A DNA stretch of 64,000 nt, from positions 62,808,001 to 62,872,000 of the forward strand of contig CM059432.1 in NCBI GenBank assembly GCA_030390025.1, in the 5' to 3' direction. Below the pieces are notes generated by a model. That model was not told the DNA's origin. It saw nothing but the letters and a program-made list of their open reading frames with translations, and made no database searches. The translations under genes were made by a program, and so were the position numbers. This DNA comes from Squalus acanthias (Eukaryota). Shown here piece after piece: positions 1-64,000 of the stretch. The first letter of the stretch is position 1; each line of letters starts with the position of its first letter.

Positions 1-339
1 CAACCTTGTGGCCTGTTTTGTTGTAGACACATTGAAGTCTGCAAATCTAAGGGGGTTTGTTTATCTCTGTTGTCTATGACTACCTCCTGCAGTCACAACC
101 ATTTGTTCTGTCAGTATCTGCTTATCCGAAACACAGTTTTTGAAATATCTCCATCACAAAGCAGCTTCCAAATCCAACAGTTTCTTGTGAAAGCTCACCA
201 AATGTTTGCTGCCTTTTAGTAAAGCACATCAAAGCACATTCCATGTCCACTTATCAGTGAAAGACTGTCTGTTACATTCACAAACTTTATTTCACTTCGA
301 AAAACCTTTTGGCCTGGCAAAGCATTTCAATATATACCA

Positions 340-1090
340 AAATTAAAAATTAAGGGTCTGTGTATGCCTGCACTGTGAGCACCTCCTTCATAAAGCACAG
401 ATGTCTCACACATTGCTCTTGGCTCAGGCTGAGATAAGAGAATTGCTATTGAAAGACCCTAGATGGATAAGGCCTCCTGATGAGAGCCCTTCTCCCCCCA
501 CTCCTCCTCCCTCTGTGAGCAGCTTGTCCTCTTCTTCACTGCCTCTGCTCCATCTCCTTGTCATGCTGCAGGCCAAGGGGGATGACAACTAGAGCCCCCA
601 TGACTGGGAGCAAGTGGTCTGAGCAGAACCCTTGAAGTCAGAAGCAAGGCCTTCTCCATGTGCAGCACCACTCCCTGTCACCTCACCAACTTTAAATAAC
701 TCAGGAAAGCTCCAAACACTTACACAAACTTACACAGAACCAGTAGAAATTAATCAGCAACTAACCTTAGAGTGGTTGATGATCCCTTTAAATATCAGTG
801 GTGGGGGGTGCTTGCTGCTGCTGAACGCATGTTGCGCTGTGCGAGGTTAAGACAGGGCGTTAGCTCCAGCGTTGAGGGCAAAAATGGCAGTGCTGCCGTC
901 AAATCAGCGTTGCAGGCTGATTGACATCAGGATCTGCCCACTTTACATACTATTGATGCACATTCCTAATGCCCGCCCTACCACCCTCACGTGAAGTGCG
1001 CACGCGCGCAAGACGCAGACACCATTTTCAACACAAAACGGCACCCGTAGCGACAAAAAATTGGGCGCTACGGAGCAGAATTTCTAGCCC
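340..1090 (-). mobile_element. PIF/Harbinger transposon end with decayed 5' part of transposase
   Basis: Terminal AATTTCTAGCCC (1079-1090; rc GGGCTAGAAATT). 600-850 is the reverse-complement homologue of 37060-37340, which precedes a Harbinger transposase. Left boundary approximate. Confidence 0.65.
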
Positions 1091-2106
1091 TGACTGTCTT
1101 GTTTCTGCTGTGCTACTGTGATCATCTCAGTTCTCTTACTGATCCTTTCCTTTTCTTTCTCTGCACCTATCCATGACTACCTATGAATCCCACCATGTAC
1201 TTGCCACCACCTCCCTTTCCCAGTGTCATTTTCTTCTGCACAAGGAGGCCAGAATAAACAGTACACAATTCCTTCTCTGGCCACTTGCAGGCTGCATCTT
1301 TCTTTCCTCAGTGTGCCTACAAAATGCACCTTCCTACATGGGGGTAGGCAGAATCCAGGCACACGTACTCACCTTGACTATGTCTTCCTCTTATTTTTTT
1401 AGGAAAAAGCTGCCAACAACAGATGGCAGAGGACTGCTACTGGAGGGGGCCCTGGCAAAATCGTAGATGCCACCCAGTATGGCCATGTTTGATATTCTGT
1501 GGAAAGATATAACCCGGTGAACCCAGATCTAGTTTCCAACTATAACTTCAATGGGAGTTCACTGGAATTGTCATGGATTTTCTCAGTCCCAGTATATAGC
1601 ATGCACATCCTGTCCACAAAAATTACTTCCTGTAACTTTTTTTACATCAACATTTATAATAGAAGCTTCCTATATAAACATGTGTAATGGAAATTTTTAT
1701 GTAAACATTTTATAATGAGAAAGCCGAATATAAACATTTTACTGATAATTCAACTAACTCATTCAAAATGCTTTTTAAGGATATCATGTTATTTTACTCT
1801 CAATAACAAAAATTTCGAATGTCTAAAATACAGTTTTAAACAACATTTTAAAAATACAGATTTCGCAATAACTCCCGGCAACAATAAAAAAAATATATAA
1901 ACAAAGTAAATTTGGAAATAGCCCTGATTTTAACCTAATCCACCTGGCACGAACAGGGTGGGTTTGGGTTAGTGTCTGATTAACATCCCATCCGATTTTA
2001 CACTCCATTGAGTTCAATGCAACGAAAAATCAGGAGGTGTGGAAACTGATAGTCTGACCCGAACCCACACCTTTCTCACTGTTGGGTTAGGTTAAAATTG
2101 CAGCAT

Positions 2107-3141
2107 CGGACTGGAGGAAGGTATACAATGGTGTTCCCCAGGGGTTGTTACTAGGACCACTGCATTTCTTGATATATATCAATGACTTGGACTTGGGTGT
2201 ACAGGGCACAATTTCAAAATTTGCAGATGACACAAAACTTGGAAGTATAGTGGACAGTGAGGAGGATAGTGATAGACTTCAAGAGGACATAGGCAGGCTG
2301 GTGAAATGGGCAGACACGTGGCAGATGAAATTTAATGCAGAAAAGTACGAAGTGATACATTTTGGTAGGAAGAACGAGGAGAGGCAATATAAACTAAAGT
2401 GTACAATCCTAAAGGGGGTGCATGAACAGAGAGACCTGGGGGTATATGTGTACAAATCGTTGAAGGTGGCAGGGCAGGTTGAGAAAGTGGTTAAAAAAAG
2501 CATACGGGATCCTGGGCTTCATAAATAGAGGCATAGAGTACAAAAGCAACCTTGATGAACCTTTGTAAAACACTGGTTCGCCCTCAACTATTATGTCCAA
2601 TTCTGGGCACCGCACTTTAGGAAGGATGTGAAGGCCGTGGAAAATGTGCAGAAAAGATTTACGAGAATGATTCCAGGAATGAGGGACTTCAGTTACATGG
2701 ATAGACTAGAGAAACTGGGGTTGTTCTCCTTAGAGCAGAGAAGGTTGAGAGGAGATTTGATAGAGGTGTTCAAAATTATGAGGGATCTAGACAGAGTAGA
2801 TAGAGAGACTGTTCCCATTGGCGGAAGGATTGAGAACCAGAGGACACAGATTTAAGGTGACTGGCAGAAGAACCAAAGGTGACATGAGGAAAAACGTTTT
2901 TAACACAGTGAGTGGTTAGAATCTGGAATGCACTGCCTGAAAGGGTGGTGGAGGCAAATTCAATCGTGGCTTTCAAAAGGGAATTGGATAAGTACCTGAA
3001 GGAAAAAAATTTGCAGGGCTACAGCGAAAGGGCGGGGGAGTGGGACTAGCTGAAGTGCTCTTGCAGAGAGCCGGCACGGGCTCGACGGGCCGAATGGCCT
3101 CCTTCTGTGCTGTAACCATTCTATAATTCTATGATTCTATT
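2107..3141 (+). mobile_element. CR1 LINE 3' fragment (RT C-terminus + tail)
   Basis: ORFs with GPLHFLIYINDL, SKFADDTKL, LEQRRLRGDLIEVFK; ends in a CATTCTAT/GATTCTAT-type tail. Confidence 0.95.
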
Positions 3142-3837
3142 CTCGTTACCAGCTGCTCGATTTACCCTGCTACAATAGATAGCTGCGAGCAAAGAAATCC
3201 AGATTAGTGTACGCAGAAACCTTAACTTGGATTAGATCTATTTTATATAGTTCACTCTACCTGTGATTTGTGCAGCCCGCAGGTGAACCATGAGTGAACG
3301 TGTAATTGCTGTTGTGGGCATGCTTTTCCGCGATAACAGATTTCCCTTGATAAGATAAGGAGTCAGTTTGCTCCCTGGAATGTGACCGGCACACTCTCAT
3401 TTTAACACCAAACAAAACTCAACTTGGATTTGTTTCTTGCAATTGTGCTTTGCTGACTCTGCAAAGTCTGTCGGAGAAAAATTCAAAGCAAAGCTGCCTT
3501 TCAGCTTCAAATAGTTTTGCCTGTTCAGATGAAAGGGAGGAAGAGCTCTAAAAGCTGATGAATTGGGGAACTGTTGCTGGCATTGTCGGAACAAGCTTAT
3601 TTCGATCCAAGTCTTCCCATTTTTGCCACAGAGTTAACAGCAGAGGCATTGAAAATGAGATCTGCAGTTCAGATCAACTCAACCTATTCTTTCTCCTGAC
3701 TCTCTGAGTAGGTAGGATCTACATGACAGGTGCACAATGTATCTTCCCCATGCCGAAGAGGTGGGACAGGGTTTTTCCTGCTACTTTTATTCAAAGATAA
3801 AATGAATGCATGAGGACTGCAAAAGAGCAGCAATATG

Positions 3838-5500
3838 TCACCACCAAACACATCTTCCCCTCCCCTTTCAGCATTCTGAAGGGACCGCTCCCTCTACAAC
3901 ACCCTGGTCCACTCTTCAATCACCCCCAACACCCACTCCGCGTCCCACAGCACCTTCCCATGAAAGATCAGGAGATGCAACACCTGCCCTTTCACCTCCT
4001 CCCTTCCCACCATCCAGGGCCCCAAATACTCCTTGCAGGTGAAACAACATGGGCGATTTTGTCAATGGGGGCACGTTGGAGGCGGGACTGCTGCTTGGCG
4101 GGTCGATGTCCCGCCTCCATCGATTTGTGGGCAACCCATGCTATTTTTCCTTGATTGACCTTGTTAAGCCCGCCCAGCGGGCTTAGCAGGCCAATTAGGG
4201 AAAGCTGGTTGCAGAGAATGTCAATGTATGATGTTTCATCTGTCAAAAATTTTTGACAGATGAATTGTCATCATTTGACAGCTCTGTGAAGCTGTCAAAC
4301 ATTGACATTCTCTGTAGTTTGATGAGGTCTTGAATTCAAGACCTCATCAAACTTCTTTCTTTTACAGAAATGAGATGGTTGTTGCATCTGAGAATGCAAC
4401 GGCCATCTGTCATCTGCAACACGGAGGTCCGAGACTCTCCGCATACCCACTGATTGAAGCCTGCAGGAAGAAACAAAGGTAAGTACACTTTTACTAACAC
4501 TTTGCACTTACCTCAGATACTCACCTCTCCACTCTTGCACCCATCACTCACCTCCACAGCACACTTTTGCAACCCCCCGAACCCCGCAGACCCAGTACTC
4601 GCCTCACTGACCTGGCGGGTTTTGGAGCCTTCGGGAAGCCCGCACTTGTGAGGGCAAATTGGGGATAATCCTATTTTCTGCCTGTTAACTACCTGTTAAC
4701 AGGCAGTTAATAGGCTTTAATCCCGTCCCGTCCCGTCTCCAAGGAGACGGGATCCGGCGCAGGATGGCTACCCACCTCCTGGCAAGATGGCATGGAGGCG
4801 GGTTGGGGGCGGGTTGGGCACCCACCCCCAAATTCTACCATTTTCCCGGCAGTCCCGCCTCCATACCCGCCTCCCCAGGGCTGGCAAAATTGCCCCCAAC
4901 GATTTACTTGAACTTCTTTCAATTTAGTATACTGTATTCTCTGCTCACGATGCAGTGTCCTCTACATTGGGGAGACCAAATGCAGATTGGGTGATTGCTT
5001 TGCGGAACACCTCCATTCAGTCCGCAAGCATGACCCTGAGCTTCCGGTCGCCTGTCATTTTAATTCTCCATCCCGCTCCCACTCTGACCTCTCTGTCCCT
5101 GGCCTCCTACACTTTTCCAATGAAGCTCAAAGGAAGCTTGAGGAACAGCACCTCATTGTTACAATCTTCTGGACTCAACATCGAGTTCAACAATTTCAGA
5201 TACTAACCACTGCTCCCATTTTTTCGGACAGCAGGTGCTGGTAATGGTTCTGCCGTTGCCATTTACAGTTCCTCTAAACCCATCTTTTGTTTCTTAACTT
5301 GTCCCATTACCTCTCCCCTTTTGCCATGCACCATCATCCCTTTTGTCATTTAAGCACTCCTGCCTTCCACCCTATCACAGACCTTCCCTTTTGTTCTTTC
5401 CTCCCCTCCCCCATTTCCCTGCCTCTGTACTTGCTTAAAACCTGTTACATCTCTAACTTTTTCCATTTCTGATGTAAGGTCATCGACCTGAAACGTTAAC
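3838..5500 (+). mobile_element. Penelope-like element 3' fragment (GIY-YIG endonuclease remnant + terminal region), interrupted by a MITE
   Basis: Translates LYIGETK.RLGDCFAEHL..VRKHDPELPVACHFNS..KLEEQHLI (4960-5160). Ends in a hammerhead-like CTGATGTAAGGTCATCGACCTGAAAC. Confidence 0.85.
4049..4897. mobile_element. Non-autonomous Harbinger-type element (MITE), 849 bp
   Basis: Imperfect TIRs ATGGGCGATTTTG / CAAAATTGCCCCC with a 3-bp TSD AAC. Removing it restores a continuous Penelope sequence CAGGTGAAACAACGATTTACTTG. Confidence 0.8.
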
Positions 5501-5503
5501 TTT

Positions 5504-6563
5504 GACCAGAATTTTCTTTATCTCGACGGGTCCGGTGCGGGCGGTGGCCATGTCGGGTCTCAACCCCGCTGCTGGCTCCATCCCGCTGTTGAAAATTAAC
5601 TTACCTTAATAGGGCCTATTTAGCCTGCCCAGTGCGTTGCCTGGCCCAATGAGATGGAGCGGGTCTGGTGACGTCATTCATGACGTGTTTTCAGCCGGAT
5701 CTTTAAAGGGACGATGGCCACATTACATTTGAAGTTTAATCTAACATAGTGCTGTCAGTGCACTACAGCATTGGAGTGCTGCAAACACTGACAATCACTG
5801 CACAGAGGCAGAGGGCTGCACCCAGGTTCTCTGATGACTCTCTCCATATGCTTAAGGAGGGAGTCAGAGCACGCAGGGAGGTCCTCTTCCCTTCCGATAG
5901 GCAGAAGAGACCTCCCCAGGAGATCAACACAGCCTGGTTGCATATTGCAGAGGAAGTCACAAGCAGGAATGTGGTCAGGAGGACCTGGGTGCAGTACCGC
6001 AAACGCTTCAATGATCTCATTAGATCAGGAAACGTTAGTACAAAGCCACACTCAACTGCATCCTGCTGTGCCTCTCATCACATCTCCATCACTCTGCCTT
6101 CCCTACCCTACTCCTGCACATCCTTACTCACACCAACTTATCTTGTACCTCTACCCATCCCTCTCTCTCTATCTACATTATCACATCCCCATCTCACTAG
6201 CCAACCCTCACACTCACCCTCATCCTAGTGCAATCATACCAACTAACAGCACACAAGGGTAGGCACTTGGGTGTTTTATCCAATGTTTATGTAAAATTTC
6301 TATTAATGTGGTGTCAAACATAAAAATCTTTATTTTCAACCCTTTCCGGTCTTGAACAGATTTGTGTGCATCTTTGGAAGTGGCTTAGTGAGTTGCAGTG
6401 AATGGTGAGACATAACGGTACCCCCCCCGCAATGGTGATGAGTGTGCAAGGAATGGCTTGGTCATTGTAGGGATGCTTTATGGTGTTGGTGTTGGGTGGT
6501 GCCAACCTGGCGCATCATGCATCAGCCAGGGTGTACAGTGTAAAGTTAACTAAATCTGGCCAT
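5504..6563 (+). mobile_element. Truncated Harbinger derivative carrying a Myb/SANT exon-1 remnant
   Basis: ORF 5749-6228 (APRFSDDSL..AWLHIAEEVTSRNVVRRTWVQYRKRFNDL) is Myb/SANT-like. Closely similar to 22889-23932. Confidence 0.8.
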
Positions 6564-7451
6564 GCTGACTGTTGAGATTTGGATCTGTGGCTAATATTGG
6601 CCCTTCAGAACCTCACCCAAGTAGCCAATCTTCATGTGTGAGGCCAGGTGGTAAATACCTGTCAGAGGTCTACTGAGTGCTGGGGGCGTAGAGATGAGCC
6701 CGATCTTATCTTCCCCCAATGTCCGCATGCATGCATTCCAGCAGGAATCACTGAATGGTGATCATAATAGTTCAGGGACACTGAGGTACAATGGTACTGC
6801 CCAACTACTAACCAGCTGAGAGATTTTGTTTTTCAAATTTTATATAAGTAAAGTCACTTCTGTTCTGCATTGTAATTCTTCCCTTTAACAATAACCAGGA
6901 TTATATTTCATATGGAACAATAATTTCATAGGTATTTATCCGGACTAAAACCATTTCACATTTTGGGAGTCCTCAGTATGTTTGAAAGCCCAGAGAAATA
7001 TGCTTTGACAATGATGCGAGGTGTGTAGTTTCAGTAATTAGTAATTAGCATTTTTCATAAATGGAATGCTGAGGAAAGATTGCCATCTCCAACCTTTTCC
7101 TCTTATTCTGTAAATCAGTGTAAAGTATTAGCTGAGGACAAACTGAAGGAAATATACTGGGAAGAGAAAGTGGATCCTAATGTACTATTAAAACAGGAAT
7201 TCTACCTGAGAAATGGGAAATGAGTTTGGCCTGGGCTCAGGGTGATAAGTACGTTCTTGTATTGGATGTGAAAGTATTCTAAGTTACAGAGGCTGCATCC
7301 AGTCTATCCCCATCAATGCAAACATTTAGTTAAATTCTGAAGGAAATACCAATTCTACAGGATAATCTATATAAATCATAAAGAATCTAATAAAACAAAT
7401 AAAAAAGGTTCATACTTTTCTTTTGTGAAAGAGATTGTAGGCCTTCAGTTC

Positions 7452-10275
7452 AACAACACCAACAACAACAACTTACATTTATATAACACCTTTAACGTAG
7501 TAAAACGTCCTAAGGCGCTTCACAAGAGCATTATCAAAAAAAAATTGACACCGAGCCTCATAGGCAGATATTAGGACAAATGACCAAAAGCTTGGTCAAA
7601 GAGGTAGGTTTTAAGGAACATTTTAAAGGAGGAGAGAGAGGTAGAGAGGCGGAGAGGTTTAGGGAGGGAATTCCAGAGCTCAGGGCCTAGGCAGCTGAAG
7701 GCACGGCTGCCATTGGTGGTGTGATTAAAATCGGGAATGCGCAAGAGGCCAGAATTGGAGGAGCACAGAGACCTTGAAAGCTTGTAGAGTTGGAGGAGAT
7801 TACAGAGAAAAGGAGGGGCGAGGCCATGGAGTGATTTGAAAATAAGGATGAGAATTTTAAAATCGAGGTGTTGCCGGTCCGGGAGATGATGTAAGTTAGC
7901 AAGCACAGGGGGTGATGGGTGAGTGGGACTTGGTGCGAGTTAGGATATGGGCAGCAGAGTTTTGGATGAGCTCAAATTTATGGAGGGTGGAAGATGGGAG
8001 GCCGGCCAGGAGAGCTTTGGAATAGTCAAGTCTAGTGGTAACAAAGGCATGGATGAGGGTTTCTGTAGTAGATGAGCTGAGGCAGGAGCGGAGTTGGGCG
8101 ATGTTATGGAGGTGAAAGTAGGCACTCTTGGCGATGAAGTGGATATGTGGTCCGAAGTTCATCTCGGGGTCAAATATGACACCAAGGTTGAGAACGGTCA
8201 CGTTCAGCCTCAGACAGTTGCCTGGGAGAAGGATTAAGTCAGTGGCTAATGAATGGAGTTTGTGATGGGGACCGAAGACAATGGTCCTGGATGTCGGACA
8301 AGCAGTGTGACAATTTAGAGACAATGGAGGGGTCGGGAGAGATGGTGGTGAGGTAGAGCTGGGTGCTGTCAGTGTGCGTGTGGAAACTGATCCAGTGTTT
8401 TCGGATGATGTCGCCGAGGGGCAGCGTGTAGATTTTTAAAAATTTGTTTATGGGATGTGGGCATCGCTGGCAAGGCCAGCATTTATTGCCCATCCCTAAT
8501 TGCCCTTGAGAAGGTGGTGGTGAGCCACCTTCTTGAACTGCTGCAGTCCGTGTAGCGAAGGTACTCCCACAGTGCTGTTGGGTAGGGAGTTCCAGGATTT
8601 TGACCCAGCGACGATGAAGGATCGGCGATATATTTCCAAGTCAGGATGGTGTGTGACTTGGAGGGGAACTTGGAGGTGGTGGTGTTCCCATACGCCTGCT
8701 GCCCTTGTCCTTCTAGGTGGAAGAGGTCACGGGTTTGGGAGGTGCTGTTGAAGAAGCCTTGGCGAGTTGCTGCAGTGCATCTTGTAGATGGTACACACTG
8801 TAGCCACGGTACGCCAGGTGGTGGAGGAAGTGAATGTTTAATGTGGTGGATGGGGTGCCAATCAAGCTGGCTGCTTTGTTCTGGATGGGAAATAGGAGGG
8901 GGCCAGGGATATATCCTTTGGGGACACCAGAAGTAACAGTGCGGGAGTGCAAACAGAAGCCATTGCAGGTGGTTCTCTGGGTATTACTGGATAGATAAGA
9001 ATGAAACCAGGCGAGGGGAGTCCCACCCAGCTGGATGATGCAGGACAGGTTGGTGGGATGGTGTGGTCAACCGTGTCGAAGGCTGAAGACAGGTCAAGAA
9101 GAATAAGGAGCGATAGTTTACCTTTGTCACAGCCACATAGGATGTCATTTGTGACATTGATAAGGACCGTTTCAATACTATGGTGGGGGCGGAAACCTGA
9201 CTGGAGGGATTCAAACATGGAGTTGCGGAAAGATGAGCACGAATTTGGGAAGCGACAACATGTTCAAGGACTTTGGAGAGGAAATGGAGGTTGGAGATGA
9301 GGCAAGGACAGAGGGGTCAAGGGTAGGGTTTTTGAGGAGAGGGGTGATGATGGCAGATTTGAAGGGGAGGGGGACAGTACCTGAGGAGAGGGAAGTTCCG
9401 CACAGTGGAAGGTTGAAATTGCATGAGTTCTTCGCACTTGTTGTTGGAGGTAAGTGTGGAGGAAGCAGGAGGGCTTTAAGAAGATGGTTTGTAATGGAGA
9501 AGAGAAGCTGGGAGTTATCTTTGCATTCCAGGTTGATCCTGGAATAGTGAGCACTTTTGGCAGAAGAGAGCAGGGCCCGATAGTGCTTTATGTGGTCCAG
9601 CCAGATCTGGCGATGAATGGTTAAGCCAGTTGTCCGCTATAGACGTTCAAGTCTGCATCCCTTGGACTTAAGGGGGCGGAGATGAGGGCCATATCAAGGG
9701 GAACGACCAGGGTGAGAGAGAGTAATGGTTTTAATGGGGACTAGGGCATCAAAGGTGGAAGTGAGGCTGTTATTGAGCAGTTCGGTAGCTGCAGAAATGT
9801 TATGATGAATGGAGGGCCAAAGGCTAGACTGTTGGGAATTTGAAAGTGCAGTTGTAAGTGACTTGGGGGAGAGTTTTTCTGGAAGGAAGTGATGTCGGGA
9901 GGGGGAAGGAGAATGTGGGTGGAGAGGGATACAAGGAAGTGATCAGAGATGACTTTATGTGTGATTGACAAGATGGGAGTAGAGAGGGCACGTGAGATGG
10001 TGCTGTCGAGGGGGTGGCCATGAACATGGGTAGGGGGTCTTCATATGGAGAGAGAGATTTAGGGAGGATAGGAGGTCAGTGAACTCAGAGGAGAGAGAGT
10101 TGAGATGGAGGTTGAAATCACCAAGGATGAAAAGTTGCTCGGTGCAGAGGCTGTGGGAGGAAAGCAGTGAAGATATCTCGGTGAGAAACTTGGCATGGTA
10201 CTTGGGTGCACGGTAGAGAACGAAGATTTTAAATGAGAGGTGAGAGTGGTGGAACAAGCTGAGATGCTCAGTGTC
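7452..10275 (-). mobile_element. L2-type LINE, decayed (EN-RT remnants)
   Basis: Minus-strand fragments ILGDFNLH, QSGFRPHHSIET, LLDLSSAFDTVDH, TLIHAFVTTRLDY, FKMFLKTYLF. L2-like 3' tail with (AAC)n at ~7452. Confidence 0.9.
8434..8887 (-). mobile_element. 3' end of a different LINE nested in the L2
   Basis: IQNKAASLIGTPSTTLNIH..LHH remnant. The L2 sequence rejoins across it (GTGTAGAT|GGGAAATAGG). The same tail recurs on + at ~15947-16062. Confidence 0.7.
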
Positions 10276-12179
10276 AGCAAGAAAGGAGTTTATCAGGTAA
10301 GATCCAAGTTTGAGGGTAAATGAACAATGGTGCTGTAACAAGGTCTCAGAAACTAGCACTTCAAACCTGTGACCATATTGAAACAGTTGGTATCCTTTCA
10401 AAGGGAGGTCTATGTGGCTTTTAATAATAATATGAAATGAGCATTTATGGACTGGGTGTATCTAATGTCTGCTAAGATGGTTTATAATGACAGCTTCTAT
10501 CCACCATGTTACAAAGGGAGTAAAATTGGATTCTGACTGCATGGTATGAAATATGAGTGAGAATTCCACCAGTCTGACTCCAATTAATTTTTTATTGCTG
10601 CAAGTTTAAATGTGACAGCAGGAAATAAGAACGCTTGGTCTGAAGTTACATCAGAACACACAAACCTATGTTTTTTTACATGGGACAGTCATTGTGAAAA
10701 GCTCTGAAGGAGCCTTAGCCCTTTAAGCCTCATTCAGAAATTGTGATAGAGGCTCCCCAAAAGTTTCAAAGTTTGTAAAGCTTCTGGCTGTGGACCTTCC
10801 CCCATATTAGTGGAAAGTCAGCAGAAAAATTGCATTGCAGGCCTACAGGGATAGACTGAGTATTCAGGCTGCCTGCAACCAGAAGAAAGTGGTGGCTATG
10901 GATTCCAGTACCACTGGTGGGATCGGTGCTGTTTACTGCCCACCTTGCTTTACCTCCAGCAATGCAGGGAGATAATTGCCTCCAGGACTGGCCTTCTGGA
11001 GGCTCCAGTGCTGTTGATTTATATTATAGTGGTAGTACCAGGGGTGGAGCTGTAATGTAAATAAAGTGTAAAGTTTACAGTGGAAATGATACAGTCATCG
11101 AAGGACCCTGGGTTAATGACACATGACTGATTTTATTAATTCAGCTTCCTGAAGCAAGTGGGTTCGGTAACGTTTAGGCAATTACTCTCATGATGTCATC
11201 AGCATTCATTATTTAAATAAAATTTAATGAGTAAAGGAGGAACATTAGCATTAAACATAATGATATAAGCATTCTGTGGTGGGCAGAAATGGTACAAAGA
11301 CACCATGAAAAACAACCTCAAGGCACGTAATGTGGCTGTTAGAAATTCGGGTCTGCCTTAGATTCTGTCTCAGATTCAGTGGCGTCAGTCACTCAAAAAC
11401 ATTGAGAACGCCTTACTTTATGGAAGTTGCACTGCCTTATATCTACTTGCAACATAGTACAACCCAGGGATCTGACAATTTGTGATCGGGACTGAATGTG
11501 TCCTTTGCATGAATGCTTCGTCAGTCAGGATAGGTTAATAGAGATCCACATGTTGGAAGTCATTTTTTTTTTAAACGAGAGCTGCAGAAACCTAATCCAG
11601 ATTCATAAAGTCAGAAGCACTGGAGGAACAGAAGAAGGCATTTTATTTATGTTAAGTAAGACACCCCACTGATATGAGGAAGTATAGCATGTTCTTTATT
11701 TTGTATCATTATCTGAAGATAAATTGTACTGTTTGAACTGAGTGAGTCCAGTCATGACTGCTGTTCTGTGTGTTCACCTTACTGTGAAATTAAGGACCTT
11801 ATTTATTCGTATCAGGGCTCATCTCACCAAGTTTTTGCTCAGCCCACCTTCAGACAGAATGAAGAAGCATTCATGCAAAGGACTCATATATTCAGTCTGG
11901 ATCACAAGGAGATTATATTGTTATATTGTTTAATAATTCAGAACAAGTAAATTCTGTGAAACAGTTCTTGCCCTCCACAAACTCACTCTGCAAAAGTATT
12001 AAACAAAAAAAACATATGCCAAACTGGCCAGAAACCTGGCCAAAGCACCCTAGCAGCCTAAAACAACTAACCAGAGTCTTACATTGACGAACGTGAGGTT
12101 CCCTTTAAAGCTTTTGAAAGCTGCTTACCGATTCTTCCCACTATGATTGGCAGGAAGGGCTTCATGACTGAAACAGTGG

Positions 12180-12580
12180 AAAATTGGGAAATACCTATAC
12201 TCCCTGAGTGGTGTTGAACTAGCTATGGGTGATGTCAAAAGAGACTGTGGAGTCTCAGTAGACACGATGCACAACATGTCCAGCCAATGCAGAGCAGCAA
12301 TCAACAAAGCCAATAGACTGATGAACTTCATGACTGAATTAGTAGAATACAAGTCAGAGGAAGTTGTGATCAAATTGTACAGTGCTCTGGTCAGACCACA
12401 CCTGGAATACCATGATCAGTTCTGACAAACAAAGGCGACAATTCTGGAGACAGTGCAGAGAAGAGCCATTAGGCTGATCTCACGTGTCAGGAGCCTAAGT
12501 TATGAGTAAAGACTGGAGCGATTTGGGCTTTTCAGTCTGGAAAGGAGGTATATGAGAGATGATCTTATATAAGATAGTGG
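12180..12580 (+). mobile_element. Old CR1 fragment
   Basis: KANRLMNF..EYKSEEVVIKLYSALVRPHLEY motif. Confidence 0.8.
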
Positions 12581-12724
12581 GGAAAAGAGGGAGAAAGCAT
12601 GTCTCGCTCGCTGGGTGGAGGGATGGTTTCTGACGGGTTTGACAGGCCCACTTTATAAAAAATTTATTCTCTGACTCACCACGAGCACCGTCGGTGAGAT
12701 CCATTCCAATTATAATAAGGTTAA

Positions 12725-13912
12725 ATCATAGAATCATAGAAATTTGCAGCACAGAAGGAGGCCTTCGGCCCATCTTGTCCGCGCCGGCTGACAAAGAGCT
12801 ATCCACCCTAATCCCACTTTCCAGCACTTGGTCCATACCCTTGTAGGTTATGGCACTTCAAGTGAATATCCAAGTACTTTTTAAATGTGATGAGCGTCTC
12901 TGCCTCTACCACCCTTTCAGGCAGTGAGTTCCAGACCCCCACCACCCTCTGGGTGAAACATTTCTCCTCAACTCCCCTCTCATCCTCTGACCAATTACTT
13001 TAAATCTATGCCCCCTGGTTATTGACCCTTCTGCTAAGGGAAATAGGTCCTTCCTATCCACTCTATCTAGGCCCCTCATAATTTTATACACCTCAATTAG
13101 GTCTCCCCTCAGCCTCCTCTGTTGCAAAGAAAACAATCCCAGCCTATCCAATCTTTCCTCATAGCTAAAATTCCCCAGCCCAGGCAATATCCTCGTAAAT
13201 CTCCTCTGTACCCCCTCTAGTGCAATCACATCCTTCCTGTAATGTGGTGACCAGAACTGTACTCAGTACTCTAGCTGAGGCCTAACTAGTGTTTTATACA
13301 GTTCAAGCATAACCTCCCTACTCTTATATTCTATGCCTCGGCTAATAAAGGCAAGTATCCCGTATGCCTTCTTAACCACCTTATCTACCTGTCCTGCTAC
13401 CTTCTGGGATCTGTGGACATGCACTCCAAGGTCCCTTTGATCTTCTGTACTTCTCAGTGTCCTAGCATTTATAGTGTATTCCCTTGCCTTGTTAGCCCTC
13501 CCCAAATGCATTACCTCACACTTCTCCGGATTGAATTCCATTTGCCACTATTCTGCCCACCTGACCAGTCCATTGATATCTTCCTGCAGTCTACAGCCTT
13601 CTTCTTCATTATCAACCACATGGCCAGTTTTTGTATCATCTGCAAACTTCTTAATCATACTTCCTACATTCAAGTCCAAATCATTGATATATACCACAAA
13701 AGGCAGAGGACCCAGTACTGAGCCCTGCAGAACCCCACTGGAAACAGCCTTCCAGTCACAAAAACACTCTTCGGCCATTACCCTTTGTTTCCTGCCTCTG
13801 AGCTAATTTTGGATCCAACTTGCCACTTTGCCCTGGATCCCATGGGTTTTTACTTTCGCGACCAGTCTGCCATGCGGGACCTTATCAAAAGCCTTGCTAA
13901 AATCCATATAGA
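12725..13912 (-). mobile_element. CR1 LINE 3' fragment
   Basis: SGVLQGSVLGP, KFADDTK, LVRPQLEY, RRLRGDLIEVYK. ATCATAGAATCATAGA tail at the left end. Confidence 0.95.
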
Positions 13913-15039
13913 CTACAAAGAATAACAAAGAAGAAGAAAAGCCAAATCTTGGTTCAGGTTTATGTTTACATTGGATTTACATTGAACCTGCTCCATTAAT
14001 ATTGAAGTAAAAAGAGGAAATGCTGGAAACACATTAATGGTCTGGGTGGGACCCTTTAACTGAAAGAGAACGGTTAACATTTCTGGTGGGGTAAGCATAT
14101 CCCTATCAAAATGAAAAGCAGATTCAAATCACTAAAATAAGTGAGACTGAACGAAATAAAATCCAGGTTTTAGGTCAGGTTTGGTGATAAAGAGTGAGGA
14201 ATGGGCGGGAACTTTTTTTATCAAGAAACTTAAGCAAAACCTGACGTGATCAGGCCTGTCAAGTTTGTGTGAGCTTGACTATGTGGCTCAATACAAACTT
14301 GCCCATATTAAGTAAGTTTAATTTGAAATACATTTTGGGGGGGTTGAATTTGACTTTTGGGCACCCAACCAGCGTGGTGAAGAGACGGCCGCATTTTTCA
14401 ATCCCCGTCCTCGCTTGCATCGAGTCTGCATGCTGCATGTCGCCAAACGGGTGTCCCGATGGCTGCAGCTTGCTGGATTAAGTTTGACTGATATTGGGCC
14501 ACCCCAGCCAACAGCCAGGCAACTGTGTGGGGGCTGGTGGCAATGTCCGAGATTATTTTTCTGGGGACCAGAGGAACAGGAATGCTCCTGCAGGCCCCAC
14601 AAAAATAATTTCAAACTTATCTCAGCTGAACCTCTTCATCTCTATCGTGCGTGGAACCGATCAATTCCAACCTAAAATGGCACCCAATGGTAGGCCCCTT
14701 TCAAAATGGCATCGGCCGCATCTCTTGCTGCTTTTTAAAAGTTACCTGTTTGCTCAGATCGACTTTTTCATATAATATCATCCAGAGAGGAAATTATGGC
14801 CTAAATTTGTCCTCTATCATTCAAATTTACTTTTAAATTTCAAGGATTTTATAAAACTTGTACATTAAGGAAACTGCAAAAAAGCCATTGGAAATAGAAA
14901 TTTGGTAACTGGTTTATATATTAAGGATAACATCAAATACTTGTAAACATTTTGAAAGTAGCAATCCAATCTCCAGGTCAAACGCTGCACATAAAGGGTC
15001 CAAAATAACCGAAAGGCCCTGAGCAGATCACCCAACTAT

Positions 15040-15593
15040 GGTCTGGAAATGGTGCAGAACCTGGTTCCGCTAGTATTCTGCCCCATGCAGCAATTTTCTG
15101 GTGGGGGCGGGGGGGAGGCGTGAATGCTGGCCAGCTCCCTATGCTATGGGGGCTTCTCTGGACTACCTAGGGAATTCCACTTTATAAGCCCTTTGTGAAA
15201 TTCATGCTGGCTGAGAGCTGATGTGGGACTTGCCGAAGCCCCAGGAAAGGTCTCAAAAGTTTGACTGCCAAAGCTATCAATCCTGGAAGGGATCAATTAA
15301 CCACAAGAAAGAATCCTTAATCTCTCTGAGGAACTACAAGTTAAGAAGAAACTCATGCCCCATTGAGTGCTTGCCAGACCATCTTTCCACAGTTAGTGCG
15401 GCTCCAGCATTCAGGTCTATGTTGGTGTGAGCACTGCTGACCTGCCTATACTGGCACGATGCACCCAACCCAAGCATCTAAATAACGCTCTGCTTACAAC
15501 TTGGGACAGAACCTGCATCTGTAGCTGTAGGTGGCTGGGTGGTCAGCTCTGCTGCACTTCTGCGGTGGGGCAGGAATCTTGGAATTTCTAGCC
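15040..15593. mobile_element. Probable Harbinger-type MITE, diverged
   Basis: Ends GGTCTGGAAAT / AATTTCTAGCCC resemble other Harbinger TIRs in this window. TSD not clear. Confidence 0.45.
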
Positions 15594-18184
15594 CGAGCTG
15601 TTATAATTTATGTCATCTGGATCTCTAGAATGGTTTGCTGCCTTCTGATGCACTACCTTGTTTGTAATAAAATTCTGCAGCTCACATGGTCAGTGTCATA
15701 CATTTCCTCATCATAAAGTTTTGTAATATACATTCATTAATGCCACTTCATGTGGATCTGAGATAACAATTAACTTTGGTAAGTAAGAATTTGTACCATG
15801 GCTTTAGCTTAAAACCAAATGGTGATCAACTTCCTATAAAAAGTCTATGAAAATTAATAAATATGTGAGTAAATAACTTACTAAATAAAGAAGTGAGTTA
15901 GAAAATTTGTAAGTAGGTGATAGAGAGTTAAAGACAGCAACAAATTGACTGCAGCAGTTCAAGAAGGCGGTTCACCACCACCTTCTCAAGGGCAATTAGG
16001 GATGGGCAATAAATGCTGGCCTTGCCAGCGACGCTCACATCCCATGAACGAGTAAAAAAAAATTACCAGCAGCCCATACACAGTTTCCTGCTTTTTATGA
16101 TGGGAATAAGGATCACTTTGGAACAACCATAACTAGTATGACTACTTCAAGATGTTTGAGTTCTGGTTTGTTCAGCAGATGATTAGGATTGTGAATCCCA
16201 GGACTGTCTGTCTGAATCCTGCTGCCACAGCTGCCAGTTTTGTCAGTACTTAGCGCTGCTGTTATGTGAGATGTTTCTGACAGCAAAGTGTTCCACCTCA
16301 AGGACAGAAAGCAATAGCACTTCATCTTCTCTTACTTGAATCATCTTCTATTCGTTAAACATGGGGTGACATTGATGGTTGTCATAGAAATGTCTGCTTG
16401 GTAGAATGCCTCACAATCCCAAGTGAAGAAGATCACATAGAAATGAGAGGCCCTAGGGTACTGAAAAACTGGAAAATGCGGGGGGAAACAAATCAAATCT
16501 ATTTCATTGCCGATAGTGACTAATGCCCTAGATTAAAATGAGTTACCATGCTCTTTCTCAAAAGTGAATGAAAGTCCGAAACTCACTCATAGTGATGATG
16601 ACATTCTATTTATTTTATGGGTGCATGGCTCCTGTTAGACATTTAAGTGCATTGTTAAAGTTAATTCTGCCAAAACATTAACTGTTACTTCACACATGGA
16701 AATGATCATTTTGGATTTTCACTCAAATTAATTATATGATCTTATGGCCAATGAAATTACTGATGATGCATGTCGAATAAATAAAACAACTTTATACATG
16801 CACAAAGATATGATTCATGGAAGATACTTTTTCAGGGAAGTTGATCACTGTTTTGTAGAACACTCAAAACTCTGTTGAACAAGTGTTCTCTGATCTGGTC
16901 TTCTACTTCTTCCCAAAGAACATGTTTCTAAATTTAACATCCACCCCACTCTCTCTGCGGTTCTTCCATTGCATTACTTAAATACTTTTAAGCTCTTGTG
17001 TAAAATTACTGTTCCCCTATGGCCTAAATATCAAACTGAGATGTTTAGTGTCCAAGATGGAATTTGTTACTCAGTCACCAACCCTCTTTAATTTCTGCAT
17101 TATACATTCAAGTCTGATGCTAATAATGTCAATGTTTCTGACCAAGTTTCACTATCAACTTAATGCCATAATGTATGATACCTTCAGGTCAAATGCCAGC
17201 CTACCATATTGACACTATGCAACAATACAATGTAAATGCCCATCCATCCTGAGGGGCATGTTTATGTGGATCCTATTTTCTTAGTTCATAATCTGAAATA
17301 CATCAAGCCTGACAGTCTCGTATGTATTTTGACCAATAAAGGATTCTGCACAAATTGCTGCTTGTCCTGTAGCAGGTCCTTGGACTGAATTTTTCAGGTA
17401 ATGTGTCCAAAAAAATAGTAACTTTAGATGGTTAGTATAAAATTTAACTTGAACTGCATTAGGAAGGCAGGGAGAAACTTCTTGGAATGTTTCCTCTGAA
17501 AATGTAATATTTTGGGAATAGTCTATGAGAGAACGCATTGTACTCGGTGTATGTAAGAAAGAGGTTTGATGGGACAAGTGGCCAATTCTAATCCATGCTT
17601 ACTCAAGTTCTTCTGATAGCATTTCATGGCTGTATTCTAATTAAGGAATTGATTGAATTCCTAGCCTAGAAATTCCTGTGCCAACCTCTCAGAGGAAAGA
17701 TCTGAAGTGGTCTCCCCTAACCCCATCCCAAATCATGCAGTCAGCATATTTTGGGTGTGTGGGGATGAGGGATATTGGTGGACTTGCTGCAGCACCAGTG
17801 GGATCACTGTGCCTGCTGAAGATCTTCAAATCTTTATTTAAAAAAAAATCTAAGTTTGAATTTGCTACTTTCCCAATGGCAAATGATTGTTCTGCAATTG
17901 TTTTCAGTGGGGAAAGTGGCCTTTGAAAGGAAACTGGTCCCTGCTTCCAAAGGACAATGGGCCCAAAAATCCTTGACTCTGATGCACCACTGTCCTCCGC
18001 TCCTGACTCTGCTGGAGTATCAGTTGTCAGGCTGGGGTCACCTGTTTTAAATCTTTTCAGGAGGTGCCTATAACAGTATGAGCAGGCCCCAAGGAAAGGT
18101 TGGGGAGATGGGAGGAGAACTTGGGGGGAGTTCTGGTGGATTATGTCATCTCATCAGTCCTTTCTGTAGGGGGTGGTGTTTTTG

Positions 18185-19417
18185 TGTCAGCTTTGCCTCT
18201 GACTTCTGAGCGGTTCGAATCGCTTCCACTCCCTTGGTTCTAGACCTTGGACTTATTTGGGGGTTGTGCTACAAAAGGTGCAGCAGACAACTGAGTTTGA
18301 TGAAAGAACTTCGATCTTTATTCAAGAAAGTAAAACACAACACAAACACTCTTATCACTCTAAAGGTGGGGAACACTTGGGTACAAGCGAGGAAAATAAC
18401 ATTAGAAGAATACTTCACCCCTCCCAATCCCACTTCACTAGCTAGGTTGGACTCTGGAGAACCAGGGATAATGCTCACCAAACGAATCCTTGACAGTTGA
18501 GAGTTAGGGTTTAGAGTCTTTTGAGTAAAAAGTTTCGTAAGGCCCTTGTTGCCGCGAGGTGTCCGATGGTCACTGAGGCGGTCGCTCTGGTCTCTTCTTG
18601 CGTGTCGGCCTGCTTCTGGAGCTGTTGGCCTTCTTTGTTGAACTTCTTTCTGTTGAACTCTGCCTCTGTTTAAACTGTCTTCTTCCAAGCTGTGGAACTG
18701 CCTTCTTGCAGAACTGTGGAAACAGCCTTCTGCCTGCTTGTTGAACTCCTTGCTGGAGAACTCGAACTTGAACTGTTGCTACTGCTTTCTGTTGAACTGC
18801 TTGATGGGCCTTCAATTATACTAAATTGAAGTGGCCTTATCAAAACCAAATCAAATCCCGGTCATTGTAAGGCCTCGTTAACAGTAACGACTTTACTAGC
18901 GTGTTAACTGGTTTTGTAAATGCGTGAAGTGGTTTCAGGATTGCTCCATCCTGTCGATCTGTTGTTTAATCGGAGTTTGAATTGTCCTCATGTTTTGGGT
19001 TCTTAGGCTGATCTATAGCCTAGTCCTGGGTGCTCTGTATTATGCATATTTCTTGATGGGCCTTGTAATCGGTTTGATGGGACCTATTGTTCTGGGTGGG
19101 GCTGTCTTCTCCTAGGGTCTATTGTCAAAATGTTAATGCTTGCTGAGGCTTTGAGTGAGGTCATCCCGATTCCCCAGACATTGCAATTAACTGCAATACC
19201 CAAACTGCTTTTACAGAGGTCGAACCCAACTTCCTTCACAGCCTTTTGTCCCTTTACAGGCCCAGACATGTTTTTAAAATGCCAAAACTTGGTTTTTGGT
19301 CTTAAATTCCTTAGGTTAGGCCCAAATGCATTTTCATCACTCTGAGGTAGTTCCAAAGTTCTTTTTCCTTAGGTTTTGGAGATCTGCAAATTTTGGAAAC
19401 CTTACATTTCTCTGACA
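18185..19417 (-). mobile_element. Probable solo LTR (~1.23 kb)
   Basis: Bounded by TGTCAG...CTGACA. Minus strand has a TATA-like box (~18820), GTTGAACT-type tandem repeats (18635-18800), a GGTGAG donor (~18479) and AATAAA (18317-18322). TSD ambiguous. Confidence 0.6.
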
Positions 19418-20100
19418 TCAGCACGGAAGGGAGCGGGTGTCAATAAATGCCCGTCCTCACTTCTACTGGATTTTATACAATCCAAAATAAGGACAGAGAT
19501 CCAGCTTTATCCAGCTCAATCCATCACCAGATGTTTGTTTTCTTTAGTTTGAACTTTAATTCACCGATTTATTTTTTAAAAAGTAAGTAATTAAGATCAC
19601 AATTCTTTTTACTCTTTGGCAGACTTGTGAGAAAAATTGCCATCTGACAGTAGTGCAATGTGGCAGTTGACATTTACAGAAACCTATTAAGCCTGTTTAT
19701 GACGTCATTACTGCAGGTTTTATCAAGAAACATTTTGCAGTTAATGAGAGGGAAATTCTATGTCATATAATGGTTAACAGATATTTCCTCTTTAAAGTAA
19801 TACAGGCAGCAGAATGGCTGTTTTCATACTGCATATATTATATGAATTAGGAAAGCAGTTGGAGCCTAGTGCCAGATTTACAGGCAAAATGTCACTGAGT
19901 GCACATGGCCTTGAGTAGTGCAGGCGATCACAGCTTCTATCTTAGATCCAGTAACATAAGGCACATTTGTTGATGCTATGGCTACTGTCTCATTGGCTTT
20001 TGTTTTACTTAAACTTTTATAACTCATGCAATTAAAATGATTTCCGGTAGTTCCAGCACCCTGACACACCCACCCATCCAAATATAGTTTTTGGTACATT

Positions 20101-20852
20101 GGTCTGGAAATTGGTTTGCATGTTGGCGCGAACTATGAGCAGGGAACAATCCCTACAACGAACGAGTAGACCCGAGGCCCACGCAATATTGGGCTTGGGC
20201 TTCATTTACATGAGGCTGGTAATCTGCAGACACCTGCTGGATGTCCCCAGGTAGCTCGCCGGCGAAGAGGATTCAAATTTTGGGCCATTGCGTTGCCGAC
20301 TGCGGCCCTCAGGCAGGTCCTGTGAGAGGTGGGAAAGCGATGGGCGGGAGGGGCCGACCGGGAGAAAGGGGTCAGCGATTGAGAGGGTGACTGAGAGGGG
20401 GAAGGAAGCGATCTGAAGGCAGGGATGGGGCCAGGTGGGGGTCAGCAATGATCTTCGGCACTGCAGTGGAGCTGGGAGGAGCACTTCTACACCTCACGAC
20501 TGCACATTCAGTGAAGTATTCTTTTTTTAAAAAGGACCTTTCTGGTGGCGGCTTCCAGCTGTCTCCTTAAGGACTGCTGGTTAGGCGGCATACAGATCAC
20601 ATTTTACTGAACGTAGTCAACTGTGCGTTCAGGGCAGCCCAACTTTGCATAGGGGATCTCAAACAGATGTTAGGCCCCTTTTTGCATATGTTTCAGGTAC
20701 GGGCTCTGGACGCCTCTTTTTCTGCCTTCACCAATATTGCGGGTGGCAAACATCTGGTGTAATGAGTGTGCCACTCCTGCTCACCATTTACGATGCTTAG
20801 CCTCCCTTTCTTCACCTGAAAAACAGGCGCGGCAACATCAAGTTTCTAGGCC
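20101..20852. mobile_element. Probable Harbinger-type MITE
   Basis: Ends GGTCTGGAAATT / AGTTTCTAGGCC; GC-rich island in AT-rich flanks. Confidence 0.5.
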
Positions 20853-20914
20853 CTCATGTTAGGCATGTGGAATCATGTTAGGAATTATTTTTTTCTATAA
20901 ATGTGTCCATTTAT

Positions 20915-21524
20915 GGGGTGAAGTTTACCCCTGAACGACTTCCGGTGGTGCCGCCCGATAGTCATGCTATAGTCTATTTTGAGGGCTGGACCTCATTTAC
21001 ATCAGATGGTGGACTGCAGCTGGAGTTCCAGTGCCCCGCTCCGCCCGCCAGCTCTGGGTCATCTGATATTGTGGCCAACAAAGTTAAGACTGAGGGGGTG
21101 GTGGGGGAGCCCATTGTTGGGAGGGTGGGGAGCCGGAGCGGCGGCGGCCCACGTGAGATTAGTGAAGCTTGGAGAAGGATGCCTGTTCCTCCCGGCCCCA
21201 CAAAAAGAAAAAGGAAGTTACCTTTGGGATCCTCTTCGGCTGGGCCACCAGCTGATACTGGTCGGAGCCTGCACAGCGCACGTTCCGACCTGTTTAGTCC
21301 AATAAAGGCAATCGTGGTCCTATTGATGTCATAGGACTCCAATTACCATCTTAAATGGGCCTACTGCCAGACTCCCGGGTCCGCTCCTGCCACATAGCAG
21401 TAGGCCCAGTGAACTTTGATGTAGGCATAGCGACAGTGATAACTGTGCACTAGGTCATTGCCTACCATTTTGTGGGGGGATGCCACGTTATTTACTCTGG
21501 GCGGGAGGGTAGAAAATTCAGCCC
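20915..21524. mobile_element. Probable Harbinger-type MITE
   Basis: Ends GGGGTGAAGTTT / AAAATTCAGCCC; GC-rich. Confidence 0.5.
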
Positions 21525-22888
21525 ATGAAGTGCACTGATGTGGTGGCCTGAGTTCAAAGAAAAACTGATTTTGAAACATTTTCTGTGTTGTGTGATGTCT
21601 GTGCCAATGGGTTTAATACAGCGAGCACCTCTGGATTCCCTTGTAATCAGCTAGCTAAAAGGTGGACAGGTTCCCAGGCTTTAGCCAATGCTGCTCCACA
21701 ATCAACTGGTGAGAGGTGCACCAGAGCAGCCCAGGGTGACTCTCTCTTCCACTTTCTTGTCCTTTCCATGAGATCGTATTTTGCCTGTATTTGGTGCTTC
21801 TTCATGATTGTAGGATTGTGGTTGTGAACTAACCATCGGGGGAACTATGCGTGTGAACCTACATGTTACCACCATCAGGGAGTTTTGAAATAAGGAACAG
21901 CCTTGATATGATTCAAAAATGCACAAAAATGTTCTTCTATTGAAGTGCAAAATTGTCTGTTAAATCACTGGTGAGATCTATTGGACAATAAGTTGCCATT
22001 TATTTGATAAGTTTGATTTCCTTAGTGTGTATAATTTTAATTTGTTAAGCCAATTGGTCGTGACTGTAATGAAAGTGGTGCAACGAATGAATGTTGTGAG
22101 TCCACAAAATATTTTGAAAACCTCCAGAAATTTCATTTGTCCTATTCTACTTCTGGAGCATAAAGAAAGCATAAAGTTGGGAGCCGCTCACCATGAAGGG
22201 CTGTAGTCCTATTTGAAGAAAGTCTCGTGCAACCTGAAATAAATAACACGTGAAGATTCACAACTGCTTCTGATGTCTTTCAACCAAGTGGTGGAAATTC
22301 ACCTTGGCCGGCAGTGCAAAACATGCTAACCAATTGGTTGCCCGTTTTAGACTCTGCTCGTTTTCTTTTCCATTGACTTCATTTTGCACTACTGCCCAAG
22401 ACAAATTTCTATCCCCAACAGTTTGGATAATTTTTAAATTCCGTTTCCCGCCTGGAAGCCGGCCAGATTGAAGGCCCGCCACCGTTAAACCGGAAGTAGG
22501 CGTGTTCACGGCGGGTTGGGGTCGGGATTCACATTTTTGTCAGTTCAATCCCCCGACCCTCTCCCAACCGTCGTGAGGGGTGAAAATTCTCTGCGAACGA
22601 TCAGCATCAAGCACTCCCAAGTCAGATGTAAAAAGGTTAGATGCAGCCTAAAGCTCCCTATACTCTGCCCCAATAATGTAGCTTGGGCCCAACCTCAGAA
22701 GAGCATTCATTACTGCATCACTGTGGATTCCACAGAGCAGATTTAGATGGAATTCCAAGATCCGGCAGAGCTTTCCATCAGTCTTCACTAATAAAGCCGA
22801 TGCTGGGTTACCAATAATATAGCATAGGGTTGATGCTATAATTGAATGTATTGAAGTAGATGTGGATATAGACCTTGCTAGAATTAGT

Positions 22889-25089
22889 GGCCGCGATTTT
22901 ACGAACCTCGGTGGGCTGGTGTGGACGATGTCGGTGGCGGGTCCCGACCCCACTGCTGGCTCCATCCCGGCCTCTGAAATGACTTTCCCTTGAATGTGCT
23001 TGTTAAGCCCGCCTAGCGCGTTTCCTGGCCAATTAGAGGAAGCGGGTCTGGTGACGTCATTTGATGACGTGTCATCAGCCAGTTTCCTTAAAGGGTTCAT
23101 GGCCAAATTTATTTTGACAGTAGTGCGGTCAGTGTTCTACAGCATTGAGGTGCTACAAACACTGACAAGCACTGCACAGAGGTGCAGGGCTGCACCCAGG
23201 CTCTCCCATGACTCTCTCCATATGCTGATGGAGGGAGTCACAGCACACAGGGAGGTCCCCTTCCCTTCCCATGGGCAGAAGAGACCTCCCCAGGAGATCA
23301 ACACAGCCTGGTTGCAGATTGCAGAGGAGGGCACAAGCAGGGATGTGGTCAGGAGGACCTGGGTGCAGTGCCACAAACGTTTCAATAACCTCAGTAGATC
23401 ACGAAACATTAGTACAAAGCCGCACTCAACCTCATCCTGTTGTGCCTCTCATCACATCCCCATCACCCTGCCTTCCCTACCCTACTTCTGCACATCCTTA
23501 CTCACACCAACTTACCTTGGACCTCCACCCATCCCTCTCTATCTACAACATCACATCCCCATCTCACTAGCCACCCCTCAGACTCACCCTCATCTTAGTG
23601 CAATCATACCAACTAACAACACACAAGGGTAGCCACTTGGGTGTTTTATCCAATGTTCATGTAAAGTTTCTGTTAATGTGCTGTCAAACATTGAAACCTT
23701 TATTTTCAACACTTTGTGTTCTTGGACAGATTTGTGTGCACCTTTGTAAGTGGCTTAGTGAGTTGCAGTGAATGGTGAAACATAACGGTACCCCCTGCAA
23801 GGCTGGTGAGTGTGAAAGGAATGGATTGGGCATTGTAGGGATGCTTTATGCTGCTGTTGTGGGGTGGTGCCAACCTGGCGCATCATGTGGCAGCCAGGGT
23901 GTGCAGCACCAAGTGAAGTAAATCTGGCCATGGTGAGGCCATCCCTGGCCTCCTGGACAGCAATGTGGTCGGGTGCTGATGCCCTCTGTCCTGGGCAGCA
24001 TCGGGTGATTGCGGAGAAGGTTGATGCTGTTGTTGTTGGTGCTGCTTGCGTGCCTGGTGATGCTGGTGTTGGGGCTGATCGTGGTGGGATTCTGAGGACC
24101 AAGGTGAGAGAGTATAAAGGGCACCCATGCTGATGCAATAGACGGCAGGTGAAGTAGAGATGACAGAAGTGACCTGTTAATGGTGAGAGAGGTAATAAGG
24201 TCAGACTGGATGGAGACTTGTGTAAAGACTTGCAGAATGGTGAATCTGTTGTGGAAATGCAGTGAGGAAGAGTTTATGGCTGAGGGAAGATATCTCTGTA
24301 AGTTGGGAGCTTTTACTGTACATTTGAAGCTGTCAACTCAACAGTTTATTTAATGGCCACTGAACTCTCGCCTCAGCTTGACAATCGTGGTCGGCGACCA
24401 GCGTGGACCCCATGGGCGAGCTGTCAAATACAGAAGGTGAGCTGAAATTCATTCTTAAGTGGCTCTAAACAAGCCACTAATTACAGGAAACTCTTTGGTA
24501 TCCGGCACCGACGGGACCGGCGTGGTGCCGGTTGATCGAAAGTTCCGGATAACGGAGAGTTATATCTACCGAGGCTATTTTTAACAAAGAAAAATAAAAA
24601 AATCAAGAAATGTGCAGTATACAGTATTTGGGTACTCACCTACAGAATGTTGTGTTAAATGGATGGTGGAAGATGCTTGATTAAGTACAGTACTACCCCC
24701 ACTGACTAACTCAGCGTTCGCGGGCTCGGCTCGGACTCGGCAACATTGCTGGTTATTTGAGAGGAGTTTTCGGAGTACTCAGCGTTCGCGGGAGACTCGG
24801 ACTGCGACTCGGCAACATTGCCGGTTATTTGAGAGGAGTTTTCGGAGGATGATTTTTGCCGGTTAAGAGAGAATTCCGGATATTTAGGTGCCGGTTAAAC
24901 AAGAGTTTCCTGTACCTGAATTGGGTCCCCCGCTGTGAACCCGCCGCTGTGTGTCAAGTCCGCTCAGCGCTGACAGACCCAACATCGGGGGAAGGCACGT
25001 GGCGGCGGGTTCACAGCGGGGTCCCGACCCGCTGGGAAAAAAAACACTGCCACCGATCGAGCCTGCTGACCCCCTGCAAAATCCAGCCC
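22889..25089. mobile_element. Internally deleted Harbinger element (Myb/SANT exon 1 on +, transposase C-terminal remnant on -)
   Basis: Ends GGCCGCGATTTT / AAAATCCAGCCC. ORF 22994-23632 contains AWLQIAEE..RRTWVQCHKRFNNL. Minus-strand EARDGLTMARF resembles the transposase C-terminus. Confidence 0.75.
24484..24912. mobile_element. Tc1/mariner-pogo (Tigger-like) MITE, 429 bp
   Basis: TA TSD on both sides. TIR CAGGAAACTCTT-N6-CCGGCACC at both ends. Internal ~70-bp direct repeat (24709-24848). Confidence 0.85.
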
Positions 25090-25193
25090 ATTGACTCTGT
25101 TTCTCTCTCCACAGATGCTGCCTGACCTACTGAGTATTTCGAGCATTTTCTGTTTTATTTCAGATTTCCAGCATCTGCAGTTTTTTGCTTTTG
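25090..25193 (+). mobile_element. Penelope-like terminal repeat remnant
   Basis: CTCTGTTTCTCTCTCCACAGATGCTGCCTGACC...TTTCAGATTTCCAGCATCTGCAG, recognised as the tail that follows the hammerhead in fish/shark PLEs. Confidence 0.6.
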
Positions 25194-26112
25194 TATAAGA
25201 ACATTAAGAATTAGGAGCAGGAGTAGGCCATACAGCCTCGCGAGCCTGCTCCGCCATTCAATAAGAACATGGCTGATCTTTGACCGCAACTCCACTTTCC
25301 CACCCAATCTCCATATCTCTTGAGAAAAGGGTTTCGATTTGTGGGGCACTGGCACCAGTACTGGGATAAGAGGGAGCTGTTCCTTTTGGACGGGCTTCAC
25401 TTGAACCATGCTGGGGCTAGAGTCCTAGTGAATCGAATAACTAGGGCTGTAGAGAGGGCTTTAAACTAAATAGTGGGGGGGGAGGATCCAGGAGAGCGGG
25501 AATTTAAAAAGTCAATGAGAAATGAGAATGCAATAGAGCAGGATAGAGATGGGAGAAATAATAACCAGAGTGTGACAGGAAGGGACAGAGGGGGAGAAAT
25601 TCAGTATCGCCCCGTTTGGGGTGCAATTATCGGCCGGGTGCAAAGTTTAGCGCCTGGCGCTAATTATCGCCTCCGACTGCAAACTTGTCTTTTATCGCCC
25701 CTGGAGGTGATTGGAGCGCTAAATCAGGCACTGCACACCTGTCTTAAGGCGCAAAGGCCGAGGAGCGAGGTGCTAACTCAGAGCGCGGGCGCAGCGCAGG
25801 TAATGTCAGTTAGCGATGGAACGCAGACACACTGACGCCGGACAGTCCTTAAAGGGAGGCTCGATCTTGCTCTCCAGCTACACCCTACTCATTGGAGCCT
25901 TGAATCTCGGCCTGGAAAGACCTGTGCCTACATTTTCCAAATTGAGAGGTCGCACAACACCAGGTTATAGTCCAACAGTTTTATTTGAAATCACAAGCTG
26001 TCGGAGCTATCGATCGCCCCTTCCTCAGGTGAAGTAAAGAAATACAGACTCGACAAAGCATATATAGATAGAGAACAATGCATGTGTACCTTACAATTTC
26101 CAGCCAAGGACT

Positions 26113-27984
26113 ATAGAGAGGGTGAGAGAACGAGCTCAGCGCTTCAGCGAGCGGGCCTTGGAGGCTCTGGTTGGCGCGGTGGAGCGCAGAAGATCTATAC
26201 TCTACCCTGAGAGTGGCAGGAGGCCTTTGCCACGCGACTACAGAAGAGTGTGGAGGGAGGTGGCTCAGCACGTCTCCTCCAGAAGCATGGTGCCCAGGAC
26301 CCATACTCAATGTCGCAAAACGTTCAACGACCTCACTAGGGTCGTCAGGGTGAGTGGCTTTTTTTCAATACCTCTCCATCCCTCCATCTCAACCTCACTC
26401 TATGGCCAGAGGGTCTTAAAACCCCAATGCCCAACACTCATCCAACACCTATGGCCCTCTCATGAAACACACACGCACATTCCACACGTTGCATACATTA
26501 AGGGCTATTCAACTATGGGAGGCACATCAGGCAAGACCATGGCTGCATACATTAAGGACTATTCAACTATGGGAGGCACATCAGGCAAGACCATGGCTGC
26601 ATACATTAAGGGCTATTCAACTATGGGAGGCACATCAGGCAAGACCATGGCTGTATATTTACTCAGACGCCGTCCTTTTTCTTGCAGGCCAAGCTATCTC
26701 ATAATAGGAGACAGCAGCAACAGACGGGTGGAGGGCGGCCTCAGCTACAAGCCCTCAGCGATCTTGAGGCGCGCGTCCACAGGATTGTGGCAAGCCAGGT
26801 GATCGGTCCCGTCGCCCCTGGAGAGGCCGACCCTGTTCTGGTCAGCAATGGTAAGGTCATCACCTTTTTCTCCTCTCTCATTCCACTTGTCCCTCACAAC
26901 ACCAGCCTTTGACACTTTCAATCAAACTAACTAAATCGCTGCACTCCTTCCTCTCTTACTGCCCCCCTGTCCTCACGCTAAAGCCACTCTTGTACCTCCC
27001 TGCTTTCAGATGGTGATTCACCAGCTGAGGAGACGGGCCCTCAAGCTGCCAGTGGGAGTGAAGCTGCAGCCGAGGAGGAAGAGGAAGCCAGAGCATCAGC
27101 GCCACCCTCTCCCGAGGAAGCCCATGCCCACACTGGGAACACGTCTTCCCTGAAGGAGAGCAGGGGGGAAGGGTCTGATGAGGGTGAAGCTCCAGGACCC
27201 AGCGGGCTGCAGCAACGCGATGGGGGTAGGGAAGCTCGGGGGCCTTCTCCCCGGAGGAAGAGTAGGCCAGCGAGTCCTGCTGCACTGGTCGCAGAGGAGG
27301 AGCGGCTCATCGCTGAAATGAACACCCAGGCGGTGGACATGCACACTGAGCTCATGGGTGCAGTGGGAAGGGTGCCCGAATGCATTGATGCACTGGCAAG
27401 GAGTGTGGAGCAATTCGCTGCAGCACAGGCGGATGCCACGCTAAAGCTTAGTGCTGCCATTTAGTCACTGGCTGCCGTGATCCAATCTGACTGGTCTCAT
27501 GCAGTCTCAGATTGAGGCCACGCAAGCACTGACTGCTGCCATTGTCGCTGGTTCGGACACATTTCCCCGGGGGTCTCACCGCGCCGCAGCAGGCCAGCAA
27601 TCTGTGCTGCAGCAGATTACTCCGGATGCTGATGTGCTGCCCCGTGGGAGTGCCAGTGTGTCAGTCGAGCAGGGAGTTGCTGTCCTCTCTCAAGATGACA
27701 GCATTCCTGCTGCCACCACTGTCACTTCCCCATTGCACTTGCCACTGCCTGTAGCCCAGACTGCTGCCGCCCAGACAGAGTTGGTGCAGTCTGCAGCCGG
27801 GCCCTCCAGGCCCAGAGCTGGTTGAGGCCGTCCTTCAAGGGCATCTGCAGTCTCAGGTTCTGACAATCAGCAGCCTTCCACCAGCCTTGCTGCAGCCACT
27901 GGGGTCCCATTACGGAGGAGCAGTAGGGTGGGAAGGGGAGAAGTGCGCAAGGGAAGGAGATCACCCTCGAAAGGCAAAAAGTAG
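26113..27984 (+). pseudogene. Harbinger Myb/SANT-like accessory gene, 3 exons (26113-26349, 26688-26850, 27010-27984), disabled
   Basis: RFSERALEALV..VWREVAQHV..RTHTQCRKTFNDL; GT-AG introns. Relative to the copy at 48259: start ATG>ATA, internal TAG/TGA and an indel in exon 3. Confidence 0.85.
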
Positions 27985-28295
27985 GAGGTGTGATGAAATG
28001 TTGGTCAATTTTTTATTAAAGGCCGAGGTTCGTGTTCAAACTTTTGTTTAGTGTTTTGGACATGATCTCCAGGTTGTGAGAACCAGTTATGTTAATGAAT
28101 GATTTTTTGTGTTTCTTTCTATTAGTTTGTCATGAAGAAATGACACACACAGAGTTTGTAAAATAAATAAGTTTTTGTATTCAAAATGTACATGCTTGGT
28201 CTTTGGAATCATTGCTGCCTTGGCCGGCTTAGGGGTTGCGGGTTGGTTTCATTCATGTTGTTCTCAATGGCAGAAGCCATTTCCTGAGTAGGGGC

Positions 28296-29502
28296 CTAGA
28301 AGCGGCTTGTTATCAGCCGTTGAAGGACGGCCCTTGCTGTTTCAACATTGTGGGCCTCCCTCCCGCCTTGGTGCTGCTGATGATCATCCTCCTCCTCTTC
28401 CTTCTCCTCTTCCTCCTCCTCTTCCTCCTCCTCCTCCTCCTCCTCCTCCGGTGGTGCTCCAAGGCCTGGTGGCATTGGCTGGGTCCTGAGGATTGCCAGG
28501 TTATGCAGCATGCAGCACACAACTATGAAGAGGGAGACTCGCTCAGGCGAGTACTGCAGGGCTCCTCTTGAGTGGTCCAGACAGCGGAACCGTTGCTTGA
28601 GCACGCCGATCGTCTGCTCAACGATATTCCTGGTGGCGAGATGGCTCTCGTTGTACCGCAGCTCAGCAGGGGTGTTAAAATTATGGAGCGGTGTCATCAG
28701 CCAGGTGCACAGTGGATAACCCTTGTCCCCGAGGAGCCAACCACTTGGCTGATGCGGTCCCTGGAAAAGGTCTGGCACAGCAGTCTGGCGCAGGATGAAT
28801 GCATCGTGGTTGCTGCCGGGATAGCGGACATTGACAGCGAGTATCAGCTATCTGTGGTCACAGACCAACTGGGCGTTTAAGGAGTGGAACCCCCTGCGGT
28901 TGCGGAAATCCTCTGCATTCTCATGCAGTGCCCGCAATGCCACATGCGTGCAGTCAATGGCGCCCTGCACCATGGGGAAGCCCGCTATCCTCGCAAAGCC
29001 CAATGCGCGTTCATGCTGTTTGGCCCAGGTCATCGGGAAAGAGATGTACTGGCGTCTCCTTTTATAGAGGGCATTTGTGACCTGACGGCTGCAGCAATGG
29101 ACCGCGAACTGGGAGATATTGGCGATGTCCCCAGTAGCTGCTTGAAAGGAGCCGGTGGCATAAAAGTTCAGAGCCATTGTGACCTTCACTGCCACCGACA
29201 GAGACGTCCTGGTCCTCAGTAGAGGCTGCAGATCTGGCTACAGCAGGTGGCAGAGTTCAGTGACTACCTCCTTGCTGAAGCGCAGCCTGCGCAAACACTG
29301 CTCCTCAGACAAATTAATGTAGGAGAATTGTTGGCATGCTGCATAACCTAGCAATCCTCAGGACCTGGGAGGGTAAGGTCTCCTGTACAGAGGCCTGTTG
29401 GCCCTCCTCCGTCTGGCCATGATTGCCACTCTCTCTCTGCGTCTCTGTTGCCTCCGATTCTGCAGGCACAGGACGACCCCCCGAATCAGTGCAGCCCCCA
29501 AG
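28296..29502 (-). pseudogene. Harbinger DDE transposase, frameshifted
   Basis: ALNFYATGSFQ, QGAIDCTH, LGDKGY, IVEQTIGVLKQRFRCL, CCMLHN and a poly-Glu tail, split over several ORFs. Confidence 0.95.
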
Positions 29503-32500
29503 TCTCTTGGTAATCAAAGTAATGAAGGTCAAATCCAAAAGTACCTGCAAAGTGATGCTCAGTAGCCAAAACTACTTCACACAGCGTTGACTCTATGCAG
29601 TAGTCTCTCCTTCTCTCTCTCAGAATCTCTCTCTCTGTCAGAATGAGTGGTGCAAAAATGTCTACCACAGAAAAAGCCAGGAAGAGGCCGCCTTTAAATA
29701 GCGCCCCCCCAGCCCCACACCGACTGGGAAACGTTCCAGTCTACCTGTCGTTGCTTGCGCCAGGCGGAAAGGAGGGGGGCGCCACTCAATATCCGGTCCG
29801 GGGCGCCACAAGGGCGTTGCAGGCTCGACTGACATCAAGATCTGCGGGCGCAGGAGATCGGGGCAGTATTGTTTAGCGCCATCGCAAAATGTCTGGTCAA
29901 TTTCGCGAGCGGCGCAGACATCGCTGCGCCCGGGCGCTAGTTGCTTTGCGCCCCATTAGCGCCCTCTTAAGGCGCTAACGGGAGGCGCAAACCAACCGAA
30001 TTTTTCCCCCAGAATGTTTAAAAATAAGAGTGCAACAGAAAATGGGGCCAAAACAAGGAGGGATGGTAAAAAGACAAAGTTAAAAGCTCTATATCTGAAT
30101 GCATGTAGCATTCGTAACAAGATAGATGAGTTGACGACACAAATAGATACAAATAGGTGTGATCTGATCGCCATTACAGAGACGTGGTTGCAAGGCAACC
30201 AGGGCTGGGAACTGAATATTCCAGGGTATTTGACGATTCGGAAGGATAGACAGAAAGGAAAGGGAGGTACGGTGGCTTTGTTGGTAAAGGATGGGATCAG
30301 TGCAGTGGTGAGAAGCGATATTGGCTCAGAAGATCAAGATGTAGAATCGGTTTGGGTGGAGATAAAAAATAATAAAGGGAAAAAGTCTCTGGTGGGCGTA
30401 GTCTACAGGCCCCCGAACAGTAGCAATACTGTTGGACAGAGTATAAATCAACAAATAATGGAGGCCTGTAAAAAGGTACGGTAATAATCATGGGTAATTT
30501 CAATCTCCATATTGATTGGACAAATCAAATTGGCCATGGTAGCCTTGAGGAGGAGTTGATAGAGTGCATCCGGGATGGTTTCCTGGAACAGTATGTAATG
30601 GAACCAACCAGGGAGCAGGCTATCTTGGATCTGGTACTATGTAATGAGACAGAATTAATAAATGATCTCACAGTAAAGGATCCTCTAGGAAAGAGTGATT
30701 ATAGCATGGTTGAATTTCAAATTCAGTTGAAGGGTGAGAAAGTTGTATCTCAAACCAGTGTCCTGATCTTAAACAAAGGGAATTACAGTGGCATGAGGGC
30801 AGAACTGGCTAAAGTGAACTGGAAAAATAAATTAAAGGGTAAGACAGTTGAAATGCAGTGGCGGATATTTAAGGAGATATTTCATAACTCTCAACAAAAA
30901 TATATTCCAGTGAGAAAGAAAGATTTTAAGAGAAGTGAGCACCATCCGTGGCTAACTAAGGAAGTAAAAGATGGTATCAAATTGAAAACGAAGGCAAACA
31001 ATGTTGCCAAGTTTGGTGGGAGACCAGAGGATTGGGAAATTTTTAAAAACCAGAAAAGGATGACTAAAAAAATAATAAAGCGAGAGAAGATGAATTATGA
31101 GAGTAAACTGGCAAGAAACATTAAAACAGATAGTAAGAGCTTCTACAGGTGTATAAAAAGGAAAAGGGTAGCTAAAGTAAACGTTGGTCCCTTAGAGGAT
31201 GAGACTGGGGAATTAATAATGGGGAACGGGAAAATGGCAGAGACGCTGAACAAATATTTTGTATCTGTCTTCAAGGTAGCAGACACTAACAACATCCCAA
31301 TAATGGATAATCAAGGGGCCACAGGGAGGGGGGAACTAAAGACAATCACTATCACTAAGGTTCCCCTTTATCTACCCTGCTAGCTACATCTTCAAACCCG
31401 ATTCCCTTTCATAAAACCATGTTGACTCTGCCGAATCATATTATGATTTTCTAAATGCCCTGTTACCACTTCCTTCATAATGGATTCCAGCATTTTCCCG
31501 TCAACTGTTGTCAGGCTAACTGGCCTGTGGTTCCCTGTTTTCTCTCTCCCTCCTTTCTTGAATAGCGGGTTAAATTTGCTACCTTCCAATCCGCTGGGAC
31601 CGTTCTAGAATCTAGGGAATTTTGGAAGATCACAACCAATGCATCCACTATCTCTGCAGCCACCTCTTTTAGAATCATAGGATGTAGACCATCAGGTCGA
31701 GGGGATTTGTCAGCTTTTAGTCCCATTAGTTTCTCAAGTAAAAAGACATCAGGGCTCGTCCGTGATTCAAAGGGAATGCAGACAAACTTTTGAGAGTGAA
31801 TATTTATCTACATGGGTGGGTCATTGGGGATTGTGTCACCCAGTCACTGTGGTCTCAGAGAGCTTGCTTGATCACCTTTGGGATTGGAGAGGAATTTTTT
31901 TGAGATTTTTTCCTAAATTGGCCTATGAATATTTTCTCCTTTCTTTCCCTCTCCCAAGATATTGCATTACAGCGTGGAAGTAACACCAGGTTGGGATGGG
32001 ACAGGCTTGATGGACCAGTTGGTCTTTTCCTGTTACCATTTCCCACACTATCCATTTCACAGAAGTGGTTTTGTGCTATGGCTTCATTTTGCCTATAAAC
32101 TTGGTTGAAAGTGCCCAAGCTCATGCCACATAGTAACCTTAAACCAACTGGCAGCGGGGAGTTTCATCCAGTCAGTCGGGAATGGATTCGAACTCCGATC
32201 ATAGATATAAAATTACAACATGTTATCTCACTGCTCTACCCAGGCTGCTGTGTTATCTATTTTGTCCCCACAGTCTTTCCTGCGAATAGTAGACTGGCAT
32301 CTTTAATTTCCAGTGTTATTGCTGGGCCTGTTTGTAAAGTTCAGCCAGATTATCACAGCTGGATACAGGCTGAAAAAGATACTGCAGACATTGGACCTGG
32401 ATCTGGAGAGAGACCTTGGTAAATTACGTGGACAGTGAGAGAAGGGCATGGACCGAGATGGGACATAAATCTGCAATGGACTAGTTACTCCCCATCAGAG

Positions 32501-32899
32501 TGCATTAGGTCAATATTTTTTACTCTTGTTTGTAGTGATATGGCATGGTATTTTTTTGTTTCAACCTTTTACTGGTATCTACAGTTTTACATCTTGGCAG
32601 AGAATAATCTCTGTGCAGATGGATATTCTTTTTATATCTGATACTGGGGCTGGGACTAAGGATGGAAGTTTGCAGAACCCTGGTCTGGGAGTTTTTTGGA
32701 TTTGAAAAATGGAATAAAACTAAATAAATTGGCTCTCTCACTGCACCTGTGAGAATCTCATATAGGAACATTTTGGTTGAAGTTTTATTCAGTGGGCAGA
32801 ATTCAGTTACATCACATGCATGATAATAATTGTTCGAATTGCTATTCTGAGTAAAGAGAACAACGAGATCAAAGGTTTTCATTCAGAATAAATACATTT

Positions 32900-33097
32900 G
32901 CCAAGAATTTCCTCGGGGGTTCTCTCAATCGGTCACTGTAACTTCGGCTTGAAACTGTGACTTGCATCTACCACAATTATCTGTATAATTATAGTAGATG
33001 GAAGATGGGAGGAGACACTCAGCGTAAACAAGGCTTCTGACAATCTTCCACCAAAGTCACGGTGGCTGATTGGGGAACCCTTGAAGAAATTCCTGTC
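32900..33097. mobile_element. ~200-bp MITE with long imperfect inverted repeats
   Basis: AAGAATTTCCTCGGGGGTTCTCTCAATCGGTCACTGTAACTTCGG pairs imperfectly with CCAAAGTCACGGTGGCTGATTGGGGAACCCTTGAAGAAATTCCT. Confidence 0.6.
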
Positions 33098-35301
33098 GAT
33101 TATTTCCATTATACCATTCCTGCCTCATCATGATGAGAAGTTTAGAATGAACATGCTTGTTATCTACATGTGTAACTTCTTAAATGCTACAGTCACACCC
33201 ACATTCTACTTACAGCAGAAAAACGTGCAATGTATGACTTAATTTATTAGAACTGAAAAATATATATTTTTTTAAATGACTATTATTTTTAAATTCACAT
33301 GATTGATTTCTATAAGAATATGGATATCTGAGAAAGATGGCATCCTAATACTCTTACCATAAGATATTGAGATTAAGCTATGGTGTGGATGTGATGCTTT
33401 ACTAAGTTCAGATTGTAGTGAGCTTTCCACCAGTGCAAATATTGCAAGAAACCTCAGGATTTATCATTCCAGGGTAGGTTATCTAAATATTGAATGAATG
33501 GTAAAGCTTCAATTAGAGATTTCTGTAATCAAATGTGGGTTTTCTTTATCTACTCATTTTCAACGGCTTCCATTCTATATTATGCTGTGCACTAGAAGGC
33601 TATTTGCACATGTCTGTCATGTAAATTCCCAGGCTCCACGTGTGAGTGAACGGTTCAGAGCTCTGCCATATTCACTTGGACAGATATCCATGGCTGACAT
33701 GACAACCAACTCCATGAATTATCTTCAAGTGCCTAGAGTAGTGTCTGTGTAAGTTACAGTAAATCAGCATAATTTGCCATGTGGTAGCTGTCAGACCACA
33801 AGGAGCTCTTAGGTACAGTAATGTTGTAAAAATGTTATAGAGGAAGAGAAACAAACTAAAGAATACAATGTTGAGCCACAGAATCTATACACCATAGCTG
33901 TGAACTCCAGCTACTGGTCATATTGATGCTTATTCAATATCTGACGCCTCTGTTATTAAGCTAAAGCAGCCACATTTGTTCTTGCAAATCCATTACTTTT
34001 CCATAGAGGATAAGTTACAATTCTCCAAAGTCTAATGATTACATTTAATTCCAGTATGTATTTCATTTTGTGGTATTGCTTCAAAGTTTTGGTTTATCTT
34101 GGACATACTTTTGCAATATTAACAAATCTACTAGGACTTTAAGGAATGTCCTGAGAGGTTTACATAACCTCCCCAATAGGGCTATTTATTCATTGGAATT
34201 TCAGGACATGATTCCAATTGTGCTCTGTTACTTTCCTGACTACCATTCCTACCAATTGTTGGTCGATTACAGATATCTCAGGCTGCAGATGTCAACATTG
34301 TCAGATATTTTTATTTGAAAAACGAAAACTTCCATGCGATGTTTGGATCGCTTGAATTTACAGTCTTTTTTCTGATCAAACTTGCTTTCATCATTAGTTT
34401 CACCAGCTCACCCCCTCATGCCATGTGCAATGTATTCACCAGCATGTCATAAATGCAGCACAGACCTGCCAGCAACACCAGGCCATACAACCAAGTAAAG
34501 GATTTGTATGCCTAAACTTAGAGGTGACCTACGACGTGGATCTAATTAATCACAAGGCAATAAAAGCTGTTGGAACAGAGGAAGAGACTACAAAGACACT
34601 TTAGCGAAGAATTTCCTCTATTTCTCTACCCATTTTGGAGCTGCTTTGGAGCTGATAAGAGCAGGAATCTGCTGTTCTGCCAGCTTCCTCTGCCACCAGC
34701 TCCCTCTGGACTGACTGTGGACGAGGGATACCGTGGTTGTATGGAAATGGTGGTTAATGATGGCGCTGATGCATTGGCCACCATTAATGCTTTAACAATG
34801 TTGGGCGTCAGGAATGCCATTGTGTTTCTGGCATCCAGTGGTATTAAGCAGCAGCGAGGAGGATCCCAGAATCAAACAACTGCCTTCCTAAAATGCAATC
34901 AATTGCACTAGACAAAGTGGGTAAATTAGGAGGTGAACTTCCACAGGGGATTTCCTGCTTGTTTGCTGTAATTGCGGCAGAGGATACCGCAGAAAACTTG
35001 GAGAAATGGCGTCAATTCACCCCCTTAAAATAAATTAGGAAAAAACAATATTTTTGTCTGCGGCCACGACTGCTGTCCACACTTTTTGCAAAACAAGTGC
35101 CAAAATATTTGCTTAGCTACCACCCCCGCACCACCACCCCACCACTCCACCACCCCCAACCCCACCAGAAGTGGGTGATCCTGTGGCTCCATAAATACTG
35201 CTGGAGCCCGCCACCATCACCGTTAGAGCAGGGATGCATCAGCAGGCGCAGTCCTGCTCTGATGCACATCCAGTGGGAACCTTGCCAGAGAAGAAGATCT
35301 A

Positions 35302-36194
35302 GGGGGAAAAATTCAGTCGCGCCCCGTTTGGGGCGCAAATATCGTCCGGGCGCAAAAATTAGCGCCTGGCGCTAATTATCGCCACTGACTGGAAACTTCA
35401 CTTTTATCGACCCCTGAGGTGATTGGAGCGCTAAATCAGGCGCTTCACACCTGTCTTAAGGCGCAAAGGCCGAGGAGCGAGGCGCTAACTCAGAGCGCTG
35501 GCGAAGCTCATGTGATGTTAGTCAGCAATGGAACACACACTCAATGGCACCGGCCAGTTCTTAAAGGGGATGGTTGATCTTGCTTTCCATCCACATCCTG
35601 CTCATTGCAGCCTTGAATCCCGGCCTGGAGAGACCTGCACATCAAATCTGCTGGAAAGAACAATGGAGAGTACCAGGGAAAGAGCTTAGAGTGCAGCCCC
35701 AACAGTCTCTTCTAAATCGATACAAGGAATGGCAAATCAAAATGAACCTGCAAAGTGCTGCTCAGTACCCAAAACTCCTTCACACAACGTTGAATCTCTC
35801 CAGATGTCTCTCTCTCTCTCTCTCAGAATGCGTAGTTCAAAAATGGCACCAACAATAAAAGGCAGGAAGCGGTCACCTTTAAATAGCGCTCCCCCAGTCC
35901 CTTCATGACTGCAGAACGCTCCCCTCAACCTGTCGTTGCTAGCGTCAGGCGGTAAGGCAGGGGGCGCCACTCAATATCCGCTCCGGGGCGATACCGGGGC
36001 GTTGCACACTCGACTGACGTCACGATCTGCCGGCGCAGGAGATCGTGGCGGTAGTGTTTAGCGCCGCCGCAAAATGTCTAGTTAAGTTCTCGAGCGGCGC
36101 AAACATCGCTGCGCCCGGGCGCTAGCTGCTTTGCGCTCCATTAGCGCCCTCTTAAGGTGCTAACGGGAGGCGCAACCAACTGAATTTTTCCCCC
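35302..36194. mobile_element. Non-autonomous Harbinger, 893 bp
   Basis: TIRs GGGGGAAAAATTCAG / CTGAATTTTTCCCCC with TSD CTA. Near-identical to 46986-47878; ends match the autonomous elements. Confidence 0.95.
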
Positions 36195-36960
36195 CTAGAC
36201 TTTACTGTACCCAGAGCTTTTCTATATTTTAAGGCTTTGTGGAGGACAAGCGAATTGTTTTAAAATTTGACTCATTTTAAGAGAGTTTAGCGACTATATA
36301 AATCCATCAGCAATGGACATTGTAAGATGGTGGTACAACAAGCTCTTTCACTTGGTGTTCAGTAAGACAGTCCAGAACCTGTTTTAGAGAGACTTGGTTT
36401 GGGTGCCAGACATAAAATGCTACTAGTTATAATTACATGGGTTGCACTGTTAGCTTATAGCTGCAAGGTTCCAGATGCAGCATTTTACTATTGCAAGTCA
36501 GCTGATCTTATGCACTCTAAGAATTTTGTAGTTCAAATTTACAATATACTTTTCCATACTTACCTGATTCATCATGATCTTTATGAAATTAGAGCCTTGA
36601 AAATTAATATTCCTAAATAGGGATGATTGTAAAGCTCACTTTGTATTTATATTGCGTGCTTCATATGACATTTCTATCTGAAGTAGATGTTAATAAGAAA
36701 AATACACAATCTTGCACAGTTTAATAAACTCTCTTGTTTGTACAAAATAAACCTACTCCTTCAAAAGCAAAGCACATAATCTGCTATTTTATAAGGTTGT
36801 TACAATTTGGGTTTCTTTCCAAAATGTTTTACTCATGCCCACCAGCTTCCACAGACAAATCTGTGATTTCTATCAGCAAAACTTGACTGATGCATGAAGT
36901 ACTTGGGACATCATACAGAAGGGTAAACAACATACCCTTATACTACTAAGTTAGACACTA

Positions 36961-38092
36961 GGGCCGTGAAATTCCCCTCTCAGCCCTGGCATTTAAGGCC
37001 GGTTTAGGCAGAAAAATGGCGGCTGCCTCGCTTCCAGCCACTTCCGGCAGACACCATTTTGGACAAGTTGGTAGCGCAGCAGTTGCCTGCGTTCAGCTGC
37101 ATGAGGGACCTGCCCCCAGCGATATTTAAAGGGATCATCAGCGACTTTCAGGTCTCTTGGTTTTCTGATTTCTATTGGCTCTGTGTAAGTTTGTGCAACA
37201 GTTTGGAGCTTTCTAGAATTATTTAAAGTTGGTGAGGTGACAGGGAGTGGTGCTGCAAGTGGAGAAAGCCTTGCTTCTGAATTCAAGGGTTCTGCTCAGA
37301 CCATTTGCTCCCAGTTATGGGGGCTCTACTTGCAGTCCCCCTCGCGCTGGAGTATGACAGGGAGATGGAGCAGAGGCAGCAAAGAAGAAGACAAGCTGTT
37401 CGCAGAGGGAGAAGGAGGAGGGGCAGGAGGGCTCTCAGCAGGAGGCCTTACCCAGCTAGGGTCTTCTGAGAGCACTTCACCTACTTGCACTTAAGCCAGG
37501 AGCAGTGTATCGGAGGCTCCGCTTCACCAAGGAGGTGGTCACAGAACTCTGCCACCTCTTGGAACCAGACCTGCAGCCTCAGAGCAGGGCGACGACAGCG
37601 CTGCCAGTGGCCCTTAAGGTGACTGTGGCCCTGACTTTTTTTGCCACTGGATCCTTCCAGTCTGGAGCAGGCGACATAGCTAACATCTCCCAGTTCACCG
37701 TCCATCACACAGAGGCTCTGTACTCCAGGAGAAGGGACTTCATTATCTTCTCTCTCAGCAGAGAGAAGCAGGAGGAGCCACATGTGGCTTTGCCAGGATA
37801 TCGGGCTTCCCCATGGTGCAGGGCGCCATCGACTGCACGCACGCGGCTTTGCAGGCGCCACATATCAATCCTGAGATGTACTGCAACCGCAAAGGCTACC
37901 ACACACTTAATGTACAGTTGGTATGCGGCCATGCCCAGCATATCATGATGGTGAATGCCAGGTATCCTGGCAGCAGTCATGATGCCTTCATCCTGCGCCA
38001 GTCCAGTGTTCTAGCAACCTTCCAGCCACCACATCGAACCCGAAGCATGATCTGCCTGCGGCCGATTTCGGGCCTAATCCAATTTCAACCCC
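36961..38092 (+). mobile_element. Internally deleted Harbinger with transposase remnant (37317-38040)
   Basis: RLRFTKEVVTELCHLL..ALTFFATGSFQ, QGAIDCTH, YPGSSHDAFIL. Ends GGCCGTGAAATT / AATTTCAACCCC. Confidence 0.85.
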
Positions 38093-38096
38093 TATT

Positions 38097-38270
38097 GGGG
38101 CTAAAATTCTGCAGGGCTTCCACCAGCCTCCCACTGTGATTCCAGCTGGAGACCAGCAGAACAGGGAATCAGAGAACTGTTGTTACTGCCATATTCCTGC
38201 GGGTTCCATTTGTCTTCTGTTGGAGTTATGGTGGGAGACTGGTGGAACGCCTGGGGGGAATTTCAACCCC
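38097..38270. mobile_element. 174-bp Harbinger-type MITE
   Basis: GGGGCTAAAATTC / GAATTTCAACCCC, plus inner inverted repeat TTCCACCAGCCTCCCAC / GTGGGAGACTGGTGGAA. Confidence 0.7.
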
Positions 38271-40099
38271 AGGAAATAGCACAAAACACCACCGTATGCC
38301 CGTAATCTCTCTGAAAGATGGAAAAACACAATGCGGTGACTAAAAATACAAATTTTGAATTTATTATAAAATGTAATTTTTTGCGGAAGTAATAAATCAG
38401 AAAATTAAAAAATATACAACCCATGATTTTTTGAAACTTGTGCTATAACCCCAATCATGTTGCCAATGAGATCTTGGCACAGCATCAACTGCTTTTGTGG
38501 GGAGTCCAATCATAAAATTAGATTTTGTGCCCCTTAAGCACCAGCTCCACCTTAGCAGTGAAATACATTACGTGGTACACTTCTGGTAAGGGTATCAAGG
38601 GACATGAAACAAAGGTGGCTAAATGGAGTTGAGTTACAAATCAACCATGATCTAACTGAATGGCGGAACAGGCTCAAGGGACTCGTGTTCCAAGTTCCTA
38701 TGTGAAACATTGTATGATCTGAGTTACCGTGACCAGTGCAATAAAGATCTGCTAGTACCAAAAAAAAAATCTTTAATTTCTCATTTTTAGAGTTCCTTTT
38801 CTCCTTCAATTTTTCTATCCTGGTATTTCTTTCTTTTCACTTGTTGCTCTGTTTCTTCCTTCATCAAAGCTTTTAGTTTCTTCCTCACTTTTCACAGATT
38901 CTGTCTGAGGATATCTGGAGATTTCATCAGTTGATCTGGAAAATGTTTAAAATCCGGAGTCTTCGATTGAAACCTGGAGACTTAACAGGAAACAGGCACA
39001 TTTAAAACATTTATAATTCATTTAAAAACATTGCAACTTTTTCCTTGTGTTGCAAGCCTGCAGTTTTGATGCTCCAGCAGTGTATTACCAGACAACGTTT
39101 CTACAGAAAGTAATTATCGACAGATATAAAGTTGCTATGTGCTAAGCTTGATTCAGTTTTATGAATGAGACAAAATAATTTCAATACAATTCCAGATAAA
39201 GTAACAAGTACTCAAAGTATCAGTGATAGCAGTTATTGAAAAGTTATTGACCGTAGCTCTTTTATTGCCAACAAGACATTCCTTTCCATAACTCTATGTT
39301 TCTGTATCTTTGGAGATCAAAGAGGAGAATCATAAATCATAAAATTGGCGGCGGGCGTGGGATGTGAATTGTGTGTGTCTGATTCACAAGTCACTAAGTC
39401 TTGCAATTTTGCTGGGCCAAATGAGACAGCACAGCAGGCATGTGGAAACCTCAGTTAAATGGTATCATTATTTAAATTAATCAAATATTTTGAATGTCCA
39501 GGGAACATCCATGATGCTTTTATTATGCAGCAGTCCATGATATTTTTTAAATATTTCTAAATAAGGAGGGGATCTCAATAATTAGGATAATTATATTTTG
39601 TACAAATGTGTGCTCCCAGCTGAGTCTCGCCCACCAGCAGCACATATCAAGAAATCGTGGGCACATTCTGCACAATGTTTTTAACAGCATGCCCACGATT
39701 TACCAATATATGTTCCTGGCAGACGAGGCTCTCCACTGGGAACACTCTGGTAAAATCGGCCCTGTACTGTGTCATCTCTTTGCTAACATCCATTGCATTT
39801 CTCCTCTGGATGCTCTGTGGTGATGCTGCATTGCACTCTCACATTGCATAGCAAGCTGCAGACTATAGTGATGCAGGAGGCTTTGGCCGGGCTGTATTGT
39901 ACAATTCCCCTGATCTGTCTAGGCATCTAACTTACTGCTTTAACTTGCCAATGATCACTGTGGTAGATACATCCAATTCATTATACATGTACTTGTCAAA
40001 TTGATCCCAAAGGGAGACCTTCATTTTCAGAATCCCAGATAGCTGGTAATTTGAGACTACATTTTCTCTCCCACTACAATATTAATGCAGTGATATCCC

Positions 40100-40520
40100 T
40101 TGCAGTTCATGATTGCACAGTTATTGTGTGCTGAAGCATGTGGGCCACATGGAAGCAGTCAGTGCCTGGACTTAGAGGAATCCTGTAATCTGACAAAAAT
40201 GCCTTGCCCTCTTATTTTGTTTCCAGTTGTCCATATGGAAAGTGATATAGTCGCTTGCTTTGGCACACAATGCATCAGTCATCTGCTTAATATATTTGAG
40301 CACTGAAGATTGACTGATGTTGCTCAAGTCCTCTGTGGCAGCCTGGAATAAGCCTGAGGCATAAAAGTTCAGGGCTGAAATGATTTTGACAGCCACTGGA
40401 AGTGCCGTGCCTGCCTGCAGTTTGGCTGCAAGTCAGCTTACAGCATTCAACACAACTCTGTCAAAGCCTCCCTGGGGAATCATACACTGTTCCCTGGACA
40501 AGTCGAGATAAGTTCACTGT
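40100..40520 (-). pseudogene. Old Harbinger transposase remnant
   Basis: AVKIISALNFYASGLFQAATEDLSNISQSSV. Confidence 0.75.
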
Positions 40521-40799
40521 GACAAAAATTATGTATTTTTGTCCAAGTTTTGGTTTAGTGCCTGTTTCCTCAAAACTCAGTCATTGTGCTCATGGAGTTC
40601 AACAGTTAGCCAAGCCAGCATATTTACAAGCCTAACTGATATAATGTTGGGAAGTTTTTTGTTATAGTTTCCTGTGTATAAACACCCAATATCCCAATTA
40701 TTAGGTTGCTAGCAAGAATGGGTGAACAAACTTTCTTCAGCCACAGTGTTGGTCCCAGAAAGAAAAAAACAAAATAAAAGATCAAAAATATTTAAAAAG

Positions 40800-41112
40800 G
40801 GAAGAACTTGTATTTATATCGTGCTTTTCATGTCTTCAGGATATCCCAAAGTGCTTCATAGTCATTGAATTACTTTTGAAAAGTAGTCACTATTGTTTTG
40901 TAGGAAAATGTGGCAGCCAATTTTCACACAGCAGGTCCTACAAACAGCAATGGGATAAATGTCCTGTTTTTGATAGTGTTTGTTGAGGAATGTTGGCCAG
41001 GATACTGGGAGAAATCCCCTTTTCTTCTTCAATTAGTGCCATGGGATCTTTTATGTCACCCTGAAGGCAGCACCTCTGATAATGCAGCACTCCCTTAGTA
41101 TTGCACTGAAGT
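40800..41112 (-). mobile_element. Diverged DeuSINE (SacSINE1-like) fragment
   Basis: Similar to 58597-58995 (GTGCCATGGGATCTTT, GCAGCACTCCCT). Confidence 0.6.
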
Positions 41113-43639
41113 GCACTTAAGGACTTGTAAATTACATTTTAGAATCATACATTAAGCTTTCAGGCTGTCCCTTTAAATAAGTTTGTTTTTAAAGGCACAG
41201 CCAATCAAACCGAAATATCCATTCTATATGGGCACAATTACGATTCAGTGCATTTCCAATGTAAAGGCTGAGAAATAGCATTGATGTCCAAATATGGTCA
41301 CTTCTGTTTGCTGCCATTCAGCCTGAGCCACTGGTCTAAGCACGCAGTGTTCATCTGATGTAAAAGGAACCTCCCTCTTCTGGCGCACTTGCTGAAAATT
41401 AGAGTGCCTTGTTGCTTGCGTGACCACTTCTAGACTTGTCTGGAAATTTCTGTGCTTCTCCTTTGCAACCTAAAATAACAATGGCCTTTAAACTAGTGCA
41501 AGCCTTTAAGAAATAGAGGCAGGCAATGTATTAATAGTTGGTTGTGTGCTAATGCTGCTCGAAAGGAGGTTCCAGCTGTAAATCAAAATTCTGAAGTCCT
41601 ACGCGTGTATTGTAATTGTCGAAAAGTAAATAACATTTATTAACCCCCACAGGAATTTATTAAACTTATCCAAAGAAAGAGGCAAGAAAGAGGGACTTTA
41701 ATGTCCAACAGTTCAAAATAATCATAAAGGCTCAGTCCCACCAAAAAAACATTAACTTGGTCAGAAATCAGAACAGTAATGTTGTCCCAAAAGGAATCCC
41801 TCATTCTCAGAATCACAGATATCTGGTAAGTTTAAAATACATTTTCTCTTTTTGTGCAATCTCCCAATACAATAAAAGTAGTGGGAAAATGCTATAAATT
41901 TTAATTTTGAGGGCAAGAAAAGTCCAGGGGACACTTCTGAATCAAACCATACTCGTGGGATAATGGTGGCTGGAAATCCACAACTCTCCACCAAGATAAC
42001 TGCAACAGAGTAGGAATCGTGCCCCGCTGGCGGACTTTGAACCTGACCCTGCTGGAATATCTGATCCCGCATCAAGTTCCGTTTATTTATTGCTCCTGTC
42101 TCCGCTGACCTACATTGGCTTCTAGTCCCTCAACACCTTAACTTTAAAATTCTCATCCTCATCCCTCCCTGTCTCTGATACCTCTTGTATTCCTACAACC
42201 TGTGCTGTGCTTTCAGCCGCCTAGGCCCCACACTCTAGAATTCTCTCCCTAACCCCCACTAACTCTCCAGCTCCTTCTTTACCTTTAAGACCCTCCTTAA
42301 AACCTACTCCTTTGACCAAGGTATGATCACCCTTTCTAATATTTCCTTGTTTGGCTGGGTGCTCATTTTCCTTACGTCTTGGGACAGTTTGCTTCATTAA
42401 ATGCGCTCTATAAGTGCAAGGTGTTGTTATTTACAATTGGTACAAACAACAGTGGAGACGAAAAAGCACATCCATGGAACTCCACCGCCCAAAGACGGAG
42501 CCTTTTCTATTGATCATCAGCTTCTGCTTTCTATTGGCAAGCAATTTTCAATCCAGGGAACTAATGTGGCATTAATTTTATGAGTATTAATCTACTCTAA
42601 GACCTCTGTAAGACACCCACATATACCTCATCACACTGTATCAAAATAACGGAGGAAAAACAGTCATTTGAACACCAGAACTAATGAGGAAAAAAAAATC
42701 TGCACATTCACACATCTGGGGAGTGCTTCAAAAAGCACAACATGCTATAGTGCACTGACATCATAATCGACAGACAGAATAAACAGCAGCACATTTATAT
42801 GGCACCAAATGTAATTACTGAGATTTTACTGACTTCCATGAATTAAAAACATTTCAAAAGAGCTACTGAGGTAAAAAAATCACTGGCATTTTCAAGTAGA
42901 TAAAACCCCAGTCATTTTTATTGACCTATTACTGGCTTCTCCAGCTATTTTTTGTTCATATTGTAAAACTATTTTACTGACTTCTTAGAGTAATACTACT
43001 TTCCCAGAGCCAGGATGTCTGTATTTTAAATGTAAAATGTGAATGGAAGCACACACACACAGTCTTATGCTCTCTACTTCTGTGGGAACCCTGCAGAGGA
43101 ATGAGTGATGTTTTCTGTAGTCCAGTTAAACAAGTATATTTTAATGTGTTCTTCAGCTCCAAGCAGAACCCATATATTACTAGTTCTGGGCAAGCCCATG
43201 TGCTGTGAGGCTCCCTGTCTTTCTAGAATCATACTGGACAGGTATGGAGATGTTTTAGAGATGTCACAAAGCAAATCAAGTTATCAACTGAATCAATCCA
43301 GTCACCTCGGTCCTTTGCACCTGACTCCAAATAAGAAAGCTGTTTTCTGGTATCAGGCTGAAGGTGCTCCTCACTTTTTTACACATTTCTTGTGAAGCCC
43401 ATCAAGCACAGCACAAACCTAAGTTGAGAACTACTGCATTGTGAATGAGGTACCCTTTGAAGCATTGTACCCAACAGTTGCCCTTTTGAGCATTCTCTTA
43501 TTGAGCCAAAGTTGCACGGCACAATTTTCCTACAAGTAGAGGTGACAGCTGAGGAAAAAAGTTTTTTTTCCTCTGGGGTCAGCAGCGTAGACACAGAGGA
43601 TAGCCCTGCTCTAAGAGCAATCCATCCAATGTTTCTTTC

Positions 43640-44400
43640 CATTTAAATAATGTGGGCACTGTAGACTGGCGCATAATGAAAATCTCATGACTGCTTCTTG
43701 CCACCACGACCTGCTTCTGCTCACTTGTGCTGGGTCTTGTACCAAGTGCAGACCTCTCTAACTCAGTGTCCAACCCACCCGGGCTGCCGATCTGCAGGTA
43801 CGCGGCATGGATGGGACGAGTGACAGTGCATCCTCAGGAGGTTTGTCCTCCTATGATATAAATCCTCCAATGTGTCTTCTTCATGGTCTTGCTGCTGCAG
43901 AGAACCTAGAGAAAAGGGACAAGTGATAGCATAGCAGTGATAGACTAGAGAGTAGCAGATGACAGGCTTCACAATGCAGCTTGAAGTTGTCAAGCTGGCT
44001 GAATGCGCGATTTCTTGAAGTTCATAAAGGGGTACAAGTAATAGGCAGACTCCCTGCTCAAAGAAGCCGCAGGCCTCACTAGTTCCAATTCCCATTGCTC
44101 TTGGTCACTGATTTCCAGTGCTTCCTGTTCTATCTGGGTGAGTGCCATGATGCTGGGTGTTCCTCCCCTGGTTTTACTCTTCTTCCTTAGGCCATTGAAG
44201 CATTTCCTGCATTGAATCCAGGTCCTGGGGTTATTGCCCCTGGAACTCACAAGCTCAGCCACCTCTTTCCAGGTCTGCTGGATGTAGGAATCATCTTCCC
44301 ATTCGTGGGAAAGAGAATGCCCCTCCATGACCTCAACTCTTCCACCAGTACCTGATGGTGGCATCAGAGAAATTGGGGGCAGCTTGCGACTGAGTTGGAA
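43640..44400 (-). mobile_element. Old Harbinger relic (Myb/SANT and transposase remnants)
   Basis: WKEVAELVSSRGNNPRTWIQCRKCFNGL and ARSSHEIFIMRQSTVP. Confidence 0.65.
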
Positions 44401-46532
44401 GAATCAACTCATTGCAGCAGTATTAGGCAGAATCTGGCAGAACCTCTCTTTAAGAGGTGCATTTACACATTATACAGGCCTCCGGAGGCCTGCTGGAAAT
44501 TCCGCCCTAAAAGTGGGTGGGCAGCTAGATCCCAATACAATCGGGTGGAAAGCCCGCCAATCAGTTGCAAATGGGACCTAGGAGTTAAAAACAACCAGGA
44601 CTTAAATTAGTAGTGTCGGACGGGTTTGACCTCCGCCTGCCCGAAACCCATTTCCAGTTAAAATTTCCGTTGTTGTCTCTAGGTCATCCTGTAGCAGATG
44701 ATACAAGTCTGTCCTTTTCAACAGATACGGTAGACTTAAGGTCACCAGGTATGTGTAGAGGGGTCTATAAACACAGATCCCAGGATAATAATGAGTGCAG
44801 GCAAAACATCTTCTGGCATCTGCATTTGTTGTCTTCTCATAAATACATCAGCCTCAATTAAATCATGCATGCCCATGAGAATCCCCAAGGGAATTTCCAT
44901 CCTCCCACTTTAAATGGCAGCAACAATCAAGAATAATGAAGAAAAGTATTAGCAGACAAGAAATAAAAACTGCAAAATTGGCATACTACCCAGCAAAACC
45001 AACTAATGCATCCAACAAAATGCAGCAAAATCTAATTGCAAACACAAAAATAACAAATACCTTTAACAATAATCTGCTTTTAAGAAAAAAATCTATTTGA
45101 GCAGGCCAGGCCCCAGGATTTCTGATGTACCCATATGGGTGAGGTGTGCGTATGTGTGACAGTTGAGTGTCATCCAATGTCATTAAATTTGGCGTGGGAT
45201 CTAATTTAAATGAAAGCTGCATCTAAATGAGTCTTCATTCTAGTTTCCGAATTCGTATGCCAGCAAAACCTTGTAAAATCGGGCTCTGATATATACAAAA
45301 ATAAATAAGGCATGCACATAAAGTTAGCAGTCATATTTAAGGTTCCAAGTTTCCCCCATGTCACATATGATTGCCTATCTGAAAAGGCAACCTGCTCCAG
45401 ATCTCTGCTGATGCAATGTCTGCTTTAATACTTTTATCAGTAATGTCTAGTATTGTTTATATATTATACTACACAGACCTATCCCTTCACAAAAAGCAGT
45501 ACCCTTTTTGCTTGTATCATCAATATTGCACATACCTGACAAGACCCATCATGTGGCTTGTTCTTAGAACGGGAGTTTACAGAGGAATCTTAGGTTTCCT
45601 ATATTAGAAAGAGAGTCCAATATCTTCACCTGGGTTAAAGCACAGCTGACCAACACCTTATTTATTTATTTTCCCCTAGAGGTAGTGCTGCCTCTGATTG
45701 CAACGTTAAATTGCTTTTGGGGAAGGTAACATAGCAACCTCATAGGGGTCAGCAAAAGTATTTTTTGCTTTCAGTCACTTTTCTGTTGTTCCAGTTACTG
45801 AAAAGGTTCTGCTGTAGAAGTTAAAAAAATTGGGAACCAATTGACAGAGTAAGATTTTCCAGAGCCTAAAATATCTACCTACTGAAAGTATCTGCAATTC
45901 TGCACAATGTCCACCTCTCCTTGGGTGGAATTCTCTTCCCCAAAAGGCTGTGGATGCTGCTTCAGTTGAAATTTTCAATACTGATATCAATATATTTTTG
46001 TTGGGTGAGAGTATCAAGGGATAGGGAGCAAAGGTGGGTAAATGGAGTTGAGGGACAGATCAGCCATGTTCTGATTGAATGGCATAACAGGCTTGAGAGG
46101 CTGATTGGCCTACTCCTCTTCCTATGTTCCTATTACATCACCTCTACAGATATTTTCTAAATGAAAAACTGGAGCAATGGCAGAAATGTAAGGAATTATA
46201 GAACGCGAGGCCGATTTCGGTCTGCTATGGTAATAGGGCAGCCATTGTAATTGCGACGCCCATCCGATCGAAGCAGCGGCCGCTTTGAGGTAGCTCGCTG
46301 GTTGAGGAGGGCAGGAAATTGTCCAGTTTCTAATCTGAGATGACTTACAGTATGGAGCTGGGGGAGGCGATCCTGGAAGGTGGGGGTTGGGGGTGGGGTG
46401 GTGCACAGGGACTGGTAGTTGGCCGATGTATTATTGTGGGGCCAGGAGGAGCACCTGCTGCTCCTTGTAGCCCCACAAAAATGAAATAATTTTTGTCAGG
46501 TTATTTTTGGAGCAACCTCCAGTGGTCCCTTT

Positions 46533-46708
46533 AAAGAAAGAAAGACTTGCATTTATATAGCGCCTTTCACGACCTCAGGACATCCCAAAGCGCTTTACAG
46601 CCAATGAAGTACTTTTTTTTGAAGTGCAGTCACTGTTGCAATGCAGGAAACATGGCAGCCAATTTGCGCCCACAAACAGCAATGTGATAATGACCAGATA
46701 ACCTTTTT
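46533..46708 (-). mobile_element. DeuSINE 3' fragment with L2-like tail
   Basis: AAGAAAGACTTGCATTTATATAGCGCCTTTCACG matches the left end of the SINE at 58597-58995. Confidence 0.7.
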
Positions 46709-46985
46709 AGGGATTTGTAAGTTGTTGCTTGATTAAGTGGTAAAAGCTGTGAGCTAGATGCTGATTAAGCAGTTGTAGCTTGTTTGACTCTCAAAAGGTA
46801 TATATTAGGCACTAGTTTGCAAAAGCACAGAGCTTGGAGGCAGAGCTGGGTGAATCGCAATCGGAGTGGGTTGCAAGCAGAGCGGAAGAATTTGGTGATA
46901 GTAGGAATTTGGTGGAGAGCAGGAAGGCAGTTTCTCACGTCCAACTCAAAAGGAGGAGTGGAGCCACAAAACACGAGGACTCTAA

Positions 46986-47878
46986 GGGGGAAAAATTCAG
47001 TCGCGCCCCGTTTGGGGCGCAAATATCGTCCGGGCGCAAAGATTAGCGCCTGGCGCTAATTATCGCCACTGACTGGAAACTTCACTTTTAACGCCCCGGG
47101 AGGTGATTGGAGCGCTAAATCAGGCGCTGCACACCTGTCTTAAGGCGCAAAGGCCGAGGAGTGAGGCGCTAACTCAGAGCGCTGGCGAAGCTCATGTAAT
47201 GTCAGTCAGCAATGGAACACACACACAATGGCACGGGCCAGTTCTTAAAGGGGATGGTTGATCTTGCTTTCCATCCACATCCTGCTCATTGCAGCCTTGA
47301 ATCTCGGCCTGGAGAGACCTGCACATCAAATCTGCTGGAAAGAACAATGGAGAGTACCAGGCAAAGAGCTCAGAGTGCAGCCCCCACAGTCTCTTCTAAA
47401 TCGATACAAGGAAGGGCAAATCAAAATGAACCTGCAAAGTGCTGCTCAGTACCCAAAACTCCTTCACACAACGTTGAATCTCTCCAGAAGTCTCTCTCAC
47501 TCTCTCTCAGAATGCGTAGTTCAAAAATGGCACCAACAATAAAAGGCAGGAAGCGGTCACCTTTAAATAGCGCTCCCCCTTTCCCTTCATGACAGAAGAA
47601 CGCTCCTATCAACCTGTCGTTGCTAGTGTCAGGCGGTAAGGCAGGGGGCGCCACTCAATATCCGCTCCGGGGCGATACCGGGGCGTTGCACACTCGTCTG
47701 ACGTCACGATCTGCCGGCGCAGGAGATCGTGGCGGTAGTGTTTAGCGTCGCCGCAAAATCTCTAGTTAATTTCGCGAGCGGCGCAAACCTCGCCGCGCCC
47801 GGGCGCTAGCTGCTTTGCGCCCCATTAGCGCCCTCTTAAGGCGCTAACGGGAGGCACAACCAACTGAATTTTTCCCCC
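46986..47878. mobile_element. Non-autonomous Harbinger, 893 bp
   Basis: TIRs GGGGGAAAAATTCAG / CTGAATTTTTCCCCC with TSD TAA. Sister copy of 35302-36194. Confidence 0.95.
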
Positions 47879-48258
47879 TAAGTTAAGTATCTAGATATCT
47901 AGGGGTAGAAATTAGGTCGCGCCCCATTTGGGGCGCAAATATCGTCCGGACGCAAATATTAGCGCCTGGCGCTAATTATCGGCACTGACAGGAAACTTCA
48001 CTTTTACCGCCCCGGGAGGTGAGTGGAGCGCTAAAGCAGGCGCTGCACACCTCTCTTAAGGCGCAAAGGCCAAGGAGTGAGGCGCTAACTCAGCGCACGA
48101 GCGCAGCACAGCTGCTGCCAGTTAGCGAGGGAACACAGACACACTGGCGCCGGACACTTCTTAAAGCGGGGGGGGCCACTTGCTCCCCAGCCACACCCTG
48201 CTCATTGCAGCCTTGAATCTCAGCCTGGAGAGACCTGTAATCCATTTTGCTGCCAAGC

Positions 48259-50136
48259 ATGGAGAGGGTGAGAGAACGCGCTCATCGCTTCACCGAGTGG
48301 GCCTTGGATGCTCTGGTTGACGCAGTGGAGCGCAGACGATGCATGCTGTTCCCGGAGAGTGGCAGGAGGCCTTTGCCACGCGAGTTCAGAAGAGTGTGGA
48401 GGGAGGTGGCTCAGAGCGTCTCCTCCAGGAGCATGGTGCCCAGGACCCATGTTCAATGCCGCAAAAAGTTCAACGACCTCACTCGGGTCGTCAGGGTGAG
48501 TGGCTTTTTCTCAATACCTCTCCATCCCTCCATCTCAACCTCACTCTATGGCCAGAGGGTCTTAAAACCCCAATGCACAACACTCATCCAACACCTATGG
48601 CCCTTTCATCAAACACACACACACATTCCACACTTTGCATACAGTAAGGGCTATTCACCTATGGGAGGCACATCAGGCAAGACCATGGCTGTATATTGTA
48701 AGGGCTATTCACCTATGGGAGGCACATCAGGCAAGACCATGGCTGTATATTGTAAGGGCTATTCACCTATGGGAGGCACATCAGGCAAGACCATGGCTGT
48801 ATATTTACTCAGATGCTGTCCTTTTTCTTGCAGGCTAAGCTGGCTCATAATCGGAGACAGCAGCAACGGATGGGTGGAGGGCGGCTTCAGCTGCAACCCC
48901 TCAGCGATCTGGAGGAGCGCGTCCACAGGATTGTGGCAAGCCGGGTGATCGGTCCCGTCGCCACTGGAGACGCCGACCCCGTTGTGGACAGCAATGGTAA
49001 GGTCATCACCTTTTTGTCCTCTGTCCTTCCACTTGTCCCTCACAATACCAGCCTTTGACACTTTCAATCCAACTTGCTAACTCGCTGCACTTATTCCTCC
49101 CTTACTGCCACCCTGTCCTCACGCTAAAGCCACTCTTGTACCTCCCTGCTTTCAGATGGTGATTCACCAGCTGAGGAGACGGGCCCTGAAGCTGCCACTG
49201 GGAGTGATGCTGCAGCTGAGGAGGAAGAGGAAGCCGGAGCATCAGTGCCACCCTCTCCCGAGGAAGCCCATGCCCACACTGGGAACACGCCTTCCCCGGA
49301 GGGGAGCAGGGGGGAAGGGGCTGATGATGGTGAAGCTCCAGGACCCAGCGGGCTGCAGCAACGCCATGGGGGGGGGTAGGGAAGAACGGGGGCCTTCTCT
49401 CCAGAGGGAGAGTATGCCAGACACTCCTACTGCAATGGACGCAGAGGAGGAGCGGCTGATTGCAGAAATGAACACCCAGGCGGTGGGCATGCACACTGAG
49501 CTCATGGGTGCAGTGGGAAGGGTGCCCGATTGCATTGAGTCACTGGCAAGGAGTGTGGAGCACTTCGCTGTAGCACAGGCGGATGCCACACTAACGCTTA
49601 GTGCTGCAATTCAGTCACTGGCTGCCGTGATCCCACCTCTGACTGCTCTCATACAGACTCAGATGGAGGCCACGCGAGCACAGACTGCTGCCAACCTCGA
49701 TGGTTCGTGCACATGTCCCCGGGGCTGTCACCGCGCTGCAGCAGGCCAGCAATCTGTTCTCCGGCAAATTGCTCCGGATGCTGAAGTGCTGCCCCGTGGG
49801 AGTGCCAGTGTGTCGGGCGAGCAGGGAGTTGCTGGCCTCTCTCACGATGACAGCATTCCTGCTGCCAACACTGTCACTTCTCCACTGCACTTGCCACCGC
49901 CTGTAGGACAGACTGCTGCCGCCCATGCAGAGTTGGTGCAGTCTGCAGCCGGGCCCTCCAGGCCCAGAAGTGGTCGAGGCCGTCCTTCAGGGGCATCTGC
50001 AGTGTCAGGGTCTGACGAGCAGCAGCCTTCCACCAGCCTTGCTGCAGCCACTGAGGTCCCATTACGGAGGAGCAGTAGGGTTAGAAGGGGGGAAGTGCGC
50101 AAGGGAAGGAGATCACCCTCGAAGGGCAAAAAGTAG
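48259..50136 (+). CDS. Harbinger Myb/SANT-like DNA-binding protein, 3 exons (48259-48495, 48834-48996, 49156-50136); G9 run at 49368-49376 shifts frame
   Basis: MERVRERAHRFTEWALDALV..VWREVAQSV..QCRKKFNDL. Donors AGG|GTGAGT and ATG|GTAAGG; acceptors TTGCAG and TTTCAG. Basic C-terminus. Confidence 0.85.
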
Positions 50137-50332
50137 GAGGTGTGCCAAAATGCTGGTCATTTTTTTATTAAAGGCCGAGGTTCATGGTCCAACTTTTGTT
50201 TAGTGTTTTGGACATTATCTCCAGGTTGTGAGAACCAGTTATGTTATTGACTGTTTTTTTGTGTTTATTTCTATGAGTTTGTCATGAGGAATTGACACAC
50301 ACAGAGTTTGTAAAATAAATAAGTTTCTGTAT

Positions 50333-51313
50333 TCAAAATATACATGGCTGGTGGTTGGAATTATTGGTGCCTTGCTCAGGCGAGTACTGCAGGGCTCCTC
50401 CGGAATGGTCCAGACAGCGGAACCGTTGTTTCAGCACGCCGATTGTGCGCTCAATAATGTTCCTGGTTGCTTGATGGCTTTCATTGTACCGCAGCTCAGC
50501 AGGGGTGTTTGGCGTACGGAGCGGTGTCATCAGCCAGGTGCTCAATGCGTACCCCTTGTCCCCCAGAAGCCAACCAACTGGCTGATGCGGTGCCTCGAAA
50601 ACTTCTGCCACAGTAGTCTGGCGCAGGATGAAAGCATCGTGGCAGCTGCCCGGATAGTGGGCATTGACAGCGAGTATCACCTGTCTGTGGTCACAGACCA
50701 ACTGCACATTCAAGGAATGGAACCCCTTTCTGTTCCTGAATTCCTCTGCATTCTCTCGCGGAGCACGCAAAGCCACATGCGTGCAGTCAATGGCGCCCTG
50801 CACCATGGGGAAGCCCGCTACCCTCGCAAAGCCCAGAGCACGGTCACGCTGCTTATCTGGGGTCATAGGGAAAGAGATGAAGTCTCGTCTCCTTCTGAAG
50901 AGGGCATTGGTGACCTGCCGGATGCAGCGATGCACCGCAAACTGGGAGATATTGGCGAGGTCCCCAACAGCAGCTTGGAATGAGCCAGTGGCGTAGAAGT
51001 TCAAAGCCACTGTGACCTTCACTGCCACCGACAGAGACGTCCTGGACCTCAGCTGAGGCTGCAGATCTGGCTGCAGCAGGTGGCAGAGCTCAGTGACCAC
51101 CTCCTTGCTGAATCGCAGCCTTCGCAAACACAGCTCCTCGGACATATGGATGTAGGAGAGCTGTTCACGATATACCCTGGGAGGGTAAGCTCTCCTGTAC
51201 ATGCGCCTGATGGCCCTCCTCCGTCTGGCCATCATTGCCACTCTCTGTCTGCGTCTCAGTATCCTCTGATTCAGCTGGAGCAGGACGACGCCCCCAATCA
51301 TTGCAGCCCCCAT
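50333..51313 (-). CDS. Harbinger DDE transposase (326 aa; native C-terminus deleted)
   Basis: Uninterrupted ORF with IDCTH, GDKGY and IERTIGVLKQRF. Lacks the CCMLHN and acidic tail seen in the other two copies. Confidence 0.95.
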   Translation of the reverse strand: MGAAMIGGVVLLQLNQRILRRRQRVAMMARRRRAIRRMYRRAYPPRVYREQLSYIHMSEELCLRRLRFSKEVVTELCHLLQPDLQPQLRSRTSLSVAVKVTVALNFYATGSFQAAVGDLANISQFAVHRCIRQVTNALFRRRRDFISFPMTPDKQRDRALGFARVAGFPMVQGAIDCTHVALRAPRENAEEFRNRKGFHSLNVQLVCDHRQVILAVNAHYPGSCHDAFILRQTTVAEVFEAPHQPVGWLLGDKGYALSTWLMTPLRTPNTPAELRYNESHQATRNIIERTIGVLKQRFRCLDHSGGALQYSPEQGTNNSNHQPCIF

Positions 51314-52347
51314 ATTCTCTTCGCCAGAAAAGTAATGAGGTACAGCAACTAAAGTAGCAACAAAGTTAGGATGAACTAGGCAAAACTACCTCACAAAGCG
51401 TTGAGTCAATGTAGAAGTCTCTCTCTCTCTCTCTCCGAATCTCTCTCTCTCTCTCAGAACGAGTGGTGCATAAATGTCGACCACAGAAAAAGACACGAAG
51501 AGGCCCCCTTTAAATAGCGCCCCCCCCAGCCCCACACCGATTGATAACGTTCCAGTCTTCCGGTCGTTGGAAGCGCCAGGCGGTAAGGCAGGGGGCGCCA
51601 CTCAATTTCCGCTCCGGGGCGCCCCAAGGGCGTTGCACCATGGAATGACGTCACAATCTGCGCGCGCAGGTGGTCGCAGCGGTAAGTTTTAGCGCCGCCG
51701 CACAATCTCAAGTTAAGTTCTCGAGCGGCGCAAACAGCGCTGCGCCCGGGCGTTAGCGGCTTAACGCCCCATTAGCGCCCTCTTAAGGCGCTAACGGGAG
51801 GCGCAACCAAGTGAATTTTTACCCCCTAATATTTAGGTTCTTTGGGGGAGAAATTCAGTATCATAGTGCCTCCAGTTAGCACCTGGCGGGGGCGCTAACG
51901 GGGCGCTGAGGCAGTAGCACCACGGCGAGGCGAATCCAGTGACGCATGTCAAATCCAGCCCCCCCATAATGCCGCCACTACAAGTTAGCACCGGGGACTT
52001 CAACGCCAGGCAGATCGTGACGTCAGTGAATGTGCAATGCTCACTGGGCGCCCGATCTGCAAAATTCATTGTCGCCTCCTGCCTTAGCACCTCGCCCTGA
52101 CAGCTACAGGGAGAGGAGGTGTAAAGCAGTCGGTAGACGGCTCCAGGGGCGCTACTTAAAGGGATCATAAGTAATGAGTCACAGCTCTCAGGTTAGTGCT
52201 GTTTCACTGCTTCCTTGTCAGTTTGACATTGTGCAACAGTTTAATTCAGTCATTTAAAGGTTGATTAGTCTCCGGAGTGTTGTGGCTACTAAAAATTAGT
52301 TATATTTATTCTCACAACATATCAAAGTGCTACACTTGGTTACATTA

Positions 52348-53495
52348 ATGGGGTCTGTACTGGCAGTCGACCTCGCCCTCCAGGATCTACAGTGGAGGGA
52401 GCGGAGGCAGCGAGAAAGATTGGAACATGTGCCCAGAGGGAGGAGGAGGGCCATACCCTTCGAAGGTATTCCTACCTTCAATGAAGCGAGGAGCAGTGTA
52501 TTAGGAGGCTCTGCTTCACCAAGGAGGTGGTCACAGAACTCTGCCACCTCCTGCAACCAGACCTCGAGCCTCAGATCAGGACGAGGACGGCTCTCTCAGA
52601 GGCAGTCAAGGTCACTGCCGCTCTCAGTTTCTTCGGTGGTGGATCCTTCCAGTGTGCAACAGGAGATATAGCTAACATCTCGCTGTTTGCCGTCCATCAC
52701 TGCATCCGGGAGGTCACAGAGATTCTCTACAGTAGGAGAAGGGACTACATTTCCTTCCCCATCACTAGAGAGAAACAGGACGAGCGTGCATGTGGCTTTG
52801 CTAGGATAGCGGGATTCCCCATGGTGCAGGGTGCCATTGATTGCACCCACGTGGCTTTGTGGGCACCGCCTGACAATCCTGACATCTTCCGTAACTGCAA
52901 AGGCTACCACTCACTTAATGTGCAGTTGGTGTGCGACCACGCCCAGCGAATCCTCACCGTCAATGCCCACTATCCTGGCAGCAGCCACGATACCTTCATC
53001 CTGTGCCAGACTGGTGTGCCAGCACTCTTCCAGCCACCACATCAAGCTCGCAGCTGGCTGGTCGGAGACAAGGGCTACCCGCTCTCCACCTGGCTCATGA
53101 CTCCCTTCGCAACCCCAACACTCCTGCCCAGCACTCATATAATTAAGCCATGCTGCCACCAGGAACATCATCGAGCAGACAATCGGGGTGCTCAAGCAAT
53201 GGTTCCACTGCCTTGACCGCTCGGGAGGAGCCCTCCAGTACTTGGCTGAGCGGGTGTCCCATTTTGTTGTCGTCTGCTGCATGCTGCACAATTTGGCCGT
53301 CATGAGGGCCCAGCCCTTGCCACCAGGGATTGTGGGACCACCTCAGGAGGAGGAAGAGGGAGAGGAGGAGGACGAGGAAGAAGATGAGGAGATGAGGAGG
53401 AGGAGGAGGAACAGGAGCGAGGGAGGAGGCAGCCACTCAATCGGCCTTCCGGAAGGGCAGTCCGTGACCGCCTCATCAGACTGCGGTTCCAATAA
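52348..53495 (+). pseudogene. Harbinger transposase, frameshifted
   Basis: QGAIDCTH, VGDKGY, CCMLHN and an acidic tail, spread across three frames. Confidence 0.93.
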
Positions 53496-53659
53496 ATTAA
53501 ACACCAGATCCCCGTTGCTCACCACATCCCCATCATTCCATCCCATCGCAGGTCATTTCACAGCGCAAAGCTGAAATGAGACACACCACAAAATAATTCA
53601 AATTGAATCAATAAATTTATCAATAATCAGTTAGCACATATTTACAACAACAATATTAA

Positions 53660-56600
53660 CTATTCACCCTTGTGTAATCCCTTAGTGCCTCTCGTTACTG
53701 TGCCTTTGCCTACTCTAGTGTTCCTATGGAACAGTTCCTGCAGATTGGAGGGTGGCAAATGTAACCCCACTATTTAAAAAAGGAGGGAGAGCGAAAACGG
53801 GGAACTACAGACAGGTTAGCCTGACAACAGTAGTAGGGAAAATGCTAGAGTCTATTATAAAGGATGTGATAACAGGACACTTAGAAAATATCAATGGGAT
53901 TAGACAAAGTCAACATGGATTTATGAAAGGGAAATCGTGCTTGACAAACCTACTGGAGTTTTCTGAGGATGTAACTGGTAGAATAGATAAGGGAGAACCA
54001 GTGGATGTGGTGTAGTTGGATTTTCAGAAGGCCTTTGATAAAGTCCCACATAAGAGGTTAGTGTGCAAAATTAAAGCACATGGGATTGGGGGTAATATAC
54101 TGGCATGGATTGAAAATTGGTTAACAGACAGGAAACAGAGAGTAGGAATAAATGGGTCTTTTTCGGGGTGGCAAGCGGTGACTAGTGGGGTACCGCAGGG
54201 ATCAGTGCTTGGGCCTCAGCTATTCACAATATACATCAATGATTTGGATGAGGGAACCAAATGTAATATTTCCAAGTTTGCTGATGACATGAAACTAGGT
54301 GGGATTGTGAGTTGTGAGGAGGATGCAAAGAGGCTTCAAGGCGATTTAGACAAGTTGAGTGAGTGGGCAAATACATGGCAGATGCAGTATAACGTGGATA
54401 AATGTGAAGTTATCCACTTCGGTAGAAAAAACAGAAAGGCAGAGTATTATTTAAATGGTGATAGATTGGGAAATGTCCTTGTACACCAGTCACTGAAAGT
54501 AAACATGCAGGTGCAGCAAGCAGTTAGGAAGGCAAATGGTATGTTGGCCTTCATTGCAAGAGGATTTGAGTACAGGAGCAAGGATGTCTTACCACAGTTG
54601 TACAGGGCCTTGGTGAGACCACACCTGGAGTACTGTGTGCAGTTTTGGTCTCCTTACCTAAGAAAGGATATACTTGCCATAGAGGGAGTGCAGCGAAGGT
54701 TCACCAGACTGTTTCCTGGGATGGCAGGACTGTCGTATGAGGAGAGATTGGGTCGACTAGGCCTGTATTCACTAGAGTTTAGAAGAATGAGAGGGGATCT
54801 CATTGAAATGCATAAAATTCTGACAGGGCTAGACAGACTGGATGCAGAGAGGATGTTTCCCCTGGCTGGGGGGTCTAGAACAAGGGGTCACAGTCTCAGG
54901 ATACGGGGTAGGACATTTAGGACTGAGATGAGGAGAAATTTTTTCACTCAGAGGGTGATGAACCTGTGGAATTCTCTACCACAGAAGGCTGTGGAGGCCA
55001 AGTCACTGAATATATTTAAGAAGGAGATAGATTTCTAGACACAAAAGGCATCAAGGGGTATGGGGAGAGAGTGGGAATATGGTATTGAGATAGAGGATCA
55101 GCCATGATCATATTGAATGGCGGAGCAGGCTCGAAGGGTCGAATGGCCTATTCCTGCTCCTACTTTTCTATGTTTCTATGTTTCTATGAAGTATTGGCCC
55201 AGTGGCTGCAGCAGGGCTGGTGGAAGGCTGCTGAATGTCCATGTGGGAGGCTTCAGATGGCCTTGCAGGATGCCCTCAACCAGCTCTGGGCCTGGAAGGC
55301 CCAGCTGTAGACTGCACCACCTCAGCATGGGTGGCAGCAGTCTGGGATGGCTGGATGACAGGCAGCGACAAGGGCAATGGCGGAGTGGCAGTGGTGGGAG
55401 CAGGAATGTTGTCATCCTGAGAGAGGACAGCAGGTTCCTGCTCCACTGACCAACTGCCACTCCCCCGAGGCAGCACCTCAGCATCCCTAGTAATCTGTTG
55501 CAGCACAGATTGCTGGCCTGCTGCGACACCGTGAAAGCCCCTGTCAACGGTGGTGGACCCACCCATGATGGCAGCAGTCAGAGCTTGTGTTTCATCAAGC
55601 TGAGACTGCATGAGAGCCTCTGAGATTGGATGCCACCAAGCCTAGACTGCATTACAGCACTAAAACGTTGCGTTGCTTCTGCCTGTGCTGCAATGGAAGC
55701 TGCCAGATCGCCCATCACACGTGGCATCAGGTCTGGGTTGTCACGGTCTATCTGGGAGTCCACTATCCTTTCCAGACTGGAAATGATGGGCTCCATGATG
55801 TGCACAGAGTCTTGTGCAATGTTGGAGGCGGACTCCTCCATGCTCCTTATCATTGCCGACAGGCTCTCAGGCACCTTGCCATTGCACCTATCATCTCCGT
55901 GTGCATGCCCATCGCCCTTCTTCAAAGGCCTCCCCATCAAGGTCTTCATCTGAGTCCTGTGCAGCAGAACTCGCACGTGAAGTCGCCCTCCAGGGAGCTG
56001 GCCCCTGTGCTACCCTTTCCCCCTGGCGTTGTTGCAGCCCGCTCGTTCCCTGGTGCCTCACCCTGTGCAGATCCCACTACTACACTAGCCTCTAAAGAAC
56101 GCGTAGTGCCAATATCTGAGCTGGTGCCTGCGGGTGAGACATGCAGTGACGCGATGTGTTCTTCCTCCTCCTCTTCTCCCGCCTTGCTCTCAATGGTGCC
56201 CTCAGGGACAGGCTGCTCGGGTGCTTGCTCATTATCTGAAGGTATAAAGGCACAAGAGTTGGGTTAAGTTGAGGGGGGTGGTGGCAGAAGGGAGAAATGC
56301 AGGCATACAGCATGATTAGCTGGAAAGTATGAAAGGCTTGTGGGATGAGGGGGAAGTGGGATGTGAGAAGAAGGAGTAGGGATGAACATACCGACGTTGT
56401 CATCAAGGGGGTCAACGTCGCCGGTGGCCACGGTGCCCACCACCTGGCACCCGATAATCACCAGCACTCTATTTTCCAGCACAGACAGTGGTTGGGTGTC
56501 GGCTTGTCCCCCGTCTGTGTGCTCCTGCTCCCTCCTGTTGTGAGCCACCTTGGCCTGCAAGAGAAAGGAAAGTGTCTGAGTGAGTGTGGAGCAATGTGTT

Positions 56601-57024
56601 TGGGAGATGTGCCTGCCATAGTTGAATTACTATCATTGTGTGCAATGTGTGAGATGTGGGTGTGAGTGTTGGTAGGTAGAGATTGTTGGTGTCCGAGTGC
56701 TGGGGGTGTGGTGCTTTGGCCAGTGTGTGCAGACTATGGTTCAGATGGTGGTATGTAGCATTTGTTGAAGCATTGACTCACCCTGACCACCTGAGTGAGG
56801 TCGTTAAATTTCTCCTGTATTGTGTGTGGGGGTCCTGGGGACCACAGTCCTGCCCGAGACATGCTGGGCAACCTCTCTCCACATGGCACGGAAAACTTGC
56901 CGCGAGGATTCCTGCCACTTGCCATGTAGAGCACCGCCCTCCATCTCTCCACAGCGGACACCAATTCCTCCAATGCTTGGTCTGAAAATCTGCGGGCTCT
57001 CTTCCTGAGGCATGGATCTGCCAT
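53660..57024 (-). pseudogene. Harbinger Myb/SANT-like gene, 3 exons (57024-56782, 56554-56392, 56235-~53660), disrupted
   Basis: MADPCLRKRARRFSDQALEELV.., WREVAQHV, KFNDL, AKVAHNRR. Same intron phases and 163-bp exon 2 as the 48259 gene. Confidence 0.85.
53729..55187 (+). mobile_element. 5'-truncated CR1 LINE inserted in the Harbinger Myb gene
   Basis: QHGFMKGKSCLTNL, DFQKAFDKVPH, SGVPQGSVLGP, FADD; (TTTCTATG)3 tail. CTATG occurs at both junctions. Confidence 0.95.
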
Positions 57025-57504
57025 TATAACACCTGCTTGAGTCGTCCGGCTCCTTGGGCTTGGCCTGCTCCTCCTTGCTGACACAGGTTCACAGCCAGCA
57101 ATGCTGAGAATGAGGTTCTACAGCATCAATGAACCTCCCCTTTAAGAACTGGAAAGAGCCTGTGGCAATGATGTTTGCGATTAGACTGCACCTGATATTG
57201 GTTAGCGCTTTGAGTATAGTGCCACTGAGCTAGGCCATTAGCGCTTGATTTACCTCTCCAATCATTTCTTTCAGCGATGATACTTAATTTTTCGTGCAGC
57301 GTGAATCAATAGCGCCTGGTGCTAAATCTCAAACTTTTCTGAAGTTACCACACATTCCTGGGCTATAATGAATTTCTCCCCCTTTGTGTTTACTATCTCA
57401 ATGGTTCTTGTTAAACTTGAGTAAATAATTTTGTCTTTGTTCTCTCTAAATTAGGGAAGTGGGGTAAACCAAGAAGTTTAGTTAGTAGTCTAATAAATAG
57501 AGGC

Positions 57505-58596
57505 ATGGCAGTGCACTTCAGTCCCATCAAATGCACATCCTGTGCCATGTGGGAAGTCCAGGATGCTTCTCGTGCCCTGGACAACCACATGTGCAGGAAG
57601 TGTCGTCAGCTGGAGGAGCTCGAACTTTGGGTTTTGGAGCTTGAGCAGTGGCTGGCATCACTGCAGTGTATCCGCAAGGCTGAGAGCTCTGTGGATAGCA
57701 CGTTTTAGGAGGTGGTCACCCCACAACTTAAGAGTTTGCAGGCAGAGGGGGAATGGGTGATCGCCAGACAGACAAGGAGGACCAGGCAGGTAGTGCAGGA
57801 GTTCCCTGAGTGCATTTCGCTCTCTAACCAGTATTCGGTGAGGGTGATGGTTCCTCAGGGGAGTATAGGCAGAACCAAGGCCATGGCACCATGGTGGCTT
57901 AGCTGTACGGAGGGAAGGAGGAAGGTCAGAAAAGCAATAGTGATAGGGGATTCAATAGTTAGGGGAACAGACAGGCGTTTCTGCGGCCGCAGACGTGACT
58001 CTAGAATGGTATGTTGCCTCCCTGGTGCCAGGATCAAGGATGTCACTGAGTGGCTGCAGGACATTTTGAGGGGGGGTGGGGTGGGGGGTTGCTAGTACTG
58101 TTGAGGAGGCTTTAAACTAGCTTGGCAGGGGGATGAAAACATGAGCATAGATTTAGAAGGGAGAGAAGCAAAGTTGGAAATGGAAGGCAGAAAATTAGTA
58201 AGTGATTTTGGAAGGCAACGGAAACAAAGGCTAGAAAATAGACAACAAAGGGGGTTGGAAGTGCTTCATGGTATATACTTCAATGCAAGGTGTCTAGTGA
58301 ATAAGGCAGATGAGCTGAGGGCACAGATAGACACGTGGAAGCATGATATCATAGCTATTACTGAAACATGGCTGAAAGAAGGGCAGGAATGGCAGCTCAA
58401 CATTCCTGGTTACAGGATTTTCAGATGAGATAAAGAGGGGGATTAAAAAGGAGGGGAGTTACAATATTGGTTAAAGAAACAATTACAGCTGTGAGGAGGG
58501 ATGATATGTTAGAAGGATCATCAAATGAGGCCATATGGGTTGAACTGAAGAACAAAAAGCGGCAATCACAGTGTACTATAGACCCCCAAATAGTCA
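57505..58596 (+). mobile_element. CR1 LINE 5' part (ORF1 zinc finger/esterase, ORF2 start), decayed
   Basis: CTSCAMW..CRKC, IVIGDSIVRG..CCLPGARIKDV, YFNARCLVNK..IAITETWL. Confidence 0.9.
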
Positions 58597-58995
58597 AAAA
58601 GAAAGAAAGTCTTGCATTTATATAGCGCCTTTCACGCCCACCGGACGTCTCAAAGCGCTTTACAGCCAATGAAGTACTTTTGAACTGGAGTCACTGTTGT
58701 AATATGGGAAACGCAGCAGCCAATGTTGGTTGAGGGAAAAATACTGGCCAGGACACCGGGGATAACTCCCCTACTCTTCTTCGAAATTGTGCCATGGGAT
58801 TTTTTACGTCTACCTGAGAGAGCAGACGGGGCCTCGGTTTAACATCTCATCCAAAAGACGGCACCTCCGACAGTGCAGCACTCCCTCAGCACTGCACTGG
58901 AGTGTCAGCCTAGCTTTATGTGCGCAGGTCCCTGGAGTGGGACTTGAACCCACAACCTTCTGACTCAGTGTGCTACCAACTGAGCCACAGCTGAG
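58597..58995 (-). mobile_element. tRNA-derived DeuSINE (SacSINE1-like), near full length
   Basis: Minus strand has A box TGGCTCAGTTGG and B box GGTTCAAGTCC, a central Deu-like domain and an L2-like tail. Confidence 0.8.
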
Positions 58996-59003
58996 ATAGA
59001 AGA

Positions 59004-60638
59004 TGTAAAGTTTCGCAATTATCGCGATTCAAAATAACATAAGAGAAGCAGATTCGTTTGATCAGTTTTATTAAACGAAATGCTGTCCTGATAATAAATG
59101 ACACAGAAGCCTATAACATGGCCGCCGCGCATCGTGGCAGAAGCTTCCAGAAACACAGTGGGCAGACAAGATGGCGTCGAATATACATTCAGTATAAGAT
59201 TGGATCATACTCGGTAAACACTGATAAAGACAGGATGCAACCTGTTTGCATTTGGAACAATAGCAAAGATATAAGTGCTGGAATCGTTTTCCTATGCACA
59301 GTAAGGATCATTGTACTGGGCAATCGAAGGCCCATCCAGACACATCAATACACAAATACCCCCCCGGCTCTACAATGAGAGAGACATTGGCGGGTGATTA
59401 AGTCGGTATTCGGGGGGCCCCAAAACCAGTCGAGGAGACGATTCATACACATCCTGGCTGGTCCAACAATGAGGAAAACATTAACGGATAGTTGGCCAGT
59501 TTCAGGTGCTACCGAAACCCGTTAAAGAAGATAATCGCCCCATGCTGGGAGTTTTGAGCGCCAAATATTACACAAAGGACAAACATTAAGATTTGAGCGG
59601 GAGATAAGCGGACACATCACTATAACTATAGAGAACAAATGTCCATCGCGCTCTTATTCTCTTATTCGCTTGCCTCTTCATGAACTCGCTTGACTTGTGG
59701 GCTCTTGATTTTCTCTCTGGACTTTATTGACTCTTGACTCTTAGCCGTACTGGTCGGTTATTCGAGTGTTGGGTGGAGCTCAATCGGTACGAGCCGCCCC
59801 GACAAGGGCAAGTAACAGGGTACACCATCCCAAGTGTCGGTAAACGGTGTCTGGACCCGGAGGCCCGAGGAGACGAGACGAGAAGAAGACGAGAAGAAGA
59901 CGAGAAGAAATTCCATGTGCCGCCACGGTCAGTAAACCCCGACCACACCCGAAAATATAAATACAGGACTCTTCTTTGAGTTCTACCGACTACAACCTGT
60001 GTCGAACACAGGAAGACTCTTCTTTGAATTTTATCCGAGTTCCGTCGAGTTCTTCATGACAACAGGGAGTCTGGCCTGCTTTTCGCAGCAGCGAAAGTAA
60101 ACAAGTGGGGTGCAGAGACCCTTCCAAACACGTGACAGTCAGGCGCTGCAGCGAAACGAGCTGAGTGCCTCACTTTAAAATCTCCGAAGTAACACGAGTG
60201 GTGAGCATGTTTTACGATCCTACAAATCTAGATGTAGTGTAGGTAGTGTTAAGGGAGGGTGGTTTTTAATAAGGTTAAGGTATAATGTGTTCCCCTTTCT
60301 ACGATGTGCTGTGTGTTCTCCATTTCCATAGACCAAGCTTTATGAATGTATGTATACTTGTACTCTCTTTGATTTGCGCCTATGACATGTATTTCATGAT
60401 TTTAGACGCCATACAATAAAGATTTCCATTTCGTACTATTCAACCGGGTCTATTTGAGTTTTTCTCTGCATTACTGCTCCCTGCATCTAAGTCCAGTGTT
60501 AGAACCGTAAGGGCGAGTGGGTCGAACCACTCACAGGTGCTTATTGCAAAAAGGCTGGCCGGAGACCAGAGCAAGCAATAGTATAGGCAACGAAGGCCTA
60601 ACCTCGCACCAGCAACGTCTGAGATACGCCCCCTTACA
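59004..60638 (+). repeat. 5' LTR (~1635 bp) of a retrovirus-like element
   Basis: TGTAAAG...CCTTACA termini, AATAAA at 60415, followed by a TGG-initiated PBS. The 3' LTR is outside the window, so the left end is inferred. Confidence 0.75.
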
Positions 60639-60643
60639 GAAAA

Positions 60644-60653
60644 TGGCGACCAC
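60644..60653 (+). promoter_or_regulatory. Primer binding site, possibly tRNA-Arg
   Basis: TGGCGACCAC, 5 nt after the LTR end. tRNA identity is from memory of tRNA-Arg(TCG) 3' ends and is unverified. Confidence 0.6.
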
Positions 60654-60706
60654 ATTGGCAGCAAGAGAGTAATGTTTTAGACCCTGGTTTGAATAGGCGA
60701 AATGTG

Positions 60707-62446
60707 ATGGATGAGAAGGTAGCCGACTATGTGTTTGGGAAAGTTAACTTAACCAAAAGGTGGATATGTGACCTACTGATGGATAGGCGTCCGCTAGACG
60801 CCGCCATCAAATGGACAGGTAGTAAAGATCATAAGAAGTCGGTAGAGAAAGCGGTCTGGCTGATGTGCTACAAGAAGCAAGTCCAACTTTCGGACCAGGT
60901 TATTGCAGCACAGGCAGCTCAGATCAGGGAATTGGAAGTTGAGATGGAGGAAAAGGTCACGGGAGGACAGAAACTCATTGCATCATTGAATGCGTTACAT
61001 CAGGAACGCCAAATAGTAGCCAACCACCATGAGGCAAAGATTGATTACCTAGAATGTCAGGTCACGGAAGCAAAATTAAACGAGGGAAGGATTAGAGAAC
61101 GGTGTATCCGCCTAGCTAACCAGATAAAAGCCCAGGAAGAAAGCTTGAGGGGAGTTAGGGCGGCATACAAGATGGCCCTCGAGGATAGGCATGAGGGAGC
61201 CGACCACAGTGTTTGCCAGAGGGAGATAGAGAACCTAAGGGAGTCCCTGAATAAGGCAAACGGCTTGGTGTGTCTCATCAGCCCGTCAGCGAGCCAGCCA
61301 CAGGTGGGTAGGGAATTCCCAAAATCCCTACCGGAAAAAGCAGAAGTGGTATCTGCCACTATGCCCTCCGCGCCACCCAGCTATTCGGCAACCTGGGTAA
61401 GGGAGAAAGTGGTGGAGGTTCCCGAGGTAGGACAATCCCCGGAGGTAGTGTCGAGAGCGGGACCGATGTGTCCGCTCCGAGGTCACAAGAGAGGCCCGAA
61501 TGGGGACAATGGGGCAGACGGGGATATCCTGAACCAACTTATATTGCCCCACAGCTCACACCAGCTGAGAGCAATGATTAGCCATGTACGGAAGCTGTCC
61601 GAGTCAGAAGACCCTTCCGTACATTTTAGAGAAGTAGAACAGACCGCAGCAATTAATGGCTGCGACGACGAGGAAAAGACCAAAATGTTGCTGTTCTCTT
61701 TAGATAGCTCGATCCTTCAGTGTCTCTCCGACGAGAGCAAGAAGGGAAATAAAACCTATGGGGAGTTACGGGACGAGGTCCTAGAAGTGTTAGGGGCGGA
61801 TGACGAAGGTCCGTTCGTCAGATTGGGTCAGACCGTACAGATGGAGGGAGAATCCCCGCGGGTTTTCGCCGACAGACTGTGGCCAGTATACCAGCGTAGC
61901 TGCCCAGGTGCGCCACAGCGCATCTATCTGGACGGCACCGGGAAAGCTCATTGGCTCAGGTGCATGGTAGCCAACAGCTTGCCAGCCGTCAGAGAGCAGA
62001 CCAGAGCGTGGTTTGATCCCAGTAACCCCGCCACAACGGAGGAGTCTGTCCTGAATCGACTCACCATAGGGTATCGGAACACTAGGAGCACGGGAGCGTG
62101 TCCCCTTAAGGGAAAGGTGCATGAGGCAAAGCCCGCAGCTCCGGCTCAGAAAAAGTGGCATCAGGAGGGAAATCGCGCCCCACAAACCAGTGGTGTTTGT
62201 TACGGGTGCGGGAAGACAGGTCACTGGCATAAAAACTGCAGGAATCCCTGGAAGGACTCCAGGGACAAAGCTCCCGCAGTCCGAACCCAAGCGCCTGTCT
62301 CTGAGAAAGGAGCTGGTGTGCCTATCCATCCCGATGCGATAGAATCAATGTTAGGAGCCATGCGGTCTCTTATGATTTCGCACGGGAAAGTGGCAGTCGT
62401 TACCGGCCCCACAGATGCCACAACCCCGTCCACCGGTACCCAATGA
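60707..62446 (+). CDS. gag: Gag polyprotein (coiled-coil N-terminus, PSAPPSY, capsid-like region, CCHC knuckle)
   Basis: Intact ~580-aa ORF; CYGCGKTGHWHKNC at 62198-62239; lies between the PBS and the protease. Confidence 0.92.
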   Translation: MDEKVADYVFGKVNLTKRWICDLLMDRRPLDAAIKWTGSKDHKKSVEKAVWLMCYKKQVQLSDQVIAAQAAQIRELEVEMEEKVTGGQKLIASLNALHQERQIVANHHEAKIDYLECQVTEAKLNEGRIRERCIRLANQIKAQEESLRGVRAAYKMALEDRHEGADHSVCQREIENLRESLNKANGLVCLISPSASQPQVGREFPKSLPEKAEVVSATMPSAPPSYSATWVREKVVEVPEVGQSPEVVSRAGPMCPLRGHKRGPNGDNGADGDILNQLILPHSSHQLRAMISHVRKLSESEDPSVHFREVEQTAAINGCDDEEKTKMLLFSLDSSILQCLSDESKKGNKTYGELRDEVLEVLGADDEGPFVRLGQTVQMEGESPRVFADRLWPVYQRSCPGAPQRIYLDGTGKAHWLRCMVANSLPAVREQTRAWFDPSNPATTEESVLNRLTIGYRNTRSTGACPLKGKVHEAKPAAPAQKKWHQEGNRAPQTSGVCYGCGKTGHWHKNCRNPWKDSRDKAPAVRTQAPVSEKGAGVPIHPDAIESMLGAMRSLMISHGKVAVVTGPTDATTPSTGTQ

Positions 62447-64000
62447 CTAAAGCCCGCGCAGCCCGTTTACCTGTGTCCGCTCAGCTATGATGCGTGGAAA
62501 AGACCCCTGGTAGAGATGGAGGTAGAGAAGCAGAAGGGTAGTTACTTGTTGGACATGGGAGCTTCATGCACCGTGATTCATACAGATAGCCCCTTTGATT
62601 CACCACTGTCTACCAAGGTCCCATTCACATTAGCGGGGTTCACGGGAAAAGAGCAGGCTGGCGCGTTCTCCATTCCGCTCTCCATTCATTTAGGAGCACT
62701 CCACACTACATGGAAGTGCATACTGATGAAATGGCAAGAGGGGGGTGGCAGAGGTATCCTCGGATCGGATCTCCTAGCGGAACACGGGATCCTCGTGGAC
62801 CTTAGGAATCACTGTCTCTGGGGAGCCAAGGGTGGGAAAGACAAGGTAGTTGTAATCCCAGGGAAGGAAGGAAAAGGGGCCCTGTGTACCATGAAGCCAT
62901 CCGGAGGTTACGACCTCGGGCTTATGGTCGCGGATGTCCCAACGGACATGCAAACGTACGTGTCAGATAATATGCACGCGTTTGCAACCCACAAGCACGA
63001 TTGTGGGAGGGTTACCGGGTTTGAGGTCAGCGTAGACGGGGACCCCATGACCCGGCCCCAAAAGCAGTATAACTTCCCCAAAGAAGCAGAACCCGACATG
63101 GAGACAGCAATGTCCTCATTGGTGCAGCAGGGCGTGTTGAGACCGATAGCCACACACGTGAACTCCCCATTATGGCCGGTAAGGAAGCCGGATAATTCGT
63201 GGAGGGCCACGGTGGACTACAGAGTCCTTAACAGTAACATCCCCGCCTGCGCGCCCACAGTAGCAGCAGTTGCTGACCTAATAGGGAGTATCCCAGCGTC
63301 CGCGACCACGTTCACGGTGCTGGATATCTCGAACGGTTTTTGGTCCATCCCGCTGCGGCGAGAGGACCAGTACAAGTTTGCCTTTACTTTTAAAGGACAA
63401 CAGTACACGTGGAACTGTCTGCCACAGGGTTTCCACAACAGCCCCAGTATTTTCCATCAGTGTATGGCAGGAAGTTTAAAGGAGTTTAGTCAGCCCAATC
63501 AGATAGTGCAGTACGTGGATGATTTGCTCCTGTTCACAGACTCAAGGGAGGAGCATGGACCACTGTTAGCCGCGTTATTGGAGCTGCTAGCGAGAAAGGG
63601 TTTTAAAGTTAACCCTAAGAAAGCACGGATCGGTCAGCAGGAATTAAAATTCCTGGGCCTGACCATTCGCGCTGGGGAAAGAGCCATAGATAAGGCTAGG
63701 AGGGAGTCGGTGCAGGAGTTACCGATTCCCAACACCATAACGGGTGTGAGGTCCTTTCTGGGACTGACCGGTTACTGTAGAGACTTCATCGAGGACTATG
63801 CGGCCACAGCAGCTCCGCTGCTCCGACTCCTCCATAAGGGAGTGGAGTGGTCTTGGGACGAGGGTTGTCAGGCAGCATTCGAGAAGTTAAAAAGGGATCT
63901 GCAGACCGCGCCAGCTTTAGGGGCCATAGATGGGGGGGAGGAGTTTTTCCTGGAGGTAGCTGCCAGCGGAGACAGCTTGAGCGCTGTGCTGCTCCAAGAG
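62447..64000 (+). CDS. pol: Pol (protease, reverse transcriptase, start of RNase H-like tether), partial; in frame with gag
   Basis: Hand translation is open to the window end: LLDMGAS, GILGSDLL, RPQKQY, NSPLWPVRKPD, LDISNGFW, LPQGFHNSP, QYVDD (YVDD 63512-63523), FLGLTGYCR. Confidence 0.95.

Follow-up and report, generated by a model that had tools for sequence, protein, structure and literature searches.

The 3' end of the window (the whole 64,000-nucleotide stretch of Squalus acanthias DNA analysed here) contains what is most probably a defective provirus of a large endogenous retrovirus (ERV) family related to snakehead retrovirus (SnRV), lying in the class III region and belonging to the amphibian/coelacanth/chondrichthyan branch of clade Huo. 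An earlier sequence-only reading had proposed a basal retroviral lineage; the element is indeed a true retrovirus from the deep class III region, but the family is a new variant within a known clade and not a new basal or top-level lineage. The provirus measures 12,387 bp in total and is laid out as 5' LTR, gag, TGA, pol (protease, RT, tether, RNase H and integrase), env and 3' LTR; the window contains only its 5' 5 kb, and the element continues for 7,390 nt beyond position 64000. This copy is defective, having a deletion in the PBS, a frameshift in RNase H and a broken env, and is itself dead. Its features are as follows, with numbering continued past 64000 where required.

59000..59003, + strand: left TSD AAGA, 4 bp; the identical 4 nt follow the 3' LTR
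59004..60638, + strand: 5' LTR, 1,635 nt, TG...CA (self-BLAST)
59956, 60200 and 60415, + strand: 5' LTR signals, namely TATA-like box, donor-like GGTGAG and AATAAA, respectively (motif scan)
60639..60643, + strand: LTR-PBS spacer, 5 nt, whose final A and the TG of the PBS make ATG
60644..60653, + strand: PBS of tRNA-Arg type, with 8 nt deleted in this copy (alignment of copies)
60707..62446, + strand: gag, counted from this copy's first ATG in frame to the TGA stop (ORF; skate homologue 59% identical)
about 60870-61270, + strand: heptad-rich N-terminal region of Gag (judged by eye)
62195-62242, + strand: single CCHC knuckle of Gag (weak Pfam match, E 0.034)
62444..62449, + strand: gag/pol junction TGA-CTA, type II (alphavirus-type) readthrough context (hexanucleotide)
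62447..63853, + strand: 5' part of pol (Pfam and motifs)
about 62495-62788, + strand: protease, active-site triad non-canonical in this copy
63179-63667, + strand: RT core with YVDD (Pfam and motifs)
63854..64000, + strand: first part of the tether, truncated where the window ends; what follows past 64000 is degenerate
about 64525-64651 (continued numbering), + strand: frame change of this copy within the second RNase H
up to 66735 (continued numbering), + strand: integrase
67009-69361 (continued numbering), + strand: env, with a premature stop and a frameshift in this copy
69755-71390 (continued numbering), + strand: 3' LTR, 1,636 nt, adjoined by AAGA (self-BLAST)

The 5' LTR begins with TG at 59004, and its length agreed with the roughly 1.6 kb read earlier; the positions of its signals imply an R region that would be long, about 450 nt. 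The TSD, expected to end in (G)AAGA, proved to be AAGA on both sides, 4 bp long, and not GAAGA. Exact 4-bp TSDs were also found in 10 of the 19 LTR pairs computed (of 21 pairs in the set, two had no 3' LTR, and two others were invalid owing to one duplication and one nested LTR). The two LTRs of this provirus are 98.7% identical by self-BLAST, with 20 substitutions and one gap, and their divergence of 0.0123 gives an age of about 3 Myr if a mammalian rate is applied, or of about 28 Myr with the rate that Han 2015 assumed for sharks. The proposed recent activity thus holds for a fairly recent expansion of the family in relative terms, its absolute age depending on the rate chosen. Extension past 64000 yielded the second RNase H, integrase, env and 3' LTR that the sequence-only reading had suggested looking for there. 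A purine tract lies in the gap of about 390 nt between env and the 3' LTR, and no + strand ORF of at least 120 codons was found in this copy from env to the end of the 3' LTR.

The gag frame is open from 60623 to 62446. Genome-wide, the spacer A was present in 624 of 676 LTR/PBS junction matches and absent in 52, including a recurrent variant seen in seven of the first 100 listed. We found no earlier description of a gag-frame AUG overlapping the PBS in the literature searched, and the family provides a natural experiment on whether a PBS also serves as coding sequence. In other copies the full-length PBS matched the end of a host tRNA-Arg(TCG) gene at 18 of 18 positions, and the 8 nt missing here were present in 6/6 aligned copies. 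Because of this deletion, the short leader described earlier, with gag starting only about 60 nt after the PBS, is partly copy damage, although the first gag-frame ATG of this copy (60707) does lie at about that distance from the PBS start (60644). In a distant family of the same genome, whose Gag is 26% identical, the PBS is of Lys type, no AUG overlaps it, and Gag begins at the counterpart of the second AUG; this family and the 52 junctions devoid of the A make a strict need for the AUG at the PBS less likely.

The combination of a zinc knuckle with an in-frame gag-pol was confirmed, pol following in the same frame after a single TGA; the part of Gag between the heptads and the knuckle is, from its position, presumably capsid-like. 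At least 871 related gag/pol junctions were found in the genome, of which 860 carry TGA-CTA with pol in frame behind the TGA. The UGA-CUA context falls within the type II readthrough class in the classification given in PMC13517186. No downstream stem exceeded shuffled sequences (z -0.19), and the context fits a leaky UGA-CUA stop that would be read through without a downstream structure. No description of UGA-CUA readthrough in retroviruses was found in the literature searched; the family offers a retroviral case of this context, for which the consulted portion of a 2026 review does not list retroviruses. While gag and pol are uninterrupted up to 64000, as had been stated, the pol frame of this copy changes beyond it in the second RNase H, a frame that is open in 24 of the 26 copies examined. 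The Pfam matches run from PF17917/PF17919 (tether) to PF00075 (second RNase H), and the tether appeared by eye to have no catalytic carboxylates.

Phylogenetic placement relied on an RT tree of 320 columns in which lokiretroviruses were represented by a single row, and Odin elements and labelled foamy-like ERVs of fish or sharks by none. The element was placed inside the canonical retroviruses and Loki outside (support 100/97 under both models); Pols of amphibians and of coelacanth joined the element in a nine-row clade (98/93, and 91/94 with the mixture model). This placement, the tether with a second RNase H and the env after pol ruled out a Gypsy/Metaviridae element, and an Odin retrotransposon was rejected on the presence of env, whereas Odin has none. 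SnRV was not the sister row but sat in an open basal fork. In AU tests, grouping with lokiretrovirus, represented by one Loki-motif row, was rejected (p=0.005), and neither grouping with foamy viruses (p=0.062) nor grouping with SnRV (p=0.21) was. RT identity amounted to about 50% within the element's own clade, 41% to SnRV and 30-37% to 16 foamy RTs. All the RT motifs quoted earlier are present, but calling them foamy-like was not borne out by these identities, and since SnRV also carries LDISNGFW and LPQGFHASP, they are not foamy-specific. The integrase was 40% identical to the Loki-motif row versus 35% to SnRV; in the integrase tree, where the position of the element is loose and no CGIN1 row was included, the Loki integrase grouped with three frog and coelacanth members of the element's RT clade (99/95, 96/93).

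The lineage has already been sampled: the RT fragment le_er_ERV4 of little skate (S2 Data of Xu et al. 2018, PMC6001957) is identical at 121 of 138 aa (about 88%, counted by eye) and very probably belongs to it; its 414-nt entry contains no LTR, gag, env or junction. An undescribed family had been considered possible, and the anatomy of the full-length genome does seem to be undescribed; of the two outcomes that would have spoken against that reading, nesting among Gypsy elements was not found and a match to a described family was found in part, over these 138 aa. In the extracted text of S2 Fig of Xu et al. 2018, ca_mi_ERV1, la_ch_ERV4 and an_ja_ERV4, which share the HKHDCG and PQGFHNSP motifs with the element's RT, are labelled around Snakehead retrovirus and "Clade Huo"; Huo membership is thus taken partly from label order, and le_er_ERV4 is absent from the extracted labels. 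Elephant shark ca_mi_ERV1 (CmiERV lineage I; PMC4422223, PMC6001957) is likewise an SnRV-related ERV of a cartilaginous fish, 9.6 kb long, and shares ATHKHDCG, LDISNGFW and PQGFHNSP, but its RT is, by eye, clearly farther from the element than that of le_er_ERV4. SnRV itself (genome of 10,688 nt, PMC12193657; RT printed in PMC7947760) shares with the element a PBS of Arg type, an in-frame stop separating gag and pol, two RNase H domains, a homologous Env and a heptad-rich Gag with a single CCHC, the Gag likeness being confined to the coiled coil (judged by eye) and the knuckle. It differs in its stop (UAG-GGC instead of TGA-CTA), in a PBS 1 nt past the LTR with the gag start about 230 nt later, and in having a 1,134-codon env frame as well as accessory ORFs. 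Because SnRV has both the knuckle and readthrough, the supposed mosaic architecture poses no puzzle. In the class III ERV XtERV-S (PMC8278194), gag and pol are likewise separated by a TGA in frame, but this ERV is ERV-L-like, with a Ser primer, a class I-like TM and a dUTPase-like segment.

Env comprises, in order, a signal peptide, a weakly supported Ig-like head, an RQRR site, a fusion peptide, heptads and a TM. Plain BLASTP gave no similarity to SnRV Env (E 0.09); profile comparison aligned the two over 276 colinear columns (probability 93%, E 2.4e-7). Foldseek searches with a model of moderate quality (pLDDT 69, pTM 0.45) retrieved hPIV3 F (E 3.3e-8), RSV F and foamy Env (2.4e-6), most matches having an rmsd of >20 A, and suggested a paramyxovirus-F-like class I fold; sequence searches gave no convincing match in the PDB and no fusion family in Pfam. 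As single-sequence fold prediction of the N-terminus failed (pLDDT 35), the Ig-like head rests on Pfam matches below threshold (Ig_3 at E 0.032 and, in a homologue, V-set at E 0.045), on a UniRef label and on a C-W-DxGxYxC pattern. Close Env and Gag homologues, where named, come from sharks and skates, and the Env family as a whole is present in sharks and frogs. Wang and Han left undecided whether the F-like Env is ancestral in retroviruses or was acquired only in Loki; the element, as a canonical retrovirus outside the foamy viruses whose predicted F-fold Env is homologous to that of SnRV, favours ancestry. The family provides hundreds of copies for study.

Foamy viruses have a long LTR, a 4-bp TSD and a short leader; their Gag has no zinc knuckle, and accessory genes follow env ahead of the 3' LTR. 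The first three features, the long R and the PQKQY motif would suit an origin as a basal foamy-like ERV of clade Tu, close to the CmiFLERVs of shark, with knuckle and readthrough retained, as would the unrejected AU grouping. An F-like fusion fold is moreover common to the element and foamy viruses/FLERVs (PMC11468914, PMC5512871), and FLERVs exist in shark and frog (PMC5512871). We nevertheless regard this origin as very unlikely, given the lower RT identity to foamy viruses than to SnRV or its own clade and the grouping of the foamy rows elsewhere, with P0015/P0020 (94/93; 87/88 under the mixture model). The primer is Arg, not Lys or Asn, Gag has its CCHC, no accessory ORF was found, and pol lies in frame behind the stop, whereas foamy Pol has its own start in a different frame (PMC8278194). 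Of the foamy hallmarks that could be tested for the proposed "spuma-related" placement, namely pol in a frame of its own, a Gag without knuckle and accessory ORFs, the element has none. That the element is instead the first lokiretrovirus of cartilaginous fish is scarcely credible, even though Loki elements likewise have two RNase H domains, a coiled-coil region and an Env that resembles Mononegavirales F and carries a basic cleavage site (PMC7947760), and the integrase may be of a related type. None of the six chondrichthyan genomes screened in that study bears an asterisk, which seems to denote presence. The Loki RTs displayed in print carry QY(K/R)(I/L)PL and PFG(Y/L), or damaged forms, where the element has QYNFP and PQGF; the AU test contradicts the earlier "lokiretrovirus-like", and because an F-like Env also occurs in SnRV, foamy and walleye viruses, it is not diagnostic of Loki.

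Less improbable, yet still unlikely, is that sharks, skates, frogs and coelacanth carry a separate deep canonical lineage, lumped with SnRV and ERV-L in "clade Huo" but worthy of a rank of its own. The supported nine-row RT clade, with its junction to the SnRV and ERV-L-like rows loose in our tree, the Env family of its own and the grouping of the Loki integrase with frog and coelacanth members would agree with it; Env homology and Arg priming tie the element to SnRV, the five clades of Xu et al. were strongly supported with much wider sampling, and the loose base of our tree may reflect its few columns and thin sampling. A joint reading, tentative and on the whole doubtful, would make this deep lineage one with an ancestral F-type fusogen and a swappable Ig-like head, a Pol reached by structure-free UGA-CUA readthrough, a Gag start inside the PBS in the shark/skate branch and an integrase lineage taken up by lokiretroviruses. 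The host tRNA chosen as primer would then rewrite the first residues of Gag, and retroviruses would have started out with the F-type Env now seen in this lineage and in SnRV, foamy, Loki and walleye viruses.

For the preferred SnRV-related clade Huo provirus, the following life cycle can be proposed. Pol II would transcribe from U3 through the long R-U5, and Gag would be made from unspliced RNA, starting at the PBS-overlapping AUG or the next in-frame AUG. A small share of ribosomes may pass UGA-CUA to yield Gag-Pro-Pol. Host tRNA-Arg(TCG) isodecoders, complementary to the PBS, probably prime reverse transcription, with the C-terminal RNase H active and the first serving as a dead tether, as their motifs suggest; the integrase generates the 4-bp TSDs observed. 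Env, probably translated from a spliced RNA, would be cut at the basic site and mediate membrane fusion through the modelled F-like fold, the variable Ig-like head being the putative receptor-binding part. A related-locus search found no relatives in viral contigs, and an expression search turned up no data set listed as RNA that contained the element; four of eight runs only guessed to be RNA (two organisms) had related pieces in 30/30 bins, which is not evidence of transcription. Reinfection or intracellular transposition may have spread the family to about a thousand copies.

The provirus extends past the window end, and its features, in window coordinates carried on beyond 64000 (continued numbering), are as follows.

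G000:C8:62867004-62879390 (genome searched): provirus, its 5' end carried by the window
59004-60638, + strand: 5' LTR
60623-62446: gag, with pol in the same frame across one TGA
69755-71390, continued numbering, past the window end: 3' LTR, 98.7% identical to the 5' LTR (K2P 0.0123)
both outer ends of the provirus: AAGA

The RT motifs quoted in the sequence-only reading were present in this copy, and Pfam detected a CCHC knuckle (a weak match), protease, RT and tether in the window part and the second RNase H and integrase beyond it. The extension past 64000 proposed in that reading recovered these two domains together with env and the 3' LTR, and its proposed LTR comparison and flank inspection yielded the listed identity and paired AAGA. 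Its description of gag and pol as uninterrupted held for their common frame across the TGA but not for pol as a whole, whose frame changes within the second RNase H. Since this frame was open in 24 of 26 copies inspected, the change represents decay and is not programmed. The window copy is not intact; its env bears one stop and one frameshift, its protease triad is non-canonical, and its PBS is 8 nt short relative to all six aligned copies. Around the insertion site (window 53719-55038 and 57421-58700) lie other repeats and fragments that we take to be LINEs of CR1/L2 type, in ordinary repeat-rich DNA.

The nearest RT relatives, about 50% identical, were frog and coelacanth proteins named 'NYNRIN-like', and further contigs. 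For the RT trees, which were built without Odin or labelled foamy-like ERV rows, reference rows received their labels by comparing motifs with the RTs in the PMC7947760 supplement, giving snakehead retrovirus (SnRV; P0021, genome L108, 10,688 nt), one lokiretrovirus (P0027) and foamy genomes. In a 47-row tree (LG+G4), the query fell inside the canonical retroviruses with the lokiretrovirus outside (support 100/97) and within a 9-row clade (98/93) joined weakly by ERV-L-like rows (82/65), and SnRV and the foamy group arose from an open base. A mixture-model tree of 31 rows, 16 fewer for run time, was consistent with this (query clade 91/94). The AU test rejected the query with the lokiretrovirus (p=0.005) and rejected neither foamy (p=0.062) nor SnRV (p=0.21) as its partner. 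Thus, of the earlier proposal of a retroviral lineage, lokiretrovirus-like or spuma-related, the retroviral part stood, whereas the lokiretrovirus-like part failed against the single such row. We consider it likely, and well supported, that the provirus belongs, among canonical retroviruses, to the SnRV-related class III region.

The integrase trees did not settle the query's position by support. The lokiretrovirus row grouped there with P0006, P0007 and P0008, frog and coelacanth proteins from the RT clade of the query, at 99/95, or 96/93 without two long rows; monophyly of that RT clade without the lokiretrovirus was weakly rejected (p=0.036, for a group named after the tree was seen), and monophyly of all canonical rows was not (p=0.195). 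The Loki/CGIN1-type integrase may have come from these frog and coelacanth members, many of which carry the automatic name NYNRIN-like.

The exact gag/pol junction pattern, which itself fixes CTA, had 871 matches (reversed control, 0), and TGA preceded CTA in 860 of them. In the consulted part of PMC13517186, UGACUA is a type II context with high basal readthrough, the retroviral contexts are UAG-G types, UGAAGA, UGACGA and UGAAGU, and that of SnRV is UAGGGC. XtERV-S shares the TGA. No stem above shuffles was found downstream of the junction.

The PBS lies 5 nt beyond the LTR, in contrast to 1 nt in SnRV, and at the U3 end there are 2 extra nt, as is usual. Full PBSs of other family copies matched host tRNA-Arg ends, one variant matching a tRNA-Arg(TCG) gene at 18/18. 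The spacer's last A and the TG of the PBS formed an ATG in gag register in all 25 genuine rows (26 printed), with a later stop in three and a frameshift before the second ATG in one, and the ATG is present in 624 of 676 LTR/PBS junction matches genome-wide. In the annotation of a skate Gag that is 59% identical, translation starts at the same PBS-encoded ATG, and the resulting extension is about as long. On this sequence pattern, the odds that this ATG serves as the Gag start are about even; against an essential role, a spacer variant without it recurs, a homologue at 46% identity has a different N-terminus, and a distant family uses the counterpart of the second ATG as its start. In a distant ERV family of the same genome, an 18-nt PBS upstream of a gag-like frame (L169) is identical to that of SnRV. 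In another (L167:5349-5390 and L174:1540-1590), the spacer is 6 nt, the gag ATG lies ~13-21 nt past the PBS, and the PBS is presumably of tRNA-Lys type. A long LTR-PBS spacer and a tiny leader may each be characteristic of a lineage.

The natural C-terminal piece of Env, folded with 34 aligned rows (pLDDT 69, pTM 0.45), gave paramyxo- and pneumovirus F as the best PDB matches in Foldseek (E 3.3e-8 onward), as well as foamy Env (E 2.4e-6). BFVD matches also included baculovirus F and, weakly, the walleye epsilonretrovirus Envs Q9WHI8 and A4GTG3 (E ~2e-4); Atlas was consistent, by features, with an F-like Env. The Env profile was colinear with SnRV Env (probability 93%, E 2.4e-7), and BLASTP gave no alignment between the two. 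There is a weak indication of an Ig-like head. SnRV env (L108:6131-9535) aligns with the F-type Env family and starts, by eye, with an Ig-like C-W-YxC pattern. Homologues from sharks and a frog (P0132, P0133, P0139, P0157) have a common F-like core, but their N-terminal heads, Ig-like in some, do not resemble one another; those with long open frames may have been co-opted as genes.

In the consulted part of the Xu et al. 2018 supplement (PMC6001957), le_er_ERV4 is identical to the query RT at 121/138 residues, counted by eye, and ca_mi_ERV1, la_ch_ERV4 and an_ja_ERV4 (names taken from entry order) are look-alikes; in S2 Fig, a figure read as text, the labels of these look-alikes lie near those of SnRV and 'Clade Huo'. 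SnRV-related ERVs in elephant shark appear in the consulted part of Han 2015 (PMC4422223). The suggestion of an undescribed family thus fails for the RT fragment, already sampled, although several unusual features seem undescribed: the searched literature, seen in part and with subscription journals and Repbase/Dfam outside its scope, yielded no description of the family's full anatomy, of a gag AUG inside a retroviral PBS, or of SnRV Env as F-like.

The DNA search (29 of 9,208 candidates scored) returned at least 26 matches, window included, which were 93-100% identical over 4.6 kb. A sister subfamily differed mainly outside the PR-RT part (95-98% identical; LTRs ~73%, Gag ~80%), and more distant families with related env were common (83 matches). 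Close Env and Gag homologues bearing a species name came from sharks and skates, which points to a cartilaginous fish as the probable host. LTR pairs (21 tried, 19 computed, 17 valid), from copies chosen for likeness to the window copy and not for youth, gave K2P of 0.003-0.027 with no identical pair, and 10 of the 19 computed had an exact 4-bp TSD. The window copy would be ~3 Myr old at a mammalian rate (PMC7947760) or ~28 Myr at an assumed shark rate (PMC4422223). Six of 19 other copies fetched (L014, L018, L021, L026, L029, L032) carry an insertion of ~0.9 or 4.1-4.3 kb between pol and env at the same point (element position ~7,790), reflecting either shared ancestry or a hot spot. At G000:C13:72.62-72.65 Mb (L007/L008), two 5' LTRs 11.9 kb apart have the same flank, a local duplication, and locus L110 resembles a tandem provirus with one LTR in common.

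Follow-up and report, generated by a model that had tools for sequence, protein, structure and literature searches.

A candidate read-through stop, UGA-CUA(G), between gag and pol of a class III-like retroviral element in Squalus acanthias

Layout of the element and its gag-pol junction

We analysed a 64,000-nucleotide stretch of the spiny dogfish (Squalus acanthias) genome, which we will henceforth refer to as the window. Its right end holds a retrovirus-like element in which gag and pol are separated by a single stop codon, with the following features (all on the forward strand):

59004..60638, +, candidate 5' LTR, tentative (TG...CA ends, AATAAA near 60416; by eye)
60644..60653, +, primer-binding-site-like stretch starting TGGCGA (direct reading)
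60707..62446, +, gag open reading frame, 579 aa (ATG at 60707; ends Gln-TGA, ...TGTQ-stop)
62198..62239, +, single CX2CX4HX4C zinc knuckle (residue 498; Pfam zf-CCHC E 0.032, below cut-off)
62441..62450, +, gag-pol junction CAA-TGA-CTA-A (direct reading; TGA-CTAG in most of the sister-copy depth)
62447..62515, +, 23 codons from the stop to the first AUG in frame; conserved at the amino-acid level, with L-C-x-L and R-P motifs
62495..62788, +, aspartyl protease domain (Pfam RVP, residues 17-114)
63179..63667, +, reverse transcriptase core with QYVDD (Pfam RVT_1 E 7.5e-36)
63854..64000, +, start of the RT connection (tether)/RNase H-like domain (Pfam RT_RNaseH_2 E 1.9e-8), cut by the window end

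The left end of the candidate LTR is tentative because no second copy was found among the 20 repeat families listed for the window; the 3' LTR and env of the element lie beyond the window end. The primer-binding-site-like stretch resembles a tRNA-Arg primer site over 10 nt only, and no tRNA genes were found in the window. In the SnRV sequence (contig L004), a site beginning with TGGCGA lies at 85-102 and has only its first 6 nt in common with the window's stretch (no match with 2 mismatches allowed). Gag consists of an N-terminal half that appears coiled-coil-like by eye, a capsid region, one CCHC knuckle and an 81-residue tail. The protease was matched at E 0.0015, under the curated Pfam cut-off, is 28% identical to that of SnRV and carries an atypical active-site motif in the window copy (D-M-G). 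Given this motif and the short primer-site match, the window copy looks decayed and may be inactive; the stop signal described below is therefore to be read as a property of the family and not as proof of an active locus.

The initial annotation had placed a single in-frame CAA-TGA-CTA at the gag/pol boundary, and direct reading of 62441-62449 confirmed it: CAA (62441-62443), TGA (62444-62446) and CTA (62447-62449) are followed by A at 62450 on the forward strand. This TGA is the sole in-frame stop between gag and pol; between 62200 and 62800 the gag/pol frame contains 1 stop, and the other two frames contain 12 and 6. The protease frame was also found to continue directly behind the gag TGA in the same frame, as had been claimed (...TGTQ-stop-LKPAQPVYLCP...LLDMG...), and to stay open for 518 codons up to the window end. 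Because pol lies in the gag frame and both remaining frames are closed, frameshifting was ruled out; three G-GGA-AAN heptamers upstream of the junction lead nowhere. Nothing suggests selenocysteine insertion or A-to-I editing at the UGA either. The context of the stop is rare by chance at the level of the window: among 5702 stop triplets on both strands, 23 occur as TGA-CTA and a single one as TGA-CTAG.

To place the element, we compared its Pol with known sequences and built two RT trees, a careful one from 24 Pol sequences and a quick one from 60 rows, with foamy and lokiretrovirus rows in neither. The best Pol relatives were P0003 (83%), which bears PF17919 and PF00075 (the window itself ends in the tether), and frog and coelacanth proteins named 'NYNRIN-like' (43-47%). 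The RT was separated from the four Gypsy-like rows at 100/100 in the 24-row tree, i.e., it fell on the retroviral side, and its best solved-structure matches were the MLV and foamy RTs, ahead of Ty3; an assignment to Gypsy (Metaviridae) was rejected on both counts. It also lay outside the gamma/epsilon clade, which was labelled from match names and Pfam domains, in both the 60-row tree (98) and the 24-row tree (95/91), and class I was rejected accordingly. The 'NYNRIN-like' match names had suggested a lokiretrovirus, a reading rejected on the RT motifs: the window RT has PQGFHNSP and QYVDD, as do the SnRV and HERV-L rows, while the two lokiretrovirus rows inspected by eye have PFGY.NSP and a YVDD without the preceding Q. 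The places of two further lokiretrovirus marks, a paramyxovirus-F-like env and a CGIN1-like integrase, are past the end of the window. When related loci were sought with the window Pol, 3 of 67 stretches matched, all of them in distant Gypsy-like contigs, and none of the 5 viral contigs did.

The likeness to SnRV is one of layout. For the comparison with SnRV-related class III ERVs (clade Huo) we took the SnRV traits from the accessible part of PMC2717909, and identified P0015 (contig L004) as SnRV Pol via the SnRV RT row in the supplement of PMC7947760. In both elements gag and pol share one frame with a single stop at the homologous place, Gag has one zinc knuckle (and, in the window element, the SnRV-type coiled coil, by eye), the L-C-x-L and R-P motifs follow the stop, and the RTs share PQGF/QYVDD at 41-46% identity. 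Gag identity is only 20%, and the protease Asp lies 32 codons past the stop in SnRV and 36 in the window element. The quick tree joined the window RT and SnRV in an 11-row clade (SH-aLRT 90); this clade was not recovered in the careful tree, where the window RT sits at the unresolved base and SnRV elsewhere (90/89). Judging from these features, the element is a multicopy, class III-like retrovirus that is SnRV-like in layout.

Conservation of the stop and coding constraint behind it

Sister copies were collected from 4 of 20 sequencing runs (four organisms, four studies) by aligning contigs to 62260-62680 at 80% likeness, which gave 344, 40, 7 and 227 contigs in organisms A, F, G and D, respectively; run X1 may come from the source species, and contigs drop rare variants. 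By the difference rows listed, all four runs keep the motif, mostly as TGA-CTAG. Specifically, none of the 40 difference rows listed (of 73) fell within 62436-62449, no sense codon was seen at the stop among these differences, and at position 62450 nearly all sister depth differs from the window copy such that the context reads TGA-CTAG (69744/75625, 227/227, 11.7/11.7 and 17448/17571 per run). As 40 of 73 difference rows and 23 of 52 loose contig ends were listed, minor sense-codon variants may exist among the sister copies.

The stop is also kept in diverged subfamilies. Contigs with unrelated gag tails rejoin the window sequence at 62436-62444 (4 contigs in run X13, 3 in X17 and 2 in X11), and one such subfamily has TGA-CTAG in exact register with 8 of 23 flanking positions matching (1 contig in X11, by eye); the last 13 letters of the same type are visible in 2 partial X1 contigs (by eye). 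At the protein level, the closest Gag relatives were a skate RefSeq model (P0123, Rhinoraja longicauda; 59-60%) and P0124 (46-48%), both at 98-99% coverage and both ending on Gln in the same alignment column as the window Gag. The skate model, the nearest named Gag, also points to a cartilaginous fish as host. Three of the 4 members of the skate cluster end on Gln at this column, and the C-terminus of a 36% relative (P0137) lies near the terminal residue, not on the same one. No fused Gag-Pol was found among 1757 longer candidates, which is a weak test, and a check of 33 other representatives for the protease motif gave none either. Fused forms do exist among distant relatives: in the coelacanth RefSeq model P0005 (43%) capsid and protease are joined without interruption, with Gln at the stop column (aligned by eye), and the supplement of PMC7947760 labels 10 lokiretrovirus consensuses as fused gag-pol. 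Taken as sequence comparisons, these results indicate that the stop and its CTA(G) context are conserved and that the TGA did not arise by mutation after insertion.

The codons behind the stop have the signature of coding sequence. No in-frame AUG occurs before 62516, by which point the R-P strand at the head of the protease domain has already been passed. In the stretch between stop and AUG, 5 of the 6 listed differences were synonymous versus 0.30 expected (P about 0.01, a rough value), as were 15 of 19 in the remaining protease (versus 0.3 expected) and 6 of 15 in the gag tail; these counts are of listed difference rows, not of independent events. The pattern indicates purifying selection on pol.

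Proposed decoding of the stop and its alternatives

We propose that a single mRNA would carry gag and pro-pol in one frame, that the majority of ribosomes would terminate at the UGA and release Gag, and that a minority would decode it via a near-cognate tRNA and continue into Gag-Pol, from which the protease would excise itself a few residues beyond the stop. The residues expected at a UGA decoded by near-cognate tRNA are Trp, Arg or Cys. The signal would be mainly a linear context, i.e., a Gln or Pro codon, UGA and CUA(G), which corresponds to type II and would give basal read-through without a 3' structure. From the observed layout, the conservation of the stop with its CTA(G) and the coding constraint behind it, we infer the read-through itself as well as its rate, the inserted residue and its independence of structure; that UGA read-through makes Gag-Pol in this family appears very likely. 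Programmed read-through of Pol, as put forward in the initial annotation, is thus well supported by conservation among copies and Gag relatives; the stimulatory structure that it might have involved was not found (see below).

UGA-CUA had been called a classic leaky context of alphaviruses and cellular genes, which agrees with the type II signal as described in the accessible parts of two sources (PMC13517186, PMC4132726). The window element has the UGA followed by CUA, extended in most of the sister depth to CUAG, the form found in vertebrate genes, and an open, conserved frame behind it (518 codons with the synonymous excess). Its stop and +4 to +6(+7) context are identical to those of Sindbis, chikungunya, PSIV, AQP4, MAPK10, OPRK1, OPRL1 and MDH1. 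By contrast, the gammaretroviral type III signal (UAG-G, an 8-nt spacer and an H-type pseudoknot) is absent, as the stop is UGA and structure is at chance level. UGA-CUA alone was reported to give 1.5% read-through in HEK293T cells, and vertebrates in general have conserved the motif, in the case of AQP4 since the ancestor that they share with cartilaginous fishes (PMC4132726, accessible part); viruses with UGACUA are described as needing a 3' structure only conditionally (PMC13517186, accessible part). Unlike in the alphavirus and cellular cases, a type II signal in the window element would set a Gag:Gag-Pol ratio in a retrovirus. By analogy with MuLV, in which read-through is about 5%, basal UGA-CUA read-through (1-2%) may perhaps be below retroviral need.

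CUA(G) could also be only part of the signal, with read-through needing a downstream or long-range RNA structure (MuLV- or VEEV-like) that is no longer well visible in the decayed window copy. This version, itself compatible with read-through, we regard as unlikely. In its favour, the region 3' of the SnRV stop folds better than shuffles (z down to -2.45 among 10 windows), and in three of the four runs contig depth is highest directly behind the stop (62455-62499), which may reflect strong nucleotide conservation, depth not being copy number. In the window element, however, the stimulatory structure suspected in 62447-62600 was not found by fold z, pseudoknot search or Rfam: 62444-62600 of the window copy, with its private changes and folded alone, was no more stable than its shuffled versions (z -0.19), z reached -1.15 at best over 20 windows, H-type pseudoknot candidates were weak (105 of 200 shuffles also give one), and no Rfam match was found. 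Moreover, the bases directly after CTAG are changed in the diverged subfamily.

Alternatively, Pol could be made without read-through, either from an mRNA that is spliced or has a start of its own, in foamy style (AG at 62483-62484, AUG at 62516) or by a bypass like that of Tca2, which has a gag-UGA-pol junction that, taken alone, gave no read-through in yeast (PMC2194720, accessible part). The AG at 62483-62484 is indeed pyrimidine-rich, the AUG at 62516 is in frame and in good context, P0003 also has Met at this column, and the best solved-structure matches include foamy RTs. Yet a start at 62516 would lose the R-P strand with which the protease begins (the Pfam match begins at residue 17, and the strand is common to SnRV), SnRV, P0005 and P0011 have Val or Cys at the AUG column, and neither the conserved frame nor the CTAG would be explained. 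Since the codons between stop and AUG show the synonymous excess of constrained coding sequence, translation through the stop is favoured over a separate pol start, which we consider improbable.

It is scarcely credible, and largely refuted by the comparisons above, that the TGA is a nonsense mutation in a fused gag-pol, acquired after insertion or in a master copy spread with a helper: a CpG-type change is plausible (CGA to TGA is a common one), the window copy has other private changes and the coelacanth model is fused, but the stop is common to four organisms' runs and diverged subfamilies, Gag relatives at 46-60% end in the same column, the searched candidates and representatives held no fused Gag-Pol, and pol is under purifying selection (as in the protease, with its 15 of 19 synonymous differences).

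Other retroviral junctions and implications

UGA read-through had also been considered unusual for a retrovirus, which does not hold in that form: SnRV has an in-frame stop, and UGA occurs in SSSV, ZFERV, RMEV and XtERV-S. Suppression of the gag stop has been assumed for SnRV and Ovex1 (PMC2717909, accessible part). The SnRV junction is CCA-TAG-GGC, i.e., UAG-GGC and type III-like with a folded 3' region, whereas the window element has UGA-CUA(G) without detectable structure. SSSV (UGAAGA), ZFERV (UGACGA) and RMEV (UGAAGU) resemble the window element in having UGA between gag and pol and in their aquatic hosts, while the contexts differ; all three are described as distantly related to epsilonretroviruses, for which read-through is itself unverified (PMC13517186, accessible part). 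Given the SnRV stop and these published UGA junctions, a retrovirus with read-through, or with UGA at the junction, is no novelty.

Closer to the host, lineage I of the elephant shark CmiERV (scaffold 2), grouped with SnRV by its author (PMC4422223, accessible part), shares the RT motifs HKHDCGR, PACAP and LDISNGFWSIPL with the window. By eye, its supplement sequence has an in-frame CAA-TGA-CAT-G junction in an old, decayed copy, thus with CAT-G and not CTA(G); a word search of the PMC4422223 text showed that it mentions neither stop nor gag nor termination. In the class III XtERV-S, gag-TGA-pol is in frame and read-through has been proposed, with no mention of the CUAG context in the accessible part of PMC8278194. 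Its supplement contains, by eye, one XtERV-S copy with TGA-CAG-G at the junction and (file 5) a Pyxicephalus bullfrog ERV with GAT-TGA-CTA-G. Unlike the window element, the XtERV-S group is ERV-L-like, lacks the zinc knuckle and has a dUTPase. The accessible part of the MuERV-L paper contains nothing on the mode of pol expression.

We also read junctions of lokiretrovirus consensuses (PMC7947760 supplement, by eye), mostly those of the five with the motif, with Dcl, Lro, Tfu and the 10 entries labelled fused outside this reading. Five of the 24 have the motif at the gag end, as TGA-CTAG-G (Ofa, Cne, Pyo and Sau) or TGA-CTA-A (Bsp); it is in frame with the protease codon by codon in Ofa, and the other four show the same peptide pattern (by eye). 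Among the 16 'tgactag' sites listed for this supplement (of 17), 3 lie at junctions and 13 do not; Sau and Bsp were found in a further search. No lokiretroviruses were found in 6 chondrichthyan genomes (PMC7947760, accessible part). As the five sequences belong to one fish subgroup, shared ancestry and convergence on a context that is leaky in the host are equally likely.

According to the accessible part of a 2026 review, UGACUA is known among animal viruses only for alphaviruses and PSIV, with no retrovirus listed (PMC13517186); a word search of its text gave no match for loki, ERV-L, shark or Xenopus. We found no description of UGA-CUA(G) at a retroviral gag-pol junction in the open literature, searched mostly at title level and with subscription journals outside its scope. 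The motif, judged from their sequences, is nonetheless present, unremarked, in the published bullfrog ERV and five lokiretroviruses. It is thus the UGA-CUA(G) context at a retroviral gag-pol junction that appears to be new, and the unusual part is narrower than UGA and broader than the window element.

Such stops are easily mistaken for inactivating mutations, and pol is then begun at the wrong downstream codon. An example of a downstream mis-start is seen in the pol entries of the lokiretrovirus supplement (PMC7947760). The junction also offers a short natural sequence for reporter assays.

One could go further and suppose that structure-independent UGA-CUA(G) read-through was the ancestral and widespread route to Pol among basal retroviruses, represented by this shark/skate family, the class III ERVs of frogs and the lokiretrovirus subgroup, with the UAG-pseudoknot and frameshift signals of textbook retroviruses arising later. 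We consider this rather unlikely; if it were true, vertebrate cellular UGA-CUA(G) genes would share a decoding route with these viruses. To our knowledge, retroviral read-through has been dissected almost solely in MuLV, with its UAG and pseudoknot. Together, the UGA-CUA(G) family described here, the frog ERV and the five lokiretrovirus consensuses would point to a second class of read-through signal in retroviruses.

In-frame gag-pol junctions in related elements

Stop contexts comparable to the in-frame CAA-TGA-CTA stand at the gag-pol border of some other retroviruses. In five of the 24 lokiretrovirus consensus sequences in the supplement of PMC7947760 (Loki-Ofa, -Cne, -Pyo, -Sau and -Bsp), gag closes with TGA followed by CTAGG in four cases versus CTAA in one, and a protease frame lies behind the gag TGA. 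The pol entries of these consensuses are there given downstream TTG/CTG codons as starts, and read-through is not mentioned in the main text. By eye, in-frame gag-pol junctions read TGA-CTAG in a bullfrog class III ERV (PMC8278194 supplement file 5) and CAA-TGA-CAT in elephant shark CmiERV lineage I (PMC4422223 supplement 1).

In P0005, a coelacanth RefSeq model related to the element through Pol, the capsid is continuous into the protease, with Gln then Gly where snakehead retrovirus (SnRV) has TAG-GGC. Judged from the protein model, this copy could have gag and pol fused, or its stop could have mutated.

Gag start, domain borders and neighbouring repeats

The frame upstream of AUG 60707 (60623-60706) resembles the N-terminal extension of a skate Gag model (25/46 identical, from residue 7), a likeness suggesting that Gag in relatives may start nearer the primer site; in the window's copy this frame seems to be damaged. 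An x-C-P-L-like motif recurs at domain borders, as GPMCPL, GACPL, YLCPL and ALCTM (at about 61460, 62095, 62470 and 62885, respectively), and we infer that these may be protease cleavage sites.

Other repeats in the window include a unit with two copies (25.6-29.9 kb and 47.9-51.7 kb; 79-91% identity):

50333-51385, minus strand: ORF of 350 codons within this unit, putatively a Harbinger/PIF-like transposase
30472-31383, 54016-55038 and 57700-58600: LINE pieces, which we take to be CR1-like, and a SINE-like repeat

The SINE-like repeat stops just ahead of the element's candidate LTR.

Contigs 3' of the stop

At window position 62478, contigs from two sequencing runs of different organisms (X1 and X13) depart from the element into a shared, unrelated sequence, perhaps reflecting an internally deleted derivative. 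Contig depth peaks immediately 3' of the stop (62455-62499) in three of the four runs, which could mark a strongly conserved stretch.
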